From Minisyncoccota bacterium (GTDB taxonomy: Bacteria > Patescibacteriota > Minisyncoccia > Phycocordibacterales > Phycocordibacteraceae): DNA of 57,892 nucleotides. The translations under genes and the position numbers were made by a program. The stretch spans positions 1 to 57,892 of the forward strand of contig JALHPI010000002.1 of assembly GCA_022842585.1 (NCBI GenBank). The letters are read 5' to 3'. Of this stretch, positions 1 through 57,892 are shown one piece after another; the stretch's first letter is position 1, and each line of letters starts with the position of its first letter. The notes under the pieces were generated by a model. The model saw nothing but the letters and a program-made list of their open reading frames with translations, had not been told where the DNA came from and ran no database searches.

Positions 1-813
1 ATCATAGAAATAATTGGGCCGGAGTCTTCCGGAAAGACCACACTCGCACTCCACGCGATTGCAGAAGCGCAGAAGAAAGGCGGCGTGTGCGCGTTCGTGG
101 ATGCCGAGCATGCACTTGACCCTGAATATGCGCGCAAAATCGGTGTGAGGCTCCAGGAGCTTCTCATCTCCCAGCCGGACACGGGAGAACAAGCACTTGA
201 AATCGTGGAATCTTTGGTGCGCTCGAATTCAGTTGATATCGTCGTCGTCGACTCGGTAGCTGCCCTTACCCCGAAAGACGAAATCGAGGGAGACATGGGC
301 TCCGCCCAGATGGGAAAGCAGGCGCGCCTCATGTCTCAGGCACTTCGCAAACTCACCGCTATCACCGCAAAATCGAAGACCATCATCATCTTCATCAACC
401 AAATCCGCATGCAGATAGGCGTGATGTTCGGAAACCCTGAGACCACGACCGGCGGAAAAGCGCTCAAGTTCTATACCTCGGTACGTCTTGATATCCGACG
501 AATCGCCCAGATAAAGAAAGGTGAAGAAATCGTGGGCGGCCGCGTACGCGTGAAGGTGGTAAAGAACAAAGTCGCCGCCCCATTCAAAACGACGGAGTTC
601 GACCTTCTCTACAATGAGGGCATCAGCCGCGAGGGCGAACTCTTAGCACTTGGCGAGAAGTACGACATCATCCAGAAGTCGGGCTCCTCGTATAAGTTCG
701 GAGAAATTGCGCTTGGTCGTGGGTACGACGCATCCCGTACGTTCCTTAGAGAGAACAAGCCTGTCGCAAACGACGTGCTGAAGCTTATAAAGGAGAAACT
801 TGCGGAACAATAA
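1..813 (+). CDS. recA: Recombinase RecA (5' end cut by window edge)
   Basis: Frame 1 is open from base 1 ([28 protein letters not shown]; Walker A GPESSGKT). ORF track 85..813 is the downstream part. Canonical RecA core. Confidence 0.97.
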
Positions 814-843
814 ACCCGCACCCTTTTGAAAAGGCGCGGGTTT
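812..843. terminator. Bidirectional hairpin between convergent recA and small ORF
   Basis: AAACCCGCACCCTTTT-GA-AAAGGCGCGGGTTT, a GC stem flanked by A- and T-runs. Confidence 0.7.
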
Positions 844-863
844 ACCATGATTGAGTTCCCAGA

Positions 864-1037
864 CTATCGGTCGTCGTCGGCAAAGTAGGAATCAGTATCC
901 GGTTCGCTACGCGAACCGAGCGTCTGATTATTCTGGCATTCTTGTGCCTGAATAGTATTACATCCGCCTCCTTCGACTACGAGCCCACAATGGGCACATG
1001 TCGGTTGCTGGGTTCGATCACTCGTTTGGTGTGCCAT
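864..1037 (-). CDS. Small Cys-containing hypothetical protein (57 aa) with acidic tail
   Basis: Internal ATG of ORF 864..1115 preceded by AAAGGGG 7 nt upstream. MAHQTSDRTQQPTCAHCGLVVEGGGCNTIQAQEC...SYFADDDR. No recognised family. Confidence 0.3.
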   Translation of the reverse strand: MAHQTSDRTQQPTCAHCGLVVEGGGCNTIQAQECQNNQTLGSRSEPDTDSYFADDDR

Positions 1038-1117
1038 AGACAACCCCTTTGTGCTTGCCAGATGCATGTACCTGCACGGCCTCATGAAGATAGGCGTACT
1101 GTTGCCTACTGTCAAAC

Positions 1118-1146
1118 TTGAAAAAGCAGGGTCCTTTCGCTATCAT
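1118..1146 (+). promoter_or_regulatory. Sigma70-like promoter upstream of efp
   Basis: TTGAAA-N17-TATCAT, 36 nt upstream of the efp ATG. Confidence 0.5.
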
Positions 1147-1181
1147 TCCCCTACTAGCGCCTCAGGGCATTTTTTATTTTT

Positions 1182-1757
1182 ATGGCCATACTCTCATACA
1201 ACGAAATCGTCCAGAAGAAAGTCATCGTCTACAACAACGAGCCGTATAAGGTCCTCTCCTCCCACGTCTTCCGCATGCAACAGCGTAAGCCGGTGAACCA
1301 GACCAAGCTCCAGCACCTTGTCTCCGGCAAGGTTATTGAAATCTCGTTCCATCAGAACGAAAGTGTGCCGGAAGCCGATATCGAACGCATGGCCGCTACC
1401 TACCTCTACACGAACAAAGATGAGAGCTGGTTTTGTGAAGACGGAAACCCAAAAAACCGCTTCTCCTTCCCTGAAGAGGTCGTGCACGAAAAAGTGCAGT
1501 GGTTGAAGCAGAACTCCGCGGTTGAATGCCTTGTCTTCGATGAAAAACCGGTCACGCTTGAAATACCTATCAAGATGGATTTGAAAGTCACTGAGGCGGC
1601 TCCTGCAGTCAAGGGCGATACGGTGTCGGGCGGGAGCAAGCAGGTAACGCTTGAAAGCGGTGCAACTGTACAGACTCCCCTCTTCATCAACGAAGGTGAT
1701 GTGCTACGCATTAATACGGAGAGCGGCGAGTACGTGGAACGCGTTTCTAAGGCATAA
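1182..1757 (+). CDS. efp: Elongation factor P
   Basis: 191 aa, EF-P fold signature (KPVNQTKLQHLVSGKV, C-terminal OB domains, GDVLRINTESGEYVERV). Confidence 0.95.
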   Translation: MAILSYNEIVQKKVIVYNNEPYKVLSSHVFRMQQRKPVNQTKLQHLVSGKVIEISFHQNESVPEADIERMAATYLYTNKDESWFCEDGNPKNRFSFPEEVVHEKVQWLKQNSAVECLVFDEKPVTLEIPIKMDLKVTEAAPAVKGDTVSGGSKQVTLESGATVQTPLFINEGDVLRINTESGEYVERVSKA

Positions 1758-1767
1758 GCATACAAAC

Positions 1768-1794
1768 AAAAAACCGCCCCAGGGGCGGTTTTTT
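1768..1794. terminator. Bidirectional intrinsic terminator (efp / rpsR convergent)
   Basis: AAAAAACCGCCCC-A-GGGGCGGTTTTTT. Confidence 0.85.
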
Positions 1795-1810
1795 GTGTAC
1801 CTCACTTCGC

Positions 1811-2017
1811 TTATGCGGAGAGGTATGGGAGAAGCGCCATGTAGCGGGCGCGCTTGATTGCAAGAGCAATCTGGCGCTGCTTGTCGGAGGCAATGCCAGT
1901 GCGCTTCTTCGGGAGGATTTTCGCGTGCGGATTCATGAACTGACGAAGGTAGGCTACATCCTTGTAGTCTACGAACTTCTTGTTCTCGATTTCCTCGCGT
2001 TCTGATTGATATGCCAT
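1811..2017 (-). CDS. rpsR: 30S ribosomal protein S18
   Basis: 68 aa, FVDYKDVAYLRQFMNPHAKILPKKRTG...IKRARYMALLPY is the S18 signature. Confidence 0.95.
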   Translation of the reverse strand: MAYQSEREEIENKKFVDYKDVAYLRQFMNPHAKILPKKRTGIASDKQRQIALAIKRARYMALLPYLSA

Positions 2018-2053
2018 AGTTCCCCTAAGTTACCTTAGTACCTGCTTGCTGTC

Positions 2054-2322
2054 AAAAAGGTCCGGGTATCGCTTGCGCGACCCGGACCCTCTTGCATACC
2101 TCCCCCAATCCTTTCGGCTCAGGTTCGCAGGCGTAGCAAGGCCTCCTCTACCGCTTCCCTTACGGAAGCCTACAGCTTCGGTTCTCAAGTCCGGGGCCAC
2201 CCACCGCTGAGAATTAGGCACCTTAGCTGGTAGTCCGGATGTGTAGGGGTCACTGTGGAAGTTCCCCCAAACGATACACATCCTTTCGGATCCAATTGGA
2301 TTGGAACCTTTCAAGGAGCGCT
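2054..2322 (-). ncRNA. Candidate structured RNA (~270 nt) between ssb and rpsR. Either a stand-alone ncRNA or a long attenuating leader of rpsR. Class unknown.
   Basis: Own promoter-like motif (2329-2357). Several GNRA-capped hairpins (ATCC-GAAA-GGAT, GCTTCC-GTAA-GGAAGC, CGC-GCAA-GCG) and a 9-bp stem GGATGTGTA/TACACATCC. Ends in GGTCCGGGT...ACCCGGACC + TTTTT (2054-2088). The overlapping ORFs look non-coding. Confidence 0.4.
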
Positions 2323-2328
2323 TTGCCT

Positions 2329-2357
2329 ATACTAGCCACACCTGTCACGCACAGCAA
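2329..2357 (-). promoter_or_regulatory. Sigma70-like promoter just downstream of ssb stop
   Basis: Minus strand reads TTGCTG-N17-TAGTAT. Confidence 0.45.
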
Positions 2358-2369
2358 GCGTCGCGAACA

Positions 2370-2831
2370 CTAGAATGGAATATCCTCTGGGTTTATCTCC
2401 TCATCCGGATACTGGATAGCGTCTCCATCATCCTTTGGCGACGACTGGCTCGCATCCCTGCTCTCCGAACGCCCTCCGCCATCATAAGAGCCTCCGCCAG
2501 CCCCAGGAGCAGAAGCGCCGAACTGGAACGTATCCGCCACAATTTCGGTGCGGTAGTTCTTCTTGCCGTCCGTCTCCCAGGAACGGGTCTGGATGCGGCC
2601 TTCCACATAGATAGCCTTCCCTTTCTTCATATACTGTCCAATGACATCCGCCGTACGGCCGAAGGCGACGACGTTATGGTATTCAGTCTGCTCTTTCTTG
2701 GCACCATCCTTGTCTTTATAGACGCGATTCGTTGCGATACTAAAATTCACGACGTTTTGTCCTGAAGGGAGTGCCTTCAATTCAGGGTCACGGGTAAGGT
2801 TTCCGTAGAGCTGCACTTTATTTAAATACAT
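2370..2831 (-). CDS. ssb: Single-stranded DNA-binding protein
   Basis: Internal ATG (MYLNKVQLYGNLTRDPELK...) of ORF 2370..3047. OB fold, Gly-rich linker, acidic tail ending DIPF. Confidence 0.93.
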   Translation of the reverse strand: MYLNKVQLYGNLTRDPELKALPSGQNVVNFSIATNRVYKDKDGAKKEQTEYHNVVAFGRTADVIGQYMKKGKAIYVEGRIQTRSWETDGKKNYRTEIVADTFQFGASAPGAGGGSYDGGGRSESRDASQSSPKDDGDAIQYPDEEINPEDIPF

Positions 2832-2917
2832 AGGCTTTGATTTATTACGTTTAAGAAGCGAGGCCAGGCGCCGAAACCGGCTTTCCCGACACGCTTCCTC
2901 TAGTATACCCCTTTGGT

Positions 2918-2963
2918 AAATCAAGCAAAAACCCGCCTTTCTGGCAGGTTTTTGCTTGATTTT
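2918..2963. terminator. Long (~20 bp) hairpin downstream of rpsF/family A copy
   Basis: AAATCAAGCAAAAACCCGCC-TTTCT-GGCAGGTTTTTGCTTGATTT. No separate U-tract beyond the stem. Confidence 0.45.
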
Positions 2964-2977
2964 AACTCTAAGCCTTC

Positions 2978-3061
2978 GCCTGATTTTTGCGAAGAGAGTC
3001 CGTGCAAAAATCATGCATAAGTGTCCGTCCTTTTGTACTTCGTACAAAAGGACTCCCCTTA
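2978..3061 (-). repeat. Family A structured repeat, copy 1 (84 nt, overlaps rpsF stop codon)
   Basis: Same length as 21699-21782. 45/49 identical in the first 49 nt (+ strand), then a 12-bp/3-nt-loop hairpin of unrelated sequence, then shared TCCCCTTA. Confidence 0.8.
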
Positions 3062-3547
3062 GACCCCAACCTCTTTCAGAGCAGCGTCGATTTCAGCATC
3101 TGAAACCTCTTCTACTTCTTCAGGTTCCATCTTTGCGAGGAGTTCGCTCATTTCTGCAGAGTGCTTCGCTTCTTCCTTGGTGGTGCGGATGTCGAGGAAA
3201 CGGAACACGCGCTTGTCTGCACCAATCGTTTCAGCAACTGATGCGTGTCCTGCGCCGGTCGTTTCGTACGCAATCCATGCAAAGAAGCTTGAATCGAAAT
3301 CCCTGCGACCAGTCGTTTCTCCGCGAGAGATGGTGTATGCAAGAGGAATCTTCTGAGGTTCGCCTTCAGCGACGATAGAACCTACTGATTCGATCTTGGC
3401 GCGCATAGCCTGATACACTTTCTTTGCTTCCTCTACCGGAAGTTCGCAGTCAATATGAAAAGCGAGCTCGTATACGCGAGCTTCTGCGTGGTCTGCATCC
3501 ATTTCCTCGGGCATAGCGCCCTCTGCGTCTTTCTTAGCCATAGTCAC
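3059..3547 (-). CDS. rpsF: 30S ribosomal protein S6 (with acidic C-terminal extension)
   Basis: 162 aa, YELAFHID...QKIPLAYTI...FAWIAYE core typical of S6. Part of the rpsF-ssb-rpsR order. Confidence 0.88.
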   Translation of the reverse strand: MTMAKKDAEGAMPEEMDADHAEARVYELAFHIDCELPVEEAKKVYQAMRAKIESVGSIVAEGEPQKIPLAYTISRGETTGRRDFDSSFFAWIAYETTGAGHASVAETIGADKRVFRFLDIRTTKEEAKHSAEMSELLAKMEPEEVEEVSDAEIDAALKEVGV

Positions 3548-3585
3548 GCCATCCTAGCATAGGCCCGTAGGCCCCGCAAACACGC

Positions 3586-4377
3586 CTACCCTAGGCGAAA
3601 TGCTCGTTTGGCATTTGTAAGCAGTGCCTCCCGAATCGTCTCCTCATCCTCTCCCCTGATTACCGCCATAGCCGACACGACAGAGCGGACCGCAAGCGGG
3701 TCGTTCCGCTTCCCGCGATTTGGGGCCGGAGCGACATACGGCGCATCGGTTTCTGAAAGCAGGTTTGCACGTGGGATAAAACGCACAACGTCGTCATAGT
3801 CGTGGGTAAAGGTAAGGACCGCCGTATAGGAAAAGGTGAACCCAAGCTCCAAATAGAGTTTCGTGGTCTCGATGTCACCGACATAAAAATGCATAGTACC
3901 TTGTAGGCGGTCACCATACTTCGCTTTCGCATCTTTTAGCATCTCGTATGCGTCCAGATACGCATCCATTGAGCCCTTTGAAGGGCGGGCATGAATCATC
4001 AGCGGCTTATCAACTTTTGCGGCAAGTTCAATATGGCGAGCAAAGACATCCTTCTGCCGTGCCTTTTCTGCCTCCGGATTCTCCGGTCTGAAGAAGTCGA
4101 GCCCGCACTCCCCTATCGCGACCACTTTCGGATCTTTCGCGAGTGCTTCATAGTACGCATCGTCATACCCCTCCTGCGGTTTGTCGTTCGGGTGGAGCCC
4201 TACGGAGGCGAACAGGGTTTTACCATCCGCATAGTGAACGGCAAGCTTTGAAGTCGTACGGTCGGTACCCACGAGTATCCCGCCCACCTGCGCATCCTGC
4301 ATAGCCGCAAAGACCTCGGCGCGGTCGGCGTCATAGGCATCAAACTGGACATGGCAGTGGGAATCAAAGTAGCGCAT
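3586..4377 (-). CDS. TatD-family metal-dependent hydrolase
   Basis: Internal ATG MRYFDSHCHVQF (HxH motif), GECGLDF, SETDAPY motifs. Confidence 0.9.
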   Translation of the reverse strand: MRYFDSHCHVQFDAYDADRAEVFAAMQDAQVGGILVGTDRTTSKLAVHYADGKTLFASVGLHPNDKPQEGYDDAYYEALAKDPKVVAIGECGLDFFRPENPEAEKARQKDVFARHIELAAKVDKPLMIHARPSKGSMDAYLDAYEMLKDAKAKYGDRLQGTMHFYVGDIETTKLYLELGFTFSYTAVLTFTHDYDDVVRFIPRANLLSETDAPYVAPAPNRGKRNDPLAVRSVVSAMAVIRGEDEETIREALLTNAKRAFRLG

Positions 4378-4612
4378 TGTGGGGAAACGATAGCACAGTA
4401 CTACACGTATACGGGGAGCGACTTTCATCGCGGCCCGCTCTGGTTTATGTAATCCGGTATCCCGCCGCCTTCATTTTTCGTATTGCACGATCAATGACGC
4501 GACGCACAACGTTTCTTCGATGAAGGTCATGGTGCTTTTCCCTTTCGGAACACGTACTCAAGACCCCACCTACCCTTCGCTATTGGGTAACATTTATTAA
4601 AATAGTCAATAT

Positions 4613-6040
4613 CTACGCCGTGAGGCGGGGAAATAGGTTTTCCGGCTTCTTGTTCGCAAGCACGGCGGCTTTGATGGCTTCAGCCGTATCAGGCATGAAG
4701 GCCTTAAGGAAGCGCCCAATCCAATACATCTCGACTGCAAGCTCTCCAATCATCGCCCTCCCCTTTTCCGCATCCACCTTCACCACTTTGTACGGCTCTT
4801 CGGCGGTGATGCGCGCATCGGCATCCTGAATACGACTCCAGATGTAGTCCATACCTTTTTGGAATTCATATCGATCGGAAACGTTCAGGAGTTCCTGCGG
4901 AAGCTCGCGAGGTTCCGGACGCATGACCGGCACTTCCAGATTGTCTTCGGCAAGCTTCATTACCCGTGCGACAAGATTCCCGAGCCCGTTCACTAAGTTT
5001 GCGGTATACCGCTCATCAAGACGCTCCCACGTGACGTCCGAATCTTCTACCGGATGCACATGGCGCAAAAGGAGATACCGGGTCGCATCCGTCCCGTATT
5101 TCTTCACGAGGTCGTACGGACTTATGACGTTCCCGAGAGATTTGCTCATGCGCTGTCCTCCCGAGTTTATAAAGCCGTGATAGAACACTTGGTCGGTATT
5201 CTTTATGTTTGCTGACATGAGCATTGCCTGCCACATAAGCGATTGAAAACGCACCTGATCCTTCCCTGCTACCTGCACGACCTTTCCTTCGTTCCAAAAA
5301 CGCGTAAAGTTCCCTTCTTCTACGGGCCAACCCAGGGTAGAGATGTAGTTCGTGAGCGCATCAAACCAGACGTACATCACTTGATTCTCATCACCCGGAA
5401 CGGGCACGCCCCAGGCGAGCCGCTCCTTTTCGCGTGAAATACTGAAGTCTTCCAATCCGCCCCGTACGAAATTAATTGCTTCTTCGCGTCGCCACTCAGG
5501 CACGATTACCCCTTCGGTCGCAAGATACGCAAGTAACTTTTCCTGGTACTTCGAAAAACGGAAGAAGTAGTTTTCTTCGGTAATCTTTTGGAGTTCTAAG
5601 CTTGGATGGAGCGTGCAATGGCTGTCCTCAAGTTCCCGCTCGGTCTTATAGAGCTCGCATCCGACACAATAGAGACCGGTGTAGCTTTTCTTATAGATAT
5701 CACCCGCAACCATGCACCGGCGCCACATCTCTTCGGCTGCACGAATATGGCCCGCATCCGTGGTACGGATGAACGTATCGTTCGAAAGATTGAGGGCATC
5801 GCCAAGTTTCTTCACTTCGTCTGAATAGTGGTCCACATACGCATGAATGCCCTTCCCTGCCTTTTCTGCCGCTTCCCATATCTTCTGTCCATGCTCGTCC
5901 GTTCCGGTATTAAAAAACACCTCATCCCCCTGAAGCCTCCACATACGTACAAGTGCATCCGCTTGCACGATTTCAAGCGCAAACCCGATATGCGGGTCGG
6001 CATTTACGTACGGGAGTGTGGTAGTAAGGTATCGCTTCAT
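4613..6040 (-). CDS. metG: Methionyl-tRNA synthetase
   Basis: 475 aa, class I HIGH-like PHIGFA and KMSKS (RMSKSLGN). No C-terminal tRNA-binding domain; see the separate CsaA-like gene at 37542. Confidence 0.95.
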   Translation of the reverse strand: MKRYLTTTLPYVNADPHIGFALEIVQADALVRMWRLQGDEVFFNTGTDEHGQKIWEAAEKAGKGIHAYVDHYSDEVKKLGDALNLSNDTFIRTTDAGHIRAAEEMWRRCMVAGDIYKKSYTGLYCVGCELYKTERELEDSHCTLHPSLELQKITEENYFFRFSKYQEKLLAYLATEGVIVPEWRREEAINFVRGGLEDFSISREKERLAWGVPVPGDENQVMYVWFDALTNYISTLGWPVEEGNFTRFWNEGKVVQVAGKDQVRFQSLMWQAMLMSANIKNTDQVFYHGFINSGGQRMSKSLGNVISPYDLVKKYGTDATRYLLLRHVHPVEDSDVTWERLDERYTANLVNGLGNLVARVMKLAEDNLEVPVMRPEPRELPQELLNVSDRYEFQKGMDYIWSRIQDADARITAEEPYKVVKVDAEKGRAMIGELAVEMYWIGRFLKAFMPDTAEAIKAAVLANKKPENLFPRLTA

Positions 6041-6049
6041 TAGGAACGG

Positions 6050-7072
6050 TTACGCCTTTTGGCGCTTCTGCAGATCGTTCACGAATTCTTGCACGCAGGC
6101 GGCAATGGGTACCGAAAGAAGCACGCCGAGCATCCCTGCAAGCTGTCCGCCCGCAATAAGGGCAATGATGACGAGGATAGGTGGTACACCGACAATCTTC
6201 TTCACTACAAGCGGATAAATAAGGTGCGCCTGGAACTGGTTCACTATCAAGTAGAGCCCTGAGACAATTGCGACAAGCGTGAGGTCACCGGTCGTAAGCG
6301 CTACTGCGATACCCGGAACGGCTGCGGCAACTGAGCCGAATACCGGAATGAGCTCCATAATGCCCGCAAAGATGGCGAGCAAGAGTGCGTACGGAACGCC
6401 AAGCAGCGAAAGACCGAGATAGAGGAGCACGGTAATGATGAGCGATAGCAGAAGCTGACCCTGCATCCAGAGCCCTATTTTCTTTTGCGAACGCTTCCAG
6501 AGCCCGAGTACGTACTCACGGTGTTGTGCAGGTGTTACCAACCGAAGGAAGTCATCCACGCCCGTTTCCTGAAGGGAGAAGTAGATGGATACGACGATAG
6601 TAAGTACGAAGTAAAATACCCCACCGAAAATGGAGGAGAGGAACTTCAGCACGCCTGCGCCCGTGTTTGCAAACGCGTTCTGGAGCGAGAGGACGGTATC
6701 GGTAAGCGACGGGCCAAGCGAAGCACCCTGGAGAAACGGTAACGAACTCAGGCTACTTACCTGACTTACATACTGAGGAATGACCGCAAGAACGGCGATT
6801 GCTTCCGCGAGCATCGGTGGGACAAAAAACCACACCAACGCGATAAGACAGGCAAGGACTGAGGCATAGACGGAGACGACCGCAAGCGGCCGCGGAAACT
6901 TGTGCTTCATGAAGAACTCAACGCCCGGCTCAGCCGCCGAAGCAATCACAATTGCCGAAAGGAGGAGGAGGACAAGCGTGGAAAGCTGCCAGAGCGCCCA
7001 GACAGCAGCCGCGACGACGACGATGCGAAGGAGGGCTCCGAAGGAGACGGTTATAGTATGCTTTTGCTCCAT
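6050..7072 (-). CDS. AI-2E/PerM (UPF0118) family membrane transporter
   Basis: 340 aa, multi-TM, typical ELIPVFGS and LLSVP motifs. Confidence 0.85.
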   Translation of the reverse strand: MEQKHTITVSFGALLRIVVVAAAVWALWQLSTLVLLLLSAIVIASAAEPGVEFFMKHKFPRPLAVVSVYASVLACLIALVWFFVPPMLAEAIAVLAVIPQYVSQVSSLSSLPFLQGASLGPSLTDTVLSLQNAFANTGAGVLKFLSSIFGGVFYFVLTIVVSIYFSLQETGVDDFLRLVTPAQHREYVLGLWKRSQKKIGLWMQGQLLLSLIITVLLYLGLSLLGVPYALLLAIFAGIMELIPVFGSVAAAVPGIAVALTTGDLTLVAIVSGLYLIVNQFQAHLIYPLVVKKIVGVPPILVIIALIAGGQLAGMLGVLLSVPIAACVQEFVNDLQKRQKA

Positions 7073-7142
7073 TACGCAGATACTAGCATAGAGCGTGTTA
7101 AAAACCCTTCATACGACGTTGCCCTTCGCTCTACGGCAGGTT

Positions 7143-8675
7143 TTACGAACGCAGTTTTTCAAGAAGTTCAGAAATAGCGATACGCTCCTGTGCGCCCGTA
7201 TCGCGGTCGCGGATAGTCACCGTGTTCTTGTGCTCCGGATGTTCCCCGAGCGTATCGAAGTCGATAGTGACGCAGTGCGGGGTGCCTATTTCATCCTGAC
7301 GACGATAACGCTTGCCGATGTTACCGTTATCGTCAAACATGCAGGCGACACCAGCCTTCTTCAAGTCCATGTAGATTTCGCGCGCCTTTGCAACGAGCTC
7401 CGGCTTATTCTTCAAAAGCGGAAATACCGCAACGCGTACCGGCGCGATTGCGGGAGCGAGTTTCAGATACGAGCGCTCTTCCCCACCAAGCTCATCTACC
7501 GTATAGGCGGACGCGAGTATCGCGAGCACGGTACGGTCTACACCAAGCGAGGGCTCTATGACGTGCGGTGTGAAGCGGTCTTCCGCCTTCTCCCCGTCTT
7601 CAAGGTAATTCAAATCAACCTTCGAGGTTTCCGAATGCGCCTTCAGGTCGAAGTCCGTGCGGTATGCAAGTCCCCAGAGTTCCTTCCTGCCAAACGGATA
7701 GTCGAACTCGAAATCGATGGTGCGCTTGCTGTAGTGCGCACGGTCCCCGTCGGCAACTTCCAGCTCGTGGACTTGCGCCTTCGGAAGACCAATAGCATCT
7801 GCAAACGCGTGCATGGTTCCTTGCCACTCCTCAAAGCTCTTCTCCCAGTCAGCCGGACGTACGAAATACTCCACTTCCATCTGCTCAAACTCACGCACGC
7901 GGAATACGAAGTCGCGCGGGGCGATTTCGTTTCGGAACGCCTTGCCTATCTGCGCCATACCAAACGGAAGCTTCGGATGGAACGAATCAATGATGTTCTT
8001 AAAGTTCACGAACATGCCACCTGCGGTTTCAGGACGCAGGTATGAAACAGAGTTTTCGTCTTCCGTTGCACCGACGTAAGTCTTAAACATCATATTAAAC
8101 TTACGTGGCACACCCCACTCTTTCTTTCCGCAAACAGGGCAAGAAACTAGTTTGTTTAAGAATTTCTGTACGTGCGGGCCAACATAATTTTCAAGATCTA
8201 CTTCCTTCAAGGCAAGTTCTTTAATAACAAGCCAGTCAATTTCTTTATCATCATACTTAACTGCTTTTTCTTCTAGTTGTTTTTTTACATCTTCACTTCC
8301 AGTATCAAGGAACCGTTCCCGTACTTGTTTTATTACTTCTTTGTATTGTTTTTCGTCTACAAGTTGATCAACTCTTTGTCGCTTCTTACAACTAAGACAA
8401 TCAACTAAAGGATCCGTGAATCCACCAACGTGACCAGACGCTTCCCACGCTTTCGGGTTCATCAAGATGGCAGCATCCACGCCATACATGTCTTCCCTGT
8501 CGGTGACGAACATCTTCCACCAGAGATTCTTTACGTTGTTTTTTAGTGCAACACCGAGCGGACCATAGTCAAACGTGCCGGCAAGTCCGCCGTATATTTC
8601 GGAACCCGGATACACGAAACCGCGACGCTTCGCGAGCGAGACTATTTCTTCAAGTGTTGTTTCTTTTGTACTCAT
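7143..8675 (-). CDS. glyQS: Glycyl-tRNA synthetase (alpha2 type)
   Basis: 510 aa, RRGFVYPGSEIYGGLAGTFDYGPLG N-terminus, class II motifs, anticodon-binding C-terminus. Confidence 0.95.
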   Translation of the reverse strand: MSTKETTLEEIVSLAKRRGFVYPGSEIYGGLAGTFDYGPLGVALKNNVKNLWWKMFVTDREDMYGVDAAILMNPKAWEASGHVGGFTDPLVDCLSCKKRQRVDQLVDEKQYKEVIKQVRERFLDTGSEDVKKQLEEKAVKYDDKEIDWLVIKELALKEVDLENYVGPHVQKFLNKLVSCPVCGKKEWGVPRKFNMMFKTYVGATEDENSVSYLRPETAGGMFVNFKNIIDSFHPKLPFGMAQIGKAFRNEIAPRDFVFRVREFEQMEVEYFVRPADWEKSFEEWQGTMHAFADAIGLPKAQVHELEVADGDRAHYSKRTIDFEFDYPFGRKELWGLAYRTDFDLKAHSETSKVDLNYLEDGEKAEDRFTPHVIEPSLGVDRTVLAILASAYTVDELGGEERSYLKLAPAIAPVRVAVFPLLKNKPELVAKAREIYMDLKKAGVACMFDDNGNIGKRYRRQDEIGTPHCVTIDFDTLGEHPEHKNTVTIRDRDTGAQERIAISELLEKLRS

Positions 8676-10540
8676 GGTGCGACAACGCCGTTACTACTCT
8701 GATAAGCCGGGTCCGTTTTAAGTTCCGTATCTATGGAAGGGGCCGTAGCATCCACCTGCTTCTGCACGAATCGGTCGAAGCCCGAGATGATGCCGTCGGA
8801 TACCAGTGTTGGACTTGTACCCTTTTGCGAAACGCTTGGCAAGAGTGCGATTTGGAACGCAGCTTCGCGTGATGCTCCAGGCTGCACGTCTCCCAAGTTC
8901 CAGGTCACTTCGCGTGTCGCTTCGTTATACGTTACGCCTCCCTGCGTATTGCCCTGCCCGGTAAAGCGCACATAGGACGGAAGTTTCATCTTCGCCGCAG
9001 TGTTCGCGACCGTGTTCACCGTGTTCCCTGCCGTAAGCAGAACCGTGTACGTCGTCTCCTGGTCGGCAATGGCAGGCCATGGCCCGGTGTTAGTAAACGG
9101 GCCGGTGGTGCGCACGGCGCGCATAGTAAGCGAAAGGTCACTCTGTATTTTTATCGTACGGGTAAGGGTCGAGGATACCGACTCCGGAACGTTGTTTTGT
9201 CCGACGCGGCGACCCGATACCGATACGGAGAGCGCAATGGACGGATTGCGGAGCTGGTTCATGGCGGAACCGGTTTTACTCACGAGCGTGAACGAGCCAT
9301 TCCCCGTATCACCCGACTTAAGGGACCCAAGGCCTGCGACCGTATCGCGGTCGTAACGAATCGTCTTATCAGAAGAGCGGTAGAACCCGTTCGTCACGTC
9401 CACACTCCCCGCATCAAGCGCGTCGCCTGAGAGCTGCACCGATATAGCACCGTCTTGAATCGCAACCGGGAGCGCGTTCGTCCAGGTAAGAAGACCTGCA
9501 ATGGGTTCGCCCGCACGCGCAACTATGCTCGGTGCGTCATCACGGTTCAATCCGAGCGCCACCGTGAAGAACGGTTTCGCAATCGTTACGGTCGTATCGT
9601 TAGCAGTATAGGAAATACCGAAATCCTTCGAAGAGGTGGACTTGAGCGCGCCTGCAGTAAAGCGGAATACGCGTTCTTCTCCGTCTTGTCCGGACAGCGT
9701 TCCGGTTACGCGTATTTCGCGCTCTTCTCCCGGCGCGAGCGTGCCTATCGGAAATAACGGACCCCCTGCGGACGCAGCCGAAAACCCGAACGGATACTCG
9801 GCACGTACCGCGACATTCTCAAGAGACGCGGATGCGTTCGAGCGGACGAGTACCGAGAGCGTAACGGGCTGGCCTGACGCGACTTCGGAAAGCGCGGTAA
9901 CCGTGAGCCCGACCGGTGAGGTGGATATGGTGAATTCGTACTGCGCTTTTTTAACGAACACGGCATTCGAGTTTCCGGTACGATATTCGACCGTAATGGG
10001 TATCGAGATTTTCTGGTTCTCTTTTCCGAAGAACGCTGCGCGGGCCGTTTTTCGCACAGAACCGCCTGCCGGGAGATCATCGAGCGCTTCAGTGTAGTGT
10101 GTGAGTGCCTTCGAAGTATCGTCCGCTTCGGTCGTGCCATCTGGATACTGGAGCGTGAGCGACACGTTCGTCACCGCAACCGGATTTGCGTTCTTTACGG
10201 TCACCAGAAGCGGTATCCCTTCCCCGCCAGCAACCGTCGTAGGGCCTTCAATTGAGATATCCACGTTGTCGGTTGAGACCGAACGGCCTCCGAGGAAGAG
10301 TACGAACGCGGTCACTCCTCCCGCAATGACGAAGAATGTAGCGGCGACGCCGAGGAAAATAGCAGCTCCTGACACCTTAGGTTTCGGAGGCGCAGGCGGC
10401 GGGGGTGCCTTCCAGTGCTCAGCAGTGTCTTTACGCATAGAAGAAAATCCCGACTCGTGCAGAGCAGGTACTGCCGCATTCGCATAGAGCTTCTTTTGGA
10501 GCGTATCGAGCGGGCTGTCGTTTGGTTCCGGCAAAGGCAT
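8672..10540 (-). CDS. Membrane-anchored hypothetical protein with repeated beta-rich (CARDB/DUF11-like) modules
   Basis: 622 aa. Pro-rich linker then one TM (AAIFLGVAATFFVIAGGVTAFVLFLGG), then Thr/Val/Ser-rich repeats. ATGA overlap with glyQS start. Confidence 0.7.
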   Translation of the reverse strand: MPLPEPNDSPLDTLQKKLYANAAVPALHESGFSSMRKDTAEHWKAPPPPAPPKPKVSGAAIFLGVAATFFVIAGGVTAFVLFLGGRSVSTDNVDISIEGPTTVAGGEGIPLLVTVKNANPVAVTNVSLTLQYPDGTTEADDTSKALTHYTEALDDLPAGGSVRKTARAAFFGKENQKISIPITVEYRTGNSNAVFVKKAQYEFTISTSPVGLTVTALSEVASGQPVTLSVLVRSNASASLENVAVRAEYPFGFSAASAGGPLFPIGTLAPGEEREIRVTGTLSGQDGEERVFRFTAGALKSTSSKDFGISYTANDTTVTIAKPFFTVALGLNRDDAPSIVARAGEPIAGLLTWTNALPVAIQDGAISVQLSGDALDAGSVDVTNGFYRSSDKTIRYDRDTVAGLGSLKSGDTGNGSFTLVSKTGSAMNQLRNPSIALSVSVSGRRVGQNNVPESVSSTLTRTIKIQSDLSLTMRAVRTTGPFTNTGPWPAIADQETTYTVLLTAGNTVNTVANTAAKMKLPSYVRFTGQGNTQGGVTYNEATREVTWNLGDVQPGASREAAFQIALLPSVSQKGTSPTLVSDGIISGFDRFVQKQVDATAPSIDTELKTDPAYQSSNGVVAP

Positions 10541-10565
10541 AGTGATACATAGTATACCGCGCGGA

Positions 10566-10692
10566 CTAGAACCGTTTAAAAATGTTCAGATGCGAGGCGC
10601 GGGAGGATGAGGAACGCAGATGTACCGTTTGTACGGCGAAGTGACGAATCGGGTCCCGCAACGAAGCAGGTGGAATTTTTAAACGGTTCTAG
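10566..10692 (+). repeat. Family B structured repeat, copy 1
   Basis: 18-bp perfect closing inverted repeat CTAGAACCGTTTAAAAAT/ATTTTTAAACGGTTCTAG. Core motifs shared with 23088-23207, 51634-51752 and (inverted) 50374-50543. Confidence 0.8.
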
Positions 10693-11255
10693 AGACCGGA
10701 GGCATCGATGCCGCGATTCACACGCATAATGTAGGTACGTCGGTTTTCGATAATGGGCGCAAGCACTTCGTTAGTGTATTCATGCTCTTCGCCTGCGATA
10801 TCCCCCGCATCAAGTCCAAGCGCACGCAAAAGCCTGAGCGCCGCAAGACACTCGGCCGCTTCCGCCTCGGCTTCGGTGAGCGAAGGCAGGACTTCGAGAA
10901 ATCCTCTGAAAATATGAAACGGTGCCCCGTCGTTTGACTCCCCATGCATGAGACGGAGTAGGAGACGCGCGATACGTCCGGCACGACTACGAGCAGAGGG
11001 CGCAAGCGTACTGAACCAATTTTTCCCGAGCACGGCACCCGATAGGCGCCATCCGTCTTTTCCGCGCACGAGTATGGTGTCGCACTCGTACAGGGTCTGT
11101 ACTGCAGGAGCAAGCTTAGCGCCCGGCTTGCGCACGCCTTGCGCACGCGCTTTCACGAGACCGAATTCGTGGGTCAAAAGATAGAGCAATGCGCTTGCTT
11201 CTGCCAAGGGGGACCTCGCAAGGACAATGGCTTCGGCTGAATACCTAGGACGCAT
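10689..11255 (-). CDS. recO: DNA repair protein RecO
   Basis: 188 aa, N-terminal OB region ([21 protein letters not shown]...[12 protein letters not shown]) typical of RecO. Its stop TAG lies inside the terminal CTAG of repeat B1. Confidence 0.85.
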
Positions 11256-14200
11256 TCTTTACGACATCGAACGCGAGCGTGCCGGTAGAAAGCTCGACCG
11301 AGTACGGACCACTTCCCTTTGTTACCGTTACGACGTCTTTCGGAGAAAGTCCGAGCGACTTTCGCGTATCCGCGACCGCGCGTGCAAGCAAGCGTTCATC
11401 GCCAAGCGCGAGCAGTTCCGGGGTAAGTTCCGTATCAAGAGACATGGAAGATGCACCAGTCCGCACCTCCTGTACGTTCACCTCTTCCGCAAGAAGTACC
11501 GCGAGTTCCGGAGAGAGCGTCTCAGATATGGATAGCGAGCGCAGTACCTGACTGACTTTAAGGTTCGCCTTCTGGCGAAGCATAAGCGCTTCGGAGGCAA
11601 CCGAACGGACTTTCGCCATTTGTACGATGAGTTCGGCATCGACTTGTCCACACTCCGGCCACTCACCCAAGTGCACGCTTTCCGGGTCATGTTCATTGCG
11701 CACCATGCCGTATATTTCCTCGGCGAGAAACGGTGAGAATGGCGCGAGAAGGAGCGCGGAAGTCTTGAGAGTCGTGCGAAGTGTTTCAAGTGCGGCAGCG
11801 TCCCCGTCACGAGCGCGGTCGCGTATGCGCCGTACGTACCACTGCGACAAGTCCTCGAAAAGACCTGAAAGCGAACGGGTCGCATCATAGAGTTGGTATG
11901 CATCGAGCGCTTCAGTCATTTCGACTATTACGTGGTTCACGCGTGCAAGCATCCATCGATCAATCACCTGCGGCTCTGTTGACGCTTCGGCAGGAAGCTT
12001 AAACAGTTCGTAGAATTTGGCACTGTTTTCAAGCCAAGAGAGCGCACGTACCGCTTCCTTCACCGTCTTCTCATCAAAGCTCTTTGAGTCTCCTGATTGA
12101 TTCACGGAATACATCCAGAATCGGAGCGTATCCACGCCGTACTGGTCCATCGCTTCCCACGGATTCACCACATTTCCTTTCGATTTACTCATCTTTTGCC
12201 CCTTCTCATCCAACAGGTGTCCGAGACAAATCACGTTCTTATACGCGCTTCCACGGCCCATAAGCACGCCCACGGCAAGCAGTGTGTAGAACCAGCCGCG
12301 CGTTTGGTCTATCGCTTCGCTAATGTAATCTGCAGGAAACCCCTCCCCTTCTATCCATTCCTTCTTTCGGAAGGGATAGTGGTCCTGCGCAAACGGCATC
12401 GCACCGGAATCGAACCACACGTCCATTACTTCTTTTACACGGCGAAGCGGGGTGCCCTTTTCGCTTAGAAGCACCACTTCGTCGATATGCGGACGGTGCA
12501 TATCTAGTTCGTAGCGTTCATTATGCGGCAAGGGTGCAAAAGAAAGCTCTTGTACTTCCGCATTCGCAGGCTCTTTTGAGATTGAGAAATCAGTAAGGTA
12601 CTCGCGTATGGTTATTCCTTGTGAGACAGCGACGAGCATTCGAAACGGGGTACCGTGCGTCACGATGAGCGTCGTTTCGTTTTCAGACGACGCATCAAGG
12701 TCATACAGAAACGCGCCTACGCGAAGCCGGACCTCGTCCCAGCTCTCACCACCCTTAGGCTGGAGCGACACCAGTTCCGGAGAGCTTTCAAACGCTTCCC
12801 GATAGTCTTGGAGCGGACGACCCTCCCACTCACCCACCTGCACTTCGTGTATACGCTCATCGAACACGATGGCGTCTTGAGAGAGACCGAGGACTTCAGC
12901 AACCGCCTCCGCAGTCTGTCGCGCACGCATAAGCGGAGAAGAAATGATGCGCGTGATGCCTTTGTCCGTAAGACTTGCGGCGGCCCGTATGGACTGCGAG
13001 ACGCCAAACTCCGTAAGCGCGCTTGGAATTGAATCGTCGGAGCTTACCCGCTTTGCAACGTTGTTCTCCGACTCACCGTGACGCATCACGAAATAGCGGT
13101 TACCCCGCTTCGGCAGGTGCGCCTTCATTTCCTCAACCGAACCGATGACCAGTCGCTCGGTACCGTCTTCACTCTCCCATATCGGAAGCGGCGTGCCCCA
13201 GTAGCGCTCGCGCGATATCGCCCAGTCTTTGACACCTGAAAGCCACTCCCCCATGCGCCCCTCACGGATATGGTTCGGCTCCCAGTTCACCTTGGCATTT
13301 TCGGCAAGCAGAGTATCGCGCAAATCATGCATGCGGATGTACCACGAATCGCGCGCGTAGTAGATGAGCGGTGTCTTACAGCGCCAACAGAACGGATACG
13401 TGTGCTTGTAGTTTTCCTGCGAGAAGAACAGGTTTCTCTTTTTCAAATCGTCGATGATATCGACGGCCAGGGTCGGCTTCCCTTTCTCATCTTCCTCTTT
13501 TACGAAACGACCCTCAAGGTACCCGGTACCCTTCACGAATTTTCCGTCAGCACCTACTGCATGCACTTTCGGCAGGCCGATTTTCGTTCCAAGGTCGAAG
13601 TCATCGGTGCCGTACATGACCGCGGTATGCACGATGCCCGTGCCGTCAACGGTCGTGACGAAATCCGCCGCATACACTTTGTACGCGTTCTCAAACTTCT
13701 GCTTTTCGGTGTCGCTTGCAAGCGAAGGGAGGAAATCAAAAAGCGCGATGTAGTCCTTACCTACAAGCTCGCTCCCTTTAACTTCTTTAATAATTTTTAC
13801 TTCCTGTTCTTTGAAAATCTTTTCAACAAGTTCCGAAGCGACCACGTAGATACCATTCAACGCCTGTACATACGAGTACGAGATGTCGTTCCCGACCGCA
13901 AGCGCTACGTTCCCGGGCAAGGTCCATGGCGTCGTGGTCCAGGCGAGAAGGTAGGTGCCGGGCGCTTCCACTAGCTCGAACTTCGCCGTGACTGATACGT
14001 CCTTCACTTCCGCATACCCTTGCGCAAGCTCATGGCTTGAAAGCGCGGTGCCGCAGCGCGTGCACCACGGCAGGACTTTATAGTCCTTGTAAAGCCGTCC
14101 ATCGCTATCCACTTTCTTTACGATAGAGAAGAGCGATTCCATATAGGGCGCATCAAAGGTGAAGTACGCTTTCTCTTGGTCAACCCAGTACCCGATGCGC

Positions 14201-14604
14201 TCCGTAAAGCGGCTCCACTCATCGATGTACTTCATCACGCTCTCGCGGCACTTCGTATTGAATGCGGCAATGCCGTACTTCTCAATGTCCGGCTTTCCGG
14301 AAAACCCGAGTTCCTTCTCTACCTCAAGCTCAACCGGAAGCCCGTGCGTATCCCAGCCGGCACGGCGTGGCACCCGATAGCCGCGCATGGTCTTATAGCG
14401 CGGAATAGCGTCCTTAAAGGAGCGGGATTCAAGGTGGTGTATGCCGGGGCGACCGTTTGCGGTTGGCGGTCCTTCGTAGAACACGAACTCGCCTTGTGGC
14501 GACGGTTTCTCGACAGAACGCTCGAAAATCTGGTTTTCCTTCCACCAGGTCAATATGCGTTCTTCGCGCTTTGCAGCATCTGATTGGTGGGGTGTTTCGG
14601 CCAT
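11245..14604 (-). CDS. ileS: Isoleucyl-tRNA synthetase with an internal histidine-phosphatase (PGAM-like) domain insertion
   Basis: 1119 aa, class I motifs and CP1 editing domain ([11 protein letters not shown]), KMSKS. About aa 500-698 carry [16 protein letters not shown] and THG motifs. Confidence 0.95.
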
Positions 14605-14835
14605 ATTTTCTTATCCTATCGTCTCTCGTCATAAAAGAAAACGCACCCTTGGAGTAAGGGAGCGCCATTTGAGGGCGGGGCCGGCAGCAGAAGGGGAACG
14701 CGTTCTAAATTACCGCACTTCTGCTGCCGGAACCGGGAGTACGAAATCTTTTTATCGGTTTCAGATGATAACACCTTTGGCTTACGAGCCGATTCATCCT
14801 ATCCGTCCAAAGACATCGTATCCACTGGCACCCTA

Positions 14836-16482
14836 TCACATCCGCTCGGGCGTAGGAATACCGAGGAGCCGCAGCCCATTCTCCATCGTGGTGGCAAACG
14901 CTTTCGCGACCTTTTGCTTATACGCCTCTTCCCTGCTTCCAAGCACCTGTTCGGACGCGTAGAAGGAATTCCATGCCGATGCAAGTTGGGTGAGGTACTG
15001 CGCGACATAGTGCGGGGCATGCTCGCGCGCGGCACGTGCAGCGACTTCGGGAAACCGTATGAGTAGGCGCTCAATTGCGTACGGTTCGGCCGGCACTTCC
15101 TGCCCTCCTGTGCTTTCACTGTATGAAAGTATTTTCCGTGCACGCACGAGCGCATACTGGAGATACGGTCCCGACTCCCCTTCAAGCGAGAGTGATTGCT
15201 CTGGGTCAAATACAATGTCGCCACCTGCGGCTTGGCGCAAAATCATGTATTTGATTGCGGCGACTGCGACCTGCTCAGCGACGAGCGGGTCCTCGTTCTT
15301 CTCTCTCGCTTTTTCAATCACTTCGGAAAGTAATCCGCGCGCCGTTACCGTGTTCCCTTCGCGCGAGGACATCTTCCCGGTCGTAAGACGCATGAATCCG
15401 TGCGGGATGTGGTGCGTCTTTTCACCGAGTGCTGGCGCGATGTCTTCAAGCGCCGCTTTCACCACATTGAAGTGCCCGATTTGCTCCGCCGCCGTGAGAA
15501 TGTAGGAAACGTCCGAGGGCCAGCGCTCTTCCTTGTAAAACGCGAGTCCGATTTCTTTCGCTTCATAGGTGGGCGTGCCACGGCTCGTAAGGAACACGAG
15601 TGTGTGGAGCCCTTTCTTCTCCCCTTCGTATATAACGGCGCCATCACTTTCCGTAAATACTCCGCGCGAAAGCGCTTCTTTCACTTTTTCAGTTCCGAGA
15701 GCGGCGGTATCACTCTCGAAAAAGTAGTAATCGAATTTCGTACCGAGCACCCCATACAGTTCGCGAAACGCTTCAAGACATACCTCGCGTGACTTGCGCC
15801 AAAGGTTCATCAATTCCGCATCTTCGCCCTTGTATATCTCGACATTGAGCGCATCTATCTCTGCCTTCGCTTCCTCGCTCGCTTCATACGCCTTGCTTCC
15901 GTGCGCGTACGCTTTGTCCACTTCAGCAGCATTCGCGACGTCGGTTACACCATCGCGGCGAAGTGCCCAGAGCGCCTTCGCCACATGCGGACCCACGTCT
16001 CCCCCGTAGGAGTCGCGCGCAATCGTCGCCCCTGAGCTCTCTATGACACGTGACACGGCTTCGCCGATGACGGTACTCATGAGGTGCCCGATATGCATCT
16101 CTTTAAATGGATTCGGACACGAGTACTCGACGATGATACGCTTTCCGTCTTGCTCCGTTCCCCTTCCCCACGACTCACCCTCTTGTACGGCACGCGCTAC
16201 TTGCGCACGAATCGCATCTTTAGAAAGTTTGATGTTTATGAAACCCGGACCCGCAATCATAACGGACTCGACGTCCGCTCCGAGTTCTTTTTGTATACGG
16301 GGCGCAAGTTCTTCGGCGAGCGCTTTCGGATTTTTCCCGAGCGCCTTGGCTCCCGCGAGTGCCGCGTTTACGGCAAAATCGCCATGCGACATATCCGCAG
16401 GCCATTCGACCGCAAACCGGATATCGCTTGCGCCAAGAGTGGCGAGCGCTTTTTCGGTCGCCCTTCGTATCTTTTCTTCCAT
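14836..16482 (-). CDS. argS: Arginyl-tRNA synthetase
   Basis: 548 aa, N-terminal Add-1 domain, HIGH variant (MHIGHLMSTVIG), DALR anticodon-binding C-terminus ending ...PERM. Confidence 0.95.
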   Translation of the reverse strand: MEEKIRRATEKALATLGASDIRFAVEWPADMSHGDFAVNAALAGAKALGKNPKALAEELAPRIQKELGADVESVMIAGPGFINIKLSKDAIRAQVARAVQEGESWGRGTEQDGKRIIVEYSCPNPFKEMHIGHLMSTVIGEAVSRVIESSGATIARDSYGGDVGPHVAKALWALRRDGVTDVANAAEVDKAYAHGSKAYEASEEAKAEIDALNVEIYKGEDAELMNLWRKSREVCLEAFRELYGVLGTKFDYYFFESDTAALGTEKVKEALSRGVFTESDGAVIYEGEKKGLHTLVFLTSRGTPTYEAKEIGLAFYKEERWPSDVSYILTAAEQIGHFNVVKAALEDIAPALGEKTHHIPHGFMRLTTGKMSSREGNTVTARGLLSEVIEKAREKNEDPLVAEQVAVAAIKYMILRQAAGGDIVFDPEQSLSLEGESGPYLQYALVRARKILSYSESTGGQEVPAEPYAIERLLIRFPEVAARAAREHAPHYVAQYLTQLASAWNSFYASEQVLGSREEAYKQKVAKAFATTMENGLRLLGIPTPERM

Positions 16483-16505
16483 TGCCCCTATACTAGCAAA
16501 TCGGC

Positions 16506-17765
16506 CTAGATAAAGGACTCGGGTACCGGGTGGCGTCCTGACAGGTCCGCAATCTCTTTCTTCGCCTTCCCTACCGTTACCTCATCGCGCTTCTTCAATA
16601 CTTCAATCATGAGTTCGGCAACACGGGTACAGTCCTTCTCATTAAAACCGCGCGTGGTGATGGCAGGAGTGCCGAAGCGAATACCGGACGGGTCCATTGG
16701 TTTGCGCGTATCGTCCGCAATCGAGTTCTTATTGAGCGTGATGCCCGCCTCGTCCAAAAGCTTCTCGGCATCGCCTCCGGAAATCTGGTAGGAGGTCCAT
16801 ACGTCCGCAAGCACAAGGTGATTGGAGGTTCCACCCGTGATGAGGCGTGCGCCGTCGGCAAGGAATACGTCTGCCATGGCTTTCGCATTCGTAATGACAT
16901 TCTTCGCGTACGTTTCAAACGACGGGTCGAGCGCTTCCTTGAAGCACACTGCCTTTGCCGCAATCGTGTTCATCAAAGGGCCGCCTTGAAGGCCGGGGAA
17001 AATGGACTTATCTATCTTCTTCGCGAGCTCTTCGCTGTCGCGGGTGAGAATCATGCCGCCACGAGGACCACGGAGCGTCTTATGGGTCGTCGTCGTCATG
17101 ATGTCGAATCCGTAGTCAAACGGATTCTTGACCGCCTTCCCCGCAATGAGCCCCGCGATGTGTGCAACGTCCATGACGGGAATAGCACCTACTTCGCGTG
17201 CGATGTCCACGAACTTCTGGTAGTCGAGCTCGCGCGGATACGCGGAGTAGCCGGCAAGCAGAATCTTCGGCTTGTGCTCTTTGGCAACTGCACGCATTTC
17301 CTCGTAGTCGATTTCACCCGTATCGACATCCTTCATCTTGTAGCGGATGAAGTTGAAAATCTTCGTAAGGTACGTCACCGGATGTCCATGCGTGAGGTGT
17401 CCTCCGTGAGAAAGGTCCATGCCCATGATGGTGTCTCCCGGCTCAAGGAGCGCGAAGTACATGCCGACGTTCGCGGGCGCACCTGCGTGCGGCTGCACGT
17501 TCGCGTACTTGGCACCGAAGAGTTTCTTGGCGCGTTCGCGTGCAAGGTCTTCGACGATGTCGGTGTACCTCTGTCCTCCGTAGTAGCGCTTGCCCGGATA
17601 GCCTTCCGCGTACTTGTTCGTGAGTACGGATGAGAGCGCTTCACGTACCGCAAGCGATACGTAGTTTTCCGAAGGAATGAGCTCTATACCGGTCCGTTCG
17701 CGCTCCTCCTCCCCCTCTATCGCGTCAAACACTTCCTTATCCTGTGCTTCGATGTAGTCGTACAT
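16506..17765 (-). CDS. glyA: Serine hydroxymethyltransferase
   Basis: Internal ATG MYDYIEAQDKEVF... ELIPSENYVS and TTTTHKTLRGPRGG (PLP lysine) motifs. Confidence 0.95.
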   Translation of the reverse strand: MYDYIEAQDKEVFDAIEGEEERERTGIELIPSENYVSLAVREALSSVLTNKYAEGYPGKRYYGGQRYTDIVEDLARERAKKLFGAKYANVQPHAGAPANVGMYFALLEPGDTIMGMDLSHGGHLTHGHPVTYLTKIFNFIRYKMKDVDTGEIDYEEMRAVAKEHKPKILLAGYSAYPRELDYQKFVDIAREVGAIPVMDVAHIAGLIAGKAVKNPFDYGFDIMTTTTHKTLRGPRGGMILTRDSEELAKKIDKSIFPGLQGGPLMNTIAAKAVCFKEALDPSFETYAKNVITNAKAMADVFLADGARLITGGTSNHLVLADVWTSYQISGGDAEKLLDEAGITLNKNSIADDTRKPMDPSGIRFGTPAITTRGFNEKDCTRVAELMIEVLKKRDEVTVGKAKKEIADLSGRHPVPESFI

Positions 17766-17772
17766 AGTCGGA

Positions 17773-18459
17773 TTATACAAGCAGGGCCGAGACCGCTTTA
17801 TACACATCCTCATGTATGGCTTCGGGTGAACGGAGTGCGCCTTCTTCGGTGCACTGTATAGTCTTCCAGTTGTCACCTTGAGAGAGACGCTCTGCAGACT
17901 CAAAAGAGCGTTCGAGATACATGCGGTCTTTCTCGACGACATCCTGCGCTTCACCGTTCAGAGCCTGATTCTTCGCCTCGCGCTCTTTTGAAAGAAGCTC
18001 GAGCGAGCTCTCTACCGGCACGCGCAGATATACGACCGCGCTTGGACGCGGAACGTTGAGTACCTCATGCTCCATCGTATCTATCCATGACAAGAACGCG
18101 TCGCGCTTAGCTTGGTCAATAATTTTTCCGCCCTGATGTATCTGGTTCGAGCTCGCGAAGCGGTCGGCAATCACCACTTTCCCTTCGGCAAGCCACGTAA
18201 GGATTTGCTCGGATGCTTCGTAGCGGTCGAGCGCATAGAGGGTTGAAGCTATTTTCGGGTCGAGGTGGAGGAAATCCCCATGCTTCCCTGCAAGACATTC
18301 CCCAAGGAGCTCGCCGAACAGGGGCGTGCCGTAGCGCGGGAAGTCTATCTTCTCCACCTGCTTCCCTTCACGGGTGAGGCGCTCGGCCAAGAGGCGCGAT
18401 TGCGTCGCCTTCCCCGAACCGTCGATGCCATCGATAACCACAAATGCGCCGGTATTCAT
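17773..18459 (-). CDS. tmk: Thymidylate (dTMP) kinase
   Basis: [16 protein letters not shown]-loop, DRY motif. Confidence 0.9.
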
Positions 18460-18482
18460 GGGTGGTAGTATACGGGAAACCT

Positions 18483-19316
18483 ATGGAAAAAACCTATCTT
18501 GACCTGCTTCAAAAAGTCATGGACGAGGGCGTAGACCGGAGCGACCGGACCGGAACCGGTACGCGCGCACTCTTCGGGCAGACAATGCGGTTTGACATGA
18601 GCAAAGGCTTCCCTGCGCTCACCACGAAGAAACTTGCATGGAAAGCGGTGCGGAGCGAGCTTCTCTGGTTCCTTGAAGGAAGCGGGGACGAGAACCGATT
18701 GAAGGAGTTGAACGGAAGCGACAAGACCATTTGGAGCGCAAACGCGGAAGCGCCGTACTGGAAACCGAAAGCGAAGTTCGATGGTGATCTCGGGCGCGTA
18801 TATGGCGTGCAGTGGCGTGCGTGGCAAAAGCCCGACGGCACTACCGTCGACCAGATTGCGGAAGCGATTCGCCTCATTAAGGAAGAACCGACGAGCAGGC
18901 GCATCATCGTAAACGCCTGGAACCCAGGCGAGCTCGACCAGATGGCGCTTCCGCCTTGTCATATGTTCTTCCAGTTCTTCGTCGCAGACGGCAAACTCTC
19001 GCTCTTCATGCATCAGCGGAGCTGCGATATGTTCCTTGGCGTGCCATTCAACATCGCTTCCTATTCCCTTCTCCTCCATATGGTCGCGCAGGTAACGGGA
19101 CTCAAAGCGCATGAGTTCGTGCACTCACTTGGCGATACGCACATTTACAACAACCACTTCGATGCCGTGAAAGAACAGCTCGCACGCGAGCCGTACCCAT
19201 TCCCTACTCTGAAGTTAAACCCGGAGGTGAAGGATGTCTTCAGCTTCAAGATGGAGGATATCGAGCTTGAGGGGTACGAGTCACACCCTGCCATAAAGGC
19301 AAGCATGGCGGTATAA
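18483..19316 (+). CDS. thyA: Thymidylate synthase (ThyA type)
   Basis: Internal [15 protein letters not shown]... RTGTGT and [11 protein letters not shown] active-site Cys motifs. Confidence 0.95.
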
Positions 19317-19327
19317 TCCCCCTACCT

Positions 19328-20032
19328 ATGGCACTTTCCGACAAACGCATTCTCGAAGAGATGAAAAAAGGCGATATCGTCATTTCCCCGTTTGACCGCT
19401 CCCAGCTCGCAACCAGTAGCTACGACGTAACGCTCGGCGAATACTTCTTCCGCGAACAGCCGCCAAAATATAATCACTCCCTCTACAACATTTGGGATAA
19501 GGCTCATACCGAGCATGTGTGGGGTGCCGACAAAGTAGAGCGTGCAGTAGTCGCCAAGGAGGCGTTCAAGAAATACAACTTCGATTGGGGTGGCGGCATA
19601 CGACCCGACGACAAAGTCATCGTACTGCGCCCCGGAGAAACCATTCTCGGACACACGGAAGAATTCATCGGCGGTAAGAATCACATCACGACTATGATGA
19701 AGGCGCGCAGTTCCATGGGTCGCAACTTCATCGAGGTTTGCAAATGCGCCGGCTGGGGCGACGTAGGCTACATCAACCGCTGGACGATGGAAATCACCAA
19801 TAACTCAAAGAACTACATCATCCCTCTCGTAGTGGGCCGTCGCATCGCGCAAATCGTATTCTTTGAAACGGGCCCGATAGAGGGAGGCGACTATGCGGCG
19901 ACCGGAAAATACGCATCCTCCACGAACGTAGCTGAACTGAAGAAAAAGTGGACCCCGGATTCCGTACTTCCCCGTCTGTGGAATGACCGCGATATAAAGA
20001 AAAAACAGTCGTGGCACAAGAAAGTAAAATAG
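19328..20032 (+). CDS. dcd: dCTP deaminase/dUTPase-superfamily protein (long form)
   Basis: 234 aa, MALSDKRILEEMKKGDIVISPF N-terminus, and motifs like ARSSMGR and GWGDVGY. Confidence 0.75.
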   Translation: MALSDKRILEEMKKGDIVISPFDRSQLATSSYDVTLGEYFFREQPPKYNHSLYNIWDKAHTEHVWGADKVERAVVAKEAFKKYNFDWGGGIRPDDKVIVLRPGETILGHTEEFIGGKNHITTMMKARSSMGRNFIEVCKCAGWGDVGYINRWTMEITNNSKNYIIPLVVGRRIAQIVFFETGPIEGGDYAATGKYASSTNVAELKKKWTPDSVLPRLWNDRDIKKKQSWHKKVK

Positions 20033-20451
20033 AGGAACTACTGGCGCCGTACGGCGCCTTCATTACCTACACGCCGCTTCGCACGGAAGTTCCTTTCTTG
20101 GAGTATCTCACTCTCCCACAAACTGATATGATATATCATATCAGTCCACGTGCGTCTCTTGATCCGAGCGACGAAGCAAGAAAAGCCGTAGAACTCATTG
20201 GAGACACGCCGACCGCTATTTTTATCCCTGGCCGCTCCTTTGATGCATCTGGTACCCGCCACGGCCAGGGTGGAGGCTGGTATGACCGATTCCTAACTCA
20301 CGTCCCTGAAAAATGGCTCCGCATCGGCTTCTGCTACGAGAAGCAGTTTTCCGCCACCCCCTTGCTGCGGCAACCGTGGGACCAGCCTATGGACGCAGTC
20401 ATCGTCGTCGGCCCGCACGACACGCGCCTCATGCTCCCGGAAAAGAAGTGA
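20011..20451 (+). CDS. 5-formyltetrahydrofolate cyclo-ligase family protein
   Basis: 146 aa, PGRSFDASGTRHGQGGGWYDRFL motif. Overlaps the dcd end. Contains the 22-nt palindrome at 20123-20144. Confidence 0.8.
   Translation: MAQESKIEELLAPYGAFITYTPLRTEVPFLEYLTLPQTDMIYHISPRASLDPSDEARKAVELIGDTPTAIFIPGRSFDASGTRHGQGGGWYDRFLTHVPEKWLRIGFCYEKQFSATPLLRQPWDQPMDAVIVVGPHDTRLMLPEKK
20123..20144. repeat. Perfect palindrome CTGATATGATATATCATATCAG (core shared with 52356-52381)
   Basis: The 20-nt core TGATATGATATATCATATCA is identical at both loci. Here it lies inside coding sequence (TDMIYHIS). Confidence 0.9.
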
Positions 20452-20498
20452 GCCGCCTGCATTTGCAGACGGCTCGTCTTTTTCGCGCACCCCGCTAT

Positions 20499-20705
20499 TT
20501 ACGGGCGCCGTGAACGGTTCCTCCACGCATGAATCATAATCATGACGGCTCCGAGGACCGCCACAGCCACGAATACCCAAGCGATGGAGTGCAGTATGTT
20601 CCTTCCGGTCTCGGTGTAGGCTGGTAGGCTCGCGAACGTGAAGAGCACGAGCGCAGCCACTACTGCGGCGAGAATGGCGATAATGCGATTTTTGATAACA
20701 GACAT
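20499..20705 (-). CDS. Small 2-TM hypothetical membrane protein (68 aa)
   Basis: Internal ATG MSVIKNRIIAILAAVVAALVLF... of ORF 20499..20960. Competes with the upstream part of a + strand ORF. Confidence 0.4.
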   Translation of the reverse strand: MSVIKNRIIAILAAVVAALVLFTFASLPAYTETGRNILHSIAWVFVAVAVLGAVMIMIHAWRNRSRRP

Positions 20706-20763
20706 TTCCTGCTCCGTGGCAGATACCCGACATCGGGCGTCCGCACACAGTATCGCTTCTCCA

Positions 20764-21144
20764 ATGAAACGCAATATGATGCCCTGTGCTATCCTTTTCG
20801 AAATGATTCTCCCGACCGCTCTCTTCCTCGTTCTCAGCTTTGCGGCATATCTCTTGATCTCTTTATTCGGCCATCTTACAGGCGGGGGCCCAGGCTCGTT
20901 CTGGGAGGATGTGCGGGCGGTTTTTATGCCCGTTCCGCTCCTTATCCTGCTCGCGAGCAACCTTCTCTTTGCCGCGGCGCTTTCTCACGGCTTCAAGGTG
21001 ACGCCGTACGCCATTCCAGCTTCAGTCGCTGTCGGCATCATTGCGTCGTTCGCGTATTCCGCGACAGTTCTTCATGCGAGCGTGACTCCGCTCAAGCTCT
21101 TTGCCATCGCAATCATCCTCGTCGGCGTCTACCTTCTCCGATAA
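20764..21144 (+). CDS. Small 4-TM DMT/SMR-like membrane protein
   Basis: Internal ATG MKRNMMPCAILFEMIL... About 126 aa with four hydrophobic segments. Ends 1 nt before folA. Confidence 0.55.
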   Translation: MKRNMMPCAILFEMILPTALFLVLSFAAYLLISLFGHLTGGGPGSFWEDVRAVFMPVPLLILLASNLLFAAALSHGFKVTPYAIPASVAVGIIASFAYSATVLHASVTPLKLFAIAIILVGVYLLR

Positions 21145-21145
21145 T

Positions 21146-21643
21146 ATGCACCGTATATCTGCCATTGCTGCTATAGGGAAAAATACTCGCGTCCTCGGCA
21201 AGGACAATGACTTGGTATTCAAGATTCCAGAAGACTTGAAGCGTTTCCGCACGCTCACGAAAGGCCATCCCGTCATTATGGGACGAAAGACCTGGGAGTC
21301 GCTCCCTGAAGTCGCGCGCCCGCTCCCAAATCGAGCGAACTTCATCGTGACGCGCCAAGCCTCATATGTAGCGGAAGGCGCTACCGTCTCCCCCACCATT
21401 GAAGCGGCGATTGAGAGCGCAAAGAATGCGGATGGCTCTGACGAGATATTCATCATTGGTGGCGGCGAGTTGTATGCGCTCGCGCTCCCGTTTGTGGACC
21501 GCCTCTATCTCACGCTTGTGGACGCTGATGCTACGGGTGATGTGCATTTCCCCGAGTATCCGGAGTTCACGAAGGTAATTGAAAACGAAAAACACATCGA
21601 GCACGCTCCTCCATTTGAATACGTGACCCTCGAACGTCCATAA
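21146..21643 (+). CDS. folA: Dihydrofolate reductase
   Basis: Internal ATG MHRISAIAAIGKN... VIMGRKTWESLP and IIGGGELY motifs. Confidence 0.9.
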   Translation: MHRISAIAAIGKNTRVLGKDNDLVFKIPEDLKRFRTLTKGHPVIMGRKTWESLPEVARPLPNRANFIVTRQASYVAEGATVSPTIEAAIESAKNADGSDEIFIIGGGELYALALPFVDRLYLTLVDADATGDVHFPEYPEFTKVIENEKHIEHAPPFEYVTLERP

Positions 21644-21646
21644 CAC

Positions 21647-21670
21647 AAAACCCCGCTTTCGCGGGGTTTT
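21647..21670. terminator. Bidirectional intrinsic terminator (folA / rplK convergent)
   Basis: AAAACCCCGC-TTTC-GCGGGGTTTT. Confidence 0.85.
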
Positions 21671-21698
21671 GTTTTTACGACGGTATGGTCGTTATTTT

Positions 21699-21782
21699 GC
21701 CTGATTTTTGCGGAGAGAGCCCGCGCAAAAACCATGCATAAGTGTCCACTAAAAACTCGTACCGAGTTTTTAGTTCCCCTTA
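21699..21782 (-). repeat. Family A structured repeat, copy 2 (84 nt, overlaps last codons and stop of rplK)
   Basis: See 2978-3061. Hairpin ACTAAAAACTCG-TAC-CGAGTTTTTAGT replaces GTCCTTTTGTAC-TTC-GTACAAAAGGAC at the same position. Confidence 0.8.
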
Positions 21783-22195
21783 ACTTCAATACCCATTGAG
21801 CGGGCGGTCCCTTCAATAATGCGGTCTGCCGCTTCAGGAGAACCTGCCGAGAGGTCAGGCATCTTCTGCTCTGCGATTTCACGGACCTGCGCCTTGGTGA
21901 GCGTTCCTGCCTTGCTTGAGCCCGGCTTCTGGGAAGCCTTTTCAAGACCAAGCTTCTTCAGGATAAGGCGGGATGCCGGAGGAGTCTTGAGGACGAAGGT
22001 GAACGTACGGTCTTCGTAGACGGAGAGGTCCACGGGGATGATGTCGCCCATCTTGTCGCGGGTCGCCTCGTTGAACTTGTTTACGAAGTCGCCGATGTTG
22101 ACGCCTGCGGGACCAAGTACGGTACCGACCGGAGGTGCAGGAGTTGCCTTCCCTGCGGGAATCTGGAGCTTGATGAGTTTTACTACTTTAGCCAT
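21770..22195 (-). CDS. rplK: 50S ribosomal protein L11
   Basis: 141 aa, [26 protein letters not shown] signature. Not followed by rplA in this window. Confidence 0.95.
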
Positions 22196-22215
22196 ATGAG
22201 TTTGATTAATCTACG

Positions 22216-22785
22216 TTAAATCTTCCGGATTTGCAAAAAGTCCAACTCCACCGGGGTTTCGCGGCCGAACATAGCGACGAGGACTTTGACCTTTCCGCGG
22301 TCCTCATCGATTTCCCCTACCTTGCCTTCAAGGTCCTTGAATGGGCCGTCGTTGATGATGACGGCATCGTCCTTAGTAAGGTCGATGCGGTGCTTCGGTG
22401 CTTCAGCCCCCATACGCTTCATGAGCGACGTGACTTCACTCTCTTCCATAGGGACTGGAGTTGTGCCGGAGCCGACGAAACCAGTAACGCGAGGGGTATT
22501 ACGCACGACGAACCAGGAGTCCTCGTCTACAATCATCTTTACGAGGATGTAGCCCGGATAAATCTTCTCTTCCTCGACGACGCGCTTCCCTCCCTTCACA
22601 CGGACTTTCTTTTCGGTCGGTACGACGACTTCGAAAATCTTCTTGTCCATACCAAGCGATTCTATGCGCTGTTTGAGGTTACGCTCTACGGCGTTTTCAT
22701 ACCCCGCGTAGGTATGGATGGTGTACCAGCTTGGAGTGCTGTTTGCGGCGTCTTCGTTGAACTGAGGTGCGGAGCGGGTGTCCAT
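22216..22785 (-). CDS. nusG: Transcription termination/antitermination factor NusG
   Basis: Internal ATG MDTRSAPQF...WYTIHTYAGYENAV (NGN) and a KOW motif (GPFKDLEGKVGEID). The rest of ORF 22216..23175 is read-through over secE. Confidence 0.93.
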   Translation of the reverse strand: MDTRSAPQFNEDAANSTPSWYTIHTYAGYENAVERNLKQRIESLGMDKKIFEVVVPTEKKVRVKGGKRVVEEEKIYPGYILVKMIVDEDSWFVVRNTPRVTGFVGSGTTPVPMEESEVTSLMKRMGAEAPKHRIDLTKDDAVIINDGPFKDLEGKVGEIDEDRGKVKVLVAMFGRETPVELDFLQIRKI

Positions 22786-22790
22786 AAGTA

Positions 22791-22973
22791 TTATCCAATG
22801 AGGGAACCGACAAGGTTGGTAAGTACGTAATCGAGCAAGCCAATGAATACGGCGACGATTGCAGAAATGAGTATGATGAGAAGCGTGTGCACGAGCGTGA
22901 CACGCGGTTTCGGCCAAACGATGTGCTGGAATTCGCCACGAACGTTCTTTAAATACGAGATGAAAGATTTCAT
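22791..22973 (-). CDS. secE: Preprotein translocase subunit SecE
   Basis: 60 aa, VRGEFQHIVWPKPRVTLVHT + one TM. In the secE-nusG-rplK order. Confidence 0.9.
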   Translation of the reverse strand: MKSFISYLKNVRGEFQHIVWPKPRVTLVHTLLIILISAIVAVFIGLLDYVLTNLVGSLIG

Positions 22974-23052
22974 AGGGGGAGTATTTTAAAACGCCCCTTC
23001 GGGCGCTTACAAGGACAAGCATACCAGAAAGAGAGGTTTCGTCAAACCAAAC

Positions 23053-23080
23053 AAAATATGGCCCAATTGGGCCATATTTT
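23053..23080. terminator. Palindromic bidirectional terminator
   Basis: AAAATATGGCCCAATTGGGCCATATTTT. Confidence 0.7.
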
Positions 23081-23087
23081 GTAAGAA

Positions 23088-23207
23088 GCGCGTTCAAAAA
23101 TCTCTCAGATGCGAGGCGCGAGCGAGGACCGGTTCGAGCCGTACAAGACGTACGGTGAGAACTGGGCCGAAGCAAGCAACAAAGCAGGTGAGGATTTTGG
23201 TAGCGCG
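23088..23207 (+). repeat. Family B structured repeat, copy 2
   Basis: GATGCGAGGCGCG, CCGTAC-AAGAC-GTACGG hairpin, GCAACAAAGCAGGTG. Closing helix CGCG..CAAAATC/GATTTTG..CGCG. Confidence 0.75.
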
Positions 23208-23208
23208 A

Positions 23209-24015
23209 TTAGCGAATTTCGTAGGTGATCATCACCGTCACATTCGTCTCATGTTCCCCTGTCGGGAGTGATGGACGTGCGGGAGCGCTCATTTCGTTTG
23301 CCATCATGCCGCCTTTCGCGTACATGTCGTACATTGGGTAGTACCCTTGGTTTTCCGAGAAGGAAACCACCTTTCCAAGACTCACTCCGAGCTGGGCCGC
23401 AAGTGCCTTCGCTTTTGCTTTCGCGTTGTCGATGGCTTCCTTGCGCGCGTCGTTGCGGATGGCATCATCCTCGTCCACGGTGAAGTTCGGACCGGAGATG
23501 TTCTGAACGTTCAGAGTGCCAAGCGCCTGAAGCACGTCTCCAGCCTTGCCCGTTTCGCGGACTTTTACCTCAACCGTCTGAGACACTTGGTAGCCGATAA
23601 TCTTCGGGTTCTGGGAAGCCGGACACACGCCGCCGTAGCACGGCTGCGGGTACTCGTATTCAGGCGATACGTTGTACGCGATAGTCTTCACGTCTTTCTT
23701 TTCGACGCCGAGCCCATCAATTGCCGCAAGCGCCGCATCGGTCTTTTCCGTAGCTTTCTTTTGAGCATCGGCGACGGTGACTGCTTTTTCAGTGACGGAA
23801 AAATCAATCGTCGCGATGTTTGGAATGGTCGCTGCCTTGCCAGTGCCTTCGACCGTAATGGTGTTCATGTACGGGTTCTCGGAACGGCCGAGGTTACCGA
23901 AAGCGTTAATGGTAAGGGCGAGCAGGAAAAGAGCGAGTACGCCAAGCGCTGCGGTGGCCGCAAAGCGGACTGACTTGGTCGCCTTCACAAAGGTATCTCC
24001 AAAAGATTCGTTCAT
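23209..24015 (-). CDS. SIMPL/DUF541-family periplasmic protein
   Basis: 268 aa, N-terminal TM/signal, typical SIMPL two-lobed pattern (ITVEGTGKA...VTVMITYEI). Confidence 0.75.
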   Translation of the reverse strand: MNESFGDTFVKATKSVRFAATAALGVLALFLLALTINAFGNLGRSENPYMNTITVEGTGKAATIPNIATIDFSVTEKAVTVADAQKKATEKTDAALAAIDGLGVEKKDVKTIAYNVSPEYEYPQPCYGGVCPASQNPKIIGYQVSQTVEVKVRETGKAGDVLQALGTLNVQNISGPNFTVDEDDAIRNDARKEAIDNAKAKAKALAAQLGVSLGKVVSFSENQGYYPMYDMYAKGGMMANEMSAPARPSLPTGEHETNVTVMITYEIR

Positions 24016-24051
24016 ACTAAATGGTTATGTGGTAATGCGGGGTTCACTATA

Positions 24052-25149
24052 TCACGACGAGCTTTCTCGCTTTTTATGACCGACAAGGGCGAGAACCGCA
24101 AGAATCGTCGCTATCGCTCCGGAGAATGACAGTGCGAGTCCTCCGGCAAGGATTTTTATCGCCTCAGCAGCAAACATTTCGCGGTTCAAAATGAAGAGGA
24201 GCGGCGCATCGCTCTGCGAGACAAGCATAAGAAGCGGGAGCGACGCTCCAGCGTACGCAAGCGGAAGCGTATTTACGACCGCACCGAGGTGGTGCTGACC
24301 TACTCGCATCGCCCGCATAAACACTGCCTTGCGCGAGAGGTTCGGGTTCGCTTCAGTTATTTCTGAAACAGTGTGGACTTGGGACACACTGATGTCGTTT
24401 AAAACGCCAACAATACCGATAAGTATTCCTCCGAGAAGAAGCCCTTCGAGGCTGAGCGCTCCTTTTGTTGCGAAGTTTAGAAATACCGTTTCGTCTGAAA
24501 CAAAACCTGAAAGTTTTGCCGAAGCGACGACCATTTCTGCAAACACTGCCGAGAGCGCGAGCGCGACCACACTTCCAAACAGTGCGACGAAGGTCGGGCG
24601 ATTGATGCCATGAGTGACAAGCATAGAAAACACGAGCATCACCATAGCGAGAACCACGCACGTAAGTATGGGTGGAGCACCTGCATAGAGAAGCGGAACC
24701 AGCCCGAACACGATAAGTGCGAGACTTCCAAACAGAGATATGAGCGCTCGTACCCCAGCACCTCCTCCGACAAGGATGGTTATGAGAATAAATGCTGCAG
24801 CAAGTAACCCGAGCGCACCCCGTCTATCAGGCTCCCCCACCGCCCATATATCAGCGCCGTCTTCAGTCTGGGTCGAATGAAGATAAAAAATATCCCCTGC
24901 GGAAAGCTGGACTGGAGAACTATTTTCCAAGGTGTGCAGCTCTCCCTCTCGGGCTCCTTCGATAATACGTACGGTCAGTTCCTGAAATTGGTCGCGTACC
25001 CCGGTCGCCTCAATGGCTCGCTCGCCTTCTTTCCCGACCTCCACTACCTGCGCACGAAAGACGCTCTCATGAAAAGGCGTTTCTTGCGCCTGCACGGAAA
25101 GTGGAGCAAAAAAGAGGCACGTAAGGAGTGCTAGTGTTAGGACGTTCAT
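24052..25149 (-). CDS. YibE/F-family membrane protein
   Basis: Start taken at MNVLTLALL (ATGA overlap with the Fur-family stop). Signal plus soluble domain, then multi-TM with a GVLNDISVSQ motif. Confidence 0.75.
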   Translation of the reverse strand: MNVLTLALLTCLFFAPLSVQAQETPFHESVFRAQVVEVGKEGERAIEATGVRDQFQELTVRIIEGAREGELHTLENSSPVQLSAGDIFYLHSTQTEDGADIWAVGEPDRRGALGLLAAAFILITILVGGGAGVRALISLFGSLALIVFGLVPLLYAGAPPILTCVVLAMVMLVFSMLVTHGINRPTFVALFGSVVALALSAVFAEMVVASAKLSGFVSDETVFLNFATKGALSLEGLLLGGILIGIVGVLNDISVSQVHTVSEITEANPNLSRKAVFMRAMRVGQHHLGAVVNTLPLAYAGASLPLLMLVSQSDAPLLFILNREMFAAEAIKILAGGLALSFSGAIATILAVLALVGHKKRESSS

Positions 25150-25577
25150 ACGCGTACAGCGCACTTTGTGCATACCCCAAAGAATTCAAGTGCATGGGAG
25201 TTGATACGCGAGAAGCGCACTGATTTCCGGACTTTTTCATCAAGCGATGGAGAAACGCACGTGGAGACATCTTCGATGCGTCCGCATGAAGTACAGATAG
25301 CATGGTGGTGGTGCTCCCCAGCAAGCTCGAACAATGCTCGATTGTGATCAATAGCAATCCGCCGCACCAAACCAAGAGCGGAAAGTGTTTCGAGGGTGCG
25401 GTACGCAGTGGTTAGGTCGAACTTCCCTGTACCGAGGGTATGTAACTCCTCTACCGAAACCGGGCGGTGCGTACGGGTGCGTAACAACTCTATAAGGAGC
25501 CTGCGCTGCGGCGTAGCGCGCAATCGCGCCGCACGCAGAAGCTCGAGCGTTTGGAGAGCCTTGTCCGGGCGAGCCAT
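25146..25577 (-). CDS. Fur-family metalloregulator (Zur-like by context)
   Basis: 143 aa, winged-helix TPQRRLLIELL, HHHHAICTSCG...CTKC metal sites. Divergent from a ZIP transporter. Confidence 0.85.
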   Translation of the reverse strand: MARPDKALQTLELLRAARLRATPQRRLLIELLRTRTHRPVSVEELHTLGTGKFDLTTAYRTLETLSALGLVRRIAIDHNRALFELAGEHHHHAICTSCGRIEDVSTCVSPSLDEKVRKSVRFSRINSHALEFFGVCTKCAVRV

Positions 25578-25619
25578 ATGTTCCCCATCATACCTCGTAG
25601 CGTACTATTTTCCACTTGC

Positions 25620-25642
25620 TAATGATTTGCATCTAAAAATTA
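25620..25642. promoter_or_regulatory. Candidate Fur/Zur box in the divergent promoter region
   Basis: AT-rich imperfect palindrome TAATGATTTGCATCTAAAAATTA (7 of 11 arm pairs complementary). Confidence 0.25.
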
Positions 25643-25660
25643 GGGTGCTAGGATATCTGC

Positions 25661-26515
25661 ATGGAACCAATCATCGGAAGTATTATCGCAGTAAGTGCTG
25701 TAAGTCTGGTATCGCTTGTCGGAATGGCTACGCTCTCCTTACAACAGGATGCCTTGCGCAAAGGCCTCTTTCTTTTGGTCGCACTCGCTGCGGGCGCCCT
25801 CATCGGCGACGCGTTCATCCACCTCATTCCAGAGGCGTTTGCGGAAGCAGGCACGAACGAGGTAGCAATCGCTATTCTCGCGGGTATTCTTTCTTTTTTC
25901 TTGCTTGAAAAGTTCCTCCATTGGCATCACAGCCATGGCGATGAGGAATTCTCTCCTGAGCACGGGAAGATTCATCCCCTTGGTTCCCTAGTACTCGTCT
26001 CTGACGGTATTCATAACTTCGTAGACGGTCTCGCCATCGGAGCTGCGTTCATGGTATCTCCCGAGATAGGTATCGCGACGACGATTGCCATAGCACTGCA
26101 TGAAATACCGCAGGAAATCGGTGACTTCGGGCTTCTCCTCCATGCGGGCTTCTCGCGCACAAAAGCGCTTCTTATGAACTTCCTTTCCGCACTCACCGCC
26201 TTCCTCGGTCTTGCGGTCGCCTTCTGGATTGGGGGAACCTTTGAGTCGCTTATCCCGCTCATTGCAGCGTTCACGGCAGGTATGTTCATCTATCTCGCGC
26301 TTGCAGACCTCGTCCCCGAGCTCCAGAAGACCAAACAGATGGGTCGTTCTTTCCTGCAGGTAGCAGTGATTATCGGAGGTATCGCCCTCATGTTCGGACT
26401 CACGGCGTTTGAAGGACACGGTCACTCGCATGAAGCAGTTCATGAGGATGCGCATAGCCCGCACGCAGATGAACACCACGAAGACGAATTACACCTTGAA
26501 GAGCATGGTCATTAG
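25661..26515 (+). CDS. zupT: ZIP-family divalent metal (zinc) transporter with His-rich tail
   Basis: 284 aa, HEIPQEIGDFGLL signature, His-rich loop and C-terminus. Confidence 0.88.
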   Translation: MEPIIGSIIAVSAVSLVSLVGMATLSLQQDALRKGLFLLVALAAGALIGDAFIHLIPEAFAEAGTNEVAIAILAGILSFFLLEKFLHWHHSHGDEEFSPEHGKIHPLGSLVLVSDGIHNFVDGLAIGAAFMVSPEIGIATTIAIALHEIPQEIGDFGLLLHAGFSRTKALLMNFLSALTAFLGLAVAFWIGGTFESLIPLIAAFTAGMFIYLALADLVPELQKTKQMGRSFLQVAVIIGGIALMFGLTAFEGHGHSHEAVHEDAHSPHADEHHEDELHLEEHGH

Positions 26516-26626
26516 TAGCAGGAAAAGGGGTGCGCTAGCAGAGATGGTGCACGGTAGTGAGTCTCTATAACAAACCCAGGGAAGGTCTTGCTTGCATTAC
26601 TTAGCGTGAGCTTCTGTTTCTGGGGC

Positions 26627-27253
26627 TCAAGTAACGATATACGCGTCGAATAGTTTTCGAACCGCGTCTTTTGCAAAGATTCTGAATGTTTTTATCATTT
26701 CGACTCGTTCAGAGTACTTTGATTGTCGATACGTGTTCTCAAAGACAGCCATGAGGGCTGACGCTTCCGCGGCAAGCTCAGCAAGCAGAGGAGGTATTTC
26801 GCCTTGCGGATTCTGAAAGTCTTCTCGTTTATGTTCCATTTGAGAAAAAAGTGCCATCATAGCAAAGCTGTTCAGAATACCCCCCATTTGGTTCCAATTA
26901 AACGCAGTCTTGTCTGCGCGCAGCTTTTCCGTACCGCTCAAGCTTTGAAGCTCCCACTCACGACGACGCTGATGGGCTTCTATAGGATCAAGTTCCGTGC
27001 CATCCTCGCCGAAATCAAACCCGTCACGCGAAAGCGGCCAAGTCAGGTATTCGAGTATTGATTCAATGTATTGCCTGACCTCTTCCGAAGACATTGGTGC
27101 TTTGAGCGCTTCATTTTGGAACGAATCGATTTCCGCCTCGTCACCAAACGTCTCAAAGACAACCTTTCGTCCTCCAAGCATCTGCTCTCCATAATATGGG
27201 GGAACATAGTCGCTTGTAAGACTAAGTTCTCCTGCTTCAAAATTATTGGCCAT
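26627..27253 (-). CDS. Hypothetical protein (208 aa)
   Basis: ORF only, no recognised motif. 3 nt downstream of the preceding gene's stop. Visibly lower GC. Confidence 0.55.
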   Translation of the reverse strand: MANNFEAGELSLTSDYVPPYYGEQMLGGRKVVFETFGDEAEIDSFQNEALKAPMSSEEVRQYIESILEYLTWPLSRDGFDFGEDGTELDPIEAHQRRREWELQSLSGTEKLRADKTAFNWNQMGGILNSFAMMALFSQMEHKREDFQNPQGEIPPLLAELAAEASALMAVFENTYRQSKYSERVEMIKTFRIFAKDAVRKLFDAYIVT

Positions 27254-27256
27254 ACC

Positions 27257-27925
27257 CTATTGAAGTTCGAGCGTCGAGAGCATCTGCAGAAGCGCTTTGT
27301 GCTCCGGGAGATTCCCCACAACGAGCTTCGGGTCCATCCATTCGGTAACGTCGCGTTCGATGATATCAAAGCGCAATACGCTTTTTTCGCGACCCAGATA
27401 GTACGAGCTCGCTACCTGCCCCTCAAATCGTTCTATAACCGTACCTTGAAACGTACGGCCATCAACCAGAACTGGTTTGAACTCCTTCATGTCTTTTGCC
27501 GGCTCACCTGAGGGCGAGAAGACCGTGTTCGCAAGTATCACGTCGTCTGCGGTTTTCCCTTCAGGAATCGGGTACTCGTACACAGTGAGGTAGTGAAACG
27601 AGCCATCAGTCGCGGGCTTCTGATAGAAGCCGAGCATATCCGGTAATTCCCCATCGGCTCCCGGCTCCTGGACGCCTGCCACATAGCCTTCAGGCAGGGC
27701 TAGCGCAATCTTCGCATCAGGGAATGCTACGTTCGGAAAGGCGCAGGGAGAGAACTCGCACGCGGGCCCCACCCTCCCTACCGAACTACCATCAGGACAA
27801 AGTTTTGCTTCTTCAGTACAAGCAACCGCCACCGGACCTCCGGTACGCTCCTGTACGTTTCGGTAGATAAAGCCGCCAATGCCGATAAGGATGATGAGGA
27901 CGATTCCTGCAACGAGTGATTTCAT
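27257..27925 (-). CDS. Hypothetical secreted/membrane-anchored protein (222 aa)
   Basis: Internal ATG MKSLVAGIVLIILIGIGGFIY (signal anchor), Cys-rich segment CTEEAKLCPDG...CEFSPC. Confidence 0.6.
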   Translation of the reverse strand: MKSLVAGIVLIILIGIGGFIYRNVQERTGGPVAVACTEEAKLCPDGSSVGRVGPACEFSPCAFPNVAFPDAKIALALPEGYVAGVQEPGADGELPDMLGFYQKPATDGSFHYLTVYEYPIPEGKTADDVILANTVFSPSGEPAKDMKEFKPVLVDGRTFQGTVIERFEGQVASSYYLGREKSVLRFDIIERDVTEWMDPKLVVGNLPEHKALLQMLSTLELQ

Positions 27926-27952
27926 GACGGCAGTATACCCCGTTATAAAAGC

Positions 27953-27982
27953 AAAAACCGCCACCGTACGGTGGCGGTTTTT
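27953..27982. terminator. Intrinsic terminator after mscL
   Basis: AAAAACCGCCACCGTACGGTGGCGGTTTTT. Confidence 0.85.
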
Positions 27983-27998
27983 GTACCCTAAGAAAGGG

Positions 27999-28388
27999 TT
28001 ATTTTTTAAGAGAATCGCGAATCTGTTCGAGTACGACAAGTTCGTCACTCTTCTTCGGAGCCTCTACCGGAGCTTCTTTCGTCTTCTGAAGTTTATTGAG
28101 AACACGAAGCGCCATAAAGAGGACGAACGCAATGATAAGGAAGTCAAAGAGTGCCTGAATAAAGACGCCGTACTTTATGAGTACCGGTGCACCGATTCCT
28201 GTTTGAAGTGAAAATGCGAGGTCGGAGAAGTTCACTCCCCCGATAAGGAAGCCGATAGGCGGCATGATGATATCTTCGACGAGCGAAGAGACTATCTTGC
28301 CGAACGCGGTACCGATAATGACTGCAAGGGCGAGGTCGATGACGTTGCCGCGCATCGCGAACGCCTTGAATTCTTCGATGAGTTTCAT
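27999..28388 (-). CDS. mscL: Large-conductance mechanosensitive channel
   Basis: Internal [36 protein letters not shown] is the MscL signature. Confidence 0.93.
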
Positions 28389-28418
28389 ACAGGGAGAGTG
28401 TAGCAAATCTATACTATT

Positions 28419-28494
28419 TGGGGCGACTACAGGGAATCGAACCCTGATTGAGAGCTCCACAAGCTCCAGTGTTAACCGTTACACCATAGTCGCC
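28419..28494 (-). tRNA. tRNA-His(GTG), encoded G-1 and CCA
   Basis: Cloverleaf by hand: G-1:C73, acceptor GCGACTA/TAGTCGC, anticodon loop TTGTGGA, T-arm CAGGG-TTCGATT-CCCTG, CCA. Confidence 0.9.
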
Positions 28495-28973
28495 ATGAAT
28501 TTCACCCGTTCGCCCTCATACTGATGTACCAGAAAATGGCAATTGTGGCAAAGCCACGCGAGATTTGTAAGTTTATTATTCTTTCGGTTCTTATCGATAT
28601 GATGAACGGCAAGAACTCTAGAATCGCTCGTTTTACAAAGTCTGCAAAGCTTTAGAATACGAGCTCGTGCAAGAACTACTCGATAGCTACTCTCGCCCGT
28701 CGTGAAGTTTTTATGCAATTCCCCGATATAGAGTTGATTACGCCATCGTGTCTGACAACTCTTGTTACAAAAAAACTTTCCACTTTTAGACCTATCGATA
28801 TCTTTCGCCTGTTTATAGGTACTTCTTCCGCATATTTCGCATGCTATATCTCTACCCTTCCGTAGGGTAGAACGATAACACTTAGTGGAGCAATACTTAC
28901 CAAATCCTTTCTGTATCCAAGACGGTTTTGAATAGAAGGGATTTTTACAGGTTACGCAGGCAACTTTCGGCAT
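28479..28973 (-). CDS. HNH endonuclease with N-terminal CxxC zinc-ribbon repeats (AT-rich)
   Basis: Internal ATG MPKVACVTCKN... HNH core LAVHHIDKNRKNNKLTNLAWLCHNCH. The last 16 nt overlap the 5' end of tRNA-His. Confidence 0.85.
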   Translation of the reverse strand: MPKVACVTCKNPFYSKPSWIQKGFGKYCSTKCYRSTLRKGRDIACEICGRSTYKQAKDIDRSKSGKFFCNKSCQTRWRNQLYIGELHKNFTTGESSYRVVLARARILKLCRLCKTSDSRVLAVHHIDKNRKNNKLTNLAWLCHNCHFLVHQYEGERVKFMATMV

Positions 28974-29053
28974 AGTACTAATTATAAAAGCCGATACATA
29001 AAACGGAGAGAAGTTGTGTTGTGGATATACACAAACCAAGCACTACACTATCT

Positions 29054-29245
29054 TTACGGATGTCTCTCGCGTACGAGGTACCAACCGAAGTACACAAAGA
29101 AAAGTATGATTTGGAGACTGAGTGCAGTGAGCGTTGCGTGCCAAAGCTCTCCGGTCGTAATCCAGAGAAATGCTCCTGTGACGATAAACGCGATGATACG
29201 CCACTCAAGAGACACTTCGAATGCTTTGAGGAGACGTTCTTTCAT
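29054..29245 (-). CDS. Small 2-TM membrane protein (DUF2061-like)
   Basis: Internal ATG MKERLLKAFEVSLEWRIIAFIVTGAFLWITTGE... Confidence 0.55.
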   Translation of the reverse strand: MKERLLKAFEVSLEWRIIAFIVTGAFLWITTGELWHATLTALSLQIILFFVYFGWYLVRERHP

Positions 29246-29323
29246 TTTTTTATTGTAGTGCAGAGGGAGGGGTTTGGGGATGTGTATAGCAATGCAAAAG
29301 GCGCCTTTCGGCGCTTTTGCATT

Positions 29324-29454
29324 TGGTGCCCAGGAGGGCTCGACCAAGAACATTTCTGCTCGCCGTCGCTCACAGAAATTTCTCGGCCCTGCTCACGCTA
29401 CCGGTTCTGCTGAACCGCTCTACGCGCCCGCTTTCGAGTCCTCTCCTGGTGCCA
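29324..29454 (-). repeat. Family C tRNA-linked structured element (tRNA-Leu(GAG) copy, divergent)
   Basis: Minus strand: TGGCACCAGGAGAGGACTCGAA (17 nt = reverse complement of the tRNA T-loop/T-stem/acceptor), AGCGGGCGCG, GAGCGG-TTC-AGCA-GAA-CCGGTAGCGTG, variable hairpin, then TCGAGCCCTCCTGGGCACCA. Confidence 0.7.
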
Positions 29455-29458
29455 CAAA

Positions 29459-29490
29459 AAAGAAAGCCGACGCTCCCGCGTCGGACATTC
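29459..29490 (-). terminator. Hairpin + T-run directly after tRNA-Leu(GAG)
   Basis: Minus strand CCGACGC-GGGA-GCGTCGG followed by CTTTCTTTTTTG. Confidence 0.7.
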
Positions 29491-29500
29491 TTTTTATGTG

Positions 29501-29582
29501 TGCCCAGGAGAGGACTCGAACCTCCACGCCTTTCGGCACTACCACCTCAAGGTAGCTTGTATACCAATTTCAACACCTGGGC
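29501..29582 (-). tRNA. tRNA-Leu(GAG), no encoded CCA
   Basis: Acceptor GCCCAGG/CCTGGGC, anticodon loop TTGAGGT, long variable arm, T-arm GGAGG-TTCGAGT-CCTCT. Confidence 0.9.
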
Positions 29583-29604
29583 AGGTGCGTAGGCTTTAAA
29601 ACAA

Positions 29605-29633
29605 AGCCGGCCCGCCTACTATAGCGGGCCGGC
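29605..29633 (-). terminator. Intrinsic terminator after rplS
   Basis: AGCCGGCCCGC...GCGGGCCGGCT followed on the minus strand by TTGTTTT. Confidence 0.75.
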
Positions 29634-29649
29634 TCGGTAATTACAAATC

Positions 29650-30150
29650 TTACGCCTTCGCTTCTTCCTTCGTCTCTTCTACTGCAACCATTTCCTCCGA
29701 TGCGCCATCCGTAGCTTCTTCAACTGCCTCGGCAACAGCATCCACAACTTCGTCTACCGCAACCTTTTCTTCTTCCTTGTAGTCGTCTGTTGAAACATTC
29801 ATCATGCGCATATTGCGGAGCTGGCGGCGTACTTCGCGAGCCACCTTTTCACGGATGAAGTAGAGCTTCGCGCGGCGGACTTTTGAGCGCTTTACGATTT
29901 CAATCTTCTCGATAAATGGGGCAAAAAGCGGGAATACGCGCTCAACGCCGATACCTGAGAGGGTCGCACGGACCGTAAAGGTGCCTCCCGCCTCATGGCC
30001 GTGCTTCGTTGCAAGGACAAGCCCTTCAAACGCCTGGGTACGGGTCTTCCCCTTTTCGATAATCTTCTGGTGTACGCGAACGGTATCGCCCGGGCGGATG
30101 CCGAGCTTGGTGCGCTCTTCGGTTTTAACCGGAGTAATAATCCCTGCCAT
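29650..30150 (-). CDS. rplS: 50S ribosomal protein L19 with acidic C-terminal extension
   Basis: 166 aa, [26 protein letters not shown]...KLYFIR signature. Confidence 0.93.
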
Positions 30151-30174
30151 AGTCGCGAAACTGTAGCATACGGC

Positions 30175-30915
30175 CTACGCGGTAGCAAGAATGCCGTCTG
30201 CGCCCTCGAATCGGGCGAGTCCTTTCTTGAGGTCCTCGGGGACTGGGGCTGTAAGCACGAGCCGTTCCCCGTTTTGCCACGGAAGGTCGAGCGAGAGCGC
30301 ATGAAGACCGAGCCGTCCGAAGTCGAGGTCGCATGCGCGGTTAGGCGCATACAAGGGATCGCAGACAATCGGGTGATGTATCGCTTTCAGATGTACGCGT
30401 ATCTGATGGGTCCTCCCTGTTTGCGGATAGATTTTCATAAGGGAGTGCGTGCCGTTGTCCGCGATGACTTCGTACTGCGTTATCGCTTCGCGAAGCGTTC
30501 CTTTTGCTTTCGGTTGCGCGGAACGAAGCCTAAAGTCCTGGCGCGAGCGTCCGATGGAGAAATCTATCGTGCCGTTACGCTCCTTCGGAACGCCGTATGC
30601 AAACGCAAGATACGTCTTCTTCGCTTCGCGCGTATGGAACACTTCTTTTAGGAACTCGTGCGCTTCCTGCGTCTTTGCAAGTACGAGTACGCCTGAGGTG
30701 TCGCGATCAAGCCGGTGCACGACGCCCGGACGACGTATCTCGCTCCCGTCTTGAAGCTTCTGCGTCTCCCCTACTTCGCTTGATGCGGGGTATTTTTTTG
30801 CAAACCAGTCGCTCACCGTTTCTTCGGTTGTTTTTCCGTCCGGGTGCGTCATGACGCCCGCAGGTTTGTCGATAACGACGATGTCGTCGTCTTCGTAGAT
30901 TATGGGGAGTTCCAT
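30175..30915 (-). CDS. RluA-family pseudouridine synthase (no S4 domain)
   Basis: VIDKPAGVMTHP and HRLDRDTSG catalytic Asp motifs. Confidence 0.88.
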   Translation of the reverse strand: MELPIIYEDDDIVVIDKPAGVMTHPDGKTTEETVSDWFAKKYPASSEVGETQKLQDGSEIRRPGVVHRLDRDTSGVLVLAKTQEAHEFLKEVFHTREAKKTYLAFAYGVPKERNGTIDFSIGRSRQDFRLRSAQPKAKGTLREAITQYEVIADNGTHSLMKIYPQTGRTHQIRVHLKAIHHPIVCDPLYAPNRACDLDFGRLGLHALSLDLPWQNGERLVLTAPVPEDLKKGLARFEGADGILATA

Positions 30916-30947
30916 ACGGCCACCCTATCACACCCGAGTTTTCAAAG

Positions 30948-31952
30948 TCACGAAACGAGTGAATTTCCAAAATCCATCAACTGCTCTTTCTTCTCTTGTG
31001 GAAGGGATGTGCGTGCGAGCGCATCATACGCACGTGACTTGTGTCCCGTTATCTTTGCGTTCGTGTATGCGAGAGCGTCTGTTTCTTCAACGAGAGCCAG
31101 TATGGTTTCTGTCGAGGCTTTCGTGTCTGCATAGTACGCAAGGAATTCTTGCTGCTTGGTACCAAGCACGTCTCGAGCACGAATGATTGGTAATGTTTTC
31201 TTTCGCTCCTCAATATCTCCTGCGGGGGTCTTTCCCGTTTGAGCTGTCGTCGCCCATAAAGACTGGACATCATCAAAAAGTTGATATGCCATCCCGAACT
31301 CCCGCCCAAATGTTTCAAGGGCATCAATTTCTGTTTGCGACTGACCGGCAATATATCCTGCAGTCGCCGTCGTTGCGCCAATCAATGCGGCACTTTTCTT
31401 GTCTATCATTTTAAGATACACCACTTCAGTTACCTCCGCATTCGCAAGATTTGCTTCGGTGAGGGAAAAATCTAGATGTTGCCCTTCAATTACTTCGCGA
31501 TACCTGGCGAGTAGGAATGATTGGAGCACGCGATAGGTTGAGGAGTTGGCCGGCATAGTCGCAAGCGCTTCAAGCGCAAGAACAAGCTGTGCGTCTCCTA
31601 CATTTATTGCTTTGTTTACTCCCCATACCTTCCAGACCGTTGGCCTGCCACGACGGAGTTCATCATTATCTTCAATATCATCATGTATTAATGAGAAGTT
31701 ATGGAAAAGCTCAATGGAGAGTGCTGCGGGCATTGCATCATCCAGACAGCCATAGCCATCAGCAATAGCGAGAAGGACTGCCGGTCTAAAGCGCTTGCCG
31801 GTTCTGCTCGTAATCGGGGTAAAGTGCTCATCGGTATATCCCATGAAGTAGCGCAACATACCGTACATATCGGATGATTCCTTCGTCAGGAAGGCATTTG
31901 CAATCGGGTCTATTTTTGCACCATACGTACGAACACTATCTCCGTTACTCAT
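30948..31952 (-). CDS. Polyprenyl diphosphate synthase (trans-IPPS family)
   Basis: First DDxxD (LIHDDIEDNDELRRGRP) and second Asp-rich motif (LFDDVQS). Confidence 0.88.
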   Translation of the reverse strand: MSNGDSVRTYGAKIDPIANAFLTKESSDMYGMLRYFMGYTDEHFTPITSRTGKRFRPAVLLAIADGYGCLDDAMPAALSIELFHNFSLIHDDIEDNDELRRGRPTVWKVWGVNKAINVGDAQLVLALEALATMPANSSTYRVLQSFLLARYREVIEGQHLDFSLTEANLANAEVTEVVYLKMIDKKSAALIGATTATAGYIAGQSQTEIDALETFGREFGMAYQLFDDVQSLWATTAQTGKTPAGDIEERKKTLPIIRARDVLGTKQQEFLAYYADTKASTETILALVEETDALAYTNAKITGHKSRAYDALARTSLPQEKKEQLMDFGNSLVS

Positions 31953-32629
31953 ACGCCGAAGTTACGTTTAATAGACCGATAGGTTTTAATACACGTATCA
32001 AATTCTTCTCTCGTAAACGCAGGCCAGAGTGTCTTGGTAAACATCAGCTCGCTGTACACGCTTTGCCAAGGAAGAAAATTAGAGAGGCGCTGGTCTCCTC
32101 CGGTCCTAATAATGAGTTCAGGGTCAGGCAGTCCTGCACTCCATAATGCATCACTGAACTCATCTTCGGTCACCCGTTCCCTGCCCTTTGCAAGCACCGT
32201 ATTCACCGCATCTAGTATCTCTGCGCGACCACCATATGAAAGCAGTATGGCCAGTACGAATGGGCAGTGTGCAGATTCTTGCTCTCGTTGTGCCATCAAT
32301 TTCTGTATATGTCCTGAGAAACGTGTTCGATCACCAACGAAACGCAAAGAAACTTCCTCGCGCAACTCGTCAAAACCAGAAGTGAGCTGCTCCTCAAGAA
32401 GCGACATCATTTGAGCAACTTCACGAGGATCGCGCTTCCAGTTTTCCGTGCTAAACGCATACACATATACACACGTGACACCTTGGTCCTTTGCCCACTT
32501 CACAACTTCCTTTAGTTTCTCCGCACCTTGCCGATGTCCTTCTGTGGCAGACATCTGGCGTTCAGATGCATAGCGTCGATTGCCGTCCATAATTAGTCCG
32601 ACGGATTGTGGTATTACGGCATCAGTCAT
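31949..32629 (-). CDS. uppS: Undecaprenyl diphosphate synthase (cis-IPPS)
   Basis: GLIMDGNRRYA and RTGGDQRLSNFLPWQ motifs. Confidence 0.93.
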   Translation of the reverse strand: MTDAVIPQSVGLIMDGNRRYASERQMSATEGHRQGAEKLKEVVKWAKDQGVTCVYVYAFSTENWKRDPREVAQMMSLLEEQLTSGFDELREEVSLRFVGDRTRFSGHIQKLMAQREQESAHCPFVLAILLSYGGRAEILDAVNTVLAKGRERVTEDEFSDALWSAGLPDPELIIRTGGDQRLSNFLPWQSVYSELMFTKTLWPAFTREEFDTCIKTYRSIKRNFGV

Positions 32630-32897
32630 AACGTATAGAAAAGTCAGTATACCCTCCCCTGGCTTCCCTGTAGACGAACCGAACGTCTTCCACCCGCGCT
32701 AAGAGCGGGCCTTTCTTCAGTTTCTCTACATATACTTCTAGTTTTGCACGAGGACCCTCCGCCACCACCCGCACCGTCCCGTCCTTTAGATTCTGTACTT
32801 CACCTACGAGGCGTAGCCCTCGTGCCTTTCGCTGTGCGAAGTCCCGATACATCACCATTTGCACCCTTCCGGACACTAGTGCCTCGAGTCGTTCCAT
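32622..32897 (-). CDS. acyP: Acylphosphatase
   Basis: 91 aa, VSGRVQMVMYRDFAQRKA...GEVQNLKDGTV signature. Confidence 0.88.
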   Translation of the reverse strand: MERLEALVSGRVQMVMYRDFAQRKARGLRLVGEVQNLKDGTVRVVAEGPRAKLEVYVEKLKKGPLLARVEDVRFVYREARGGYTDFSIRYD

Positions 32898-33023
32898 AGG
32901 CTTTTAAAAATACACTATTTCGGGTATCTTCTTATCTACAGGGCTGTTTTGTTCAAGCGCTTAGGTTAGTTTGTAGAAACGTCCGCGTTCGTGTACCACA
33001 TAGGTGGAAAGTAGATATTGTTC

Positions 33024-33096
33024 GGGCGCTTAGCTCAGTTGGTAGAGCATCCCGTTTACACCGGGCAGGTCAGAGGTTCGAGTCCTCTAGCGCCCA
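33024..33096 (+). tRNA. tRNA-Val(TAC), no encoded CCA
   Basis: Acceptor GGGCGCT/AGCGCCC, D-arm GCTC-AGTTGGTA-GAGC, anticodon loop TTTACAC, T-arm AGAGG-TTCGAGT-CCTCT. Confidence 0.9.
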
Positions 33097-33103
33097 CAAA
33101 GAC

Positions 33104-33136
33104 GAAAATCCTAGCGTAAGCTAGGATTTTCGCTTT
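33104..33136 (+). terminator. Hairpin + T-run directly after tRNA-Val
   Basis: GAAAATCCTAGC-GTAA-GCTAGGATTTTC followed by GCTTTT. Confidence 0.7.
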
Positions 33137-33263
33137 TGGGCGCTAAGCAAAGCGTGGGGCGCTTTGCGTGAGCTGCGGAGCAGAAAAGTCGCAGGCGGGT
33201 AGCCGAGACGGGGTCGCAGAATTTTCCAGCAAGAAAATATCTGTGACCGGGCCCTAGCGCCCA
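33137..33263 (+). repeat. Family C tRNA-linked structured element (tRNA-Val copy)
   Basis: TGGGCGCTA (reverse complement of the acceptor 3' strand) ... GAGACGGGG, GGTCGCAGA-ATTTTCC-AGCA-AGAAAAT-A-TCTGTGACC ... CTAGCGCCCA (direct copy). Confidence 0.8.
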
Positions 33264-33332
33264 GCCACAAACCGTGACCACAAAAAATGACGACACGACA
33301 AGCGCTTGATCGAGCTCTAGCGCCATCGCGAT

Positions 33333-34568
33333 ATGATTCGGTATACTTTACCTAACCGTATGAACAGTTCCGAGTATCCTCCAAAAGAAAAAGGGTTCGG
33401 GTCGATGGCTCGCCAGTGGATTTTGCGTCCATACGAAAGCACGCGTGCATTCCTTACCGAAACGGAAGACTTTTTCCTTGCCGGGACCCAAATGACGCGG
33501 ACTGGCCCTCCAAGCCTTGAGAATGCGACAAAGCGTTTGTTTGCAACGATGAGCGCTGAGTACCAACGGTTACGCGCAAACGGACTCATAAAAAAGAATC
33601 GCAAAGGCGTCTCAAAAATAGAAGAGCGCGCAAAAAAGGTAGCGAAAGCACGTGAGCAGGTTACGGAAAAATTTGACGCACTCAATGAATTTCTTGACGG
33701 TAGGATTGAAGAGATAAACGAGATACTTGAAGGAGCTTCGGAGCTTATCCCATTCCGGCTCCTCGAAGAGTTTGCGAATATCGACCAGCTCCAGGAAGAG
33801 CTCGATTTCATGCAACAGCACCTACGCACTGAAATGCGCGAACTTGGAGCCGGCAAGTCCTTCCCTATCGCGACCATAGACGCCAACCAGGAAGCATCCC
33901 TTACTGCCATGGACAGTGCGCTCCGCCTCATCAACGAGCTTCGAATGGATGTGTTTGCACGTCACGATGAAATCAAGAAGGCAGAGAAGAAGTTCCGTAA
34001 AGCACAAGCGTCCGCATTTGAAGCTGATATGCGTACCTATAAGCGACAGCAGGCGCTTGATCGCCTCGAATCCCTTCGCCACGGACTCCACCAGGTAATA
34101 TTGAAACGTATTGCGAATAGACGAAAGCTTGGTGAAATATCGCTTCGTATAGAAGAACTTTCCTACGGAAAAAATCCTACGGAAAAACGACGAGAGACAG
34201 AGGTATTCGGTGCGCGGTATTTGAAACAACAACTGCAGGATTTTAAGAAACGGGCTGAGCAATTCGCAGACGCAAAGCAGTTGCATACACGAGTCGCTTC
34301 CGTGCAAGACATTGCCGAGCTCGGACGCCGCCCGCAGGTCTACGATGTAGAGAAATGCGTAGGGGGGTTGGTTTTGAACCCCGGACTTCGCTCCATGCTT
34401 ATGAAAGTTCTCTTCCCTGTTCCGAAAGAGGAGCCGGGGTTCATACCAGCCATACGGTACGGAGCGGTTCACCGCGTACAACTAGAAAGGATGATTGCTG
34501 GTATTGAAGACTTTCTTAACCCGCCAAAAGAAGTTGCAGAAGAACCAGAATTACAAGAACACGTATGA
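33333..34568 (+). CDS. Hypothetical coiled-coil-rich protein (411 aa)
   Basis: Long ORF rich in E/K/R/L/Q, no catalytic motif recognised. Lower GC than its neighbours. The long antisense ORFs are shadows. Confidence 0.6.
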   Translation: MIRYTLPNRMNSSEYPPKEKGFGSMARQWILRPYESTRAFLTETEDFFLAGTQMTRTGPPSLENATKRLFATMSAEYQRLRANGLIKKNRKGVSKIEERAKKVAKAREQVTEKFDALNEFLDGRIEEINEILEGASELIPFRLLEEFANIDQLQEELDFMQQHLRTEMRELGAGKSFPIATIDANQEASLTAMDSALRLINELRMDVFARHDEIKKAEKKFRKAQASAFEADMRTYKRQQALDRLESLRHGLHQVILKRIANRRKLGEISLRIEELSYGKNPTEKRRETEVFGARYLKQQLQDFKKRAEQFADAKQLHTRVASVQDIAELGRRPQVYDVEKCVGGLVLNPGLRSMLMKVLFPVPKEEPGFIPAIRYGAVHRVQLERMIAGIEDFLNPPKEVAEEPELQEHV

Positions 34569-34810
34569 CCACACACGAACTACTTCAACTGTTTCTTGAA
34601 GACCCGGACCTTGCCGTGTACGCGACCGAACCGGAACTCGAGGCACTTGCCTTACGCAATCCGGATGAGGAAGCTTCCCGCGGTGATTTCGAAAAAATAA
34701 ATACGATGTGCGGACGGTTGAACATACAAATGCTCGAACAACTAGATGAACTGGATGAAGCGGATGCGCAACTAATCCAACTGCAAAAAGAAATAGGTGC
34801 GTCAGAATAG
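34565..34810 (+). CDS. Small acidic hypothetical protein (81 aa)
   Basis: ATGA start/stop overlap with the upstream ORF. Followed by a terminator. Confidence 0.55.
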   Translation: MTTHELLQLFLEDPDLAVYATEPELEALALRNPDEEASRGDFEKINTMCGRLNIQMLEQLDELDEADAQLIQLQKEIGASE

Positions 34811-34811
34811 C

Positions 34812-34837
34812 AAAAACCTCCGCACTCCGGAGGTTTT
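34812..34837. terminator. Bidirectional terminator
   Basis: AAAAACCTCCG-CACT-CCGGAGGTTTT. Confidence 0.8.
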
Positions 34838-34841
34838 GCAT

Positions 34842-34926
34842 TGGTGGGCATGGGGAGAGTCGAACTCCCATGGATTGCTCCAGCCGCTTCTGAGACGACA
34901 GCGTATACCAGTTCCGCCACATGCCC
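34842..34926 (-). tRNA. tRNA-Leu(CAG), CCA encoded
   Basis: Acceptor GGGCATG/CATGCCC, anticodon loop CTCAGAA, long variable arm, T-arm GGGAG-TTCGACT-CTCCC, ACCA. Confidence 0.88.
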
Positions 34927-34939
34927 GTGTTTTTTCTTG

Positions 34940-35011
34940 TGCTCCCACCAGGAATCGAACCTAGATCGACGGCTTAGAAGTCCGCAGCTTTATCCATTAA
35001 GCTATGGGAGC
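34940..35011 (-). tRNA. tRNA-Arg(TCT), no encoded CCA
   Basis: Acceptor GCTCCCA/TGGGAGC, anticodon loop CTTCTAA (one mismatch in the anticodon stem), T-arm CTAGG-TTCGATT-CCTGG. Confidence 0.8.
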
Positions 35012-35043
35012 AAGGTAAGGTGAACTAGGAAACAGTACTGGCC

Positions 35044-35355
35044 CTAACGCGATGGGTCAACAAAGCGGTACTCGTTTCTATACCGCGCCTCTTCCGCCTC
35101 CTTCTTTTTGAACAATTCCTGTGCCTTCTCGAAGGAGCTTGCGTCCACCTCCTGCTGTGGCGCGGGTGCCTGAATAGTTTTCTCTTCCGTCAGCACCGCG
35201 AAAAAGAACCATACGTTCCAGAGCACGCTGGCGAAAATGAGTACGAGACCAGACGCGAGTACCATCATCCAATCGCGTGAAGGATTGAGGCGCTTTACGC
35301 CTTGCGGTTTAAGGAAGCGTTGAAGCGATGCGGTGATTTTTTTGAGCGGGTCCAT
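35044..35355 (-). CDS. Single-TM protein at the end of the pilM/N/O cluster
   Basis: 103 aa, one TM (WMMVLASGLVLIFASVLWNVWFFFAVL). Function unknown. Confidence 0.6.
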   Translation of the reverse strand: MDPLKKITASLQRFLKPQGVKRLNPSRDWMMVLASGLVLIFASVLWNVWFFFAVLTEEKTIQAPAPQQEVDASSFEKAQELFKKKEAEEARYRNEYRFVDPSR

Positions 35356-35356
35356 A

Positions 35357-35872
35357 TTATTTCAGTTCGGTACCAACGACGAATACGCCGACAGCGCTCC
35401 ACGTCTCCCCTTTATCGGGCGTATCAAGCGTGAGATCGCTTACCATGTTCGCGTACGGGCCGTTCTCTATCGCGCCAAGCGTTCGCATAACGGCATCAAA
35501 TGTTCCGGTAATCGAAAGAGAGAGCGAAATTTTGCCATTCGACGCCTTCCCCTCCCCCGACACGGATGCGACTTGCACGGTCGCTCCGAATGCTTTGCCG
35601 GTTCCTTCAATCGTCTCAAGAAAAAGAACAATGTCGTCCGTTTTTACCAGATGCGATGCGATGAAGTTTTCCTGCGCGAGCAAGTCATCCTCCGCCGTGC
35701 GCGCTGATGCCGCTCGGATTCGTTCCCCCTCTTTTGCGAGGATGTCGGTTTCAAGCTGCGCGGTTTCGGTGCGCAACCCCTGCATTAGGTCGTACCAAAA
35801 TACGTAGCCGCCAATCGCACTTAGCGCGATAAGGACTGACACGATCAAAGAGAGGGCGGGTCCTTTTTTCAT
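35357..35872 (-). CDS. pilO: PilO-like type IV pilus assembly protein
   Basis: 171 aa, N-terminal TM, coiled coil, ferredoxin-like C-terminus. Position after pilN. Confidence 0.65.
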   Translation of the reverse strand: MKKGPALSLIVSVLIALSAIGGYVFWYDLMQGLRTETAQLETDILAKEGERIRAASARTAEDDLLAQENFIASHLVKTDDIVLFLETIEGTGKAFGATVQVASVSGEGKASNGKISLSLSITGTFDAVMRTLGAIENGPYANMVSDLTLDTPDKGETWSAVGVFVVGTELK

Positions 35873-36438
35873 GGTGTGAGTGGGCCGGTAAGCGTAATGG
35901 TGAACGGAATATCGCTTTCTTTTGCGTATGCCGAGAGCGGAAGCTCTGCGCTTTTTGCAAATGCAAGCGAAGAGAGTGCGAGATGGTACTGACGGAGTGA
36001 CTCGCGGGTCTTTGCCATCCCCGTAATGGTCAGGCGACCTTCCGGCGACGGGGATTTAAACGAGAGCGCCGTTATCGTAATCCCCGCATGCGGCACTGCA
36101 AGCAGCGCACGGATGATCCCAGTAGCTGAGGGCGACGAGGAGAGTGCGAGTAACCGTTCCGAGTCGCTCTTAAGACGTGTGAGCCGTGTCTGCATCTCCG
36201 CTTCTTCGGAACCCGCAAGCGTGTTTGTGAGCTGTGCGAGACGCGCTCGCGCAAGCGAGGCCGTTTCGTGCAGGTATAGGTAGGAGGGGGTAAGCAGTGC
36301 GGCATGGATGCCGATAGCGCCCACTACTACGAGCGCAGCGACCGTGCCAAGCTTGAAGAAATAGTCACGTCTGAAGGCGCGTATCCGTTCATCCGGCAAT
36401 AGATTGGTGAGTTCAGATGACATATTCTCGTAGGGCAA
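35869..36438 (-). CDS. pilN: PilN-like type IV pilus assembly protein
   Basis: NLLP motif (TNLLPDERIR) then TM. The start could instead be the ATG at 36423. Confidence 0.7.
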   Translation of the reverse strand: MPYENMSSELTNLLPDERIRAFRRDYFFKLGTVAALVVVGAIGIHAALLTPSYLYLHETASLARARLAQLTNTLAGSEEAEMQTRLTRLKSDSERLLALSSSPSATGIIRALLAVPHAGITITALSFKSPSPEGRLTITGMAKTRESLRQYHLALSSLAFAKSAELPLSAYAKESDIPFTITLTGPLTP

Positions 36439-37495
36439 GTCCTATGGCGGTTCCGTAGGCGAGCGACTCGGTGTACTCAAGCGGCGGAAGCCATGCGTCG
36501 CGCGACGCAAAGTTCGCAAACACATCGCCAAGCTCGACCGGTACTTTAAGCGCCGTCTGCAGGTACTCAGGGAGACCGAGTACGGTAGCGTTGCCGCCTA
36601 CGAGTATTGCTCGCGTGACTGCGTCATGGACCTCGCCTTCGCCTTTGCGCGACTGCCAGTATTCAAGACGCTTGGCGATTTCCTCGCGGATAACCGAAAC
36701 CGTTGAAAGCATGGTGGCGAGATATTCTTCATTTCCGCTTCCTGCCACGATGCCACGTTCCGCCTTTACCCGCTTCGCCTCTTCTTCACTTACGCCAAAG
36801 TGCTTGGCAACCGCAAGCGTGAGCGCGTGTCCGCCAATATCAAGTGTGGTCACGTAGCGCGGCAGGCGGTTCGTCGCGACCAGGAGCTTGGTCGTTGTTT
36901 TTCCGATATCGATGATGAGCACCGTTTCCTCTTCCCCGTTTTTGAGGAGTGCGCGCGGAAGCGCAAACGTCTCGCTTTCAATGGCACGAGTAGTGATGCC
37001 GGCTTCGTCCAAGGTCTGGAGCGATTCATCGAGCACCCGGTGCGAGTAGCCTGCACCTACGACGCGCGACTTCTCTCCTACCTTCGGAAGACGCGCTACA
37101 GCAAACGCAACCTCGGAGGCTGGTAATGGCACGTACTCGTCGAGACGGCGTTCTACCGCCACCTTAGCTTCGTCGAGCGTCCCTTCGGGGACTTCCGCCT
37201 CAAATAGGTATCCGCGGGACTCCGGCAGGCCGAAGTTTGCTATTTTTATGCGGTGCTTTTTCGAAAGAGTCTTGAGCCCTTCGACAACCGCAGCAGCATC
37301 ACGTATTTCGCCACCGACTACCGTTCCCGTGGGAAGCGGATATTCGCCATAGTCTGCAAGCTCAAGGCCGGCAGAATGTTCGGCGAGTCGCGCTATCTTG
37401 ATGCCGCTCGTGGAAATATCGATACCGACCGTGCAAAGCGCGATATAGGAAGGAGGTGGCAATTCAACGCGAAGGAAGCGCGAAAGAGCGTTCAT
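36413..37495 (-). CDS. pilM: PilM, actin-like ATPase-fold type IV pilus assembly protein
   Basis: Internal ATG MNALSRFL...VGIDISTSGIKIARL. Actin/FtsA-like phosphate motifs. Confidence 0.85.
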   Translation of the reverse strand: MNALSRFLRVELPPPSYIALCTVGIDISTSGIKIARLAEHSAGLELADYGEYPLPTGTVVGGEIRDAAAVVEGLKTLSKKHRIKIANFGLPESRGYLFEAEVPEGTLDEAKVAVERRLDEYVPLPASEVAFAVARLPKVGEKSRVVGAGYSHRVLDESLQTLDEAGITTRAIESETFALPRALLKNGEEETVLIIDIGKTTTKLLVATNRLPRYVTTLDIGGHALTLAVAKHFGVSEEEAKRVKAERGIVAGSGNEEYLATMLSTVSVIREEIAKRLEYWQSRKGEGEVHDAVTRAILVGGNATVLGLPEYLQTALKVPVELGDVFANFASRDAWLPPLEYTESLAYGTAIGLALREYVI

Positions 37496-37541
37496 GCCGA
37501 TAAGTATAACGCCTCGGAAGGCGTGTCGTGTGTAAAAACTG

Positions 37542-37886
37542 TTAGTGGGCGCTCGTGCCGGGAGGGACCGGCCGGTCTGGGGTGAGGAATGCGAATGTGT
37601 CGCCCTCCCCCACTGCAAACAACATGCCGTTCGATTCGATACCTTTTATTACTCTCGGCTCGAGGTTCGTCACGTACGCGAGCTGGCGCCCAACGAGTGT
37701 TCCAGGGTCTTCTACATAGGCGGCAATGCCGGAAACAATCGTGCGCGGACTTGAGACTCCTTCAGTATCGACTTCCCCGAAATCGACCGTGCATTTCAAA
37801 AGCTTGTCGGTTTCCGGTACTCGTTCCGCGCTTTTGACCGTGCCTACGCGCACTTCTATCTTGCTGAATTCATCAATGGAAATCAT
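37542..37886 (-). CDS. Stand-alone tRNA-binding domain protein (CsaA/EMAP-like)
   Basis: 114 aa, KIEVRVGTVKSAERVPETDKLLKCTVDFG...VTNLEPRVIKGIESNGMLFA is the OB tRNA-binding domain otherwise fused to MetRS. Confidence 0.85.
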   Translation of the reverse strand: MISIDEFSKIEVRVGTVKSAERVPETDKLLKCTVDFGEVDTEGVSSPRTIVSGIAAYVEDPGTLVGRQLAYVTNLEPRVIKGIESNGMLFAVGEGDTFAFLTPDRPVPPGTSAH

Positions 37887-38311
37887 ATGCGGGAAAGATA
37901 GCTCGTAAGTATGAGGGCGGCGGCGGAAGCGTCGACCGCTTCCGTATTCTTTTGCGCTGTTTTGCGGGCGCTGTCGGACACATGCTGCGGGTGCAGGCCA
38001 TCAAACCCGCGACGCGCTTCCTGTGTGGTGAATAATTCCTGCTCGAAAAACACCGGGAGCCCTGTCGTATCCTCGAGACTTTTTCCAAACGCGTGCGCGG
38101 CTTCTGCTACCGGATTTTTTTCCCCATTGAAATTCAGCGAATCCCCTACCACGATTGCGCCTATCTGTTCCTTTTCAATAAGCGCACACACCGTATTCAA
38201 AAGCGTATCGTCGTTCTTAAGGATGCTGTGGGGAAATCCCATAGTACCCGCCTCGTCCGAGAGAGCGAGTCCTACTTTTTTGGTTCCGTAATCGATGCCG
38301 AGGTGACGCAT
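37883..38311 (-). CDS. ruvX: YqgF/RuvX putative pre-16S rRNA nuclease / Holliday junction resolvase
   Basis: Internal ATG MRHLGIDYGTKKVGLALSD signature. Confidence 0.88.
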   Translation of the reverse strand: MRHLGIDYGTKKVGLALSDEAGTMGFPHSILKNDDTLLNTVCALIEKEQIGAIVVGDSLNFNGEKNPVAEAAHAFGKSLEDTTGLPVFFEQELFTTQEARRGFDGLHPQHVSDSARKTAQKNTEAVDASAAALILTSYLSRI

Positions 38312-38341
38312 AAAAGCTATCGTACCAACAAATAAGGGCAT

Positions 38342-38704
38342 GTGGTATTCTCCCTTTATATGTGGACCCCTTTCTCGGACAATCTCTTCCTGGACGCCTC
38401 CGGCAGCGCGTTTGGGTTCGGCACGGTTCTAATTGCAGTCCTGTTCATTGTTATCGCGCTCTGGGCGCTTGTATGGAAGACGCTTGCCGTCTGGCACGCA
38501 GCGCGCAACAAGCAACGACTCTGGATGATTGCGCTTCTTCTCGTAAACACGGTAGGCGTACTAGAAATCATCTATCTTGCTTGGTTCCGCAAAGACAACA
38601 ATGCGACCGGAAGTCCCGAGTTATACCCCTTCTTGAAAGATATTAAAAATCCTCTAACGTATGACTCCGCAACATCTGGGGAAACGAAAGAAAAAACTAT
38701 CTAG
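38342..38704 (+). CDS. DUF5652-like small membrane protein
   Basis: Two TMs with WKTLAVWHAARNKQRLWMIALLLVNTVGVLEIIYL. The start may be the ATG at 38360. Confidence 0.6.
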   Translation: MVFSLYMWTPFSDNLFLDASGSAFGFGTVLIAVLFIVIALWALVWKTLAVWHAARNKQRLWMIALLLVNTVGVLEIIYLAWFRKDNNATGSPELYPFLKDIKNPLTYDSATSGETKEKTI

Positions 38705-38746
38705 CAAGGTTCGTTTGGTGTGATGCATTAGTGGTACACTGTATTA

Positions 38747-39235
38747 GTGGAAAAGTACAAAAGGAACCCTAACGCCAGATGTTTCGTTTGTAAGAAACCA
38801 ACCTATTGTCGCCCTGCACAGATAAAAGAGAATGGGGGTCGGGTTTTTTGTAGTTCCCGCTGTTACGGAATATCAATCAGAAAAGAGCATCCTTGCGTCG
38901 TATGCAGCAAGCCTATTTTAGCGAGTGCGAATAAAAAAACATGTAGCAGGAGCTGCGCTAACACTCATCGTGCAGGTAATCTTTATAAAACTGGAGCACG
39001 CAAAGATAAAGTTCAGTACCAGAGAGGGCTAAAGATGCGTTTATTGGAAGCTCGGGAACCAGTATGCGAACGATGCGGGTACGATAAATACGAAATCATT
39101 AACGTCCACCATAAAGACCGAAATCGACAGCATAACGATTTTGAAAACCTCGAGTTACTTTGCCCAAATTGCCATGCGGAGGAGCATTACCTTGAAGGTA
39201 ATTGGTACAGTGGTAGGATAGGAAAAAGTACATAA
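38747..39235 (+). CDS. HNH endonuclease with N-terminal CxxC zinc-ribbon repeats (AT-rich), paralog of 28479..28973
   Basis: 162 aa, CFVCKK...FCSSRC, CVVCSK...CSRSC, HNH core INVHHKDRNRQHNDFENLELLCPNCH. Ends 4 nt before tRNA-Ser. Confidence 0.85.
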   Translation: MEKYKRNPNARCFVCKKPTYCRPAQIKENGGRVFCSSRCYGISIRKEHPCVVCSKPILASANKKTCSRSCANTHRAGNLYKTGARKDKVQYQRGLKMRLLEAREPVCERCGYDKYEIINVHHKDRNRQHNDFENLELLCPNCHAEEHYLEGNWYSGRIGKST

Positions 39236-39239
39236 AAAC

Positions 39240-39325
39240 GGAGGCGTGGCAGAGTTGGTCTATCGCACTTGTCTTGAAAACAAGAGTTCCGCAAGGGACC
39301 GTGAGTTCGAATCTCACCGCCTCCG
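39240..39325 (+). tRNA. tRNA-Ser(TGA)
   Basis: Acceptor GGAGGCG/CGCCTCC, anticodon loop CTTGAAA, long variable arm, T-arm GTGAG-TTCGAAT-CTCAC, discriminator G. Confidence 0.9.
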
Positions 39326-39370
39326 CTAAAAGTTTGAAGTTCTTGTATTTGTTGGTGCTATTATATTCGT

Positions 39371-39844
39371 ATGCGTCGTGGCCCACTGTTTGAATGGGAA
39401 GGGCGAGAGTATCGCTTTGAAGAAAAAAACGCCGATTGGTATTGGGCGCTTGGCATCATTGCTACCGCAGGTAGCATCGCGTCCATACTTTTCGGAAACA
39501 TGCTCCTCGGGTTGGTCATTGTGGCCGCGGCAATCTCTATTGCTATCGCGGCCGCGAAGCGGCCGCGCGTACATCGGTTCGCCATACATGAAGACGGGGT
39601 TTCCATTGATGACAGCCTGTATCCGTTTGAAAGCATGCTGCATTTTTCCGTACTTGAATACATCGATGAGACGCTCCCGCCCTCCCTTTCCATAAAAACG
39701 AAGCATCTGCTTGCGCCGCACCTCCTCATACCGATTGTCGGACATGACCCGGTGGAAATTTACGAATACGTATCCCTGCATCTTCCCGAAGGACGGCATG
39801 ATGAGTCGGTCATGGATCGTATTAGCGAATTGTTCCGTATCTAG
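39371..39844 (+). CDS. Hypothetical 2-TM membrane protein (157 aa)
   Basis: WYWALGIIATAGSIASILFGNMLLGLVIVAAAISIAIAAA hydrophobic pair. Preferred over the antisense ORF 39326..39901. Confidence 0.5.
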   Translation: MRRGPLFEWEGREYRFEEKNADWYWALGIIATAGSIASILFGNMLLGLVIVAAAISIAIAAAKRPRVHRFAIHEDGVSIDDSLYPFESMLHFSVLEYIDETLPPSLSIKTKHLLAPHLLIPIVGHDPVEIYEYVSLHLPEGRHDESVMDRISELFRI

Positions 39845-39960
39845 TTGCGAATACGCGCACAAAACGCTACAGTCAGCGTTATCGCTCTCGTATGTAGGCA
39901 TACGAGAGCTCGTTCGGAGACCATGCCAGCACGAGACGTGCTAGCATACTTCCTCACTTC

Positions 39961-40035
39961 GCTCTCGTCGTTCAATGGATAGGACGCTAGCTTGCGGAGC
40001 TGGTAATATAGGTTCGATTCCTATCGAGAGCACCA
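39961..40035 (+). tRNA. tRNA-Arg(GCG), CCA encoded
   Basis: Acceptor GCTCTCG/CGAGAGC, anticodon loop TTGCGGA, T-arm ATAGG-TTCGATT-CCTAT, ACCA. Confidence 0.88.
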
Positions 40036-40040
40036 AAGAC

Positions 40041-40076
40041 AGAAACACTCGCCCAAGGCGAGTGTTCTGCTTTTCT
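40041..40076 (+). terminator. Hairpin + T-run directly after tRNA-Arg(GCG)
   Basis: AGAAACACTCGCC-CAA-GGCGAGTGTTCT followed by GCTTTTCT. Confidence 0.65.
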
Positions 40077-40221
40077 GCTCTCGAGCACGCCTGGGAGGCG
40101 TGCATATAGGAATCGAAAGTCGGAGGCCTGTCGAGGCCGAGACGGGGTCGCGGAATTTTCCAGCAGGAAAATATCCGTGACCGATGCGTGCCTCATTCTT
40201 ATGAGGACACTTCCTATCGAG
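40077..40221 (+). repeat. Family C tRNA-linked structured element (tRNA-Arg(GCG) copy)
   Basis: GCTCTCGA[hairpin]...TAGGAATCGAA = reverse complement of the tRNA 3' end. Core GAGACGGGGTCGCGGAATTTTCCAGCAGGAAAATATCCGTGACCGATGCGTG. Ends in TTCCTATCGAG (direct copy). Confidence 0.85.
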
Positions 40222-40243
40222 GAATTTGGTATTGTAGTCCCAC

Positions 40244-40318
40244 GCTCCCATCGTTCAATGGATAGGACACTTCCCTCCGAAGGAAGAAATGCTGGTTCGA
40301 CTCCAGCTGGAAGCACCA
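40244..40318 (+). tRNA. tRNA-Arg(CCG), CCA encoded
   Basis: Acceptor GCTCCCA/TGGAAGC (one C-A mismatch), anticodon loop CTCCGAA, T-arm GCTGG-TTCGACT-CCAGC, ACCA. Confidence 0.85.
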
Positions 40319-40343
40319 ATGAAAAGGCGAAGCCTTGAATTCG

Positions 40344-40474
40344 GCTTCTGGCTGGAGTCGAAAGCCGGAAGCGCGTCGGCGCTGAGGCGGGGTCGAGGAA
40401 TTTTCCAGCAGGAAAATATCCGTGACCGATGCGTGCCTGCGGTCTTCGCAGGACACCTCCAGCTGGAAGCACCA
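40344..40474 (+). repeat. Family C tRNA-linked structured element (tRNA-Arg(CCG) copy)
   Basis: GCTTCTGGCTGGAGTCGAA (near reverse complement of the tRNA 3' end) ... same core ... CTCCAGCTGGAAGCACCA (exact 18-nt copy including CCA). Confidence 0.85.
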
Positions 40475-40478
40475 ATAA

Positions 40479-40505
40479 GAAAACCGCCCTAACGGGGCGG
40501 TTTTC
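40479..40505. terminator. Bidirectional intrinsic terminator (element C / rpsT convergent)
   Basis: GAAAACCGCCC-TAAC-GGGGCGGTTTTC. Confidence 0.85.
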
Positions 40506-40513
40506 TTGATTCT

Positions 40514-40762
40514 CTACTTTGCAGTTGCTTTCGCTACTGCCTTCGCGAGGCGGGACTTCTTGCGGTCCGCAGTGTTCTTCTTGATGATGCCGCGCTTTGC
40601 CGCCTTGTCGATAGCCTGGTATGCCTTCGAAAGGGACTCCGTGGTCATCTCCTTGCGCGCATCCTTGGTCGCTCCGGAGAGTACTTTCTTGCGGCGCACG
40701 TTGAAAACGTGCTTCTTAAGGGAAGCGCGGTGGGCCTTCTTTGCTGATTTCGTTATTGCCAT
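40514..40762 (-). CDS. rpsT: 30S ribosomal protein S20
   Basis: 82 aa, MAITKSAKKAHRASLKKHVFNVRRK signature. Confidence 0.93.
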   Translation of the reverse strand: MAITKSAKKAHRASLKKHVFNVRRKKVLSGATKDARKEMTTESLSKAYQAIDKAAKRGIIKKNTADRKKSRLAKAVAKATAK

Positions 40763-40819
40763 GTGGTTTGCAAGATACGCTATTTTAAGCGTACGCGCAA
40801 GAAGTGCTAGGATACCTGC

Positions 40820-41371
40820 ATGATACGAGAGATACGCGGCACAGTGCTCTCCGTCGAGCCTGCAGGCATCGTGGTAGATATCGCCGGTTGGGGCGTACTG
40901 GTCGCCGTCCCCTCCCCTGACGCTTTCTCACCTGATGAGCAGGTGACACTTAAAACCCATTTGGCGGTAAAGCAGGATGGTATGGATTTGTACGGCTTCA
41001 AAGACCCGAAAGATCTCCGCTTTTTTGAGCTTTGTCTTTCAGTCTCGGGAGTAGGCCCTAAAACCGCGCTCTCCATTCTCCGCCGTGCCCCAAGAGAAAA
41101 CCTCGAGGCCGCTATCGGGAAGCGCGACGTGCAGTATCTCACCCGCGTCGTAGGTCTAGGTAAAAAAGCCGCCGAAAAGTTAGTGGTGGAAATAAGCGAA
41201 AAAATAAGCGTGATGGAATCTTCGGATTCAGGCGAAGACGCAGAAGTGTTTGATACGCTTGTGGCGCTCGGCTACACCGAGCGCGAAGCGCGTAAAGCGG
41301 TTGGAGCCATTCCTTCCTCAGTCGAAGGAAAGGAGGCGCGTCTGAAGTCCGCGCTCTCGATACAGCCGTAG
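40820..41371 (+). CDS. ruvA: Holliday junction DNA helicase subunit RuvA
   Basis: MIREIRGTV..., HhH motifs (VSGVGPKTALSIL, VVGLGKKAAEKL), C-terminal domain III. Confidence 0.92.
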   Translation: MIREIRGTVLSVEPAGIVVDIAGWGVLVAVPSPDAFSPDEQVTLKTHLAVKQDGMDLYGFKDPKDLRFFELCLSVSGVGPKTALSILRRAPRENLEAAIGKRDVQYLTRVVGLGKKAAEKLVVEISEKISVMESSDSGEDAEVFDTLVALGYTEREARKAVGAIPSSVEGKEARLKSALSIQP

Positions 41372-41373
41372 GT

Positions 41374-42630
41374 ATGTTGAAAGCACTGCTCGAAAAAATA
41401 CTTCCCTATCGCGTGTATCTCGCGCTCGTTGGTCCGTATCATTATCTTCGTACCTTCCTCAGCGCTCTTGATAATGGTTTTCCGGCACGGAACATGACCG
41501 TTATCGGTATAAACGGCACGAAGGGAAAATCTACCACCGCCGATATGCTCTTCGCGGTATTGCGTGCGCACGGATGCAAGACCGCGCTTGCCTCGACCAT
41601 TCGCTTTGCGGTAGACGAAGAGTCGGAACCGAACCTCTACAAGATGACGATGCCGGGGCACGGCTTCCTGCAAAAATTTCTCGCAAATGCACGTAGGCAG
41701 GGCGCAACCCATGCCGTGGTCGAGCTCACCACAGAAGGGGCCCGCCAGTACCGCCATGCCTTTTTATATCTCGATGCGCTCATTATGCTCAACGTGCAAC
41801 GCGAGCACATAGAATCCCACGGCTCATTTGAAAAGTACGTTGCAAAAAAATGGACCCTTGTACACGCCCTGGAACGCTCGCCGAAAAAGAATCGCGCCAT
41901 CGCTGTCTGCACAGATGACGCAGAAAATGCGCGCTTCATGGAGGCGACCGTTCCTACTCGACACGCGTTTTCGCACACGGACCTCTCGAACCTCGTGCTC
42001 GCCGAACGCTCTGTGTCATTTACGTACAAAGGCATTTTGTTCTCCGTACCCATGCCGGGCGCTTTCAATGCGGTAAACGCTCTTGCAGCCATTACTATCG
42101 CTGAACACCTGCACATCCCTCTTGAAACAATCGCACGTGCACTTGCCACGTTGCCGGTCGTCCGCGGACGTCTCGAGCATATCGAGTGCGGTCAGGACTT
42201 TACTGCAGTCGTCGACTACGCCCACACGCCAGATTCCTTACGCGCGCTCTATGAAGCGTTTCCGGGACGGAAAATATGCGTGCTCGGAAACACCGGCGGC
42301 GGGCGTGATGCATGGAAGCGCCCGGAGATGGGTAAGATTGCAGACGCTCTGTGTGACGAGGTCATCCTTACGGACGAAGACCCGTACGATGAAGACCCGA
42401 AACAGATTGTGGAAGCGATGGCGGAAGGTATGGAGAAAAGGCCGTCTATCATCATGGATAGACGCGAAGCGATTAGAACCGCGCTTACACACGCAAAGAA
42501 AGGAGACGCGGTGCTTATAAGCGGGAAAGGCACGGACCCGTACATCATGAAAGCGAACGGAGAGAAGCTGCGCTGGAGCGATGCGGAAGTAGTGCGCGAA
42601 GAACTGCAAAAGCTCGGACACACTTCGTAG
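41374..42630 (+). CDS. murE: Mur ligase, MurE-like (short N-terminus)
   Basis: GINGTKGKSTT P-loop, DYAHTPDSL, GNTGGGRDAWKRPEMG motifs. Confidence 0.85.
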   Translation: MLKALLEKILPYRVYLALVGPYHYLRTFLSALDNGFPARNMTVIGINGTKGKSTTADMLFAVLRAHGCKTALASTIRFAVDEESEPNLYKMTMPGHGFLQKFLANARRQGATHAVVELTTEGARQYRHAFLYLDALIMLNVQREHIESHGSFEKYVAKKWTLVHALERSPKKNRAIAVCTDDAENARFMEATVPTRHAFSHTDLSNLVLAERSVSFTYKGILFSVPMPGAFNAVNALAAITIAEHLHIPLETIARALATLPVVRGRLEHIECGQDFTAVVDYAHTPDSLRALYEAFPGRKICVLGNTGGGRDAWKRPEMGKIADALCDEVILTDEDPYDEDPKQIVEAMAEGMEKRPSIIMDRREAIRTALTHAKKGDAVLISGKGTDPYIMKANGEKLRWSDAEVVREELQKLGHTS

Positions 42631-42649
42631 AGCTTGCTATCATAGGCGC

Positions 42650-43546
42650 ATGCGCGCAGACCTTTTTTCATTCCTTGGGATACTTGTCCTTATTTTCGTA
42701 CTCTGGGCTGCTTCCGGCGGACCGTCTCGACCCATCTCGTTTTCAGGACCGTACCTGATGCCCATCACGACGACCGGAACGACCGCACAGCCCTACGGTG
42801 ACCCGACTAAATTCTCAAGCATCAATACGAACGTGACCGTCGGACTACAGGGAGTATCTACGTCAGGCGGAGTGTCCGCATATAGCAACTCTGTTTCTTT
42901 TTCTCGTGACCTTTCAGGAGCTTCCCAAACCGACCCTGAAAACGAATACGTCGTAATTCTTGTTTCGGGAGCAAGCGATATGACGATTTCAACCGCAGGA
43001 TGGAAGCTCGTGAGTAAGGCAACTGGTGCGGGTGCGCCGCTCCCGCTTGGGACCGAAGTTCCCCGCTCCGGCCGAGTGAATCCACTCTCGCCGATACTGC
43101 TCCGCGGAGGAGACCAGATGATTGTCACGAGCGGTCGTTCTCCAGTAGGCGTCTCCTTCAAGGAAAATAAGTGTGCCGGATACTTCGAGGAAAATCAGGA
43201 CTTCAATCCCTCGCTCCAGACAAACTGCCCTACCGCATCCCAAGAGTTCTCCCGTTTCTTTGACGGCGAAGATGAAAGAGGTACCTGCGTGGCATACGTA
43301 CGCTCTATCCCGTACTGCTCTACTGAGACGCGCGCCGCAAATAACATCTCTTCTTCCTGCGAGAACTTCGTGGAAAAGCACCTAAACTACAACGGTTGCG
43401 TGGATACCCATAAAGCCGATTCAGATTTCCTTGGCTCTACGTGGCGCGTATTCCTCGGGAGCCGCGACGAACTCTGGCGCACCAATCGCGAGACCATTAC
43501 GCTCCTTGATGGGCAGAACAAGGTCATCGACTCCATTACCTACTAG
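42650..43546 (+). CDS. Secreted hypothetical protein with lamin-tail-like (LTD) segment and Cys-rich C-terminus
   Basis: N-terminal TM. NEYVVILVSG...ISTAGWKLVS resembles an LTD. 8 Cys in the C-terminal half. Confidence 0.6.
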   Translation: MRADLFSFLGILVLIFVLWAASGGPSRPISFSGPYLMPITTTGTTAQPYGDPTKFSSINTNVTVGLQGVSTSGGVSAYSNSVSFSRDLSGASQTDPENEYVVILVSGASDMTISTAGWKLVSKATGAGAPLPLGTEVPRSGRVNPLSPILLRGGDQMIVTSGRSPVGVSFKENKCAGYFEENQDFNPSLQTNCPTASQEFSRFFDGEDERGTCVAYVRSIPYCSTETRAANNISSSCENFVEKHLNYNGCVDTHKADSDFLGSTWRVFLGSRDELWRTNRETITLLDGQNKVIDSITY

Positions 43547-43581
43547 AAATAGGGAGCGGTAAGTGGTAGGTTAGTGGAATT

Positions 43582-43654
43582 GCGCCTATAGCTCAGTTGG
43601 TAGAGCAGTTCCCTTTTAAGGAATTGGTCCCTGGTTCGAGTCCAGGTGGGCGCA
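43582..43654 (+). tRNA. tRNA-Lys(TTT), no encoded CCA
   Basis: Acceptor GCGCCTA/TGGGCGC, anticodon loop CTTTTAA, T-arm CCTGG-TTCGAGT-CCAGG. Confidence 0.9.
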
Positions 43655-44078
43655 CAAACAAGAAACATAGGATTAGAATATTGAGTAAGAGACTCAATAT
43701 CAGCAGCAACAGGCTCCATAACTTATGACTACCCGAATCTTGAGCGAGAAAATTCACAGAACCGATGTACCTCTGTTCTGAGATTTTTGAGCTTGAGGCA
43801 AAGGAAAGACGGTTATCAATATGGGACTTGAATTTCTCTTTTTCAAAAGCACAGGAAGTCGGCGATTGACTTTCGCAGATAGATTTACCGATGAGAAGCG
43901 AAAGAATGGCTTCATCAGAAGCCTGCGCTAGATTGTTTTGGTCTTCCAACATCACGGTTCCGTGTTGAAGAACTTTGAATATTTTTTCTTCATAAGACGC
44001 ATCATTGTACGAACCAGCCACCTGAAATATGCCCGATAGGACCAGAAGACCTGTGATGATAATTTCTTTTTTACTCAT
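43593..44078 (-). CDS. AT-rich hypothetical protein (signal peptide + C-terminal TM) whose 3' end runs antisense through tRNA-Lys
   Basis: Start MSKKEIIITGLLVLSG with ATGA overlap onto the holA stop. No stop codon until inside the tRNA-Lys gene. Confidence 0.5.
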   Translation of the reverse strand: MSKKEIIITGLLVLSGIFQVAGSYNDASYEEKIFKVLQHGTVMLEDQNNLAQASDEAILSLLIGKSICESQSPTSCAFEKEKFKSHIDNRLSFASSSKISEQRYIGSVNFLAQDSGSHKLWSLLLLILSLLLNILILCFLFVRPPGLEPGTNSLKGNCSTN

Positions 44079-44725
44079 ATCGTCAATGCCCACCGCTCCA
44101 ACCCTTCCTTCAGCCCCAACTCCCCTCCCCGTGAATCGCTCAATAATTCCACAAGCTCAACAGAAAGCTTTCGTGCGCCATCCTTCCCCCACGCCCTGTT
44201 CCCTTTCTGCATCATGTCACGCGCCTTCCAGTGGAGAAGGCCATGCACCGCTTCGGGCGCATCCCCCTGCCGAAGCGCCTTCGCCACTTCTTTCCAGAGC
44301 GCTTCCCTATTCTTATTACCAAGCGCATCCACTAAGGAAGAGTTGAAACCGCGCGCCTCTTTCTTTTCTGTCGCGTCTATCTTAAATACTTTTTCCGCTT
44401 TCGCTTCAAGTTTCTTCGCGCGCGCCGCAAGAAGCTTCGGGGCGAGTATGCCGATAGGGTTTGCGGACTCCGCGAGCATATCTAGATGCTCGAGCACTAT
44501 TTCTCCCGCATCTTTCACATCAAACGGGTCATCTAGAAGTACGAGCGTCTTGGTATAGAAAAGGCCCTGGGTGCCAACCGCTTCAAGAAGTGATTGCTTC
44601 GTGATGGCGTCCGCGCCAAGCCGAATATAGGCTGCGTCCGGCTGTTTTGCTCGTGCGGCCGCTATCCACTGGAATGCTTTCGCCCGAGCCTTCGCACTAT
44701 CGGTTCCGTGAAAAAGATAAATCAC
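44075..44725 (-). CDS. holA: DNA polymerase III delta subunit (HolA-like)
   Basis: IYLFHGTD..., LLEAVGTQGLFYTKTLVLL pattern. Start placed at GTG 44725, because the longer ORF (to 44851) overlaps a well-signalled small gene and a terminator. Confidence 0.7.
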   Translation of the reverse strand: MIYLFHGTDSAKARAKAFQWIAAARAKQPDAAYIRLGADAITKQSLLEAVGTQGLFYTKTLVLLDDPFDVKDAGEIVLEHLDMLAESANPIGILAPKLLAARAKKLEAKAEKVFKIDATEKKEARGFNSSLVDALGNKNREALWKEVAKALRQGDAPEAVHGLLHWKARDMMQKGNRAWGKDGARKLSVELVELLSDSRGGELGLKEGLERWALTI

Positions 44726-44787
44726 TACCCCATTGTACTCTCGTATGGAAAACAAGGGGAGGCGTCCCGAGGGGCGCCTCCTACGTG

Positions 44788-44940
44788 CTAGAACCAGTTT
44801 TTGGACATCATCTCCACGAGCGCACTGATTCCTGAAATCACTCCCCACCATACCAATCCGCAGTAGGTGAGTACAAGAATGCAGAAACAGAGCTTTCCGT
44901 AGTCAATGTGCCCATTCTGGGCAGGTGCTTGTTTCGCCAT
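44788..44940 (-). CDS. Small membrane peptide (50 aa), not in the ORF track
   Basis: GGGAGGA RBS 5 nt before the ATG. MAKQAPAQNGHIDYGKLCFCILVLTYCGLVWWGVISGISALVEMMSKNWF. Followed by a GGAGGCGCCCC/GGGACGCCTCC hairpin + T-rich tract. Confidence 0.5.
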   Translation of the reverse strand: MAKQAPAQNGHIDYGKLCFCILVLTYCGLVWWGVISGISALVEMMSKNWF

Positions 44941-44977
44941 GGTTTCCTCCCTTGGCTTATCCGCACTATATACCTTC

Positions 44978-47371
44978 CTATAGTTTCTGCATCTCTCCCC
45001 AGTTTTGCCCCACGCGCGCTTCCGCGATGACCGGTACAGTATTCGCCTCTTTTTCGGTCAAAATAGTTTCCATTAGGTGCTCTATTTTTGGTGCGAGCTC
45101 CGCTACGCGCTCGTTTTTTATTTCATACACGAGTTCGTCGTGCACCTGAAGCAAGAGGTACGCATCCTGAAGTGCGTTTTCTGTTTCAAGCATCGCTTCT
45201 ATCTTCACCATCGCGAGCTTGATGATGTCGGACTGCGTTCCTTGTATCGGCGCGTTTATCGCCATACGCTCCGCCTGTGAGCGCACATACGGCAGGGGCG
45301 ACTTCATCTCCGGGAACTGGCGACGGCGCCCAAACAAGGTCTCGGTATACCCGTTTTTTCGCGCAAATCCCTTCGTACTTTCAAGATACTGTGCGAGCGT
45401 TGCAAACGTACTGAAATAGTCATCATAAAACTGGTGCGCTTCCGCGGTCGTAGTACCCAAGGAAGCGCGAAGCGAATTCACACCCATGCCGTAGAGGATG
45501 CCGAAGTTTATGGCCTTAGCTTTTCGGCGCATTTCAGCATCCACGTTTTGAGGTGCGACTTTGAAGACACGCGCGGCAACTTCAGTATGTACGTCGCGTC
45601 CGCTCCGGAATATCTCGCAGAGCTTTTCGTCTTTGGAGAGAATGGCCGCAAGCCGCAGCTCTATCTGCGAGTAGTCGAGCGCGACCAAGGTCGAGCCTTT
45701 GGGCGCGATGAATGCGTTGCGGATGAGGCGCCCGCGCTCGCTTCGTATCGGAATGTTCTGCAAGTTCGGATTCTGACTTGCCATGCGCCCCGTGGTCGTA
45801 CCGCTCGCGATGAATTCCGCATGAAGGCGGTCGTCGCTATCAAGAAGCGGAGTGAGTGCTTCTATATAGGTAGAGAGGAGCTTCTGCACTTCCCGATACT
45901 CGAGGATATCATCCACTATCGGATGGAGCTCGCGTATTTTCTCAAGCTCGCTTTCGCGGGTGGAGCGCTGACCGGTCGCGGTTTTCTTCTGTCCTTTCGC
46001 AATGAGACCAAGGTCGTCAAAGAGGATTTCGCCGAGCTGCTTCGGAGAGCTTATGTTGAACTCCTTCCCCGCCGCCCCATAGATACGCTTCTCTATGGCC
46101 TCAAGGTCGGCACGGTATTTCTTTTGAAGCGCACCGAGTGCTTTGCGGTCTATGAGTACGCCATGTTCTTCCATACGGAGCAGGACGGGCACTAGGGGCT
46201 TCTCGATATCTTTATACACTTTGTATACCTCCGGCGTTTCCTTGAGCTTCTCTTCGAGCGTCGCGTACGCCTCATCAAACGTCTTCGCTTCCCCGTATGC
46301 AAGGATGTCGTCTTCGGTCGGGTTCGTGAACTCCGAGTGCGAGAGCCACAGCAGCGCCTGCGCTTCGCGGAAACGCTGCTTCGGTATCTCTTCTTTTTCC
46401 TCCGGCGGTTCATCTTCCCCTCCCCCACTCTCCTCTTCATCGTCTGCCGACTCATCGAGCGCCGCCTGCACGCGCGGGCGAAGCGAGCGGAATCCGAGCT
46501 CATCAAACATCTTTAAAATTGCAGGTAAGGTCGTGCCGTCGTGCCATGCAGTGTCTTCGATACGAAACGCAATGGGAGCGTCACGACGAATGGTCGCGAG
46601 CATCTTCGAGAAGAGCGCGTCCTCCTCGTGCTCCTTCAGGAGGTTCACGATGCGCGGCTTGATGCCCTTGTCCAAAAGCTTCTGTTCGCTTTTCTTCAAA
46701 ACCTTGTACATATCCTCCACGCTTCCGAAGTTCGTCACGAGGTCGGTCGCGGTTTTGTCTCCTATGCCTGGGACGCCCTTGATGTTGTCTGACGGGTCGC
46801 CGCGCAGTCCCTTATAGTCGGGTATGAGTGCTGGCAAGAACCCGAAGCGTTCCATGACCGCCTTCTCGTCATAGAGAATGGTGTCGTTGAACCCTTTCTT
46901 CAACGTGTAGACGCGCACCTTTCTTCCGTCGATGAGTTGAAGCGCGTCCATATCGCCGGTCGCGATGATGATTTCAACACTCTCGTCTTTTGCGAGAAGC
47001 TCCACGATGGTGCCGAGCAGGTCGTCTGCTTCAAATCCCGCGCGGTCATACATCGGGATACCGAAAGCTTCGAATATCTTGCGCGAGCTCTGGAGCTGGG
47101 CGATAAGCGCATCATCTGTCTTCTGCCTCGTACCTTTGTATTCCGCATACGCTTCGTGTCGCACAGTCGGTTTCGGAAGGTCGTAACAGGCGGCAAGGTA
47201 CTCGGGCTCAAGGTCGTTGATGATGCGGATGAGCATCGAGGAGAGGCCATAGAGGGCGCCGGTAGGTTCTCCCGTGGAAGAGGTGAAGTCCGGGAGCGCA
47301 TGGTACGCGCGGTGGATGATGGCATGCGCATCGAGCAAGACGAGGCGCTTGGTTTCTAATTTCTTACTCAT
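44978..47371 (-). CDS. polA: DNA polymerase I
   Basis: Internal ATG MSKKLETKRLVLLDAHAIIHRAY (5' nuclease), pol motifs A/B/C (DYSQIELR, RRKAKAINFGILYG, QVHDELV). Confidence 0.95.
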   Translation of the reverse strand: MSKKLETKRLVLLDAHAIIHRAYHALPDFTSSTGEPTGALYGLSSMLIRIINDLEPEYLAACYDLPKPTVRHEAYAEYKGTRQKTDDALIAQLQSSRKIFEAFGIPMYDRAGFEADDLLGTIVELLAKDESVEIIIATGDMDALQLIDGRKVRVYTLKKGFNDTILYDEKAVMERFGFLPALIPDYKGLRGDPSDNIKGVPGIGDKTATDLVTNFGSVEDMYKVLKKSEQKLLDKGIKPRIVNLLKEHEEDALFSKMLATIRRDAPIAFRIEDTAWHDGTTLPAILKMFDELGFRSLRPRVQAALDESADDEEESGGGEDEPPEEKEEIPKQRFREAQALLWLSHSEFTNPTEDDILAYGEAKTFDEAYATLEEKLKETPEVYKVYKDIEKPLVPVLLRMEEHGVLIDRKALGALQKKYRADLEAIEKRIYGAAGKEFNISSPKQLGEILFDDLGLIAKGQKKTATGQRSTRESELEKIRELHPIVDDILEYREVQKLLSTYIEALTPLLDSDDRLHAEFIASGTTTGRMASQNPNLQNIPIRSERGRLIRNAFIAPKGSTLVALDYSQIELRLAAILSKDEKLCEIFRSGRDVHTEVAARVFKVAPQNVDAEMRRKAKAINFGILYGMGVNSLRASLGTTTAEAHQFYDDYFSTFATLAQYLESTKGFARKNGYTETLFGRRRQFPEMKSPLPYVRSQAERMAINAPIQGTQSDIIKLAMVKIEAMLETENALQDAYLLLQVHDELVYEIKNERVAELAPKIEHLMETILTEKEANTVPVIAEARVGQNWGEMQKL

Positions 47372-47807
47372 GAGTATAGGTGATGGTGCGCGAACCATCC
47401 GCTTGCGGTTCAAGGCGTATGCGAATCGCAGGCAGCGGGAGCGCATCATCCACTTGCTCCGGCCATTCTAAGATGATGAGATTTTTTTCTTCGCGCATCG
47501 CTTCATCAAAGCCGAGCGCTCCAAGCTCCTTCCCTTCCTTGAGGCGATACGCGTCGATGTGGATGAGACGGGTAAACGGCACGGACTCTCCGAGTACGTA
47601 AATCTTTTCGAGCACGAAGGTCGGGCTCGTGACCGCATCCTCCACGCCAAGCGCCTTGGCTAGCGCTTTAGTGAAGGCGGTTTTCCCCGCTCCAAGCTCG
47701 CCCGAAAGCGTGATGAGGGTCGCCGTACCGTCAGTAGGCGCAAGGGTTTTGGCGAAGTCTCTCGCTTCGGACTCAAGCTCGGACAAGGTAGGGAGATTTT
47801 TCTGCAT
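47364..47807 (-). CDS. tsaE: tRNA t6A biosynthesis protein TsaE
   Basis: LSGELGAGKTAFTKAL P-loop, HIDAYRL motif. Confidence 0.9.
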   Translation of the reverse strand: MQKNLPTLSELESEARDFAKTLAPTDGTATLITLSGELGAGKTAFTKALAKALGVEDAVTSPTFVLEKIYVLGESVPFTRLIHIDAYRLKEGKELGALGFDEAMREEKNLIILEWPEQVDDALPLPAIRIRLEPQADGSRTITYTHE

Positions 47808-47855
47808 AGGGCTATTGTAGCCTTTCGGTGTTTTTAGGCCACAAATCGGAGTGCT

Positions 47856-49544
47856 ATGATTCCTCTACATATGCCTAGCCATTTCGATACCGAGGCGGAA
47901 GACGCAAAGCTTGCGGGACTCCGCGAGAAGGAAGAAGAAGACCTCGCCCGCATCCTCTCGGACAAATACGGACTCACCTACACTGACCTATCCGTAGTTC
48001 CGGTAAACGTAGACGCGCTCCGTCTCATTCCTGAAGAGAAAGCGCGCGAAGCGGAAGTGGCCGCATTCGAAAAAACCGGAAAGAAGCTTTCCTTGGCGCT
48101 CCGCAATCCGCAGAATCCTGCACTAGCTGCCATCTATGAGGCGCTTGAGGCTCGCGGCCTTACGCTTGAGAAGTATCTTGTGTCCGGACGAAGCTTGAAG
48201 CACGCGCTCGATCGCTATGCAGACCTCTCGTATGCGCACGTTTCTACCGAAGGTGTGTTCGATATTTCAGGCGAGGACCTTGGCGACCTGAAGCGCGATT
48301 TTCATACGCTCGTCGACCTGAAGACGCACTTGGATGAGGTGCTCTCCTCGAAGAAAACTGCCCAGGTGTCGCGTGTGTTCGAAGACGTCATCGCCGCCGC
48401 CCTTTCCATGAACGCATCCGACATCCACATCGAGCCGGAAGAGCATGGTGTGCGCCTTCGCCTTCGCCTCGACGGCATGCTTCAGGATGCCTACACCTTT
48501 GAAGAAAAGACGTATCGCTCCATAGGCTCGCGCATTAAACTCCTTTCAGGATTGAAGCTGAACGTAGAGAACCGCGCGCAGGACGGACGCTTCACCATCG
48601 CGGTGCAGGGCACCGAGATTGAGGTGCGCACGTCCATCATCCCGGGAAACTACGGCGAGTCCTTCGTACTCCGCGTGCTCGACCCTTCGACCCTTACCCG
48701 CTCCTTTGAAGATATGGGCGTGAATGCGAAATTGCTCGCGCGTCTTCGCAAGGAGATAAAGCGCCCAAACGGCCTCTTGCTTACGACCGGCCCAACAGGC
48801 TCCGGTAAGACGACGACCTTGTATACGTTCCTTCGCGAACTTCATACTCCTGATACGAAAATCGTCACTATCGAAGACCCTATTGAGTACCACCTACAAG
48901 GCATCGTGCAGACCCAGACAAACGGACAGGACTACACCTTCGCTTCCGGACTCCGCTCAGTACTTCGTCAGGACCCGGACGTCATTCTCGTGGGAGAAAT
49001 CCGCGACAAGGAGGTGGCTGACGTCGCGCTCCAGGCGGCACTCACCGGACACTTCGTATTTTCCACGCTCCATACGAACAATGCCGCAGGCACCTTCCCC
49101 CGCCTCGTCGACCTCGGCGCCGACCCGAAACTATTTGCGTCCGCAGTCTCAGTCGCAATGGCACAGCGCCTCATGCGCACCCTTGATCCCGACACGAAGA
49201 AAGCGCGTCCCGCTACCGAAGAAGAAAAGAAACTTATGCAGGCGGTGATGTCTACGCTTACCGACCCGTCTCTCCTTCCCCCAAACTACGACACCGTGTA
49301 TGACGCCGTACCAAGTGAAGACGGCAGAACGGGATACAAAGGACGACTCGGCGTACACGAAGCTATCTTTATGGACGAAGAGCTCGGAGAATTTTTGCGC
49401 GACAATCCTTCCGAGGGCGACATCGCAAAGCATGCGCTCCGCCAGGGTTATCTCACGATGGCGCAGGACGGCGTACTCAAGGTGCTTGCAGGACAAACGA
49501 CACTCGAGGAACTGACCCGCGTCGTCGACTTGCCTCGAGTATGA
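47856..49544 (+). CDS. pilB: Type II/IV secretion ATPase (PilB/GspE family)
   Basis: 562 aa, Walker A TGPTGSGKTTT, Asp box, Walker B ILVGEIRD, His box. Confidence 0.92.
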   Translation: MIPLHMPSHFDTEAEDAKLAGLREKEEEDLARILSDKYGLTYTDLSVVPVNVDALRLIPEEKAREAEVAAFEKTGKKLSLALRNPQNPALAAIYEALEARGLTLEKYLVSGRSLKHALDRYADLSYAHVSTEGVFDISGEDLGDLKRDFHTLVDLKTHLDEVLSSKKTAQVSRVFEDVIAAALSMNASDIHIEPEEHGVRLRLRLDGMLQDAYTFEEKTYRSIGSRIKLLSGLKLNVENRAQDGRFTIAVQGTEIEVRTSIIPGNYGESFVLRVLDPSTLTRSFEDMGVNAKLLARLRKEIKRPNGLLLTTGPTGSGKTTTLYTFLRELHTPDTKIVTIEDPIEYHLQGIVQTQTNGQDYTFASGLRSVLRQDPDVILVGEIRDKEVADVALQAALTGHFVFSTLHTNNAAGTFPRLVDLGADPKLFASAVSVAMAQRLMRTLDPDTKKARPATEEEKKLMQAVMSTLTDPSLLPPNYDTVYDAVPSEDGRTGYKGRLGVHEAIFMDEELGEFLRDNPSEGDIAKHALRQGYLTMAQDGVLKVLAGQTTLEELTRVVDLPRV

Positions 49545-50191
49545 ATGCAGAAGTATATACTTCGCCAGAATCACCAGTAGTAGTGTTTGAACGTTTCTTT
49601 GAGAAACCAGTCGTAAAAATTTCTTGGGAGGAACTGCCCGTGGTAGTGCAGGAATATTTCGAGGTTCGAAGTAAGCTTCGAGTCTACCCAGACGACTGGA
49701 AACCGCGCAATTATCTTTCTCTTTGGAGAATTGATATGGGAGGGAACGATACTCTATATGCCGGGGAACAAAAAAAAGACACTGTCTTTGATGGAGTATT
49801 GGAAGGCAGAGAGCATTTGATTCATTGTATACGTTTTCAGGGCGACACTCGTGTCGCTGACTCCACCATAGAGAAGCTACTTGTATATAAAGACCAGAGG
49901 ACAAAAGAAATCATTCGGAATGAGGACCCCTTCCCTTTCACTGATTTCATCGGGGTTGAGCGTGATTTCCAGCGTAAAGGTCTGGCGCATGAGCAATTAC
50001 GGGCTATGAACGCGCTTTCTCATATGATTTTTAATCAACCGTTGCACAGCTCCACCTATCAGACACCAAGTGGGGAGGCAATGACAAAAAGTGCGGTTGA
50101 AAAAGGGCTGGCAATATCGTCAAAAAAATATCCTGAGCGGTTTGTCTACATAACAACCGCAACTGGGGTCGATCCTGCTACAGGTGATTAA
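49541..50191 (+). CDS. Hypothetical protein, weak GNAT-like motif
   Basis: ATGA overlap with pilB. GVERDFQRKGLAHEQLRAM resembles acetyl-CoA motif A. Lower GC. Confidence 0.45.
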   Translation: MNAEVYTSPESPVVVFERFFEKPVVKISWEELPVVVQEYFEVRSKLRVYPDDWKPRNYLSLWRIDMGGNDTLYAGEQKKDTVFDGVLEGREHLIHCIRFQGDTRVADSTIEKLLVYKDQRTKEIIRNEDPFPFTDFIGVERDFQRKGLAHEQLRAMNALSHMIFNQPLHSSTYQTPSGEAMTKSAVEKGLAISSKKYPERFVYITTATGVDPATGD

Positions 50192-50192
50192 A

Positions 50193-50220
50193 GAAAAAGC
50201 ACCCTCTCGGGTGCTTTTTC
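50193..50220 (+). terminator. Intrinsic terminator
   Basis: GAAAAAGCACCC-TCTC-GGGTGCTTTTTC. Confidence 0.85.
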
Positions 50221-50373
50221 TTAGTCTTTCGTACACACAACCCTCCAGGCCGAACAACACGCCTGAGGAGTCGACCAGCGCTCCACTCCGGAGAGTGGTA
50301 CCAGTACGGTCCTTGGGGAGTCGCCCTTAGCCGTCAAGCCTTGCCTAGAGGGTTCTATGCGCGAAAGGAACTG

Positions 50374-50543
50374 GGAACCTATCCTGAAAATAACCGCAGA
50401 AGCTTGGCCGCTACGACAGTTGTTGTCTGGCTGCGACAGGCAACGGCTCGTCTTCGTCGTATTTCAATACGTCTCAGACTCCGCCGGCCTGTCTCGCTCA
50501 CACCACAACTGCCTCGCAGGCCATTATTTTCAGGATAGGTTCC
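50374..50543 (-). repeat. Family B structured repeat, enlarged copy in inverted orientation
   Basis: 20-bp perfect inverted repeat GGAACCTATCCTGAAAATAA / TTATTTTCAGGATAGGTTCC enclosing 130 nt. The minus strand carries CTGCGAGGC and GACGTAT-TGAA-ATACGACGAAG motifs of family B. Confidence 0.65.
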
Positions 50544-50582
50544 TTCTGCAAACAAAAACGAGCCCTTCGCTCGTGTGGTAGA

Positions 50583-51608
50583 ATGCTAGCATACCCTGTA
50601 TTTATGTCAACCCCCACCCCAGAACCTAAGGATAAGGCCGTCGCTCCGGACTTAGCGCTCGACTCGACGCTCCGGCCGAACATCTGGGACGAATACGTAG
50701 GCCAAGGACACGTAAAAGCGAATGTCCGCGTAGCACTTGATGCCGCAAAGAAGCGCGGAGACATGCCCGAGCACATCCTTTTCTATGGTCCGCCTGGTGT
50801 GGGCAAGACCACGCTCGCCCACCTGGTCGCCCTCACGCTTGATGCGCCACTGAAGACGACGTCGGGTGTGGCTATCGAGCGTGCAGGCGACCTCGCCGCC
50901 ATACTCACGAACCTTGAGCCGGGCTCTGTCCTCTTTATAGATGAAATCCATAGGCTTGGTACGAAGATAGAGGAACTCCTCTACCCCGCGCTTGAAAACG
51001 GCTCGCTCGATATCATTCTTGGTAAAGGCCCGTCGGCCCGCACCGTCGAGCTCTCGCTCCCCCGCTTCACACTCGTGGGCGCTACGACACGCGTCGCGCA
51101 GATTTCAGGTCCGCTCCGCTCACGCTTTGGCGGCGGCACCTACCAGCTCGACTTCTACTCAGACGAAGACTTGCGCGCCATCATCGCGCGAAGCGCGCGT
51201 GTGCTTGGCCTCACGGTCCCGCCGTCCGTGGTCGCCATGCTCGCAGGAAGAAGCCGCGCCACCCCGCGCGTTGCAAACGCACTCCTGAAGCGCGTACGCG
51301 ACTACTCCGAAGTGCATGAGGTAGAGATGAATGAGGAGGCCTGTAACAAAGCCTGCGAGCTCTTCGGCATAGACGCGCTTGGCCTTACGAAAGACGACCG
51401 TCGCTACCTTGAGACGCTTGAGACGGGATTCAAGGGCGGGCCTGCCGGTATCCGCGCCCTCGCCTCCGCACTTCACGAAGACCCGGACACAGTGGAGAAC
51501 GTATACGAGCCCTACCTCATGCGCCTTGGATTCATCGAGCGGGGTCCGCGCGGTCGCGTGCTTACGGAAAAAGGTTCCTCGTATCTGCGAAACGGCGTTT
51601 CGTTCTAA
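50583..51608 (+). CDS. ruvB: Holliday junction DNA helicase RuvB
   Basis: LRPNIWDEYVGQ, Walker A GPPGVGKTT, Walker B LFIDEIHR. Alternative ATG at 50604. Confidence 0.95.
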   Translation: MLAYPVFMSTPTPEPKDKAVAPDLALDSTLRPNIWDEYVGQGHVKANVRVALDAAKKRGDMPEHILFYGPPGVGKTTLAHLVALTLDAPLKTTSGVAIERAGDLAAILTNLEPGSVLFIDEIHRLGTKIEELLYPALENGSLDIILGKGPSARTVELSLPRFTLVGATTRVAQISGPLRSRFGGGTYQLDFYSDEDLRAIIARSARVLGLTVPPSVVAMLAGRSRATPRVANALLKRVRDYSEVHEVEMNEEACNKACELFGIDALGLTKDDRRYLETLETGFKGGPAGIRALASALHEDPDTVENVYEPYLMRLGFIERGPRGRVLTEKGSSYLRNGVSF

Positions 51609-51633
51609 TACATAGAAAGTTTTATTAAGTGAC

Positions 51634-51752
51634 GGCCGAGCTATAAGGTTTATGTGCAAGGCGCGGAGCTAAGATTTTCGGAGACGTATTGAACATACGG
51701 CGGAGAAAATCGAGAGGCTCCGTAACGCAGCAGATAAGCCTTATAGGCGGCC
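51634..51752 (+). repeat. Family B structured repeat, copy 3
   Basis: Nested stems GGCCG/CGGCC, CTATAAGG/CCTTATAG, CGGAGC/GCTCCG, GATTTTC/GAAAATC, CGTAT/ATACG, plus motifs GTGCAAGGCGCG and TAACGCAGCAG. Confidence 0.8.
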
Positions 51753-51778
51753 TCGTAGAATTTCGATACAATGCGCAT

Positions 51779-52357
51779 ATGGCGGGACACAGTAAATGGG
51801 CTCAGATAAAGCGCGGAAAGGCGGTTACGGACGCCGCGAAAAGCCGCGCATTCTCCAAGTTCGCCCGTGAAATAACCATGGAGTCTAAGAAGGCTGCGGG
51901 AAACGTCGCCTCCCCTACTCTCGCCTCCGTCATCACGCGTGCAAAGGCCGCAAACATGCCCAAAGAAAACATTGAGCGCGCCGTCGCGAAAGGCATCTCC
52001 AAAGATTCAGGCGACCTCGAGCAGGTCGCGTATGAATTCTACGGACCAGGCGGCGTAGCACTCATCGCGCTTGCGGTGACCGATAGCAGGAACCGCTCGA
52101 CGCAGGAGATAAAAGTATTGCTCGGCAAAAAGGACTGCGAGCTTGGCACTCCGGGAAGTGCTGCGTGGGCGTTTACCAAGCTTCCTGACGGCCGTTTCAA
52201 GGCGAACGAACCGCTGATGGATATTGCGGGAGAAGACGAGGAGAAACTTTCCGACCTCCTTACGCATCTTGATGAACTCGATGATGTGCAAGAGGTGGTC
52301 ACAAACGCACGCGGATACGAAACGACCGCAGACGACGGAGATTCCTCCACGCACTAA
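51779..52357 (+). CDS. yebC: YebC/PmpR-family transcriptional regulator
   Basis: Internal ATG MAGHSKWAQIKRGKAVTDAAKS signature. Confidence 0.93.
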   Translation: MAGHSKWAQIKRGKAVTDAAKSRAFSKFAREITMESKKAAGNVASPTLASVITRAKAANMPKENIERAVAKGISKDSGDLEQVAYEFYGPGGVALIALAVTDSRNRSTQEIKVLLGKKDCELGTPGSAAWAFTKLPDGRFKANEPLMDIAGEDEEKLSDLLTHLDELDDVQEVVTNARGYETTADDGDSSTH

Positions 52358-52381
52358 ATGATATGATATATCATATCATTT
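52356..52381. repeat. Perfect 26-nt palindrome AAATGATATGATATATCATATCATTT overlapping the yebC stop, upstream of ruvC
   Basis: Shares the 20-nt core TGATATGATATATCATATCA with 20123-20144. Confidence 0.9.
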
Positions 52382-52442
52382 ATTTTCTAAGGATTGGAGA
52401 TGAGGAGAAGTTGGAGGAGCGTGGGGCGCGTAGCAAAACCGT

Positions 52443-52910
52443 ATGAGGGTGCTCGCGATAGATCCGGGGTTTGATCGTCTCGGCATGGCAGTCCTTGAGG
52501 GAGACGCGAGCAAGCCGGTAGTGGTATGGAGCGACTGTGTACAACCACCCAAAGGCGACAAAGAGATGCGGCTTGCTGCAGTGACGGAAGCGGTGCGTAG
52601 CGCAATAGAAACATATGCACCCGACTGCTTTGCGCTTGAGACACTCTTCTTCAGTACGAACAAAAAGACCGCGCTCGGGGTAGCGGAGGCGCGCGGCGCA
52701 GCGCTTTCTGCGGCGGGCAAAGCAGGCGTGCGGGTATGCGAATACTCTCCGGGGACGATAAAAGTGGCGGTGACCGGAAACGGACGCGCTGATAAGAAAT
52801 CCATCGCGCAGATGATTCCGCTCCTGGTTTCGCTTTCAGTAAAAAAGCGTCTGGACGATGAGCTCGACGCTATAGCGGTCGGAATCACTGCGCTTGCCGA
52901 CCGCAGGTAG
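52443..52910 (+). CDS. ruvC: Crossover junction endodeoxyribonuclease RuvC
   Basis: MRVLAIDPGFDRLGMAV (catalytic Asp), ...DELDAIAVGI C-terminal acidic motif. Confidence 0.92.
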   Translation: MRVLAIDPGFDRLGMAVLEGDASKPVVVWSDCVQPPKGDKEMRLAAVTEAVRSAIETYAPDCFALETLFFSTNKKTALGVAEARGAALSAAGKAGVRVCEYSPGTIKVAVTGNGRADKKSIAQMIPLLVSLSVKKRLDDELDAIAVGITALADRR

Positions 52911-53022
52911 CAGATTAGCTATACACACCCGAAACCTTATCCCCTTTCAAAAGAAACCCTTGTCTGTTACATATATACGCGTTGGCACCATATGTGCCGG
53001 CATACAAGATAAATTTTATTGC

Positions 53023-53148
53023 ATGGATCACGATGATGATGAAATAAAGGAACCGACCGACCTCGATGACATGGAGGAGGACGCGCTCGACGACGATGAT
53101 GCCGTCGAACCGAAACTCGACGAAGAAGAGGAGGACAAGTGGTCATAG
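53023..53148 (+). CDS. Very acidic 41-aa peptide
   Basis: MDHDDDEIKEPTDLDDMEEDALDDDDAVEPKLDEEEEDKWS. Followed 10 nt later by a strong terminator. No clear RBS. Confidence 0.35.
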   Translation: MDHDDDEIKEPTDLDDMEEDALDDDDAVEPKLDEEEEDKWS

Positions 53149-53158
53149 AACCTTACGT

Positions 53159-53189
53159 AAAACGGGCGGCCATCTCGGCCGCCCGTTTT
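53159..53189 (+). terminator. Intrinsic terminator
   Basis: AAAACGGGCGGCC-ATCTC-GGCCGCCCGTTTT. Confidence 0.85.
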
Positions 53190-53214
53190 GCCTTTTGTGT
53201 TAGGATGCAAAAAT

Positions 53215-55365
53215 ATGACGAAGAAGAAGTTTAGTTTCAAAGCACTCCTCCATAGTGAGCATCCGTACGCCAAGGCCGCATACATCGGGCTCGGATGCCT
53301 CCTTTTTGGATTCGGCGCGACCCTCCTCGTAGTCGCGCTCGCTCCTGTGCCGGGGCTTGAGACGCTCTCTACGCGAAAAATCAGTGAGTCCACCCGCATC
53401 CTGGACCGCGAGGGTACGACGGTTCTCTATGACTTGAATCCGGACGTCACGCGCAACATGGTGCCTTTGACCGACGTATCGCCCAATATCCAGCAAGCGA
53501 CGCTCGCTATCGAAGACTCCGCGTTCTATTTCCACAATGGAGTGAGCCTTCCCGCTATCGCTCGCGCTATTTTCGTAAACGTAACGACCGGGCGCGCCGC
53601 GCAGGGCGGGTCGACCATCACTCAACAAGTGGTGAAGAATACCCTTCTTACAAATGAGAAGAGTATCTCTCGAAAAATACATGAGTGGGTACTCGCACTC
53701 AGGCTTGAGCAGGTATACAGCAAGGACGAAATCCTCGAGCTGTATTTCAATAACACTCCGTATGGCGGAACACTCTACGGCGTAGAGGCCGCCACCCGTG
53801 CATACTTTGGGAAGTCAGCAAAAGACGTGTCACTCGCGGAAGCCGCCTACCTCGCCGCCCTTCCCCAGGCACCCACCTACTTCTCTCCATACGGCAACAA
53901 CCGCGAAGCGCTCGATGCACGCAAAGATATCGTGCTCGACCGCATGAAGAAGCTTGGGTACATAAACGACGAAGAGTACGAGGCCGCAAGGAATGAGAAA
54001 GTCACGTGGAGTCCCCAGCGCTCAAACTCCATCATCGCTCCGCACTTCGTGTTCTATATTCAGCAGTATCTAGAAAATAAATACGGGCCGACTGCCGTTA
54101 CCCGCGGCCTTGAGGTGCAGACCACTATCGATGTCGACCTCCAGCGCGAAGCAGAATCGATTGTGAGCCGATACGGCAAAGAGAACCAGACGAAGTTCAA
54201 TGCATCAAACGCGGCGCTCGTTGCCATGGACCCTAAGACCGGGCAAATCCTCTCGATGGTCGGCTCGCGTGATTACTTCGACACGGAAATAGATGGCAGC
54301 TACAACATCGCTATCGCTGAGCGCCAGCCCGGCTCATCTTTCAAACCATTCGTGTATGCTGCCGCACTCTTGAAAGGATTCACCCCTCAGACCGCCATAT
54401 TTGACCTTCCGACGCAGTTCTCTACCGCTTGCGACCCTTCGGACGTCTTCAACACCGCGTACCCCTGCTACGCGCCGTCAAACTACGACAATAAGTCTCG
54501 TGGCCCGATGACGTTCATGACCGCGCTAGCGCAATCCATAAACGTGCCAGCAGTGAAAGTGATGTACCTCGCCGGCATAGAGAATGTGATAGACCTTGCG
54601 ACCAGTATGGGCATCACCACGCTTGGAGAGGCGAAGGAGTACGGGCTCTCGCTTGCGCTTGGCGCTGCGGAAGTGAAACTCTTAGACCTCGTAGGCGCGT
54701 ACACGGTCTTTGCAAACGATGGGAACCTCAACCCTCCGACCGGCATACTAAAAGTCACAGACTCGGACGGGGTGGTGCTTGAAGAATTCAAAGCAAATCC
54801 AACGCAAGTACTTGATGCGGGGGTGGCTCGCGATATTTCCTACATGATGTCGACGAACGAGGCGCGCTTCCCTGAGTATCCGCCAAATAACCCGTTTCAC
54901 TTCGAAGGCTACGACGTAGCCGCGAAGACCGGTACCACAAACGACTATCGCGACGCATGGACAGTCGGCTACACCCCATCCATCGTGGTGGGCGTCTGGG
55001 CGGGAAACAACGACAACAGCCCCATGGTGAAGCAGGTCGCAGGCTACATCGTCTCCCCTATGTGGCGGGAGTTTATGCAGATTGCGCTTGATACGTTCCC
55101 GCAGGAATTCTTCGGAGAGCCACGCGCCATCCCCGACAATGCTCCAGGCATTCTCCGCGGTATCTACACGGACGGAAGCGGTATCCACGACACCCTCCAC
55201 TTCGTAAACAAGGACAATCCACTAGGTGGAGGCAACTCCCGCTACGACGGCCAGTATCCGTACTGGGAATACTCACTCCACACAGCGCCTGTGATTCCTA
55301 CTCCTGAATCCATTCCCTACAACAATAATACCGACCCTGAAGGAAACCCTATTGGCTGGCAATAA
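53215..55365 (+). CDS. Class A penicillin-binding protein (glycosyltransferase + transpeptidase)
   Basis: ATG with AGGA RBS. GT51 motifs (EDSAFYFHNG, GGSTITQQ), transpeptidase SxxK (PGSSFKP), KTGT. Confidence 0.92.
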   Translation: MTKKKFSFKALLHSEHPYAKAAYIGLGCLLFGFGATLLVVALAPVPGLETLSTRKISESTRILDREGTTVLYDLNPDVTRNMVPLTDVSPNIQQATLAIEDSAFYFHNGVSLPAIARAIFVNVTTGRAAQGGSTITQQVVKNTLLTNEKSISRKIHEWVLALRLEQVYSKDEILELYFNNTPYGGTLYGVEAATRAYFGKSAKDVSLAEAAYLAALPQAPTYFSPYGNNREALDARKDIVLDRMKKLGYINDEEYEAARNEKVTWSPQRSNSIIAPHFVFYIQQYLENKYGPTAVTRGLEVQTTIDVDLQREAESIVSRYGKENQTKFNASNAALVAMDPKTGQILSMVGSRDYFDTEIDGSYNIAIAERQPGSSFKPFVYAAALLKGFTPQTAIFDLPTQFSTACDPSDVFNTAYPCYAPSNYDNKSRGPMTFMTALAQSINVPAVKVMYLAGIENVIDLATSMGITTLGEAKEYGLSLALGAAEVKLLDLVGAYTVFANDGNLNPPTGILKVTDSDGVVLEEFKANPTQVLDAGVARDISYMMSTNEARFPEYPPNNPFHFEGYDVAAKTGTTNDYRDAWTVGYTPSIVVGVWAGNNDNSPMVKQVAGYIVSPMWREFMQIALDTFPQEFFGEPRAIPDNAPGILRGIYTDGSGIHDTLHFVNKDNPLGGGNSRYDGQYPYWEYSLHTAPVIPTPESIPYNNNTDPEGNPIGWQ

Positions 55366-55368
55366 AAG

Positions 55369-55896
55369 CTAATTAGCTCGCTTTTTAAGCGAAATACTAA
55401 TTTGAATATCTATCTCTTTTCCTAAATCCGAACTTAGCCTTAGGGTGTCAAGGTATTTTTTAAGATCTTTTAAAAGTTTTTCTGAACTTATGGCCAAAAA
55501 CTGTGGATGTTCAAAATGTTCACTATTTTTACCAAAAGGAATTCCAAACGATTTTCTTACCCCATCAATATCTACAAAAAACGGGAATATTGAGTGAAGG
55601 AGGCCGTGTCTATACATATACAAAACAAATTCTGGCTCTGGCACACTTAAATAATTCAATAATGACAACAAAGAATCGTCTCCTTTGTTATTAAATTCTA
55701 TTTTTGAAGTTACCTCTAAAATCGGTAATAAAATTCTATATTTATTGTAATGGTCGTAGTTGTCCGGATCTGAAAAAGAGTCTATATGAACAAATAATTT
55801 TTCTGTTTTTTCTATTTCCCTCTCTAAAGCAATCAATATTTCCGAGATAGGATATTTTCTTAATCCTCGATCAATTTGTGTGTATTTTCGTTCCAT
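55369..55896 (-). CDS. Strongly AT-rich hypothetical protein (175 aa) abutting the dnaN stop
   Basis: ATG at 55894-55896 is immediately adjacent to the dnaN TAA (55897-55899). Composition far more AT-rich than the flanks. Contains YRHGLLHS (an Rx4H pattern). Confidence 0.6.
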   Translation of the reverse strand: MERKYTQIDRGLRKYPISEILIALEREIEKTEKLFVHIDSFSDPDNYDHYNKYRILLPILEVTSKIEFNNKGDDSLLSLLNYLSVPEPEFVLYMYRHGLLHSIFPFFVDIDGVRKSFGIPFGKNSEHFEHPQFLAISSEKLLKDLKKYLDTLRLSSDLGKEIDIQISISLKKRAN

Positions 55897-56997
55897 TTAC
55901 TGATTCATCGGCATTACAAGATAGAGGAACGAAGTATCACCTGAGCCACGGACCACAAGCGGGCGGCCAATGCCTGCCGCAGAGAGCGAGATGCTTTCGG
56001 TAGAGATGAGTGAGAGCGGAGCCTGCAGGTAGCGATGATTGAAAGAGAGTTCCAGCCCCTCCCCTGTCACTGCGACGGGGAAACTTTCCGTAGACTCACC
56101 CACATCATTATTCTGTGCCGAGAGGGTTATCTGCTTCTTCCCTACATCAATACCAAGCCGCACTTTCTGGAATGAGTCGGTGAATACTGATGCACGGCGA
56201 AGTCCTGCCTCAAAATCTTTTTTCAAGATGGTCGCTTCCGCCGCAAAAGACTTCGGAATGATTTGTGTGTAGTCAGGGTAGGTAGCAGACACAAGACGTG
56301 TGACCACTACACCCTTAGAGAAAGAGAATGAACATTGGTGCGCATCTGCATTCACGGTGATTTCATCATCCGGAAGTGTCTGGGCGATATCTATCGCATT
56401 CTTTGCGGGTACGAGGATAGAGAATGGAGATACCTTCCCCCCTACCGACACCTTCTTCTCTGCAAGACGGAATGAGTCGGTCGCTACCGCCTTCACTATT
56501 CCTCCTTCTGCGGAGAGTAAGATACTCGCAAGCTCTGGGCGGACCGTTGAGGGAGACGCGCAGGACGCTACCGATTGCAGCAGATCGCGCAAAATCACCC
56601 CTGAAAGAGAGAAGGAGGTGTTTGGAGAGTCTGGGATAGAGAGGGTTGGGAAATCATCGTAGGAGAGGGTTTTTATAGTGCTTTTAGCGTTTCCTGAAGA
56701 GATGAGTGCAGTATCTCCTGTCTGTTCTATGGTGAGGGTGCCATTTCCTGAAAAGGATGAGGTGATTTCCTTAAATACCCCAGCCGGAAGCGCTATCGCA
56801 CCTTCAGTCTTCACCACGCCCCCGATAGTGAAGTCTATTCCGGTCTCAAGGTTGGTGGCACAGAAACGAATCTTTTCTTTCGTCGCAACTATCGCGATGC
56901 CACCAAGTACCGGCAACGTACCACCTTTACGTTCCGCAAAACGAGATACTGTTCCCATCACCTCTGTCAGTTCTTTTTTATCTATAGAAATATTCAT
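55897..56997 (-). CDS. dnaN: DNA polymerase III beta sliding clamp
   Basis: 366 aa, three-domain clamp pattern, ...LYLVMPMNQ C-terminus. Downstream of dnaA. Confidence 0.93.
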   Translation of the reverse strand: MNISIDKKELTEVMGTVSRFAERKGGTLPVLGGIAIVATKEKIRFCATNLETGIDFTIGGVVKTEGAIALPAGVFKEITSSFSGNGTLTIEQTGDTALISSGNAKSTIKTLSYDDFPTLSIPDSPNTSFSLSGVILRDLLQSVASCASPSTVRPELASILLSAEGGIVKAVATDSFRLAEKKVSVGGKVSPFSILVPAKNAIDIAQTLPDDEITVNADAHQCSFSFSKGVVVTRLVSATYPDYTQIIPKSFAAEATILKKDFEAGLRRASVFTDSFQKVRLGIDVGKKQITLSAQNNDVGESTESFPVAVTGEGLELSFNHRYLQAPLSLISTESISLSAAGIGRPLVVRGSGDTSFLYLVMPMNQ

Positions 56998-57395
56998 AAA
57001 AAATACTACTTAGTTTTGTGGATATGGGGAAAACCTATAGCGCCCTTTATTCCCTTATTTTTTTCTGTTGCGAATACTACGGAAGCTGTGGATAGAGGAA
57101 AGAACAACCCGAACAACTTACCGAACAACAAACTCATCACCAATTCTTCCACACTTTTCCCAATCTTTTCCCCAGTGTTGTTGTGTGAGATATACATACG
57201 TTTTCCCCACTTTAGCGCACATCTAGAAAATAATGGCGTAGCGAAACCTTCATTCTTCGTGCGAAGCGATGATGCGGAAGACGAAGCGTATCGGGATACG
57301 TTTCGGATGAGCATCAAGCTGTAGCCGAAGAATGGAGGTTGCAGTAGCCAAGTATGAGTATTTTTTTGGTTCATACGGTTATTTTTAGATGGGCG
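56998..57395. other. dnaA-dnaN spacer with DnaA-box-like motifs (candidate oriC segment)
   Basis: TGTGGATAT (57017-57025) and TGTGGATAG (57087-57095) each match TGTGGATAA at 8/9. Weaker inverted TCTTCCACA (57145-57153). AT-rich ends. Confidence 0.45.
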
Positions 57396-57892
57396 CTAGA
57401 CTAACAACCCGCGGATATCTTGAATCTCTTTTGCAAGTTCCGCGTCATCAATCACCTCACGACGCACCTTCTCACAAGAGTGGATAACAGTCGTGTGGTC
57501 ACGCCCGCCAAGTTTTGAGCCGATGGTCGGGTACGAGACGGAGAAATCCTCACGGAGAATGTACATAATCACCTGGCGTGGGCGCACCACCTCCCTTCTG
57601 CGAGTCTTCTCATAGATGCTTTCCTCATCAATGCCATAGAACTCCGCGACTTTAGACACGACGTGCTTTACGGAGACTGACTTCGTAGGGCGCGCAAAGG
57701 AACGAAGCGATTGGCGGACTTCAGCGAGGTCTGGTGGCGCGCCTTTTACCTGTGCATGGCAGACGAGGGAGTTGATAACCCCCTCAAGCTCACGGATAGA
57801 GCCTGAAACGGAGGTAGCGACGTGCTCTATGACATCATCCCCAAGCGTCACACCATGAAGCGCGGCTTTTTTGCGCACGATAGCGATGCGGG
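57396..57892 (-). CDS. dnaA: Chromosomal replication initiator DnaA (C-terminal part; 5' end beyond window)
   Basis: The frame stays open to the window edge (..RIAIVRKKAALHGV..). Domain IV motif HTTVIHSCEKV. Confidence 0.93.
   Translation of the reverse strand, partial: RIAIVRKKAALHGVTLGDDVIEHVATSVSGSIRELEGVINSLVCHAQVKGAPPDLAEVRQSLRSFARPTKSVSVKHVVSKVAEFYGIDEESIYEKTRRREVVRPRQVIMYILREDFSVSYPTIGSKLGGRDHTTVIHSCEKVRREVIDDAELAKEIQDIRGLLV

Follow-up and report, generated by a model that had tools for sequence, protein, structure and literature searches.

A large family of folded hairpin repeats with a conserved internal core, frequently placed at stop codons in Patescibacteria and other bacterial phyla

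A 57,892-nucleotide stretch of DNA (the window), which belongs to a Patescibacteria MAG from drinking water, carries three complete copies and one divergent relative of a hairpin element whose core recurs across bacterial phyla. The four loci belong to a large uncatalogued family. The probability is put at about even that these elements are long-lived, non-autonomous hairpin repeats of a REPIN/MITE-like kind, recognised by their structure. The deeply conserved part is internal and not at the tips, and the outer helix is shared within lineages only.

Coordinates of the window copies and their parts are given in Table 1. Four hairpins had been located in the original prediction, and all four were present where it had put them. 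They had been described as rod-like, which was borne out by z-scores against dinucleotide shuffles of -6.6, -6.8 and -9.2 for the RNA folds of copies 1–3 and of -11.0 for copy 4. The perfect closing helix of copy 1, also described earlier, and a 20-bp perfect outer helix of copy 4 were recovered independently with a repeat finder. The closing helices were said to be unrelated in sequence; within the window this is true, as all four differ. The assignment of four copies to one family held for copies 1–3, with copy 4 becoming a divergent relative. Its basal module is partial (UGCGAGGC / CGUAGCGG), and its apical hairpin matches that of copy 3 at ~20/24 positions. Among the proposed shared motifs, TACGRYGRRR was found in 4/4 copies. 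GCRAGGCG, supposed to be common to all, extends to an exact TGCRAGGCGCG in copies 1–3 and is replaced by GCGAGGCA in copy 4, while AACGMAGCAG, listed for three copies, is exact in only two, copy 2 reading AACAAAGCAG.

Copies 1, 2 and 4 are antisense to the neighbouring genes and copy 3 is sense. Copy 1 lies inside an apparent operon, flanked by recO (product a RecO_N protein) and a DUF11-domain gene, both on the minus strand; the end of its hairpin overlaps the recO stop, as had been noted. Copy 2 sits between a SIMPL/DUF541 gene (minus strand; TAA stop at 23209-23211) and the terminator of that gene. Copy 3 lies between ruvB and yebC, and the gene end nearest to copy 4 is 180 nt away.

Table 1. 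Positions of the hairpin elements, their parts and adjoining features in the window
Feature	Position	Strand	Remarks
Copy 1, complete hairpin element	10566-10692	+	18-bp perfect outer helix
Copy 1, covariance model match	10576-10686	+	78.3 bits, E 2e-19
Copy 1 basal module, 5' half, CAGATGCGAGGCGCG	10587-10601	+	Conserved columns in family alignments
Copy 1 apical hairpin, GTAC-CGTTT-GTAC	10622-10634	+	Model helix 4, 93% paired family-wide
Copy 1 basal module, 3' half, GCAACGAAGCAGGTG	10658-10672	+	Direct sequence reading
recO TAG stop	10689-10691	-	Within final 4 nt of copy 1 hairpin
Copy 2, complete element	23088-23207	+	Covariance model 66.8 bits, E 3e-16
Host bidirectional terminator palindrome	23051-23082	.	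Directly 5' of copy 2; outside element
Copy 3, complete element, variant CAUGUGCAAGGCGCG / GUAACGCAGCAGAUA	51634-51752	+	Covariance model 51.7 bits, E 4e-12
Copy 4, 170-nt divergent expanded relative	50374-50543	-	Covariance model 14.5 bits, E 0.07

An exact-pattern scan of 185,579 species genomes was made using ATGCGAGGCGCG, a gap of 55-80 nt and AGCAGGTG. At least 118 loci matched this pattern, of which at least 82 were true members and the remainder chance matches in GC-rich coding DNA. The members span at least six phylum-level groups, often with several copies per 8 kb, and are carried by Desulfocapsa, Desulfopila and other Desulfobacterota, Binatia, ‘delta proteobacterium’ soil MAGs, Syntrophobacteraceae, Eisenbacteria, Planctomycetia, Sporomusa, another Bacillota MAG and several Patescibacteria. 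A cultured carrier is Desulfopila aestuarii DSM 18488, with a copy at L087:3347-3458. One match to the family pattern was on a viral contig (L290:10854-10938, from IMG/VR). A covariance model (R1) was built on relatives from other genomes and then scored on the window copies; its alignment was hand-anchored and padded with N, and MAFFT alone misaligned the stems. R1 located 102 copies in the member loci, ~20 of them outside the selection made by the search pattern. Matches were almost absent in 840 kb around ileS of 80 other Patescibacteria, so the element is sporadic in that phylum.

The element is an imperfect palindrome of ~125-135 nt that enters intergenic DNA as a unit. The same rod was seen in every member, with conserved segment lengths. 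Outermost is helix P1a (8-12 bp, lineage-specific), followed inward by an A-tract/T-tract helix ending YUCA/UGRR, a 2x2 loop (GA/GG), P2 (UGC/GCA) and an asymmetric loop (GAGGC vs AACGAA). The fixed asymmetric basal module reads CAGAUGCGAGGCGCG / GCAACGAAGCAGGUG. Variable stems of tight length (19-21 nt on the 5' side and 20-22 nt on the 3' side) lead to the rod tip, a hairpin of GGCGUAC, a loop of 4 to 8 nt and GUACGYC, and then G. Both the basal internal-loop module and the apical GGCGUAC...GUACGYC hairpin are fixed across phyla. The loops are GA-rich, and a tandem sheared G-A may lie beside P2.

No match was obtained with Rfam 15 at gathering score on the elements, and at E<=10 no family matched on 10500-10760 or 50300-51800; the earlier statement that the class was not recognised therefore stands. 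DNA similarity was absent from PLSDB plasmids, GenBank phages and 5,426 E. coli genomes, and among these last, which carry ERIC, REP and BIME, no match to a known REP/BIME-type family was seen. The literature, searched by sequence motif (only chance primer matches) and by topic, did not yield the family. To the extent of these resources (Rfam, PLSDB, GenBank phages, E. coli genomes and literature) the family appears to be undescribed. Ribozymes and group II intron domain V were considered and rejected: the hammerhead-like and domain-V-like resemblances lack Rfam support and are not conserved, the self-cleaving hammerhead, hairpin and twister ribozymes gave no Rfam match at E<=10, and a ribozyme-like CUGAGGA...CGAA occurs in one subfamily and is not kept family-wide. 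A peptide gene was likewise rejected, as the conserved ATG opens ORFs that differ in length and frame between copies (e.g. MRGAGG and a stop in copy 1). The family-wide motif GAAGCAGGUGR (window 10663-10673) is one mismatch from a perfect extended Shine-Dalgarno sequence, AAGGAGGUGA, and its complement may be said to resemble the 16S rRNA 3' tail, probably by coincidence.

Covariation, for which a wider covariance model search had been proposed, was strong on 55 model-aligned copies from many phyla. Both sides change in 24/27 modelled pairs, and 88% of cells pair, compared with 31-45% when the partner is slid; the observed pairing value was reached by 0/500 shuffles. In the hand-anchored alignment 87% of cells pair (32-44% slid) and 18/27 pairs change on both sides. 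P2 is otherwise invariant, but copies found independently of the search pattern supplied clean compensatory changes in it (G-C to C-G or U-A) as well as in P3 (G-C to A-U). A G.G mismatch is also switched to U-A (CAGAUGC..GCAGGUG vs CAUAUGC..GCAGAUG).

Mismatches between the two arms are not symmetric. A wobble-neutral alignment of the arms contained 266 G.T and 119 A.C mismatches, with 319 purine-purine and 16 pyrimidine-pyrimidine; the modelled pairs contained 129 G.T and 28 A.C, in an alignment that leans towards the model. This excess of G.T over A.C (2.2:1 to 4.6:1) indicates that one strand is the constrained one. The ATGCGAGG strand is more stable than its complement by 9-16 kcal/mol as RNA in all copies, and by 3-8 kcal/mol with DNA parameters, and G-U is conserved at two positions of the apical stem. 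We read these data as selection on the ATGCGAGG strand for the rod fold, the stems varying by compensatory and wobble substitutions. By our reasoning, C-to-T biases of the kind commonly linked to transcription and replication would affect the opposite strand, and the asymmetry was for this reason attributed to selection. The earlier suggestion of selection on an RNA or ssDNA fold is thus supported by the covarying pairs, the shuffles and the strand-specific constraint. Compensatory change in a DNA palindrome can also come from template switching between the arms without selection on the fold.

Placement relative to genes was counted in 84 distinct loci using convergent ORFs of at least 70 aa. 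Such an ORF ends within 60 nt of the 3' side of the element in 54/84 loci, and in 31/84 its stop codon falls 16-22 nt past GGTG, precisely where the outer helix ends; a stop codon occupies the mirrored position on the 5' side in 1/84. Copies 1 (recO TAG) and 2 (SIMPL-family TAA) in the window obey this placement. It was missed in the original prediction, which held orientation to be independent of the flanking genes, and these counts contradict that claim. In roughly half of the loci one end of the element is followed, on the folded strand, by CTAN, which reads NTAG on the opposite strand; the base before this tag is G in 7 loci, and TGA or TAA occurs in others.

The flanking genes share no common function, and no protein recurs beside the element except abundant ABC substrate-binding paralogues of Binatia. 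Five Binatia-type copies (L012, L020, L045, L067 and L076) lie directly after NMT1/SsuA-like genes of this kind, which recalls the REP after malE in E. coli and may merely reflect paralogue abundance. Copies were present in metatranscriptome assemblies, transcribed inside longer RNAs on contigs that carry no strand information; these contigs run through the element into diverse flanks and do not end there.

Several traits are those of mobile DNA. Copies within a Desulfocapsa or Binatia genome are almost the same, down to their outer helices, with the shared ends GATGGC...GCCATC in Desulfocapsa and CAGGCTG...CAGCCTG in Binatia-type copies; the window copies share none. The Desulfocapsa form has an extra left unit and 6-7-bp direct repeats (AACCGTT, AAGATTT, AATAGTG and others), the repeats accompanying ~6/11 composite copies. 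At two Desulfocapsa loci the reconstructed empty site would, by our own reading, put the original TAA exactly at the junction. TA is found on both sides of ~7/12 Patescibacteria copies, including window copies 1–3, and no target duplication was seen in Binatia-type or Desulfobacterota subfamily-B copies. Deletion derivatives and apex-swap variants exist, and unpaired half-elements are truncations or apex swaps.

Relatives of the window organism supplied empty sites. A sister MAG whose recO protein is 94% identical has no element after recO, where 15 nt of unrelated spacer were found (L124). In more distant relatives the copy 2 site consists of the stop codon, ~20 nt and a plain terminator, the element being absent. 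The ruvB-yebC gap, which in the window holds copy 3 (51609-51778), is 2 nt in some relatives. Empty alleles were not found in the source metagenomes, nor was polymorphism in the source population. The original prediction took variable termini as an argument against a MITE. That argument does not survive the conserved outer helices of Desulfocapsa and Binatia, the Desulfocapsa duplications, the derivatives and the absence of copy 1 in the sister MAG, from which it follows that the element behaves as mobile DNA of the REPIN/MITE kind. In 620 kb around the 102 copies there was no transposase gene or full-length element with these ends. Two Y1-transposase/RAYT-like ORFs (L069 and L081) lie in these 620 kb, 3-5 kb from an element; they are not flanked by it and have their own unrelated inverted repeats of 22-37 bp instead. 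An origin of the outer helix by inverted duplication of the target flank was considered, prompted by CTAGAACC, which is shared with the empty site of the sister MAG, and was rejected as unsupported elsewhere, since outer helices are common to dispersed copies.

Other observations were made at these loci. The ruvB-yebC junction holds unrelated inserts elsewhere: an unannotated 150-aa minus-strand ORF in one relative and a 720-nt insert with an 86-aa ORF in another (loci compared: L291:2020-2500, L294:1168-1889 and L292:2499-2500). In an Eisenbacteria MAG a complete copy is followed by a tandem array of the 3' half of the element with a period of ~81 nt (L017:2150-2359). The two flanks are perfect reverse complements over at least 40 nt in four Desulfocapsa TAG_MAG_00006 contigs (L003, L011, L037 and L058), which appear to be palindrome-seeded foldback misassemblies. 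Behind each of three tRNA genes of the window (Leu-GAG, Arg-CCG and Arg-GCG) the 3' end of that gene is repeated in inverted form (29433-29461 / 29492-29520; 40296-40314 / 40344-40362; 40024-40038 / 40070-40084), which forms a hairpin with the T-arm and acceptor end. In contigs of 3/4 drinking-water metagenome runs, 152 nt of the window (21631-21782) are replaced by 60 other letters.

Once installed, the element can persist at an orthologous site through speciation. The sister MAG carries it at the exact site of copy 2 (L282), with identical flanks and identical segment lengths of 26/15/55/15/24 nt. Identity between the two is 93% and 87% in the core halves, 65% and 79% in the outer arms and 60% in the variable domain, and P3 shows a G-C to A-U double change. 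The orthologue is without the distal TA. Both fold equally well (41 and 48 bp; about -56 and -58 kcal/mol for aligned 135-nt segments), whereas identity at four-fold degenerate sites in the adjacent gene is just 52%. It follows that the fold was kept through near-saturating neutral divergence, either by selection or by template switching between the arms. Independent re-insertion at this site was rejected, since orthology with compensatory drift is simpler given the identical segment lengths and the divergence of the adjacent gene.

Known families of small repeats were compared. Correia/NEMIS of Neisseria, ERIC/IRU of enterobacteria and RUP/BOX of pneumococcus are, like the present element, imperfect palindromes of 100-170 bp in transcribed intergenic DNA. 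These MITEs, which form long RNA hairpins, have terminal inverted repeats and, in some families, TA-type targets; they are co-transcribed with neighbouring genes, whose mRNA stability or termination they influence. Each of them is limited to one genus or family and is conserved at its tips, whereas the present element spans phyla and is conserved in its interior; its orientation-specific placement at stop codons is a further difference. The element fits a classical MITE poorly: its tips are the least conserved part, its orientation to stops is one-sided and its duplications are inconsistent.

The element resembles REP/REPIN sequences, which are mobilised by RAYT (IS200/IS605-type HUH tyrosine transposases), in being a multicopy extragenic hairpin found mostly downstream of ORFs, in that one of its ends often provides the TAG stop of a gene or lies against it, and in that it can nest in palindromes. 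Published REPs are likewise situated downstream of ORFs, with TAG stops provided by their ends (PMC3733652). REP/REPIN sequences are reported to be recognised as folded single-stranded DNA on one strand, and to be long-lived and vertically inherited (PMC3733652; PMC3116915; 10.1101/2021.07.10.451892), a likeness that would extend to the present element. A REPIN consists of two inverted REPs of 20-40 bp, each with its own palindrome; the present element, in contrast, is one continuous rod of ~60 bp whose arms lack palindromes or internal hairpins of their own and which contains an asymmetric internal module. Nor is a GTAG tag fixed in it, the flank being NTAG, TGA or TAA, and no RAYT lies beside any copy in the 620 kb. 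REP families are lineage-specific, while the element core is common across phyla. The single rod, the lack of a fixed GTAG tag and the lack of a nearby RAYT set the element apart from REP/REPIN sequences. As it fits neither these nor a classical MITE well, it was filed as a hairpin-repeat variant recognised by its fold and its conserved unpaired bases.

Two other accounts of the family were each considered improbable. By one, the elements are structured ncRNA genes or cis-antisense RNAs read from the ATGCGAGG strand, with DNA copies spreading secondarily; their conserved purine-rich loops and apical hairpin would serve as binding sites for a factor common to all hosts, such as the ribosome, RNase III or RNA polymerase, and overlap with the 3' end of a convergent gene would give antisense control. 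Such an RNA, on which we place a low probability, would account for the strand-specific constraint, with G-U tolerated, A-C avoided and two apical G-U conserved, for the GA-rich loops and possible sheared G-A, for a core conserved across phyla (unusual for transposon interiors), for the fold retained at the copy 2 site and for the copies in metatranscriptome assemblies. However, no conserved promoter was seen inside or upstream of the element, and the bidirectional terminator directly upstream of copy 2 blocks sense-strand transcription into that copy. Genomes with dozens of almost identical copies, target duplications and deletion derivatives point to mobile DNA, the neighbouring genes have no common theme, Rfam is without a match, and the metatranscriptome contigs continue through the element. 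The other account, an ordinary DDE-transposase MITE (IS630/Tc1-mariner or IS5/IS427 type) inserting at TA or CTAG, is similarly unlikely. Its outer helix would be the terminal inverted repeats, the target contained in TAG or TAA would explain stop placement, and the interior would be inherited baggage. TA at both ends of window copies 1–3, L024, L028 and L063 is consistent with it, copy 1 lying in C-TA-G, as are the frequent CTAG or CTA at the 3' flank of Binatia-type copies, the ends conserved within a genome and the Desulfocapsa direct repeats; the ends CAGGCTG.../CAGTCTG... also have what we take to be a resemblance to Tc1/mariner termini. Against this, the Desulfocapsa duplications are of 6-7 bp and not TA, the 5' side of Binatia-type copies has neither TA nor another duplication, and the copy 2 orthologue lacks the distal TA. 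Symmetric cut-and-paste should insert either way, yet the stop abuts one end in 31 cases and the other in 1. Tips less conserved than the interior are the reverse of known MITEs, the G.T/A.C asymmetry is unexpected for double-stranded recognition, and neither a transposase gene nor a full-length element was found in the 620 kb.

Host intrinsic terminators, or terminators with a large loop insertion in which the closing helices are native and only the core is foreign, were given very little weight. Like the base of the rod, bidirectional intrinsic terminators combine an A-tract with a GC-rich closing stem and a T-tract, and like the element they lie right after stops. Those of the host are long near-perfect palindromes that pair through and past their A/T tracts (2918-2962, 27952-27983, 23051-23082, 1766-1796, 21635-21682 and 33092-33143), and they give weak partial matches to the outer part of R1; its A-tract/GC stem/T-tract matches those at 27951-27987, 50189-50221, 23053-23083 and 1767-1798. 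Pairing past the A/T tracts is one difference between the element and bidirectional intrinsic terminators, and terminators of this genome show it too. In the element, however, the ‘loop’ is a conserved structured domain of 90 nt, and the element is dispersed as a repeat and absent from orthologous sites. The empty copy 1 site had no prior hairpin, the copy 2 site in relatives has a separate terminator that is still intact beside the element in the window, the same outer helices recur among dispersed copies within the genomes of Desulfocapsa and Binatia, and copy 1 lies inside an apparent operon. Given the empty sites, the terminator account is already largely refuted for copies 1 and 2, and insertion of the core into the loop of a host terminator was rejected on the same ground. 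Least credible of all is that these are attC-like sites, at which an integron-type tyrosine recombinase would act on a folded single strand behind a gene cassette. Like attC, the element begins at the stop codon of the gene upstream or overlaps it, its best-folding strand is the complement of the coding strand (the template strand), and structure is more conserved than sequence in its variable stems. Unlike attC, it has lineage-specific ends without R''/R' boxes (RYYYAAC/GTTRRRY), and its strongly conserved central sequence is the opposite of attC. Its copies are scattered by housekeeping genes (recO, ruvB/yebC and the nusG neighbourhood) and not in arrays; there is no integrase nearby, and no recombinase recurs near the copies.

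For the hairpin repeats recognised by structure, the following mechanism is proposed. The machinery would recognise a folded single strand and its conserved unpaired bases, in contrast to classical transposons, where the terminal sequence is recognised. As the form recognised, ssDNA is likelier than RNA, since the strand under constraint mostly runs antisense to the neighbouring gene and copy 2 stands directly behind a terminator. A structure-specific enzyme acting in trans, such as a HUH/RAYT-like transposase or another recombinase, would act during mobilisation or maintenance. On the mRNA strand the element would be transcribed in the 3' UTR of the upstream gene or in an intercistronic spacer, where its base of A-tract, stem and U-tract may act as a long terminator-like, mRNA-protecting hairpin. 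Such a role is plausible, and it would make insertion at that place tolerable or mildly useful.

Most of what is known of small hairpin repeats such as REP, REPIN, ERIC and Correia comes from a few cultured Proteobacteria, each family having a narrow range. Here one sequence core was found across Patescibacteria, Desulfobacterota, Binatia, Planctomycetia and Bacillota, with a fold conserved on one strand only and precise placement at stop codons in a fixed orientation. In practice, the element is a recurrent source of foldback misassemblies in MAGs, of spurious ORFs and of ORF extensions at gene ends. A bolder proposal, which we consider doubtful, is that it is either a pan-bacterial mobile or self-maintaining folded-single-strand element, installed in fixed orientation at stop codons by a structure-specific mechanism and long kept by selection, or a novel structured RNA of universal occurrence, antisense or at 3' ends, with a core machine of the host as its binding partner. 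If the element is RNA, it would represent a widespread unannotated structured RNA. If it is mobilised by recognition of structure, the REPIN-type lifestyle would reach far beyond its known range, and the family would point to a mobilising enzyme.

Follow-up and report, generated by a model that had tools for sequence, protein, structure and literature searches.

The stretch of DNA analysed here (the window, 57,892 nucleotides from a Minisyncoccota bacterium) carries an intact gene for tRNA-Val(TAC), followed on the same strand by one of four copies in the window of a structured, non-coding element (Table 1). Between the gene and the element stands a terminator-like hairpin, P0 (GAAAATCCTAGC-GTAA-GCTAGGATTTTC, 33104-33131), and the tRNA-Val 3' end, P0 and the next arm together form a long imperfect palindrome; a repeat search finds an inverted repeat, I1, of 24 nt and 83% complementarity at P0. 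P0 drew no call from a consensus scan for intrinsic terminators, which needs five T where only four are present, and the equivalent hairpin of the copy behind tRNA-Arg(GCG) was called by the same scan. Such hairpins are present in most tRNA-linked copies. Upstream of tRNA-Val, at 32949-32977, lies a decayed copy of the 5' part of the same gene.

All features that the original prediction listed at this locus are present in the sequence. As the original prediction had it, the element's copy-specific flanks derive from the 3' end of tRNA-Val: the 5' arm of the closing helix P1, TGGGCGCTA, is complementary to TAGCGCCCA, a pairing predicted in the minimum-free-energy fold, and also matches the 5' start of tRNA-Val (GGGCGCTTAGC) at 10 of 11 positions. 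Hairpin Pd has homologues with a UGGG loop and other stems in the Arg-GCG copy and in two loci elsewhere (L111 and L005), and the layout of hairpin P2 plus joiner recurs in L045, L092 and the copies termed 'A2'; P2 (33173-33183) was missing from the earlier list. P3 consists of a 3-bp outer stem (GTC/GAC), an internal loop (GCA/GA), an inner stem (GGC/GCC) and the loop GGGTA, 5 nt long where the family has 4. P4 (GGTCGCAGAATTTTCC-AGCA-AGAAAATATCTGTGACC, 33212-33248) has a bulged A at 33239, a G.U wobble and a C.A mismatch in place of the loop-closing pair. It ends at GTGAC, followed by CGGGCC and then CTAGCGCCCA, a repeat of the last 10 nt of the tRNA only; the T-loop and T-stem part of the repeat is not recognisable, and P1 is limited to an acceptor-stem part of 9 bp, whose complementary arm is present. 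Pd and P2 are extra in this copy, and the GGACAC hairpin (P5) is absent, as had been noted. CTAGCGCCCA was correctly identified as a copy of the tRNA 3' end, but the ACAAA behind it resembles the tRNA trailer only weakly.

Farther 3', the end-of-P4 motif CCGTGACC recurs at 33272-33279, and a second partial copy of the tRNA-Val 3' end, TGATCGAGCTCTAGCGCC, occupies 33307-33324. The original prediction had placed a partial copy at 33315-33324 (CTCTAGCGCC); it exists but is longer than stated, resembling the tRNA from the T loop onward. Judging from these motifs, 33272-33324 is probably the leftover of a second, decayed element. The proposal that repeats of the tRNA-Val 3' end act as att sites bracketing 33264-34840 finds no support, with no copy on the far side of the two-gene operon there; the extra copies at 33254-33263 and 33307-33324 both precede the operon, which is not bracketed. 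A better reading takes both for right-hand duplications left by two insertions in tandem, of which one has decayed.

Table 1. Features at the tRNA-Val(TAC) locus and further copies of the element in the window.
Feature	Position	Strand	Evidence
tRNA-Val(TAC), intact	33024..33097	+	ARAGORN; Rfam tRNA 69.5 bits
P0, terminator-like hairpin: 12-bp stem, GTAA loop, then GCTTTT	33104..33137	+	sequence
Val element, one of four copies in the window	33137-33263	+	
P1 5' arm, TGGGCGCTA	33137..33145	+	sequence; repeat families D2, I3; minimum-free-energy fold
Pd hairpin, GCAAAGCG-TGGGG-CGCTTTGC	33147..33167	+	sequence comparison
P2, small hairpin CTGC-GGA-GCAG, with GTGAG before and AAAAG joiner after	33173..33183	+	fold
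P3, GTC-GCA-GGC-GGGTA-GCC-GA-GAC	33188..33209	+	covariance-model alignment; covariation of outer and inner stem
GG joiner and P4, long hairpin	33210..33248	+	alignment A4, pair counts; model R1
Direct copy of tRNA-Val 3' end, CTAGCGCCCA, forming P1 3' arm	33254..33263	+	repeat family D4; fold
Remnant of a second element (putative)	33272..33324	+	sequence; repeat families D4, D5
Copy behind tRNA-Arg(GCG)	40077..40221	+	model R1, 84.6 bits
Copy behind tRNA-Arg(CCG)	40344..40476	+	model R1, 80.7 bits
Divergent fourth copy, behind tRNA-Leu(GAG)	29326..29453	-	model R1, 19.7 bits, E=0.005

The other three copies in the window lie behind two tRNA-Arg genes and, on the minus strand, a tRNA-Leu gene. 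The Arg-GCG copy is made up of an acceptor-like arm, Pd, a T-stem-like arm, the core (40114-40182), a P5 hairpin and the tRNA 3' copy TTCCTATCGAG; the Arg-CCG copy has a minihelix-like P1 of 14 bp in which both mismatches are G.U, the core (40359-40427), P5 and a 20-nt copy, CTCCAGCTGGAAGCACCAAT, of the tRNA 3' end. In the divergent Leu-GAG copy, a 19-nt arm complementary to the tRNA 3' part precedes AAAG, rearranged P3 and P4 modules and the tRNA 3'-end copy CTCCTGGGCAC. That the same element stands behind tRNA-Val and both tRNA-Arg genes, as originally predicted, is borne out by the scores of a covariance model (R1) and by a 31-mer from the core, which at up to 3 mismatches matches three times in the window and never in 100 shuffles. 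Only three or four of the nine tRNAs in the window carry an element.

The conserved core of about 65 nt consists of a GAAAG joiner, P3 (a 3-bp outer stem, a GNA/GA internal loop, an inner stem and a tetraloop), GGGG, and P4, with its AGCA loop, bulged A and constant G.U pair, ending at GUGAC. Model R1, built from 54 sequences that all come from other organisms, with the window sequences left out, aligns end to end with 33183-33248 at 64.8 bits (E=3e-14), and on the reverse strands of the Arg copies it reaches at most 21.6 bits. The Val copy is a genuine family member. In A5, an equal-length subset (the MAFFT alignment A3, staggered at its variable-length P3, was kept out of the pair counts), 97% of cells are paired and 13 pairs are changed on both sides (167 cells), values reached in none of 500 shuffles and set against at most 8 such cells in slid controls; pairing in P3 was here partly imposed by the selection filter. 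P4 alone, in 70 distinct sequences, contributes six pairs and 111 cells with double changes. The G-to-A and C-to-T substitutions that separate the long stem of the Val copy from the Arg copies had been called compensatory, and they are: they fall on a covarying pair (alignment columns 9/33), replacing G-C by A-U, and the same change recurs in other organisms (L010 and L028). Paired changes hold, and are much stronger, once some 120 further sequences from other organisms are aligned. The wobble said to be kept is found in 70 of 70 sequences, a count to be read with the search patterns in mind, which partly fixed this pair. Modelled as RNA, the element folds into a three-way junction.

Many copies lie behind tRNA genes. 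Among the 132 copies with enough upstream sequence to look for a tRNA, 70 have one on the same strand within 300 nt upstream, and a single copy has a tRNA on the opposite strand only; the tRNAs concerned represent 14 isotypes. The Val core itself begins 86 nt past its tRNA. At 42 distinct tRNA loci, GUGAC is followed at once by a copy of the tRNA from C56 of the T loop, so that the 3' part of the upstream tRNA is partly present a second time, with the core in the place of the first T-loop residues. This exact repeat has a median length of 18 nt and ranges from 6 to 46 nt, extending in L141 and L078 through trailer and terminator; its border at the element's 3' end is fixed at C56 (or at position 59 or 60 in sub-families), and the other border varies. 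The closing helix P1, formed by the arm before the core and the repeat, differs in every copy. Its 5' arms are complementary to the tRNA repeats with departures that are mostly G.U (10 G.U against 1 A.C), and the repeats remain perfect even where unpaired in P1. In many copies the antisense arm spans only 5-12 nt. Some copies go further: behind tRNA-Arg(TCG) in L010 an 18-nt perfect antisense follows the tRNA across an 8-nt loop, the palindrome at tRNA-Arg(CCT) in L078 takes in the CCA end, and L031 carries the core within a partial tRNA-Ile copy that starts at the anticodon loop. The retrieved loci also hold 122 bystander tRNAs; 18 of these have repeats of at least 10 nt, and the 12 of the 18 that were inspected carry divergent elements of the same layout.

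More than 200 copies occur in Patescibacteria genomes and metagenomes. About half of them, together with related 'type B' hairpins, are not adjacent to tRNAs; all of these tRNA-less copies, type B included, have unrelated closing helices, and type B hairpins lie in both orientations relative to neighbouring genes. Near-identical P3 and P5 are found behind different tRNAs in different assemblies, as between the window's Arg-CCG copy and one behind tRNA-Gly(TCC) (L058), or between its Arg-GCG copy and L097, with unrelated flanks and P0 in each pair. Copies are tandem or nested at L045, L010, L064, L078 and the Val locus. 'A2' copies sit at contig ends or at the border of variable regions with XRE-type and restriction-modification genes, and a 3.3-kb restriction-modification cassette in L125 lies between two inverted copies. 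At the same time, the conservation of P4 extends across class-level lineages, and divergent genomes have elements behind the same tRNAs (Val-TAC, Ile-GAT, Glu). The window organism has no close relatives in the databases, its best UppS homologue being 68% identical and on a 1.4-kb contig. A scan of viral contigs with a 20-mer from P4 gave two matches (L113 and L114), the former a coincidence within a coding sequence.

Against Rfam 15 (4227 models, including ribozymes, riboswitches, tmRNA, SRP RNA, RNase P RNA, Y RNA-like, retron and IS-associated RNAs), only tRNAs in the window and 18 related loci reached the gathering threshold, and at E up to 10 nothing but noise was added. ARAGORN called no tmRNA at any locus. 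Nor did a partner gene emerge: clustering of 389 neighbouring proteins from 74 loci revealed no enriched family, and Pfam searches of open reading frames beside the window copies found no integrase domain, only an HNH domain in an unrelated frame. Scanning for sigma-70 promoters around the Val and Arg copies yielded nothing useful. Literature searches covering non-coding RNAs of Patescibacteria, tRNA introns, insertions in the T loop and islands brought up no description of the element. Several candidates were set aside: a MITE or IS-derived element, since the arms are copy-specific, the repeat is 6-46 nt long, and conserved terminal inverted repeats or fixed-length duplications are lacking; a retron RNA, there being no adjacent reverse transcriptase; and, by eye, hammerhead, group II domain V, SRP RNA, RNase P conserved regions, K-turn and TPP motifs, whose defining nucleotides are absent and which Rfam does not support.

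On balance, we think it probable that the element is a non-autonomous, duplicative, RNA-structured cassette residing on tRNA transcription units. The near-identical P3 and P5 modules behind different tRNAs, the tandem and nested copies and the divergent elements at bystander tRNAs all point to duplicative spread. We propose that a selfish or mobile cassette is inserted, or copied by recombination, behind a tRNA, which would stay intact because the segment from C56 onward is then present twice. It would be transcribed from the promoter of the tRNA by read-through, its tRNA-like closing helix could provide a stable end of tRNA type, and the nearly invariant P4 may be the binding site of a trans-acting factor. 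Since a terminator-like hairpin and U tract separate the tRNA from most copies, read-through may be rare, and the occurrence of type B in both orientations makes for a poor fit with simple co-transcription. The conservation of P4 at class level and the recurrence behind the same tRNAs would also fit an old function of benefit to the host. More tentatively, the element may represent a new, enzyme-less class of bacterial mobile element, an RNA/DNA cassette that homes into the tRNA T loop and duplicates the tRNA from C56; each copy would then carry a copy of its target and the complement, either as homology arm or guide for recombination in naturally competent bacteria or as a tRNA-mimic/anti-tRNA switch, with P4 recruiting a putative host or trans factor. 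How each new 5' arm complementary to a tRNA arises is left unexplained by the cassette reading.

We regard it as unlikely that the element serves the host as a cis-acting RNA switch governing the maturation or termination of the tRNA. In one state of such a switch the antisense arm would pair with the 3' end of the real tRNA, which would lengthen the terminator hairpin and occlude the acceptor and T arms; in the other it would form P1 with the decoy copy downstream, the choice being set by a putative core-bound factor. The order of sense, antisense and sense segments is typical of attenuators, and when tRNA-Val is folded together with its element, the minimum-free-energy structure has the antisense arm paired to the 3' strand of the tRNA and the distal copy paired to its 5' strand. 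The long antisense of L010 and the palindrome of L078 suit such a switch, as do the shared strand of element and tRNA, the upkeep of perfect repeats that are unpaired in P1, and the strong conservation of the core. Yet about half of the copies and all type B hairpins have no tRNA partner and have unrelated closing helices, many antisense arms are short, and most tRNAs in the window lack an element; repeats that run into trailer and terminator, moreover, resemble DNA duplication rather than selected mimicry.

Site-specific integration of the tyrosine-integrase type into the tRNA T loop, with the repeats as attL/attR identity blocks, is in our estimate improbable. On this view the inserts of 130-250 nt would represent integrative elements, either miniature or reduced by deletion, that are mobilised in trans and have the RNA at their end. 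Direct repeats of the tRNA 3' part do flank the insert, from inside the T loop to or past the 3' end, as is established for T-loop-crossing integrases, and the tandem arrangement at tRNA-Val, the 'A2' copies at contig ends and variable-region borders, and the inverted pair of L125 are all in keeping with integration. However, no insert has an integrase in or near it, the inserts are too small for a gene and would make very small excised circles, neighbouring proteins show no enriched family, and no kb-sized island bounded by an element repeat and a distant tRNA was found; the complementary 5' arm, the RNA-type covariation, the G.U pattern and type B would be left unexplained.

We consider it more doubtful still that the element is a self-processing or retro-mobile RNA, retrozyme- or SINE-like, whose junction would cut or define its own 3' end between GUGAC and C56 and whose target-primed synthesis at a T-loop nick would leave variable-length duplications with one fixed border. 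One fixed and one variable repeat border is what we see, the topology is like that of a three-way-junction ribozyme, and the internal stretch that can pair with the 3' end of the tRNA is reminiscent of a primer-binding site; but no reverse transcriptase lies beside the window copies or is enriched in the related loci, no known ribozyme family matches even at relaxed thresholds, and members of one sub-family differ in the 5' part of the insert (P0 and trailer), so that no RNA unit is delimited. A decayed second tRNA-Val gene, or chance similarity, is very improbable: the element's first 11 nt nearly match the tRNA-Val 5' start, its last 10 nt equal the 3' end, a 5' remnant of tRNA-Val lies upstream, and L031 has its core in a partial tRNA-Ile copy, but the 110 nt between the element's two ends have no similarity to tRNA, and neither ARAGORN nor Rfam, even at E up to 10, finds a tRNA at 33137-33263. 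The same core is present behind 14 isotypes, and other copies have 5' arms that complement T-loop residues, unlike a sense copy. The covariation in P4 and A5 and the match to a model from other organisms refute decay as a sufficient explanation, in line with the original prediction.

The proposed cassette shares traits with several known systems and coincides with none. Like phage and ICE elements that target tRNAs, it sits behind an intact tRNA with a direct repeat from T loop to 3' end, can accrete in tandem and in some copies borders variable islands; unlike them, it is 130-250 nt long and non-coding, lacks an integrase, folds as RNA with covariation, carries an arm complementary to the repeat and has related copies away from tRNAs. 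With REP/BIME, ERIC, Correia, RPE and MITE-like repeats it has in common that it is short, non-coding, multi-copy and intergenic, with no gene of its own, often at gene ends and able to fold as RNA. In those repeats, however, the stems or terminal repeats are conserved, whereas here it is the tip, the closing helix being copy-specific and taken from the neighbouring gene; there is also no fixed-length target duplication, and the specificity for the tRNA T loop is precise.

Several copies have a closing helix that mimics the stack of acceptor and T stem, as do the tRNA-like domain of tmRNA, YrlA, mascRNA, viral tRNA-like structures and RNase P minihelices: the Arg-CCG helix comprises 14 bp and ends in ACCA, the stem of 'A2' copies is 12 bp long and precedes UCCA or UCCU, and long forms add a hairpin with a D-loop-like UGGG loop. 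In contrast to those RNAs, the T loop is replaced by a junction of about 65 nt, the helix copies the neighbouring tRNA and has no fixed sequence, many copies have a short or non-tRNA helix, and no Rfam model of those families matches. A foreign segment at a defined T-loop position is also known from non-canonical archaeal tRNA introns and disrupted tRNA genes, and introns of this kind have reportedly been proposed to be mobile. The present element differs in being bacterial and in forming a partial 3' copy behind a complete tRNA, with no bulge-helix-bulge and nothing that needs splicing; no splicing endonuclease is known from bacteria.

A large share of bacterial diversity belongs to Patescibacteria (the Candidate Phyla Radiation), whose tiny genomes hold little non-coding DNA. 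Conservation down to single nucleotides, with several copies per genome and at a sizeable fraction of tRNAs, must mean that the element either does something useful or spreads unusually well. Should it control tRNA maturation or ride on it, the tRNA biology of these hard-to-culture organisms would gain a new layer; should it be mobile, the precise T-loop junction, variable duplication and target-matched arms would point to an insertion mechanism with no described counterpart. Absent from the Rfam catalogue searched, it is a large, Patescibacteria-wide family of non-coding cassettes, and model R1 can be used to annotate hundreds of 'empty' intergenic regions. Partial tRNA copies that stem from the element can mislead predictors of tRNAs and genomic islands, and the element accounts for some contig breaks.

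The structured RNA element that trails tRNA-Val(TAC) belongs to a family that is dispersed across a phylum-level group, many times within each genome, with a conserved, strand-specific, RNA-type fold. Its core joins a duplicated tRNA 3' segment at a precise junction, its arms are copy-specific and matched to the local tRNA, and no gene is associated with it. We think it somewhat probable that the element is a non-autonomous, duplicative RNA-structured cassette carried on tRNA transcription units.

Every feature that the original prediction listed behind tRNA-Val(TAC) is present in the sequence from 32800 to 33700, as is an additional small hairpin (table). Folding each copy gives a predicted three-way junction with P1 as its closing helix, followed by a joiner that is either GAAAG or a set of extra hairpins ending in AAG or GUGAG. 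P3 has a 3-bp outer stem and an inner stem separated by a GNA/GA internal loop, with a small loop at its tip, and leads through GGGG into P4, which reads GUCGCGGA-AUUUUCC-AGCA-GGAAAAU-A-UCCGUGAC with one bulged A and one G.U pair. As predicted, an extra hairpin (P5, GAUGCGUGCC..GGACAC) is found in the Arg copies and is missing from the Val copy; an additional hairpin with a UGGG loop, Pd, occurs in the Val and Arg-GCG copies. P1 of the Val copy is limited to the acceptor part (9 bp), the T-stem part of its tRNA repeat has decayed to GGGCC, and the 5' start of tRNA-Val is like the Val-copy 5' arm plus two further bases at 10 of 11 positions. Judging from the motifs that it retains, 33272-33324 is probably a second, older element insertion, mostly deleted. 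Part of the tRNA-Val 5' region, together with 6 nt of the flank preceding it, is present as a decayed copy (83% identity) at 32949-32977, 69 nt upstream of the real gene, which suggests an old tandem duplication of tRNA-Val.

Features of the Val copy and its surroundings, in window coordinates
Feature	Position	Basis
tRNA-Val(TAC)	33024-33097	
Hairpin then GCTTTT, behind tRNA-Val(TAC)	33104-33131	sequence reading
TGGGCGCTA, 5' arm of P1	33137-33145	sequence reading
Hairpin Pd	33147-33167	sequence reading
Additional small hairpin	33173-33183	sequence reading
P3, GTC..GGC-GGGTA-GCC..GAC	33188-33209	sequence reading
P4, long hairpin	33212-33248	sequence reading
CTAGCGCCCA, copy of tRNA-Val 3' end	33254-33263	sequence reading
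CCGTGACC, end-of-P4 motif after the repeat	33272-33279	
TGATCGAGCTCTAGCGCC, second partial tRNA-Val copy, resembling the tRNA from the T loop on	33307-33324	
CTCTAGCGCC, 3'-end part of that second tRNA-Val copy	33315-33324	sequence reading

The three other copies to which the Val copy had been likened lie behind tRNA-Arg(GCG) and tRNA-Arg(CCG), where the long P4 hairpin recurs (3 matches with up to 3 mismatches allowed, none in 100 shuffles), and behind tRNA-Leu(GAG), where a divergent copy runs on the minus strand from 29453 down to 29326. In this fourth copy a 19-nt arm is complementary to the 3' part of the tRNA, the repeat is 11 nt long, and the modules are swapped: the AGCA-loop hairpin occupies the P3 position, and a GAG-CG-ACGG-CG-AG tip tops the P4-like stem.

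The fold is supported by covariation, which persists with more homologs aligned. In an alignment of 70 distinct P4 sequences, some columns of which are fixed because all copies were gathered with P4 sequence baits, 95.7% of cells are paired and double changes occur at six pairs (111 cells); the observed values were reached in none of 500 shuffles, and slid controls gave at most 8 double-change cells. The G-C to A-U change specific to the Val copy proved compensatory, as proposed: it falls on pair 9/33, where A-U also occurs in two sequences from other organisms (three in all) and G.U in one more. Across P3 and P4 together, 54 equal-length sequences, none from the window, show double changes at thirteen pairs (167 cells). 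P3 pairing was among the selection criteria and is thus 100% by construction; even so, the range of pair types carries information, with outer stems of GUC/GAC, GCC/GGC, AGC/GCU, GAC/GUC, GGC/GCC, CGC/GCG and ACC/GGU. A covariance model built from these 54 sequences, with a shortened calibration that makes its E-values rough, scored the Arg-GCG copy at 84.6 bits (E=3.9e-19), Arg-CCG at 80.7 bits (E=3.8e-18), Val at 64.8 bits (E=3e-14) and Leu-GAG at 19.7 bits (E=0.005), against at most 21.6 bits for reverse strands. The Val copy therefore truly belongs to the family, and the fold is strand-specific.

Upstream sequence of 300 nt or more was available for 132 copies: 70 follow a tRNA on their own strand at a distance of no more than 300 nt, a single copy has a tRNA only on the other strand, and the tRNAs span fourteen isotypes. 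At 42 distinct tRNA loci, the GUGAC end of the core is followed at once by that tRNA's own sequence from T-loop residue C56, and in sub-families with P5 or other 3' additions the repeat begins at position 59 or 60. Exact repeats have a median length of 18 nt and are at most 46 nt long; at 17 loci they extend to the tRNA 3' end or beyond it, and in L141 and L078 (Phe) they run on through trailer and terminator. The arm that precedes GAAAG complements the repeat, T-loop residues included, and is therefore not just the tRNA 5' half copied in sense. Departures from complementarity comprise 10 G.U against 1 A.C, and both mismatches in Arg-CCG P1 are G.U. Variants include a partial tRNA-Ile copy running from the anticodon loop on, with the core replacing U54-U55 (L031), and a copy in which one P1 strand is the real tRNA 3' end itself (L092). 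At L105 (94-300), a 73-nt direct repeat flanks an element antisense to it; to our eye the repeat resembles the 3' two-thirds of 5S rRNA, which Rfam did not call in this truncated locus, and targets may thus extend beyond tRNAs.

An exact-pattern scan with the P4 tip over 185,579 species genomes returned 112 loci, about 74 with the flanking core; the remainder were rejected as coincidental coding matches. All lineage-named core-bearing loci are Patescibacteria: Paceibacteria, Saccharibacteria, and the Taylor-, Nomura-, Kaiser-, Yonath-, Zambryski- and Moranii-bacteria groups. The closest relative of the window organism has a UppS identity of 68%. A degenerate P4 pattern found at least 120 metagenome loci. 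In viral contigs the P4 20-mer had two matches (L113, L114), of which the one read, L113, is a coding-sequence coincidence. Because copies were collected with P4 baits, the diversity of the family is underestimated: 18 of 122 bystander tRNAs in the fetched loci, none with a recognisable P4, are followed by a repeat of 10 nt or more, and 12 of these 18, including the window's Leu-GAG locus, were inspected and hold divergent elements with the same part order, so the family is broader than the bait implies. We found no description of the element in the literature on Patescibacteria non-coding RNAs, tRNA introns, T-loop insertions and islands.

Several observations lean toward duplicative spread. 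The repeats include non-functional trailer and terminator sequence; the same P3/P5 sub-family occurs behind different tRNAs in different assemblies, with unrelated P0 (the terminator-like hairpin after the tRNA) and arms; and tandem, nested and decayed copies are present. The layout leads us to propose that the tRNA and downstream repeat would act as two homology arms of a copy entering the same tRNA gene in another cell, an attractive route by which ordinary recombination in competent bacteria could install the element without a dedicated enzyme. A host function is favored by the extreme conservation of P4, the recurrence of elements behind the same tRNAs in divergent lineages, the attenuator-like sense/antisense/sense order, and a predicted Val-precursor fold in which the antisense arm pairs with the tRNA 3' strand; a cis-acting switch on tRNA maturation seems unlikely to us.

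We consider a miniature integrase-type insert more doubtful still. No protein family is enriched near the elements, and tRNA-Val 3' repeats, suggested as att-like brackets of the adjacent two-gene operon (33333-34810), were not found beyond it, so the operon is not bracketed in this way. Its 411-aa and 81-aa products have no Pfam domains, and the 411-aa protein is a true orphan, since it has no homolog among 5.8 billion proteins. In related lineages (L007, L017), tRNA-Val lies directly beside tRNA-Arg(TCT), with the operon genes missing between them. Elsewhere in the window (38747-39235), a small HNH endonuclease ORF (Pfam HNH, E=1.3e-6) stops 5 nt short of tRNA-Ser(TGA); nothing was found that connects it with the elements. 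A self-processing or retro-mobile RNA is improbable in our estimation, and Rfam 15, at gathering and relaxed thresholds, matched no family in the window or related loci. Decayed tRNA or chance has very little probability.

Away from tRNAs, about 40 type B copies (L001, L006, L018, L042, L046, L061, L102, L103 and about 30 others) carry the same P3/P4 tip on a nearly perfect, copy-specific closing helix of 25-40 bp, many with a UGA/GAA internal loop; G.U outnumbers A.C by 51 to 9 under a scoring that favoured G.U. They sit in short gaps between genes, in either orientation, tight against the stop codons of housekeeping genes such as secY/adk, ftsZ, smc, gatB and rpsI. A2 copies of Taylorbacteria-like genomes have a 12-bp helix, after which comes UCCA or UCCU. 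They are frequently found at the ends of contigs and adjoin variable regions that carry XRE-type and restriction-modification genes. Two A2-type copies in L125 (1-160 and 3495-3700), inverted relative to one another and each with a conserved tail (TTTTGGCGAAATTCGGGCTGGTC), surround a 3.3-kb restriction-modification cassette encoding a 681-aa methylase/restriction fusion-like protein, a 314-aa protein and a 70-aa XRE-type controller.

About 700 nt of conserved non-coding sequence before A2 copies (L101 7172-7932; homologous in L004, L048, L050, L055, L067 and L108) includes a long hairpin (CTCGGTTTTGCGGAAGC...GTTTCCGCAAAACCTCGG) and matches no Rfam family; it may represent a larger RNA. Composite elements in L010 (7545-7830), L064 (behind tRNA-Val-GAC) and L078 (behind tRNA-Arg-CCT), nearly identical behind the three tRNAs, are built from two P3 modules, one additional hairpin and a pair of P4-like hairpins, and have the look of an element nested in another. 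A second repeated motif (GTTAGAGTCACCAC...ATCCGAGCGT and variants) lies in non-coding DNA after Saccharibacteria-type copies, downstream of the element in L009, L021, L024, L025, L033 and L090.

Follow-up and report, generated by a model that had tools for sequence, protein, structure and literature searches.

Structure-conserved repeats that carry copies of tRNA 3′ ends follow tRNA genes in Patescibacteria

In a 57,892-nucleotide stretch of Patescibacterial DNA (here called the window), each of two adjacent tRNA-Arg genes is followed by an element of 130 to 145 nt in which an inverted and a direct copy of the 3′ part of that tRNA flank a shared core. The arrangement had been proposed in an original prediction, and direct reading of the sequence bore it out. 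Two further copies stand behind other tRNA genes of the window. We give about even weight to the reading that the four elements, c1 to c4, belong to a non-autonomous, structure-constrained family of palindromic repeats of Patescibacteria whose closest parallel is the Rickettsia palindromic elements (RPEs). The family is widespread in Patescibacteria and apparently undescribed. The tRNA-Arg locus contains the following features.

39961..40035, + strand: tRNA-Arg(GCG) (ARAGORN and Rfam)
40044..40066, + strand: H1, a terminator-like hairpin ACACTCGCC-CAA-GGCGAGTGT with a U-rich tail (terminator scan, sequence, and MFE fold)
40077..40221, + strand: element c1, whole (sequence, RNAfold, covariance model, and repeat comparison)
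40077-40084, + strand: c1 5′ arm, part a, GCTCTCGA
40085-40103, + strand: c1 Px hairpin, GCACGCC-TGGGA-GGCGTGC, with a UGGGA loop
40106-40117, + strand: c1 5′ arm, part b, ATAGGAATCGAA
40119..40181, + strand: c1 core, P2 and P3 (covariance model R1, 86.3 bits)
40182-40185, + strand: c1 T-loop remnant, CGAU
40188-40210, + strand: c1 P4 hairpin
40211-40221, + strand: c1 3′ arm, TTCCTATCGAG
40244..40318, + strand: tRNA-Arg(CCG) (ARAGORN and Rfam)
40329..40348, + strand: small hairpin GAAGCC-TTGAATTC-GGCTTC (sequence; the terminator scan lists this hairpin on the minus strand)
40344..40474, + strand: element c2, whole (sequence, RNAfold, covariance model, and repeat comparison)
40344-40362, + strand: c2 5′ arm, GCTTCTGGCTGGAGTCGAA
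40364..40426, + strand: c2 core, P2 and P3 (covariance model R1, 80.6 bits)
40427-40430, + strand: c2 CGAU
40433-40456, + strand: c2 P4 hairpin
40457-40474, + strand: c2 3′ arm, CTCCAGCTGGAAGCACCA
40478..40507, unstranded: bidirectional intrinsic terminator (sequence and empty-site relatives)

The arms of c1 have their source in the segment of tRNA-Arg(GCG) that runs from the T loop to the 3′ end. Part b of the 5′ arm is the reverse complement of the T loop and the 3′ strand of the T stem, and the 3′ arm that ends the element is an 11-nt direct copy. MFE folding of the whole transcript gave a long quasi-palindrome with the tRNA 3′ end on the left, then H1, and the inverted copy on the right. 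RNAfold closed c2 with a 14-bp helix that includes two G.U pairs and leaves ACCA unpaired. The direct repeat at c2 is an exact copy, as originally predicted, and measures 20 nt instead of the predicted 18 nt, as the next two bases (AT) match too. Moreover, GATGCGTG, previously read as a junction of the core, does not stand as such: its CGAU is a T-loop remnant at which the direct tRNA copy starts, and in both elements the P4 hairpin is inserted directly after it. The small hairpin at 40329..40348, between tRNA-Arg(CCG) and c2, extends into the first bases of the c2 5′ arm and is missing at the empty site of relatives. The terminator at 40478..40507 works in both directions, for the tRNA/element unit and for rpsT (40514-40762, minus strand), which converges on it, and in empty-site relatives it is the native sequence directly 3′ of the tRNA. 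The elements are likely cotranscribed with their tRNAs.

The claim of four copies held when c3 and c4 were located behind tRNA-Val and tRNA-Leu, respectively, and a covariance model of the core matched all four. Element c3 (33138..33263, + strand; fold and covariance model, 72.7 bits) stands 3′ of tRNA-Val(TAC) (33024-33097) and of a terminator-like hairpin. It consists, in order, of GGGCGCTA, a Px hairpin with a UGGGG loop, the core (33188-33247), and the end CTAGCGCCCA, and it has no P4. Element c4 (29324..29452, − strand; fold, repeat comparison, and covariance model, 20.8 bits, E of 0.006) stands 3′ of tRNA-Leu(GAG) (29500-29582, minus strand) and has a 5′ arm GCACCAGGAGAGGACTCGAA, a diverged core (29343-29411), and a 3′ arm CTCCTGGGCACCA; this arm terminates in CCA, and the tRNA-Leu gene itself reads GGGCA-CAC. 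The cores of c1, c2, and c3 scored 86, 81, and 73 bits, with E values of about 1e-14 to 1e-18, and no significant score was obtained anywhere else in the window. Fold z-scores were −6.8 for c1, −6.4 for c2, and about −4 for each of c3 and c4. The four copies in 58 kb all lie outside genes.

The core is an apical three-way junction of about 63 nt that sits on a closing stem of copy-specific sequence. In P2, a 3-bp stem is followed by a tandem G.A loop and a hairpin that covaries freely; in P3, the lower stem contains a near-invariant G.U, and above it follow a bulged A, an A/U-rich upper stem, and the AGCA loop. For the alignment, cores were trimmed and a hand-written structure was imposed, as MAFFT misaligns P2 when given untrimmed cores. 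Among 44 distinct sequences, base pairing was present in 97.4% of pair cells, both sides had changed in 18 of the 22 pairs, and one G.U pair was retained in 42 of the 44. The covariation score was 0.398, compared with 0.120 for shuffled alignments (0 of 500 reached 0.398) and at most 0.068 for slid controls. The earlier observation that G.U pairs favor the tRNA-sense strand was confirmed. We conclude that selection acts on the fold of this strand and that the selected fold is most likely the form recognized by trans-encoded machinery, either as RNA or as single-stranded DNA.

That the element corresponds to no described RNA family also proved correct in searches of Rfam 15: neither the gathering score nor E values up to 10 returned a match to the element in the window and 22 further loci. 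The only families passing the gathering score were tRNA, RNase P, and LOOT, all outside the element, and 5S rRNA, likewise outside it, fell just under that score in the E-value scan. ARAGORN and covariance models of tRNA and tmRNA called only true tRNAs, with none on 40077-40221 or 40344-40474 at E values up to 10. By eye, CCGAUGCG resembles the CUGAUGA box of a hammerhead, a candidate that we rejected because the invariant positions differ and no ribozyme model matched.

Copies of the core in other genomes repeat the association with tRNAs. Of the 35 close (type A) copies, 15 have a tRNA on the same strand no more than 250 nt upstream, and seven more are cut off by the ends of their loci. The tRNA-linked copies cover about 20 anticodons, and all share the orientation of their tRNA. 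In three loci (L008, L045, and L050) an element follows nearly every tRNA, and tandem tRNA-element arrays occur in the window and in L005, L008, L011, L045, and L050. The original prediction of tRNA-specific ends around a conserved core therefore holds for some 20 additional copies, which follow many different tRNAs. It had also been argued that the pattern fits neither a fixed-end MITE nor a simple att duplication; we agree, as the arms are copy specific, an inverted copy is present, and the repeat takes in the local trailer. One arrangement taken beforehand to speak against this view, cores away from tRNAs with invariant termini, was found in its first part, many cores lying away from tRNAs, and not in its second, the termini being copy specific.

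The layout of tRNA-linked copies is direct, inverted, core, direct. The inverted arm runs from the trailer or the tRNA 3′ end back to T54, and the direct arm runs from C56 to the 3′ end and often onward into the local trailer. The direct repeat begins at C56 of the T loop in about 13 copies, is 10 to 32 nt long, and enters the local trailer by 2 to 13 nt in several copies; with the trailer included, it measures 30 nt at L008-Pro, 32 nt at L050-Phe, 21 nt at L020, and 20 nt at c2. At L040, the T-loop sequence is TCCGA in the tRNA but TCGGA in the 5′ arm, proof that the arm is inverted. Because the direct copy starts at C56 and can enter the local trailer, we conclude that it arose as a duplication at the DNA level and not as an independently evolved tRNA mimic.

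How much of the tRNA tail is carried varies among copies. Acceptor-plus-T-stem helices of 14 to 17 bp that end in ACCA are found at c2, c4, and L040. A helix of this kind with NCCA is partial, truncated, or missing at c1, c3, L005, L008, L074, L030, L061, and L011; many of the tRNA-linked copies are truncated (c1, L074, and the L092 copy) or limit their pairing to the T-stem/T-loop part, and the tRNA copy is missing altogether in L030, L061, and L011. The only copies that terminate in CCA are c2, c4, L040, and L010, and in c4, L040, and L010 the CCA is present despite a tRNA gene that does not encode it. We considered whether the nonencoded CCA might betray retro-copying of mature tRNA and rejected this idea, as such a CCA occurs in 3 of about 16 informative copies, a number not clearly above chance given trailers that start with CA.

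Comparison of close relatives indicated that the elements are gained and lost. One relative (L078) matches the window exactly in its S20 protein and in tRNA-Arg(GCG) but carries neither c1 nor c2, and its c2 site is empty. Another (L092) has c1 and an empty site in place of c2; its c1 shares the right junction with that of the window and is a mosaic, with P2 and P4 like those of window c2 and with different sequences for P3 and H1. A third (L093) encodes an acylphosphatase identical to that of the window and lacks c3. Gain of c2 goes along with a changed tRNA-Arg(CCG), which carries a C4.A69 mismatch and whose T arm and acceptor are unlike those in relatives without c2; presence of c3 likewise goes with a different tRNA-Val allele. 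As the tRNA allele changes together with c2 and c3, whole segments of tRNA plus element were possibly swapped by homologous recombination rather than inserted. Short-read contigs break at elements. At one orthologous site, core and fold are kept across species whose flanking protein is 65 to 75% identical.

Most relatives of the core sit on stems that do not derive from a tRNA. A sister type has long, copy-specific stems and is found at intergenic sites or in frame inside housekeeping genes. In-frame, stop-free copies lie within the Pfam domains of an ABC-F ATPase, a UvrD-like helicase, a dihydroorotate dehydrogenase (DHODH), and an RlmI-like methyltransferase (L018, L022, L051, and L054, plus orthologues of the methyltransferase). 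One site in the methyltransferase is filled in some orthologues and empty in others. Filled orthologues have arms that are wholly different yet complementary, with P3 covarying, and one (L084) reads the core in another frame, the overall frame being kept despite the internal shift. Mismatches in sister-type arms comprise 20 G.U and 5 A.C. An intron, whether self- or enzyme-spliced, was rejected because the in-gene copies found by DNA pattern (4 of 4) are in frame, free of stops, and inside Pfam domains. Copying of nearby sequence does not explain the long sister stems either, as a third copy of the arm within 500 nt was found in 0 of 29. Three stem arms gave no exact match in viral contigs, which is a weak negative, and no flanking repeat was seen at sister-type copies. 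The sister and tRNA-linked types may not share a common origin of their stems.

The 23-nt apex of the core was found in 75 stretches, which come from about 60 species-representative genomes, and every named one is Patescibacteria. The apex had no match in viral contigs, and blastn with c2 returned none in phage and plasmid collections; we therefore reject a phage or plasmid origin. A literature search, which included the apex sequence as a query, returned no description of the element. The 20 ORFs scanned with Pfam in the vicinity of the four copies (about 31 to 47 kb) comprised housekeeping genes and one HNH ORF, with no integrase, transposase, or reverse transcriptase among them. All-against-all clustering of 958 ORFs from 75 loci gave no neighboring gene family that recurs at the loci: the largest is common to only 7 of the 75, and the recurrent families are all housekeeping (ABC ATPase, aminoacyl-tRNA synthetase, RF-1, FtsX, BipA, and aldolase), with no integrase among those Pfam-scanned. 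Traces of movement in the form of a donor/target pair, an excision product, or an associated enzyme were not found.

We favor, at roughly even probability, a palindromic repeat family of the RPE kind. Elements without a gene of their own would be gained and lost between close relatives and would swap segments among copies. That combination, together with a sister type inside genes, is the behavior of selfish DNA like the RPEs. Fold-back or template switching, at the palindromic TCGA of the T loop and at the terminator hairpin, may generate the arms, or, alternatively, an insertion that copies its own target may do so; conversion from arm to arm and from the tRNA would then keep the three copies matched. 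We infer the fold-back model from the layout only, and it does not by itself explain why the core is positioned exactly between T54 and C56. Moreover, the retained core, the near-invariant G.U, and the co-orientation with tRNAs fit a useful RNA equally well.

One such RNA would be a small RNA or module in which a protein-binding three-way junction is closed by an acceptor/T-stem look-alike and finished by RNase P, RNase Z, and the CCA-adding enzyme or, elsewhere, sits on a long stem that could be, for example, an RNase III substrate. We consider this explanation doubtful. Strong covariation and strand-specific G.U pairs argue for it, as do the conserved tandem G.A, bulged A, and AGCA loop, which resemble protein-binding sites, the uniform co-orientation, the ACCA-ended helices of c2, c4, and L040, the CCA that three tRNA genes do not encode, and the location of c1, which has a tRNA on either side and no strong promoter-like site ahead of it. 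However, the tRNA-like end is not conserved, the direct copy often enters the local trailer as a DNA duplication would, the nonencoded CCA is not clearly above chance, close relatives fare well without c1, c2, or c3, and in-gene copies, judged from their reading frames, would be translated through rather than removed. Thus, the CCA-ended, tRNA-like small RNA originally proposed fails as a family feature, since its ends are so often incomplete and most relatives sit on other stems; a "tRNA tag" role through RNase P and CCA addition is hypothetical and does not extend to the family as a whole. It is improbable that the element switches tRNA maturation in cis. In such a scheme the inverted copy would pair either with the 3′ part and trailer of the real tRNA, blocking the cloverleaf and 3′ processing, or with the direct copy downstream, freeing the tRNA, and so gate tRNA supply. 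The MFE fold of a 550-nt transcript does pair the T loop-to-3′ end of each tRNA with the inverted copy via H1 in place of the cloverleaves, the three-copy layout allows mutually exclusive helices, and in some genomes most tRNAs carry an element. The fold is a thermodynamic prediction only, however, and cotranscriptional folding would make the tRNA first; in addition, the inverted copy is short or missing in many tRNA-linked copies, the same core occurs far from any tRNA, and relatives have the same tRNAs without elements.

A folded single-strand recombination site like attC, recognized by a putative recombinase and with tRNA-element units as cassettes, has a similarly slim chance of being correct. 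Conserved structure with free arm sequence, one well-folding strand, an extrahelical base, tandem tRNA-element arrays, and tRNA alleles that change along with the element are all consistent with it; no recombinase was found nearby or recurring among locus neighbors, however, attC conserves its outer boxes and varies the center, which is the reverse of the element, and the sister type lies inside genes rather than at cassette borders. The relic of a classical tRNA-targeting integrative element, which the original prediction had also entertained and in which the direct repeat would be what remains of attL and attR after deletion of an island, is highly improbable and close to refuted. Integrases that cross over in the T loop leave as their classic footprint a tRNA 3′ direct repeat starting there, and the repeat does start in the T loop. 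Against this stand the lack of an integrase within about 6 kb of the window copies, a single core of about 63 nt behind about 20 different tRNAs, a repeat that takes in the local trailer and is joined by an inverted copy, a core that is a covarying fold, and its occurrence far from tRNAs and inside genes. Finally, the core may act as a mobile or recombination module with specificity for structure, constructing its closing stem anew from the landing site and, at tRNAs, copying the T loop-to-3′ end both inverted and direct; we regard this as unlikely. In a variant, the copy-specific stems would be programmable specificity determinants rather than passive. If true, a stem-rebuilding module would represent a new, fold-back type of target-copying insertion, and tRNA-element units would be exchangeable cassettes.

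A very large part of bacterial diversity belongs to the Patescibacteria, whose genomes are tiny and which have hardly been explored by experiment. The family marks tRNA genes, sits in essential genes, and breaks assemblies, and thus bears on MAG quality and tRNA annotation; it also affects gene calling through inserted peptides such as ..EHEEFSSRKISV.. It shows with unusual clarity a fold that is preserved, by selection or conversion, even though the stem sequence is replaced entirely. Copying of tRNA tails raises the questions of how palindromes are made and kept up in streamlined genomes, whether tRNA maturation is affected, and which protein reads the P2/P3 junction.

Among known systems, the att sites of islands and prophages share with the element a tRNA 3′ direct repeat from the T loop and differ in that the element has no integrase or island, occurs at many tRNAs, takes in the local trailer, and adds an inverted copy and a structured core. 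The ends of c2, c4, and L040 resemble tmRNA, viral tRNA-like structures, mascRNA, and YrlA in forming a stacked acceptor-plus-T-stem helix with a free ACCA, as in a minihelix. Unlike those RNAs, the element has the core in place of a T loop, lacks a D or anticodon domain and any Rfam or ARAGORN match, and owes its mimicry to a literal copy of the neighboring gene that is incomplete or missing in many copies. Like attC sites, it has a conserved fold with largely free sequence, arms complementary within a site and different between sites, one strand that folds better, a bulged base, and a place at the 3′ ends of tandem units, whereas in attC the outer R and L boxes are conserved and the center varies. 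attC requires IntI and attI, and no integrase was found among the Pfam-scanned window ORFs and recurrent locus neighbors. REP/BIME/REPIN, ERIC, and Correia-type repeats and MITEs are likewise repeated, hairpin-forming, intergenic, non-autonomous, and assembly breaking and often lie at gene 3′ ends. Such repeats are transcribed, their arms or terminal inverted repeats are conserved from one copy to the next, and they make small target duplications. In contrast, the arms of the element differ in every copy, even within one genome or at one orthologous site, the conserved part is the loop-side core, and next to tRNAs there is a direct repeat of 11 to 32 nt with an inverted copy instead of a target-site duplication of 2 to 10 bp.

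RPEs are short, hairpin-forming, multicopy elements found between genes and, more often than is usual, in frame inside housekeeping genes, where they are translated through (PMC10969869). The likeness to them is one of behavior, not homology: elements of about 100 to 150 nt that form hairpins, are multicopy and gene-less, are confined to a symbiont lineage with reduced genomes, and occupy both intergenic sites and in-frame sites in housekeeping genes (here, the sister type). RPE families conserve sequence along the element and an encoded peptide, whereas here only the apical core is conserved, the stem differs in every copy, and one orthologue reads the core in another frame. Sequence homology across unrelated phyla is unlikely. 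To our knowledge, RPEs have not been described as duplicating tRNA 3′ ends. If the Rickettsia parallel is true, selfish DNA would have arisen inside protein-coding genes a second time, again in symbionts with reduced genomes.

The layout originally described behind both tRNA-Arg genes agreed exactly with the sequence, and the features of the window are as follows.

39961-40035, tRNA-Arg(GCG), called by ARAGORN and Rfam
40044-40066, terminator-like hairpin 3′ of tRNA-Arg(GCG), from a terminator scan
40077-40221, element copy c1
40244-40318, tRNA-Arg(CCG), called by ARAGORN and Rfam
40344-40474, element copy c2
33138-33263, element copy c3, behind tRNA-Val
29452-29324, minus strand, element copy c4, behind tRNA-Leu

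In the sequence itself, the terminator-like hairpin is followed in c1 by GCTCTCGA, the hairpin GCACGCC-UGGGA-GGCGTGC and ATAGGAATCGAA; a structured core comes next, and TTCCTATCGAG closes the element. Behind tRNA-Arg(CCG) lie GCTTCTGGCTGGAGTCGAA, the core seen in c1, and CTCCAGCTGGAAGCACCA. Folded alone, c1 and c2 each gave a closed multi-helix structure of much greater stability than shuffled controls (z = −6.8 and −6.4), and pairing between the ends of c2 was predicted to give a 14-bp helix that includes two G.U pairs and leaves ACCA unpaired. A covariance model of the core, which consists of the conserved hairpins P2 and P3, scored c1 to c4 at 86, 81, 73 and 21 bits and found no other significant match anywhere in the window. 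A search of Rfam 15, which had been proposed for the region of c1 and c2, returned no match at the gathering score or at E values up to 10 for these two copies, or for c3 and c4.

A total of 75 stretches, drawn from about 60 species-representative genomes, contained the 23-nt apex of the long P3 hairpin, GAATTTTCCAGCANGAAAATATC, and the named genomes all belonged to the Patescibacteria/CPR (Paceibacteria/Parcubacteria groups, Moranbacteria and some labelled Saccharibacteria). The census is skewed toward one core variant because its loci (L-numbers below) were collected with one exact 23-mer; the diverged copies c4, L089 and L045 show that the family is broader. Similar DNA was absent from phage, plasmid and viral-contig collections, as far as those collections reach, and larger contexts of the element in other genomes gave no Rfam match to it either. 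Full-text literature searches, one of them for the apex sequence itself, returned no description of the element within the collections covered. We conclude that the family, as sampled here, is lineage restricted and multicopy and that it matches no described family in Rfam 15 or the literature covered.

P2 begins with a 3-bp stem, the middle pair of which was seen in all four Watson-Crick forms; a tandem G.A internal loop comes next, and then a 4- to 5-bp hairpin that is free in sequence but kept in pairing. In P3, the lower stem contains a conserved G.U, a single base bulges out on the 3′ side, and the A/U-rich upper stem is capped by an AGCA loop. An optional hairpin, Px (loop YGGGA or GGA), may lie 5′ of P2. 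Among 44 distinct sequences aligned to the model, 97.4% of pair cells were paired, 18 of 22 pairs showed two-sided changes, and one G.U pair was retained in 42 sequences. The covariation score was 0.398, compared with 0.120 for column shuffles (0 of 500 reached the observed value) and at most 0.068 for slid partners; fitting the alignment to the model favors the structure, but the margin is still large and a hand parse gives the same covariation. We conclude that the core has a single-strand fold that is conserved and covaries. Variant elements in L045 (oriented 6104-6188) and L089 (3′ of tRNA-Arg(CCG)) had the hairpin types swapped, with a long A/U-rich AGCA-loop hairpin at the place of P2 and a GACG-loop hairpin at that of P3; the family is modular.

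Tailoring of the ends to the tRNA around a conserved core, as first described in the window, recurred when 25 tRNA-linked copies with about 20 anticodons were compared (tRNAs Arg, Val, Leu, Gly, Glu, Pro, Ile, Phe and Gln). In the common layout, the trailer of the tRNA carries a terminator-type hairpin (H1). Downstream of this trailer come the tRNA 3′ part in inverted copy, ending ..GGAnTCGAA, i.e., through T54; one or two A/G; P2; GGGG; P3; and a direct copy of that 3′ part, which begins exactly at C56 (CGAnTCC..). The direct copy lay immediately 3′ of P3 in eight copies and was separated from it by a different hairpin in L008-Pro. In c1, c2, L040 and L025, an additional hairpin, P4, was inserted after CGAU, and GATGCGTG, originally assigned to the core, is actually a T-loop remnant plus P4. 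The direct copy often ran into the local, nonconserved trailer (total repeat length 30 nt in L008-Pro, 32 in L050-Phe, 21 in L020 and 20 in c2), and the unusual T loop of L040, TCCGA, appeared as TCGGA in the 5′ arm, which proves a true inversion. The direct-inverted-core-direct layout, the trailer carry-over and the L040 inversion show that the ends are literal DNA-level copies of the neighboring gene, inverted and direct, rather than an independently evolved tRNA mimic. Separately, in L085, L086/L087 and L090, some 50 nt of sequence lying about 10 to 60 nt 3′ of tRNA-Arg(CCG) resembled an Arg tRNA 3′ half (..GGGGCGAAGGAGGYGATGCNGGTTCGATTCNNGCCGAGGGGA) with no recognizable 5′ half. This segment was followed in L090 by a longer structured region, and two core-model matches lay elsewhere in that locus (1509-1570 and 2350-2435).

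Presence and absence of copies differed among close relatives, and copies were mosaics of one another. A Logan contig, L078, encoded an identical S20 protein and tRNA-Arg(GCG) without c1 and c2, and its tRNA-Arg(CCG) led straight into the rpsT terminator. Relative to this empty site, the window has an extra block between repeats of about 25 nt, comprising the last 18 tRNA nt and about 7 nt of trailer; at c2, 20 nt of the repeat match exactly and the remainder is our reading of the alignment. L092, syntenic with the window, lacked c2 but had a c1 whose right junction was unchanged (CGAG/GAATTTGG). Its c1 had P2 and P4 like those of window c2, a P3 of other sequence with pairing kept, and an unrelated perfect 21-bp hairpin as H1; the 5′ arm tracked the T stem of its own tRNA (GTAGG) and the 3′ arm retained CCTAT, which gives a G.U pair. 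In L093, the acylphosphatase was identical, the tRNA-Val allele was different and c3 was absent. The tRNA-Arg(CCG) beside c2 was identical to that of relatives at positions 8 to 48 and differed in the T arm and acceptor, with a C4.A69 mismatch and GCTGG/CCAGC in the window and U4-A69 and ACAGG/CCTGT in L078 and L092, which lack c2. The arrival of c2 seems to have been accompanied by replacement of the ends of this gene; recombination may therefore have exchanged tRNA-plus-element segments as a whole, and an independent insertion of c2 is not required. Several short-read contigs of close relatives stopped at elements or inside the T arm of an adjoining tRNA: L076, L077, L079 and L080 ended about 70 to 90 nt past rpsT, and L095 ended inside a tRNA-Leu T arm. 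Assembly breaks are expected for repeated palindromic DNA, and with breaks at tRNA/element units, metagenome-assembled genomes of the lineage under-represent the elements.

Of 35 window-like matches (type A, at least 60 bits), 15 had a tRNA on the same strand no more than 250 nt upstream, and nearly every tRNA carried a trailing copy in L008, L045 and L050. Seven more were cut by locus ends, two of them showing tRNA tail fragments, and 13 were not downstream of a same-strand tRNA. The last included two recurrent longer conserved contexts, each of about 200 to 300 nt around a type A core, one mostly at contig ends (L002, L032, L034, L037, L046, L067, L071 and L073) and another in L007, L015, L017 and L021; neither matched Rfam, and the module may be part of a larger repeat unit or a larger RNA there. 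In L070, a type A core (97-157, minus strand) lay antisense between tandem 5S rRNA-like copies (1-68 and 156-258, plus strand) scoring just under the Rfam gathering score, an arrangement that could be real or an assembly effect. A Nomurabacteria locus, L019, held both a type A element and, not adjacent to it, a LOOT RNA (RF03000, 77.6 bits; 5828-5951, plus strand).

A sister type, type B, shared P3 with type A but had a variant P2, a tandem G.A about 7 bp from the junction, and a long, often perfect stem of 15 to 33 bp that differed from copy to copy, even within a single genome. Stem mismatches comprised 20 G.U versus 5 A.C, and the strand as oriented is therefore the folding strand. Type B copies showed no tRNA linkage and occurred in both orientations relative to neighboring genes. 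Stems in the family are copy specific.

Type B elements also occurred inside four genes, in frame and without stops, within the Pfam domains ABC_tran, UvrD_C, DHO_dh and an RlmI-like methyltransferase. Splicing was ruled out, as in-frame, stop-free inserts are translated rather than spliced out. Orthologues of the methyltransferase (65 to 75% protein identity) included several filled and several empty at the same position. In five filled orthologues compared as DNA, the core was conserved and P3 covaried (AUUUUCC/GGAAAAU to AUUUCCC/GGGAAAU, AUUUUCU/AGAAAAU or AUUUUUU/AAAAAAU), while the distal arms were wholly different between orthologues and complementary within each; one filled orthologue read the core in another frame (..GIFQQEN.. 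versus ..EFSSRKI..). Covariation, arm turnover and frame change therefore indicate conservation of nucleic acid, not peptide, and the stem at this site is maintained while its sequence turns over. All six frames of the apex (e.g., window 40152-40174) are free of stop codons, and in-gene copies read it in at least two sense frames (..EFSSRKI.. and ..IFQQEN..).

The main rival to a selfish element, which we consider unlikely, is a useful RNA module cut from tRNA transcripts via a tRNA-like closing helix. In c4, L040 and L010, the discriminator is followed by a CCA that the tRNA gene does not encode, which is suggestive but limited to 3 of about 16 informative cases. The mimic is not conserved: some copies pair T-stem/T-loop bases only, some are truncated (c1 and its orthologue among them), and L030, L061 and L011 lack the tRNA copy wholly. 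A cis switch is a lesser candidate, in which the predicted minimum free energy fold of a 550-nt transcript pairs each tRNA tail with its inverted copy; an attC-like recombination site for tRNA cassettes is another. A relic of a classical integrase att site is close to excluded. A Pfam scan of 20 ORFs around the window copies found housekeeping genes (including S20, RuvA, Mur ligase, prenyl transferases, pilus assembly proteins, RuvX and DNA polymerase I) and one HNH ORF, and no protein family beyond ordinary housekeeping genes recurred near the 75 loci. The element thus appears to have no autonomous gene alongside. The small HNH-endonuclease-domain ORF (38747-39235, plus strand) lies immediately 5′ of a tRNA-Ser (39240-39326) to which no element is attached.

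The reading that we favor, on evidence that is comparative throughout and with confidence evenly balanced, is a nonautonomous selfish or mobile palindromic repeat of the Rickettsia palindromic element kind. Its core would be the part read by a putative trans-acting machinery, as RNA or single-stranded DNA. Fold-back or template switching, with the palindromic T-loop TCGA and the terminator hairpin as its sites, would produce the tRNA-matched arms, or else they would arise by target-copying insertion; arm-to-arm and tRNA-to-arm conversion would keep them matched. Translated in-frame inserts have been reported for Rickettsia palindromic elements (PMC10969869), which the type B copies resemble as in-frame, stop-free, translated inserts in genes.
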